Origin: an uncultured Deinococcales bacterium
GTDB lineage: Bacteria; Deinococcota; Deinococci; Deinococcales; JAAFIG01
Length of the DNA: 10,186 nucleotides
Direction of reading: 5' to 3'
Assembly: GCA_964247135.1 (NCBI GenBank)
Contig: CAXTTL010000178.1
Location: 1-10,186, forward strand
The notes beneath the pieces were generated by a model that was not told the DNA's origin, ran no database searches, and saw only the letters and a program-made list of their open reading frames with translations. The translations under genes were made by a program, and so were the position numbers. Each line of letters begins with the position of its first letter. The first letter of the stretch is position 1. Shown here one piece after another: positions 1 through 10,186 of this stretch.

Positions 1-919
1 CAAGGCGTTCTCGCCAACTTTGCGGCGCGAGCACCTCAAGAGAGTCGATAAACTCGACCAGAATTTCCCAGGCGAATGCCTCGGCAACCAGATTGAGTTT
101 GCCGCAGATAAAACCTTGATCTTGCGTGTCCCAGAGAATTTGGGCATGTGGTTGATTCCGTAATCGAAACTCGAGCGAGGGTTTTGCTTTTGCCTTGATA
201 CGCACCGTGAACCACAATTCAGGCACGTTGGCGCGAGCTTCAAAATCCTGAAGCCAGGCTTGCCAGTGGTGTTTTAAAACAAAATCTTTTGGGTACTCAA
301 AAACGTCAAGTGGGTTTGCCAATTCGATTCTCGAGGCGCGAAAGGTTCGGATGCCTGTTGGCGTTCCAGCGATCAGATACCAGACGCTGGCTTTGACCAC
401 CAAGCCCAGCGGTTCGATGCGGCGTTTTGAACTCGAGCCATTGGTTTTGAGGTACCTGATGTCCAAACGCTGTTGCGCCTCGAGTGCGCGTTGCAACACG
501 CCCAGCGTTGGCACTGGTTCGCGGGCGGGCGTCCACTTTTCGGCATCGATCAACAGACGTTCGCGCAGGCGTTGAAATTTGGCTTGGCTCGAGCGCGGCA
601 GTGATGCAAGCAATTTGAGGAGTGCCTGTTCGGTGGGCGGGTTGAAACCCAAGTCCGCCACTGGCACACCCGCAAACAACAAAGCGCTCGCCTCATCGTT
701 ATTCAAGCCCGTCAAATCGCTGCGGTAGCCCTCGAGGAGTTCGACACCGCCGCCAGGTCCTCTGGTGGCGACCACGGGCACTCCAGCCGCGTTCAGGGCA
801 TCCAGGTCACGGTAAATGGTGCGCTCGCTGACCTCGAGTTGCAGCGCCAAGCGTTGCGCCGTGGTTTTTCCAAGGCTTTGCACGGTCAAGAGGATGCTCA
901 AAAGGCGATCTGCCCGCAT
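1..919 (-). CDS. YafY/PafBC-like helix-turn-helix + WYL domain transcriptional regulator (3' end runs off the window)
   Basis: Manual translation from ATG at 919 gives MRADRLLSILLTVQSLGKTTAQRLALQLEVSERTIYRDLDALNAAGVPVVATRGPGGGVELLEGY (typical HTH_11 N-terminus), then RRIEPLGLVVKASVWYLIA...IRTFRASRI (WYL domain motifs). The frame stays open to base 1, so the ORF track missed it. Confidence 0.95.
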   Translation of the reverse strand, partial: MRADRLLSILLTVQSLGKTTAQRLALQLEVSERTIYRDLDALNAAGVPVVATRGPGGGVELLEGYRSDLTGLNNDEASALLFAGVPVADLGFNPPTEQALLKLLASLPRSSQAKFQRLRERLLIDAEKWTPAREPVPTLGVLQRALEAQQRLDIRYLKTNGSSSKRRIEPLGLVVKASVWYLIAGTPTGIRTFRASRIELANPLDVFEYPKDFVLKHHWQAWLQDFEARANVPELWFTVRIKAKAKPSLEFRLRNQPHAQILWDTQDQGFICGKLNLVAEAFAWEILVEFIDSLEVLAPQSWRERL

Positions 920-925
920 GGGAAC

Positions 926-931
926 AGACTA
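926..931 (-). promoter_or_regulatory. -10 element (TAGTCT) of a probable leaderless promoter for the WYL regulator
   Basis: TANNNT hexamer exactly 6 nt upstream of ATG 919, with no Shine-Dalgarno. This is the geometry of Deinococcus-type leaderless genes. Confidence 0.6.
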
Positions 932-936
932 GCAAA

Positions 937-961
937 ATTCCTGACAGCAGGTGTCAGGAAT
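937..961. promoter_or_regulatory. Palindromic operator ATTCCTGACA-N5-TGTCAGGAAT, probable binding site of the adjacent WYL regulator
   Basis: Perfect 10-bp inverted repeat with a 5-bp spacer, lying between the two divergent -10 candidates (926-931 minus, 969-974 plus). Confidence 0.75.
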
Positions 962-968
962 AGCCATT

Positions 969-974
969 TAAGCT
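969..974 (+). promoter_or_regulatory. Candidate -10 element (TAAGCT) for the SRPBCC gene
   Basis: TANNNT just downstream of the operator; purine-rich RBS (GAAAGAGGGAAG, 1001-1012) before ATG 1016. Confidence 0.45.
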
Positions 975-1015
975 GAATTCAGACTCGAGCGTTCGGGTCG
1001 GAAAGAGGGAAGATC

Positions 1016-1477
1016 ATGCTTAAAATCCGATTCGAGAAAACCTTCAGTCACAGCCCAAGCGTCGTTTTTGCAGCCTTCACAGATTCAAAGCTCAAATCCA
1101 AATGGGATACCGAAGTCATTACAGAACACCTCGAGCCGAGCAAACCGATGCGGGTCGGTTCAAAACTCTTTCAAACCCGTCAATTTATGGGGCAGCGCAT
1201 CAAGAGCGTTGGCGTGGTACACGAACTCGAGCTTGACCGATTGCTGGTCATCAACGAAGCCCCAGGCGAACAACATGCCCGTGGTCGAATTGAACTCGAG
1301 CCAGTCTCGGGCAGCGGTTGCAAAATGGTCAAATACTTTGAATTGGACGTTCCAAAGTTGATTGCGCCGCTCGTGGCGTTTGGTATTCGCCAAAGCCTAA
1401 AAAGCCGCTACCGCAACCTCGAGCGTTTGCTGGACGCCCAAATCACAGCCTCGAGGTTGGTCACGACTTCAATTTAA
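1016..1477 (+). CDS. SRPBCC (START/polyketide cyclase-dehydrase-like) family ligand-binding protein, 153 aa
   Basis: Size and pattern (FEKTFSHSPSVVFAAFTD...KWD; PMRVGSKLFQTRQFMGQRI; C-terminal helix NLERLLD) match SRPBCC proteins. RBS present. Its stop overlaps the convergent gene's stop in TTAA 1474-1477. Confidence 0.8.
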   Translation: MLKIRFEKTFSHSPSVVFAAFTDSKLKSKWDTEVITEHLEPSKPMRVGSKLFQTRQFMGQRIKSVGVVHELELDRLLVINEAPGEQHARGRIELEPVSGSGCKMVKYFELDVPKLIAPLVAFGIRQSLKSRYRNLERLLDAQITASRLVTTSI

Positions 1478-2874
1478 GCGCGGTGCTCTTTGGCGGCGTG
1501 GGCGCTCATGCCAAATTGCGGCAGGCTGGCGCTGGCATTCTCGAGAATCACCCGTGAAAGTTCGGCGAGGCTTTTGCCGCCAGATCGCACGTCCATTTTC
1601 AAGTTGGCGCGAAGTTCCGACAATGTGACCTCATCCAGCATGGTTTCGGTGCCGTACCGCAGGGTGCTGGGCGAGACCAGCAGCAAATCGGCTTCGGCGG
1701 GTTTGATGCCGTGCAAAAAGCAGCGCCCCGTCAGCAAGCCTGCCACGGTGGTCGGTTCGCCGAAGGTTTTGTTGTCAATTGCCCTGACCTCAATCTCCAA
1801 ACCCTGAATCGCTCGCAGTGGTTCAACCGCCAGCTCGAGCACGGGCGCGAACAGCGTTCCAGTGCCAAGAATTACTTTGGTCGCTGGAACAGACAATGGC
1901 AATTCTGGCAGCGGTTCGCTTAAAAAATCCCTGACCATGCCCACGCCATTCTCGAGCATCGGATAACCTTCATACGCCTCTTCGGGCGGTAACGGATACC
2001 CCGCCAGAATGTAAAACTCGTCGCTCGGGAAAATGAAGCGCGTGCCGCGCTCCTCGAGCATTTTTTTCTGCCAGACGTGTGCACGGTTTAAGACATCTCG
2101 GGCTTGTTCTTTGTTGAATGGGCGCAAGCTTGGCAGGTTGCGGCGGTGTTCGGTCAAACCCACAGGCACGCACGCCACGGATTGCACGTTGGGCAAACTC
2201 GAGAGGTACTCGATGGATTCATCAAAATGTTCACCGTCGTTGCGTCCTGGCATCAGTACGAGTTGAGTGTACAAATCGATTGGCTCGAGGCGCTTTAACG
2301 CATCTTGAATCTTGGTGGCGTTCTCGTCTTTGACCTTTAACTTCCACCACTTCATCATGTCGGAACGCAAATTTTGATCGGTGGCATGAACGCTGACGTA
2401 CAACGGCGAGAGGTTCTCCGAAAGAATCCGGTTGAAATCGTCGTCGGTTAAATTGGTCAATGTGACAAACGAACCGTACAAGAACGACAGACGGTAATCG
2501 TCGTCCATGATGTACAGACTCTTGCGAAAACCTTTGGGCATTTGATGCACATAACAAAACTCGCATTTGTTGGCGCAAAGTTTAATGCCGTCAAACAGCA
2601 CCTCGGCAAACTCGAGACCAGGGTCTTCCCAGGAAACCTCAAACTCGAGGATTGCCCCAGCCTCGGTTTTGACCTCGAGCTTCACATCGCCGCGCTCGAG
2701 TTCGCGGCGGTAGGCGATGATGTCGGTGATCGCATTGCCGTTGACACGGTGCAGGGCATCGCCCGCCTTCACACCCGCTTTGAACGCCGCCGAACCGTCC
2801 TCGACCCTCGAGATTAATGCAGGATGGATGGACTGAATTGTTTTGTTGAACTCGAATGACAGCACGAAAACCAC
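1474..2874 (-). CDS. DUF512-family putative radical SAM Fe-S protein with N-terminal PDZ domain (TIGR03279-like)
   Basis: PDZ-like N-terminus (VEDGSAAFKAGVKAGDALHRVNG), CxxxCxxC motif CANKCEFC followed by YVHQMPKGFRKSLYIMDDDYRLSFLYGSFVTLTN, SPLYVSVHAT, SDEFYI, YPMLENGVG, TVAGLLTG. The start may be GTG 2865, which has an AAGGTGG RBS 5 nt upstream, rather than GTG 2874. Confidence 0.92.
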   Translation of the reverse strand: MVFVLSFEFNKTIQSIHPALISRVEDGSAAFKAGVKAGDALHRVNGNAITDIIAYRRELERGDVKLEVKTEAGAILEFEVSWEDPGLEFAEVLFDGIKLCANKCEFCYVHQMPKGFRKSLYIMDDDYRLSFLYGSFVTLTNLTDDDFNRILSENLSPLYVSVHATDQNLRSDMMKWWKLKVKDENATKIQDALKRLEPIDLYTQLVLMPGRNDGEHFDESIEYLSSLPNVQSVACVPVGLTEHRRNLPSLRPFNKEQARDVLNRAHVWQKKMLEERGTRFIFPSDEFYILAGYPLPPEEAYEGYPMLENGVGMVRDFLSEPLPELPLSVPATKVILGTGTLFAPVLELAVEPLRAIQGLEIEVRAIDNKTFGEPTTVAGLLTGRCFLHGIKPAEADLLLVSPSTLRYGTETMLDEVTLSELRANLKMDVRSGGKSLAELSRVILENASASLPQFGMSAHAAKEHRA

Positions 2875-2898
2875 CTTTCCCTAAAAGGGCAACGGAAT

Positions 2899-2904
2899 AG
2901 TGTA
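2899..2904 (-). promoter_or_regulatory. Candidate -10 element (TACACT) for the DUF512 gene
   Basis: Near-consensus TANNNT in the short gap between the methyltransferase stop and the DUF512 start. Confidence 0.45.
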
Positions 2905-2929
2905 GCGCAAGAAGGGGTTCTGGGAAAGG

Positions 2930-4105
2930 TCAAAGGTTACTCGAGGTTGAGGAAGACTCAAAGAAGTTGTTCTGTATCGGAGATATTGGCTGATAAAAAC
3001 TGGGTAAGATTCTGGCGTTTGCTCCCTCGAGCGTCTGTTTCAATTGCTGTCCCAGGACATGAGCCAGTCGGACTGGAACAGCATTTCCAATTTGACGCAT
3101 GGCTTCAGTCCAAGCACCTTCAATTTGGTAATGTTCGGGAAAAGTTTGAATTTTTTTGGCTTCAAAAACCGTTAAGTAACGTACTGTTCCATCATCAAAC
3201 CGAATCATGTTCTCTCCACCAGGCACGCCATGATCGCCCGCTTTTAGGGTCTTAGAAACCCAATCAAGTACGCTCCCAGTATGCCCAGAATAACTCCGAG
3301 CACCATCTCTGAAAACATGATCCACAATGCCATGATCACATTGTGGATCTGGAACGCCTTCTAATACATCTCTGATCGTTAGCCAAGGGCGTAAATTGCT
3401 CGCCATTCGAGCCTGTTCGTTGAAGATTGCTGCCAGATCATGACGCTTCCAGTAATCACCGCTCACGTTCATGTCGTACAAAAGTTGCACTCGAGAATGT
3501 GTGGGCTTGGGAAAAGACCAGTTGAGACCGAGATCTGAACGCAAACCAACAATAAAAACCCGTTCGCGCTGTTGTGGAACGCCATAATCTGCGGCGTTCA
3601 GCAGCGAAAAGTGTACACCATAGGTCAAACCCGAATACGGTTGATGTTGTAGTTTGCGCAACTCGAGCAAATGCTGTTTCCAATCTGGCACATGCCAAAC
3701 GGCTTGTGGGTAAGTAAGTCGCAAGCGAATGTACTCGAAGTAATCTGCAAACGAAGTTCGAAGCAATCCTTTGACGTTCTCAAAAATAAAAGCTCGAGGG
3801 GCGAGGGTTTCAATGGCTTTGATAGCTTGCGGAAATAAATCTCGTTCGTCCTGATCTGCACGGTGTTTGCCACCCAGCGAAAATGGCTGACAAGGTGGAC
3901 CACCCGCGACAAGATCAACAGAATCGAATCTCGAGAAATCAAAATCCTGGACGTCGCCATGAAAAACCTTAGTAGATTCAAAATTCTGTTGCAACGTCGC
4001 ACTCGCATGTTTGTTACGCTCTACCAATGCGACATGCTCAAATCCTGCCAGTGACAATCCTGTGGCAAGCCCACCTGCGCCCGAAAAAAGCTCGAGGGAT
4101 TTCAT
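2930..4105 (-). CDS. DNA (cytosine-5)-methyltransferase, M.Eco29kI-like (predicted CCGCGG)
   Basis: Motif I LELFSGAGG, catalytic motif IV GGPPCQPFS, motif VI FENVKGL, motif VIII YGVPQQRERVF, motif X QIGNAVP. Coupled to the endonuclease gene by an ATGA overlap (4102-4105). Specificity is inferred from the partner enzyme. Confidence 0.95.
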   Translation of the reverse strand: MKSLELFSGAGGLATGLSLAGFEHVALVERNKHASATLQQNFESTKVFHGDVQDFDFSRFDSVDLVAGGPPCQPFSLGGKHRADQDERDLFPQAIKAIETLAPRAFIFENVKGLLRTSFADYFEYIRLRLTYPQAVWHVPDWKQHLLELRKLQHQPYSGLTYGVHFSLLNAADYGVPQQRERVFIVGLRSDLGLNWSFPKPTHSRVQLLYDMNVSGDYWKRHDLAAIFNEQARMASNLRPWLTIRDVLEGVPDPQCDHGIVDHVFRDGARSYSGHTGSVLDWVSKTLKAGDHGVPGGENMIRFDDGTVRYLTVFEAKKIQTFPEHYQIEGAWTEAMRQIGNAVPVRLAHVLGQQLKQTLEGANARILPSFYQPISPIQNNFFESSSTSSNL

Positions 4106-4752
4106 GACTGTACCTCGAGCGCTTCAAAATAGGTTGCAATACGTTCAAAAATCTGGTTTTCAGCATTTGCAGTTCCGAGGCATTTTTCTGCCCAAGCCCT
4201 GCCCGTATGAATCACATCCCAATCCGATTTGGCTTGTTGATAACGCCCACGTCCAGGATCATGATTACCAAAACCGTCGAGTGTTGTGTTCCATAATGGG
4301 CGATGCCATTGAATCAATGCTGCTTCAATTGTGCCAATCATGTCGGAACTACTGTCTTCAAAAATCATAAACCGACACGCAAAATCTCCAAGTTCGAGAT
4401 TTGAAACTACTTCGAGGTTTCGTTGATGTTCCCGTAACCGATTGCAAAGTTCTCTGGATTGTTGCGCCAAGCTCGAGGTTCTGGATTGTCGCCAGCCCTT
4501 TGGAACAGCCTTTCCAACATAAATTGGATTGTTGTACGCCAAGCGATTGAGTTCACCGTATTTGCTGTAAATGCCCATCGTCCCTGTGTAATAGAGGGCG
4601 TACACTCCAGTCCCAAGAAACGTTGCGGTAAATGGAAAAGTATGAACCGGTGTGCCATTAAAAAACCGAATTGCGTCTTTAACAAGCTCAACAAACGCAT
4701 CGTTTGTATAAAGATGTTGAATTCGATCAAAGGCTTGAGCTGTTCTAAACAT
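4102..4752 (-). CDS. Eco29kI-family GIY-YIG type II restriction endonuclease (predicted CCGC/GG)
   Basis: GVYALYY and PIYVGKAVP (GIY-YIG hairpin), NRLREH, TIEAALI, PLWN, GFGNHDPG, SDWDVIH. From recall it is closely collinear with R.Eco29kI, and the catalytic Tyr/Tyr/Arg/His/Glu/Asn equivalents all appear present. Confidence 0.93.
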   Translation of the reverse strand: MFRTAQAFDRIQHLYTNDAFVELVKDAIRFFNGTPVHTFPFTATFLGTGVYALYYTGTMGIYSKYGELNRLAYNNPIYVGKAVPKGWRQSRTSSLAQQSRELCNRLREHQRNLEVVSNLELGDFACRFMIFEDSSSDMIGTIEAALIQWHRPLWNTTLDGFGNHDPGRGRYQQAKSDWDVIHTGRAWAEKCLGTANAENQIFERIATYFEALEVQS

Positions 4753-4761
4753 TCCGTTGAC

Positions 4762-4770
4762 AGCGTATCA
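4762..4770 (-). promoter_or_regulatory. Candidate extended -10 promoter (TGaTACGCT) for the R-M operon
   Basis: TGn+TANNNT ending 9 nt before ATG 4752, with no convincing SD, implying a near-leaderless transcript. Confidence 0.4.
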
Positions 4771-4898
4771 TGACCGACAAAAGGCAGGAAGTTTAACCCA
4801 AATTTTGTAACTTTTCTAACGCTATGGCACGCTTGTTATTCAAAATGGTCACATTGCGCAATCCTCGAGCCGCCTGCATGACACGTTCAAAAAAACCT

Positions 4899-4920
4899 GT
4901 GACGCTCCAGTGACGCTCCA
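4899..4920. repeat. Perfect 11-bp tandem direct repeat (GTGACGCTCCA)x2, probable transcription factor site
   Basis: Seen directly. It lies immediately upstream of a TAAACT -10 candidate (4926-4931) for the lipoprotein gene. Confidence 0.65.
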
Positions 4921-4941
4921 AATTCTAAACTCCGTTCGTTC

Positions 4942-5001
4942 CTCGAGCAGAGGAAACCCGAACTTGAAAGACCCTGACTTTTACAGTTTGGGTTTCTCGA
5001 G
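4942..5001 (+). other. Long imperfect inverted repeat / hairpin bounded by two CTCGAG sites, in the probable 5' UTR of the lipoprotein gene
   Basis: GAAACCCGAACT (4953-4964) pairs with AGTTTGGGTTTC (4985-4996; one G-U). An inner stem TGAAAG/CTTTTA closes a 7-nt loop. CTCGAG at 4942 and 4996. Confidence 0.6.
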
Positions 5002-5023
5002 CGGGCATTTCATGGAGGTTTTT

Positions 5024-5461
5024 ATGAAAAAAGTTGTTCTTGGTTTGGCTTTGCTCGCTGCGACACTGACCGCCTGCCCTGGAGGCGGCGTTGGCGGGGC
5101 AAACACCATTTCTGGCGCTTTGCAGTTGCCGGCGGGCAAGGCGTTCTCGGCGGCGATCACACTGCAAATCGTGGGGTGTTTTATCGAAGCGAACACCTGC
5201 ACCAACAGCAATCCCAACAACAAGACTGTCAATATCAGCGCCAAAAAGGGTGATACTCAAGTGCCTTTTACCCTCAGCGATCTGAAAGCAGGTAACTATT
5301 TTGTGGTGCTGGTCGATAGCAGCGGTCCAGTCGGTGGTTATATCGACAACGGTGAACAATTTATTGCTGTGACCCCGCCAAAAACCGATGTCAAAGTGAC
5401 GATCAAACCCTCATTGCTGCAAGGCAAAACGCCGTTTCAAACCATGTCAATCACACCTTAA
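5024..5461 (+). CDS. Small lipoprotein of unknown function (145 aa), probably beta-rich
   Basis: GGAGG RBS at 5014-5018, then ATG 5024. MKK + hydrophobic stretch + lipobox LTA-C, followed by a Gly-rich linker and a Cys pair (CFIEANTC). The ORF track's start at 4910 is over-extended. Confidence 0.85.
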   Translation: MKKVVLGLALLAATLTACPGGGVGGANTISGALQLPAGKAFSAAITLQIVGCFIEANTCTNSNPNNKTVNISAKKGDTQVPFTLSDLKAGNYFVVLVDSSGPVGGYIDNGEQFIAVTPPKTDVKVTIKPSLLQGKTPFQTMSITP

Positions 5462-5467
5462 GACAAG

Positions 5468-5508
5468 AAAATCTCTCGAGCCAGGTTTTGAATGGCTGGA
5501 GAGATTTT
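5468..5508. terminator. Probable bidirectional intrinsic terminator between the convergent lipoprotein and psuG genes
   Basis: AAAATCTCTCGAGCCA / TGGCTGGAGAGATTTT inverted repeat (15 of 16 paired), 9-nt loop, A4/T4 ends. Confidence 0.75.
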
Positions 5509-5523
5509 GATTCCAGACGTAAC

Positions 5524-6429
5524 CTAAAAGTTCGAGCGTAATTTTGCTAGCGCCACCGCAATCTCGCCGCCCAACCGCGCATTTTCGCGCAACAAAATTC
5601 CGTTCACGCGGTCTGTCTCGCCGTTTGAAAGGCTCGAGAGTCGCCGCAGCAAGAACGGTGTCAGGGCTTTGGCATTCACACCTTCGCGCCGCGCCTCGTG
5701 GTTGGCGGCTTCGACCCAACGTTCGACTTGATCAAAAGGCAGTCCTTCGCTGACGGGGTTCGCCACCAGTATCGCTTGGTGCAAGCCAAAATCGTGCGAT
5801 GCCAGAAACGCGCTGGCAATCTCGAGTGGCGTGTCGAGTTGCGCCGCCACCGAAAATGGGCTGTGCGGTGTGTGAAACGCGGGCAGGCTGGCGGTTTTAT
5901 AGCCGATCACCGCAACGCCCAGCGTCTCGAGGCGCTCGAGGGTGGCGTGAAGGTTGAGAATGCTTTTCGCGCCAGCGCAGATCACAATGATCGGCGTGCG
6001 AGCCAGTGCAGGAAGGTCGGCGCTTTCGTCGAAGGCATCAAAATGCACGCCGCCGATGCCGCCCGTGGCGAAGACATCGATGCCCGCCAGTCGCGCCAAG
6101 TGTGCGGTTGCCGCCACCGTTGTGCCGCCGTGCGCTTTTTTCGCCACAATCGCGGGTAAATTCCACAGACTGACTTTTTCGATGCCGCCTCGCGCCATCA
6201 ACTCGAGTTGCGCGTCATCGAGTCCAACATGCACCCGACCCTCGAGCAGTGCAATGGTCGCAGGAATCGCCCCCGCGCTGCGCACCTCAGCCTCGAGTTG
6301 ATGCGCCGTCTCGAGGTTGAGTGGGTACGGCAAGCCGTGCGAGATCACGGTACTCTCGAGCGCCACCACGGGTTGTTTGTTCTCGAGGGCGGTTTTGACT
6401 TCTGGATGGTACATCAGTTTGGGGTTCAT
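5524..6429 (-). CDS. psuG: Pseudouridine-5'-phosphate glycosidase (PsuG/IndA family)
   Basis: Family motifs PVVALESTVISHGLPYP, GGTTVAAT, FATGGIGGVH, DESADL, CAGAKSILN (Schiff-base Lys region), TPFLL, NARLG; 301 aa. Confidence 0.95.
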   Translation of the reverse strand: MNPKLMYHPEVKTALENKQPVVALESTVISHGLPYPLNLETAHQLEAEVRSAGAIPATIALLEGRVHVGLDDAQLELMARGGIEKVSLWNLPAIVAKKAHGGTTVAATAHLARLAGIDVFATGGIGGVHFDAFDESADLPALARTPIIVICAGAKSILNLHATLERLETLGVAVIGYKTASLPAFHTPHSPFSVAAQLDTPLEIASAFLASHDFGLHQAILVANPVSEGLPFDQVERWVEAANHEARREGVNAKALTPFLLRRLSSLSNGETDRVNGILLRENARLGGEIAVALAKLRSNF

Positions 6430-6461
6430 AAATCACGTCTTTCGTGGAATCTCAAGCATCG

Positions 6462-6479
6462 GGCGCGAGGCTTCGCGCC
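6462..6479. other. GC-rich intercistronic hairpin GGCGCGA-N4-TCGCGCC between the permease gene and psuG
   Basis: 7-bp perfect stem. No U-tract follows on the minus strand, so it is more likely an mRNA stability/processing element than a terminator. Confidence 0.45.
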
Positions 6480-6488
6480 ACAGAAATT

Positions 6489-7499
6489 TTACGGATACGG
6501 TTTGCCAATCGCTTTGGGTGCCCTCGAGCGTCCAATAAAGCCTGCCAGCACCAGAATGGTGAGTATAAACGGCAGCACATCGACCACGGCGGAGGGCAGA
6601 ATGTCGTCACCGCCCAAACGGATTGCCAGGGCTTTGAAAAAACCGAACAGCAGGCAGGCGAACATGGTGTTCCAAGGCAACCACTTGCCGAAAATTAGGG
6701 CTGCCAGGGCAATAAAGCCTTGGTTGGCGCTCATGCCCCTGTTGAATTTGTCCAGGTTGCCGATGCTTAAATACGCTCCAGCCAAACCTGCCAGCACGCC
6801 CGAGATGATCACAGCGGTGTAACGCATTTGCATGACGTTGACCCCAACGCTGGCGGCGGCTTGCGGGGCTTCGCCGACGCTGCGCAGCCTCAAACCGAAA
6901 GGGGTGCGGTAGAGCACGTAAGACACGACCGGAACGATCAAGAAGGCGGCATAAACCAGCGGCGAAAACTGAACCGCGCCGATGCCCCATAAAGGCAAGA
7001 CGTTGATGACCGATGCCGAGTCGGAGGTGTTGTTGTAAAAATACTGCAAAATCACGGCTGGTACACCTGTCGCCAGCAAATTGATGGCAGTCCCAGAAAT
7101 CACTTGATCGGCACGGTATTTGATCGAAGCCAGCGCATGAATCCAGGCGACAAAACCGCCCACCAGCATGGCGGCAAGCACGCCAACCCACGGTACCCAG
7201 GGCAGGGCAGCATTGGGGTCGGTTTTCAAAAATGGGGCTTCGACCTGCTGGGCAACCACGGCTGCCGCCAGAGCGCCAAACAGCATGATGCCCTCGAGCG
7301 CAATGTTGACAATGCCCGAGCGTTCGGAGAACAATCCGCCCAGCGCGGCGAACAAGAGTGGTGTCGTGAACCTGAGTGTGGTTGGGATCAAGACCGCCAA
7401 TGCCGCCACGACCGCACTCGAGGGGGCGACAATGGCAAGCACGATCAGCACCAAAATAAATACTGCCCCAGCAATCAACCACGGGGAACGGAAATTCAT
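6489..7499 (-). CDS. Nucleoside/simple-sugar ABC transporter permease (NupC/YufQ-like, BPD_transp_2)
   Basis: TPLLFAALGGLFSERSGIVNIALEGIMLFGA, ADQVISGTAINLLA, TPFGLRLRSVGEAPQAAASVGVNV, GFIALAALIFGKW, C-terminal APKAIGKPY. ATGA overlap with the upstream permease. Confidence 0.93.
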   Translation of the reverse strand: MNFRSPWLIAGAVFILVLIVLAIVAPSSAVVAALAVLIPTTLRFTTPLLFAALGGLFSERSGIVNIALEGIMLFGALAAAVVAQQVEAPFLKTDPNAALPWVPWVGVLAAMLVGGFVAWIHALASIKYRADQVISGTAINLLATGVPAVILQYFYNNTSDSASVINVLPLWGIGAVQFSPLVYAAFLIVPVVSYVLYRTPFGLRLRSVGEAPQAAASVGVNVMQMRYTAVIISGVLAGLAGAYLSIGNLDKFNRGMSANQGFIALAALIFGKWLPWNTMFACLLFGFFKALAIRLGGDDILPSAVVDVLPFILTILVLAGFIGRSRAPKAIGKPYP

Positions 7500-9394
7500 A
7501 CGTCCACCTGGGCTTGCTTCTCGAGTTCAGGTTCTTTGGGCGGCGGGGCTGGTTTAAAAAAACTGTTCGGTAAAAAACCACGCGTGGCAATGAACAGCAC
7601 AATCAAAGCTTGCAGCACCGTCACAATTTCCCTCGAGACTTTATCGAGCGCCTGATCGAGGTTCAGTCCGCCCGTACCGAGCACGCCAAACAAAATGCTC
7701 GAGACGATCACGCCGACGGGGGTGTTTTGCCCGAGCAGCGCGACGGTGATGCCGCCAAAACCAGCGATATCGGCGGGCATCGATTGTTTGAGGCGGTATT
7801 CGGTGAGCGCCCCACCGAGCACGTAATGGGTCGCGCCCAGACCGCACAGCGCGCCCGAGATTGCCATTGCCATGATGGTGTTGCGCCCGATGTTGACCCC
7901 ACCATACTCGGCGGCTTTGGGGGCAAGTCCGACGGCTCGCATGTCAAAACCGTAGGCGGTGCGCCACAGGAACACGCCGACAAAAACGGCTGCCAACAGG
8001 GACACCAGAAAAGATACGTTCAAACCAGAGTTGGTCATCGATCCCGAAATGTTCAGGGTGATTTTGGGCAGAATTAAACCGAGTACCACGCCCGCAATCG
8101 CCCCAGCCCCAGAGGTCAAACCTCGACGACGGAAGTCGCCCCTCGAGAAAACCCAACCGAGCGCCAGCCCAATGAGTGCGAGCGGCAACATCAGGGTGAT
8201 TTGGTTTTGTCCGGTGCGCAAACCGAACAGTTCGACCATGTTTTGCAATCGTGCGCCCTCGCCCAAGAGGGCGCTTTTGGCTTCGCCGCCCTCGGCTTTG
8301 AACGGAAGATGTACGGTCTGACCAAAGAATTTGTAATCGTTCGCGCCGATCAAAAACACCAGAACGCCCGCCGCGATTGAATTGAGCATGATCGTGTTAA
8401 TCACCTCTGATGATCCGAAACGGGCTTTGAGCCAACCTGGAAGCGCCCCCCACAAACCGCCACCGACGGCGGCGGCAACCACCGCCAGCGGTCCAATGAC
8501 AATCCAAGGTCCTGGAATGTAAACGCCGACGGCGGTGGCGAACAACGCGCCAAACACGATTTGCCCTGGTGCGCCAATGTTAAACAGACCAGTGCGAAAA
8601 CCGAATGCCAAGCCAAGACCGCTGAAAATCAGTGGCGTCGCCAGCGACAAGCTCTGCCAGATGCCGGATAAATCCAGACTCGGGCGGAACTTGGGCAGCG
8701 CGGGTCCGAGCAAGCTCGAGTACGAAAACCACAGCAGGTCGATGTGTCCGATCAGGCTCGAGATTGGGTCTGGGTGAAGGTCGTTGCCTGGGACGCCCTG
8801 CAAAATCAGAATCACCACGCCACCAACAACCATTGCAAGGAGCATGGCGATGACTGGAACGAGTCCGCCTCGGGCTGCGGCGAATGCTCGCGCTCGAGTT
8901 GGGTTTTGTGCCAGGCTGTAGACGATGGCGGCGATGCCAACAAAAAGACTTAAGAACAGCCAGAGATTCGGTCCAAGGTTGCGAAACGGCAAGCGGCGAT
9001 AGGCGGTGCCAGCCGCCAAAAGCGGCGCTTGAATCAAATCGATGGCACGAACGAACAAAGCCGTGTCGATGATGGTCAGAACAATCACCAGCACGCCAGC
9101 AACCAGGGTCCATCTTGACCGCGTGAATGCCAAACCCGCCAAGACCAGCAATGCCAGAATCAACAACCAAGCCACCAGGGTCACGCCAGCGAAATCTGGC
9201 AGGGTGCTTGGCAGGCGCCCCGTAAAGTCGAGGATTCGCCCGGGATGAATCAGTAACGCACCCTCGCCACCGAACGACCTCGAGAGCGTGCCCAAGGGCA
9301 CCAGAAAACTGGCGAGGGCGGTCAGAATGGCAAAACCCGCCACAACGGGTCCATAACGGTCATTGGGTTTTGCTCGGGTCATGGCGGTGGTCAC
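7496..9394 (-). CDS. Nucleoside ABC transporter permease (NupB/YufP-like) with extra N-terminal membrane region, 632 aa
   Basis: ATPLIFSGLGLAFGFRTGLFNIGAPGQ, LKARFGSSEVINTIMLN, TAYGFDMRAVG, GFGGITVALLGQNTPVG. The GTG start is supported by a TAGAAT -10 six nt upstream. Confidence 0.92.
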   Translation of the reverse strand: MTTAMTRAKPNDRYGPVVAGFAILTALASFLVPLGTLSRSFGGEGALLIHPGRILDFTGRLPSTLPDFAGVTLVAWLLILALLVLAGLAFTRSRWTLVAGVLVIVLTIIDTALFVRAIDLIQAPLLAAGTAYRRLPFRNLGPNLWLFLSLFVGIAAIVYSLAQNPTRARAFAAARGGLVPVIAMLLAMVVGGVVILILQGVPGNDLHPDPISSLIGHIDLLWFSYSSLLGPALPKFRPSLDLSGIWQSLSLATPLIFSGLGLAFGFRTGLFNIGAPGQIVFGALFATAVGVYIPGPWIVIGPLAVVAAAVGGGLWGALPGWLKARFGSSEVINTIMLNSIAAGVLVFLIGANDYKFFGQTVHLPFKAEGGEAKSALLGEGARLQNMVELFGLRTGQNQITLMLPLALIGLALGWVFSRGDFRRRGLTSGAGAIAGVVLGLILPKITLNISGSMTNSGLNVSFLVSLLAAVFVGVFLWRTAYGFDMRAVGLAPKAAEYGGVNIGRNTIMAMAISGALCGLGATHYVLGGALTEYRLKQSMPADIAGFGGITVALLGQNTPVGVIVSSILFGVLGTGGLNLDQALDKVSREIVTVLQALIVLFIATRGFLPNSFFKPAPPPKEPELEKQAQVDV

Positions 9395-9400
9395 AGCGAC

Positions 9401-9406
9401 ATTCTA
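9401..9406 (-). promoter_or_regulatory. -10 element (TAGAAT) of a probable leaderless promoter for the permease-permease-psuG operon
   Basis: Near-consensus -10 exactly 6 nt before GTG 9394, no SD. Confidence 0.7.
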
Positions 9407-9470
9407 CCCATCTGACTCGAGAAACGGCTAGCCAGTGTGCAATTTGGGGATGCCATCAGCCGTGTATGTA

Positions 9471-9486
9471 CTATGCTGTAGCATAG
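9471..9486. promoter_or_regulatory. Palindrome CTATGCT-GT-AGCATAG in the divergent permease/pilT intergenic region
   Basis: Perfect 7-bp arms with a 2-bp spacer; each arm contains a TATGCT -10-like hexamer. Confidence 0.45.
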
Positions 9487-9553
9487 GATTAAAGATACAC
9501 AACGCTCGAGCCTGGTATTTTCGGGAGATACGGTTCGGGTAGGGGGACTTTGC

Positions 9554-10186
9554 ATGGCTTCAATTATTGACTTGTTAAAAACGATGGTTTCGCGCAATGC
9601 CTCCGATGTTCACCTTCAGGTGGGTTCGCCGCCAATCGGTCGGGTCGATGGCAAGCTGGTGCAATTTGGCACGCAACCGATGTTGCCAGACCAAACCATG
9701 ATTATCGCCAAGACCTTGCTGAACGCCGAGCAGTGGGAAGAGTTCGAGTACCGCCACGAGCTTGATTTCGCCTACCTGATTCCTGGGGTGGCACGGTTTA
9801 GATGCAACATTTTCAGGCAACGTGGTTCGGTCGGAATTGTCATGCGAATTATCGCAGACACGATTCCGTCCTTTGAGGCGCTTGGGCTGCCCTCAGAGCT
9901 GCTCGAGAGTTTTGCGGCGAACGAGCGCGGGATTATTTTGACCACCGGTCCGACGGGTTCGGGCAAGAGCACCACCTTGGCGAGCATTGTCGATCACATC
10001 AACCGCACCTATGCCCATAACGTGATCACGATTGAAGACCCGATTGAAATTTTACATAAAAACCAGCGCAGCATTATTGTCCAGCGCGAGATCGGTTCGG
10101 ACACCAGCGATTTTAAAACCGCACTAAAGTATGCCATGCGTCAAGACCCCGATGTCATCATGATCGGTGAGATGCGCGACAAAGAA
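9554..10186 (+). CDS. pilT: PilT/PilU-family type IV pilus retraction ATPase (3' end runs off the window)
   Basis: AGGGGGA RBS at 9541-9547, ATG 9554. Translation MASIIDLLKTMVSRNASDVHLQVGSPP...RFRCNIFRQRG, Walker A TGPTGSGKSTTLA, Asp box TIEDPIE, AMRQDPDVIMIGEMRD (Walker B). Not in the ORF track. Which PilT paralogue it is cannot be determined here. Confidence 0.93.
   Translation, partial: MASIIDLLKTMVSRNASDVHLQVGSPPIGRVDGKLVQFGTQPMLPDQTMIIAKTLLNAEQWEEFEYRHELDFAYLIPGVARFRCNIFRQRGSVGIVMRIIADTIPSFEALGLPSELLESFAANERGIILTTGPTGSGKSTTLASIVDHINRTYAHNVITIEDPIEILHKNQRSIIVQREIGSDTSDFKTALKYAMRQDPDVIMIGEMRDKE

Follow-up and report, generated by a model that had tools for sequence, protein, structure and literature searches.

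Genome-wide enrichment and conservation of the palindrome CTCGAG in an uncultured Deinococcales family

The window, which is the whole stretch of 10,186 nt of DNA analysed here, carries genes for a WYL regulator, an SRPBCC protein, an Indigoidine_A-family protein and a T2SSE ATPase together with a restriction-modification (R-M) cassette, and the hexamer CTCGAG is dispersed through all of it (Table 1).

Table 1. Positions of CTCGAG sites and associated features in the window
Feature	Position	Strand	Remarks
CTCGAG set, 61 copies	170..9907	palindrome, both strands identical	dispersed
Intergenic CTCGAG	984..989		between WYL-regulator gene (2-919, minus) and SRPBCC gene (1016-1477, plus)
C5 methyltransferase and Eco29kI-type nuclease cassette	2935..4893	-	Pfam PF00145, PF09517
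Intergenic CTCGAG	4864..4869		edge of inserted R-M cassette
Two CTCGAG, 4942 and 4996	4942..5001		intergenic only if ORF 4910-5461 starts at ATG 5012
Intergenic CTCGAG	5475..5480		between ORF 4910-5461 and Indigoidine_A-family gene; conserved in L001 and L003
Intergenic CTCGAG	9416..9421		upstream of T2SSE ATPase gene
Intergenic CTCGAG	9505..9510		conserved in 5/5 same-genus relatives

A sequence-only reading of the window had counted about 61 copies of CTCGAG, and exactly 61 were found where it had placed them. Dinucleotide-preserving shuffles averaged 1.95 copies (sd 1.38); the highest count in 200 of them was 7, and none reached 61. By codon phase, 33 sites read CTC-GAG (Leu-Glu), 20 read nnC-TCG-AGn, for example those at 330, 432 and 588, and 3 read nCT-CGA-G (3490, 3793 and 8893), these examples all being phased as first described; the remaining 5 are intergenic. 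Seven sites had been called intergenic, of which those at 984, 4864, 5475, 9416 and 9505 are certain, while 4942 and 4996 depend on the start of one ORF, since they lie within its longest form (GTG start at 4910) but precede the first ATG, at 5012. In the related locus L003 both of the latter read CTCGAG, and L001 has one CTCGAG and one CTCGGG. The site at 9416 illustrates turnover: three of the five relatives have it and two do not. Compared to L001 and L003, which have about 68 bp in its place, the R-M cassette is inserted DNA; its GC content is 44-47%, yet it contains 10 CTCGAG. Its predicted target, CCGCGG, occurs in 11 copies in the whole genome, and the cassette is unrelated to the abundance of CTCGAG, as had been proposed; it is context and not cause.

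Across the whole genome (5.09 Mb) there are 33,925 CTCGAG, corresponding to one per 150 bp, 6,660 per Mb or about 4% of all bases, which makes it the commonest hexamer by count and 24.7-fold enriched over the zero-order expectation, a larger effect than the window alone had led the first reading to state. The excess is not confined to one contig, as all 297 contigs of at least 5 kb were enriched (2.6-10.5 per kb, median 6.8). Since the commonest 12-mer accounts for only 109 of 33,913 sites genome-wide, the repeated unit is the hexamer with variable flanks, as claimed from the window. The flanking bases are near background except for a weak preference for A at -3 and G at -1, giving a weak two-fold symmetry, A-A-G·CTCGAG·C-T-T. 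Dispersed repeat elements of the REP or MITE kind were rejected, there being no conserved sequence beyond the CTCGAG core.

In coding sequence we counted 28,533 CTCGAG (17,853, 4,145 and 6,535 in the three phases), compared to about 3,935 after a synonymous-codon shuffle, a 7.3-fold excess, and about 1,682 after shuffling whole codons. Short intergenic spacers (228.6 kb) held 2,114 copies where about 43 were expected, that is 9.2 per kb or about 49-fold, and the density peaked at 13.9 per kb directly 3′ of stop codons, in the least constrained DNA. Thus, the excess neither vanishes under the synonymous shuffle nor is absent from intergenic DNA, and codon or amino-acid preference is insufficient to account for it, as had been argued. 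The motif also marks the encoded proteins: Leu-Glu has the highest observed-to-expected ratio of all dipeptides (2.35), CTC-GAG spells 77% of Leu-Glu pairs, and across the family the ratio is 2.16-2.36, compared to 1.15-1.23 in sister-family genomes with a comparable GC content. When Leu-Glu pairs of the CTC-GAG type were followed into outgroup orthologues, just 22 of 116 and 28 of 111 were Leu-Glu. Sites therefore arise even at the cost of amino-acid changes, and the proteome has been altered by the motif.

All 19 genomes available for this uncultured Deinococcales family carry 4.3-6.8 CTCGAG per kb, so that the comparison across the phylum shows a genome-wide and lineage-wide trait, fixed in the one family and graded elsewhere. 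Weaker enrichment is patchy across the phylum; high-GC relatives have 1-3 per kb, partly from common CTC and GAG codons, one large genus avoids the motif, and a single genus has the trait both on and off (G258, 7.0 per kb; G202, 0.3 per kb).

Sites are also held in place between species. In a comparison of two species at 85% identity, 81% of CTCGAG were conserved, ranking first among 1,279 hexamers (median 47%), and synonymous positions were conserved at 92.5% inside the motif against 64-71% outside. For example, CTC kept its third base in 836 of 903 cases when GAG followed and in 637 of 990 otherwise; for the third base of GAG the figures were 829 of 896 when CTC preceded it and 734 of 1,033 otherwise. 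Intergenic copies were conserved in 57 of 77 cases (74%) against 40% for other hexamers, and at five syntenic loci from the same genus, with 85-87% nucleotide identity, 32/38, 22/24, 31/38, 27/29 and 32/36 aligned sites were conserved. The differences between species are spread evenly over the six motif positions, the symmetric pairs of positions having 105, 99 and 81 transitions, and no methyl-cytosine hotspot was seen among them. The 16S genes of G011 and G015 contain 0 CTCGAG, compared to 13-14 in their 3-kb flanks. A present-day force thus holds CTCGAG against mutation in coding and intergenic DNA alike, bearing out the earlier proposal of an active system that creates or maintains it, and this force yields only to strong constraint such as that on 16S rRNA. 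Sites outnumber their one-mismatch neighbours by 15-50 to 1 (log of the ratio 2.7-3.9) and synonymous change is four- to five-fold lower within the motif; both are in line with a weak bias in fixation at each site, for which we infer a scaled S of about 3.

A passive origin, as a by-product of codon usage, amino-acid or base composition or palindrome avoidance, or as an assembly artefact, could draw on the fact that CTC and GAG are common codons, on a genus (g9) in which CTCGAG and GAGCTC are about equally numerous, and on a genome (G022) whose observed count is 0.8 of that in the synonymous shuffle. Nevertheless, the excess over shuffles and in intergenic DNA, the first rank in conservation and the presence in 19 of 19 family genomes refute it, the trait also occurs in six relatives that are metagenome-assembled genomes (MAGs) with differently named isolates, and ORFs run unbroken across the sites; we give it practically no credence.

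Spacing along the chromosome is more even than Poisson: gaps shorter than 25 bp number 2,363 where 5,203 would be expected, those of 50-200 bp are in excess (18,778; expectation 15,234), and the short-range repulsion reaches about 60 bp. A gap of 6 between copies never occurs. Very close pairs may be scarce simply because neighbouring self-complementary copies could form hairpins, which are avoided, or because GAGCTC is avoided. Each of 1,473 windows of 5 kb has at least 8 sites, the longest CTCGAG-free stretches are islands of 27-40% GC, and within 600 bp there is no periodicity besides 3 bp. Such a distribution could be expected if CTCGAG were bound by an abundant dimeric chromosome-organising protein, with selection acting on how densely and evenly sites are spaced and not on individual ones, and the symmetric flank preference and the conservation in coding and noncoding DNA would agree with this; the account of HIP1 in PMC5861425 comes to a similar conclusion. 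However, the only periodicity within 600 bp is that of 3 bp, no candidate protein was identified, the repulsion can be explained more simply as above, and neither the trait being on and off within one genus nor a host-like density in DNA sampled by CRISPR (see below) is predicted, and we consider this explanation rather unlikely. It was one of two alternatives offered from the window, the other being an uptake or recombination signal; both stand as candidates.

The agent favoured in the first reading was an orphan methyltransferase for CTCGAG or TCGA whose distribution tracks the enrichment. Such an enzyme would mark CTCGAG, and methyl-directed repair or recombination would turn near-sites into sites and protect existing ones. 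The anatomy of HIP1 is matched in abundance, frame independence and conservation beyond that of codons (as described in PMC5861425), every HIP-bearing cyanobacterium has a cognate methyltransferase according to Elhai 2015 (PMC4390886), CTCGAG methylation has been reported from hot-spring communities in a group whose host phylum the text does not name (10.64898/2026.06.24.734251), and each genome of the family encodes several methyltransferases of unassigned specificity. We searched six family genomes for five DNA-methyltransferase Pfam families and grouped matches that shared 35% identity or more across 60% or more of their length; the family MAGs are 74-94% complete, and specificity is not readable from sequence. 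In this search no orthogroup was found in more than 3 of the 6 genomes and none was common to G011, G008 and G009; G011, which is a single contig, had no match to PF01555 (N6_N4 methyltransferase) and G008 none to PF00145 (C5). Vsr was found in 0 of 19 family genomes. The missing widespread orthogroup, the lack of Vsr and of a methyl-cytosine hotspot, and the linkage of nuclease-paired methyltransferases of G000 to avoided palindromes argue against coupling to methylation, and the predicted tracking enzyme did not emerge. CTCGAG therefore resembles HIP1 but, in the six genomes searched, appears to lack its methyltransferase partner. A methyltransferase outside the five families, or non-orthologous enzymes of like specificity, may act instead, and overall we regard this explanation as rather unlikely.

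Ordinary restriction points the same way. The genome has at least 8 R-M-type loci and avoids other palindromes extremely. Six methyltransferases of G000 adjoin a recognisable nuclease (PvuII, MvaI/BcnI, NgoPII, Eco29kI, SacI and NotI types), whose targets are presumably the palindromes that the genome avoids rather than accumulates. XhoI/PaeR7I systems likewise target CTCGAG; R-M targets are usually avoided, as are all others in this genome, whereas CTCGAG is 25-fold enriched. The XhoI-family nuclease (PF04555) was found in 0 of 6 family genomes searched, although matches in 4 of 251 genomes of the phylum show that the search works. Three genomes of another family, f4, have this nuclease with an adjoining N6_N4 methyltransferase, G031 has a broken copy, and the best relatives of the f4 methyltransferase in the family set share 22-30% identity. 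For the six genomes searched, an XhoI/PaeR7I-type system acting on its own genome was rejected on these grounds.

Additionally, 101 CRISPR spacers, drawn from 6 genomes that represent 4 genera, contained 26 CTCGAG in 3,516 bp, or 7.4 per kb, at scattered offsets, which indicates that incoming DNA is as rich in the motif as the chromosome. A peroxiredoxin-type gene on the chromosome is matched by one of the spacers. The spacer density could mean that CTCGAG is a self tag for defence or DNA-end processing, similar to Chi, with CTCGAG-rich DNA spared or repaired and CTCGAG-free DNA degraded, so that the chromosome and successful mobile elements would both be selected to carry it. The foreign-looking islands without CTCGAG and the heavy restriction pressure would be consistent with such a tag. 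A palindrome, however, cannot give the orientation used by Chi-type signals, known Chi enrichments are few-fold and not 25-fold, no reader protein was identified, and motif-rich DNA is still sampled as spacers; we regard a self tag as quite improbable.

As a best guess, in which our confidence is low, we propose that each site has a weak transmission bias arising from DNA uptake or recombination among relatives. The bias would stem from a sequence-specific step in this exchange, in which a two-fold-symmetric protein of the uptake or recombination pathway might prefer CTCGAG-bearing DNA, so that alleles gaining a site would be transmitted more often than alleles losing one. This would be a molecular drive of the sort suggested for DUS and USS, and more lately for HIP1, and a cognate methyltransferase would be unnecessary. 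Even spacing, site-free islands of low GC, the density after stop codons, the motif-rich CRISPR spacers and the flank symmetry fit such a drive, as do the 10 sites already present in the recently inserted R-M cassette. An intact gene for the competence protein ComEC (PF03772) was found in 18 of the 19 family genomes; since 40 of the 41 genomes in the order have ComEC, trait-free lineages among them, it is permissive and does not discriminate. Known uptake sequences are 9-12 nt long, non-palindromic and occur about once per kb, whereas CTCGAG is 6 nt long, palindromic and occurs 6.7 times per kb. No uptake receptor or other reader protein was identified, and spacers, if derived from lytic phages, could not have been enriched by an uptake drive. 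Conservation, equilibrium and spacing do not discriminate here, because selection for a function in cis and biased gene conversion predict the same.

Compared to known systems, CTCGAG shares with Chi and KOPS that it is a short word over-represented chromosome-wide; those words are read by DNA-processing machinery and are asymmetric and strand-skewed, which a palindrome cannot be. Similar to neisserial DUS and Pasteurellaceae USS, it is over-represented genome-wide on both strands, enriched near gene ends where constraint is lowest, and rare in recently acquired DNA; the uptake channel, ComEC, is present here. Even spacing and an effect on the encoded peptides are further features in common. 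DUS and USS are asymmetric words of 9-12 nt, with a defined receptor in Neisseria, and as a putative uptake signal the 6-nt palindrome CTCGAG differs from them in this respect. As a highly iterated palindrome, CTCGAG behaves like HIP1 (GCGATCGC) and the alternate palindromes of this class in cyanobacteria, which are described as short, GC-containing and hyper-abundant genome-wide (PMC4390886, PMC5861425, PMC13756078). According to these sources HIP1 is also found in every reading frame as well as in noncoding DNA, is better conserved between genomes than its codons are elsewhere, and is a lineage-level trait with exceptions, now suspected of a role in DNA uptake and linked to transformation (PMC13756078). 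HIP1 is an octamer of cyanobacteria and CTCGAG a hexamer of another phylum. Unlike HIP1, CTCGAG visibly distorts dipeptide composition, has no conserved cognate methyltransferase in the six genomes and shows no periodicity beyond 3 bp within 600 bp, and its density of 6,660 per Mb exceeds the 300-2,700 per Mb given for HIP1 (PMC4390886). The first description of CTCGAG as HIP1-like nonetheless holds: it is dispersed, frame-independent and present in coding and noncoding DNA, with an order-of-magnitude enrichment, independence from codon usage and conservation between species.

The window held 61 copies of the palindromic hexamer CTCGAG, the number counted in the sequence-only reading, and none of 200 dinucleotide-preserving shuffles reached it (mean 1.95, maximum 7). 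The excess extended to the whole genome to which the window belongs as contig C178 (G000; 5,091,702 bases in 386 contigs, GC 52.7%). CTCGAG was its commonest hexamer, with 33,925 copies or one per 150 bp, which is 24.7 times the zero-order expectation; the maximal-order Markov ratio was just 1.24, because the pentamers themselves hold the signal. All 297 contigs of at least 5 kb carried 2.6-10.5 copies per kb (median 6.8), and each of 1,473 5-kb windows had eight or more. Since the excess was present on all contigs of this size and also in the genomes of relatives, a contig-level or assembly artefact is excluded. Flanking bases were near random, with G at position -1 in 39% and C at position +1 in 38% of sites, and the most frequent 12-mer around the motif accounted for only 109 of 33,913 sites; the hexamer is thus the repeat unit. 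Intergenic copies had a weakly two-fold-symmetric flank, A-A-G·CTCGAG·C-T-T. Complementary -1/+1 flank pairs were under-represented (0.44-0.92 of independence), ruling out the centre of an extended palindrome or hairpin.

An ORF-based gene model (4,345 genes, 4.32 Mb) placed 28,533 copies in coding DNA (6.6 per kb), compared to ~3,935 expected when synonymous codons were shuffled within genes and ~1,682 after whole-codon shuffling. The short spacers between genes (1,924 of them, totalling 228.6 kb at 45.7% GC) contained 2,114 copies (9.2 per kb) against ~43 expected. Codon or amino-acid preference is rejected as an explanation by both shuffles and by the intergenic excess. The outcomes that the sequence-only reading had named as speaking against it, namely loss of the excess under synonymous shuffling together with absence from intergenic DNA, or confinement to one contig, were not observed. 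All three phases were used in coding DNA (CTC-GAG, 17,853; nCT-CGA-G, 4,145; nnC-TCG-AGn, 6,535), and every example of phase cited earlier for the window was correct. Among the seven window sites described as intergenic, five are certain, and the status of the other two depends on where one ORF starts. Intergenic density was maximal in the first 20 bp past stop codons (13.9 per kb), and convergent, tandem and divergent spacers had 11.8, 9.3 and 7.7 copies per kb.

The bias was also visible in proteins. Leu-Glu was the most over-represented dipeptide of the genome (23,078 observed, observed/expected 2.35), 77% of these pairs being encoded as CTC-GAG, and Ser-Ser reached 1.61, chiefly as TCG-AGC or TCG-AGT. 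Leu-Glu ratios were 2.36 and 2.16 in two other genomes of the same uncultured Deinococcales family (f1), compared to 1.15 and 1.23 in two sister-family genomes whose GC is similar. The set of orthologues aligned with these outgroups was small (23 and 15 proteins). In it, G000 had 136-140 Leu-Glu pairs versus 73-83 in the outgroups, and of its CTCGAG-encoded pairs no more than 22 of 116 and 28 of 111 were also Leu-Glu in the outgroups, so most of these pairs are derived amino-acid changes. A weak bias at the nucleotide level has measurably reshaped proteins, doubling Leu-Glu, and k-mer binning, codon-usage models and dN/dS analyses will all be biased in such genomes.

CTCGAG is a HIP-like hexamer, comparable to the highly iterated palindromes of cyanobacteria, and it is actively maintained today. 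Over 250,646 bases aligned at 85% identity with a genome of the same genus (G005), 1,414 copies were common to both, 286 were found only in G005 and 372 only in G000. At 81%, CTCGAG was the best conserved of the 1,279 hexamers that had sufficient data (median 47%). Before GAG, the third base of CTC was conserved in 836 of 903 cases, versus 637 of 990 elsewhere; after CTC, that of GAG was conserved in 829 of 896, versus 734 of 1,033 elsewhere. In short spacers, 57 of 77 intergenic copies were conserved, compared to 40% of 6,472 other hexamer positions. Five same-genus loci retained 82-93% of the aligned window sites, and one locus at 68% identity retained 7 of 13. Interspecies differences within the motif were mostly transitions, numbering 105, 99 and 81 over the three symmetric position pairs; this even spread indicates no methyl-cytosine hotspot. 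The 16S genes of two genomes (G011 and G015) contained no CTCGAG, and their 3-kb flanks contained 13-14.

The maintaining force is weak per site. Copies of CTCGAG outnumbered each one-mismatch hexamer 15- to 50-fold (log 2.7-3.9; CTAGAG was left out because CTAG is avoided in its own right), and the neighbours themselves occurred at about background frequency, without depletion. We infer that the neighbour ratio and a 4-5-fold slower synonymous change fit a mutation-bias equilibrium whose scaled coefficient is ~3, a fit that holds alike for selection or biased transmission.

Nearest-neighbour gaps were more even than Poisson. Gaps under 25 bp were scarce (2,363 observed, 5,203 expected), those of 50-200 bp abundant (18,778 and 15,234), and those of 300-1,000 bp again fewer than expected (3,527 and 4,397), while 85 gaps of at least 1 kb were found against 40 expected. 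A gap of 6, which would make GAGCTC, never occurred, and a gap of 8 occurred 11 times. A periodicity search up to 600 bp detected the 3-bp period alone. An architectural protein bound at CTCGAG, in line with the organising protein suggested by the sequence-only reading, is in our judgement an unlikely source of the pattern. The longest stretches free of the motif were islands of 27-40% GC, which look like recent foreign DNA and probably are.

Features with their locations. The four CTCGAG-free islands have 27-30% GC (host GC 53%) and are 1.7-2.6 kb long; targets are those we presume for the nuclease type, and copy numbers refer to G000.
Feature	Location	Presumed target	Copies or remark
CTCGAG-free island	C13:11892-14536		
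CTCGAG-free island	C70:14167-16418		
CTCGAG-free island	C13:4757-6745		
CTCGAG-free island	C20:7985-9673		
SacI-type nuclease adjoining D12 methyltransferase	C320	GAGCTC	GAGCTC, 0
PvuII-type nuclease beside methyltransferase	C36	CAGCTG	CAGCTG, 15
NgoPII-type nuclease beside methyltransferase	C14	GGCC	four palindromic 6-mers NGGCCN, 1-125
Eco29kI-type nuclease beside methyltransferase	window	CCGCGG	CCGCGG, 11
NotI-type nuclease beside methyltransferase	C207	GCGGCCGC	core CGGCCG, 3
MvaI/BcnI-type nuclease beside methyltransferase	C189	CCWGG or CCSGG	
Two MmeI-like proteins	C21, C192		
C5 methyltransferase and Eco29kI-type cassette	window 2935-4893		insertion relative to L001 and L003
WYL regulator and SRPBCC gene	window 1-1472		unalignable to L001 and L003
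CRISPR array	C221:6962-8137		37-nt repeat containing CTCGAG
Protospacer match	C25:927-961		peroxiredoxin-type (AhpC/TSA) gene
Broken XhoI-family nuclease gene (L408)	G031:C1:1094188-1097598		one TGA and one TAG

Other palindromes behaved in the opposite way. In G000, 47 of 64 palindromic hexamers fell below half of expectation, the rare ones including GGGCCC (1 copy), AGGCCT (4), CGTACG (5) and GGATCC (7) besides GAGCTC, CGGCCG, CCGCGG and CAGCTG. Several of them match the presumed targets of the genome's restriction-modification (R-M) nucleases of SacI, NgoPII, Eco29kI, PvuII and NotI types. The targets of these systems, likely ones given the nuclease types, are palindromes that the genome avoids; CTCGAG is the opposite case, and no partner is left for it. 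Each methyltransferase of the genome was rejected as a CTCGAG enzyme, six being paired with other nuclease types and two being MmeI-like. The window cassette, already discounted as the cause in the sequence-only reading, is among them, its methyltransferase adjoining the Eco29kI-type nuclease. Relative to two loci of relatives (L001 and L003), which have ~68 bp in its place, this cassette is an insertion of GC 44-47% that already holds 10 CTCGAG. The start of the window likewise could not be aligned to these loci, and the C36 and C207 enzymes were patchy among relatives.

An orphan CTCGAG methyltransferase tracking the enrichment had been proposed. We searched PF01555, PF00145, PF02384, PF07669 and PF02086 in G000 and five other f1 genomes (four genera, 91-94% complete), and clustered one ORF per matching locus at ≥35% identity over ≥60% of length. 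No orthogroup occurred in more than three of the six genomes, and none was common to G011, G008 and G009; absence was counted within these five families, methyltransferase specificity not being readable from sequence. PF01555 had no match in G011, a single contig, and PF00145 had none in G008. At one locus (L045) the clustering took the wrong ORF, and the true group of this locus occurred in G000 and G009, as well as in G006, G017 and G018, and was likewise absent from G011. D12-class enzymes were rejected as a universal candidate, forming two patchy groups in three of six genomes each. Very-short-patch repair was also rejected, since Vsr was found in none of 19 f1 genomes, with positive controls detected, and the one-mismatch neighbours were not depleted.

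XhoI-family nucleases occurred in 4 of 251 Deinococcota genomes, three of family f4 and a broken copy in G031, and in none of the six f1 genomes searched. The N6_N4 methyltransferase adjoining these nucleases had its nearest f1 proteins at 22-30% identity, a family-level similarity only. Next to the broken gene lies a 463-aa protein with 24% identity to an Eco57I-family (PF07669) match in G007, and the locus may be a decayed R-M system with a leftover orphan methyltransferase. Taken over five Pfam families and mostly incomplete MAGs, these searches suggest that f1 does not have a cognate methyltransferase in every genome, the criterion applied to HIPs. We consider it improbable that maintenance of CTCGAG is coupled to methylation.

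Whole-genome counts gave 4.3-6.8 CTCGAG per kb in 19 f1 genomes (5 genera, sampled GC 45-61%), 0.6-2.0 in six f2 genomes, 1.7-2.9 in five of f4, 0.9-2.3 in five of f5 and 0.03-0.27 in six of f3; the relatives are titled 'Deinococcales bacterium' MAGs. The 251-genome sample of the phylum showed the trait to be graded and not restricted to f1, with 3.0-3.6 per kb in about seven genomes of f3 genus g35 and f5 genera g13, g18 and g19, and 2.1-2.6 in several f2 genera. In 30 genomes of g9, CTCGAG was about as frequent as GAGCTC. The 92 g7 genomes had 0.01-0.27 per kb (26-1,010 copies per 1.9-6.7 Mb genome), a strong under-representation although XhoI-family nucleases were found in none of the 92. 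Within a single phylum, then, one branch avoids the motif and another hyper-accumulates it. From genome size, GC and species number we infer that g7 is Deinococcus, g9 Thermus and g13 Meiothermus. Normalised by synonymous shuffling, with 5-40 kb sampled per genome (only 6.8 kb for G258), the excess was 3.3-3.8-fold in G201, G203, G122 and G095 (Leu-Glu 1.5-1.9), 6.7- and 8.7-fold in G205 and G225, and missing in G022 (0.8) and G202 (1.0).

Within genus g36 of f3, G258 had 24,536 copies in 3.5 Mb (7.0 per kb), compared to 683 in 2.3 Mb (0.2-0.3 per kb) for G202, a 35-fold difference in density at equal GC (0.51) under one genus label, which for G258, a highly fragmented assembly with contigs of ~2 kb, needs checking. 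Placing G258 by three of its contigs (2.1-2.5 kb each) was uninformative. Provided that the label is correct, comparing these two genomes would be an ideal way to identify the gene behind the trait. The gradient from strong avoidance to 25-fold enrichment in one phylum, on/off within one genus, is a natural dose series, which could expose the responsible gene through phylogenetic profiling, especially with this pair.

DNA entering the cells was sampled through CRISPR spacers. G000 has one array, and arrays of its type also occur in relatives. We collected 101 unique spacers from six genomes of four genera, at loci with a delimitable 37-nt repeat, leaving out eleven loci that lacked an array and five whose repeats were wrongly delimited. 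They contained 26 CTCGAG in 3,516 bp (7.4 per kb) at scattered offsets, no GAGCTC, and 53.5% GC. The DNA met by these cells, whether from phage, plasmid or relatives, is therefore as motif-rich as their chromosomes. Elsewhere in G000 than in the array, only one of the 101 spacers had a match, at 35 of 37 bases and within a chromosomal gene on C25, an apparent case of self-targeting or of a spacer acquired from a relative's chromosome; C25 was rejected as a viral protospacer contig, being chromosomal in appearance. That CTCGAG serves as a tag of self is very unlikely in our estimation.

Viral contigs were scanned by CTCGAG pattern; among the matches listed, most were high-GC phages in which GAGCTC was common too, and of those fetched none resembled G000 or was matched by any of the 101 spacers. 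One IMG/VR record (G042; L346-L349; 72,862 bp, GC 59%) had 186 CTCGAG (2.6 per kb) as its commonest palindrome and lacked 17 palindromic hexamers entirely, GAGCTC among them. Since it contains palindromes avoided by G000, it could not be linked to f1, and none of the f1 spacers matched it. The HK97-type major capsid (PF05065) was above cut-off in none of the 19 f1 genomes, which rejects the prophage route, and prophages of that common type therefore appear rare in the family. ComEC was intact in 18 of 19 f1 genomes; the figure for the whole order was 40 of 41.

A drive linked to DNA exchange is, tentatively, our first-ranked explanation, because it jointly accounts for several results while needing no methyltransferase. 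These are a bias that is weak at each site, a surplus of copies where DNA is unconstrained, their even spacing, the effect on proteins, foreign islands poor in the motif, incoming DNA rich in it, and a distribution that is on in some genomes and off in others. A dimeric reader in a DNA uptake or recombination pathway would favour CTCGAG, need no methylation, and over time would have rewritten ~4% of the genome across f1, changing amino acids at thousands of positions. It might have been gained and lost between close relatives, as G258 and G202 suggest. In this complete form, a methylation-independent molecular drive in Deinococcota through such a reader, the proposal is possible but somewhat less probable than exchange-linked drive in general. 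The serious weaknesses of the drive are that it has no receptor and that the word is atypical. We know of no uptake sequence as short and palindromic as CTCGAG. The tests run fit the drive and selection on a cis function equally.

Highly iterated palindromes have been a puzzle for 30 years. A full-text literature search, with ~1.7 million PubMed Central articles, subscription journals and REBASE outside its scope, found no prokaryote for which an excess of CTCGAG is described, the sole match on over-representation concerning honey-bee intergenic DNA (PMC3903499). CTCGAG methylation is reported for a 'Group 2' in a preprint on hot-spring communities (10.64898/2026.06.24.734251). HIP papers (PMC4390886, PMC5861425, PMC13756078), in the portions available to us, treat these palindromes as a cyanobacterial feature, with no mention of other phyla found there. 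In the portion available, one of them links HIP1 to transformation (PMC13756078), the current direction of HIP1 work and in line with the drive. Compared with HIP1, CTCGAG is a different word in another phylum, at a density above any HIP1 figure quoted in those portions, and has no apparent conserved cognate methyltransferase in f1, whereas HIP1 work was guided by the methyltransferase link. As a highly iterated palindrome, CTCGAG is new in its phylum, its word, its higher density and its lack of a conserved cognate methyltransferase. It is a second, independent case, and the apparent lack of the enzyme separates the phenomenon from the association that guided HIP1 work. If the drive is true, it could be tested in culturable relatives with a ~10-fold version, as in the g13 or g18 lineages, and HIP-like palindromes would be a general result, reached by convergence, of DNA exchange with a sequence bias, rather than something peculiar to cyanobacteria.
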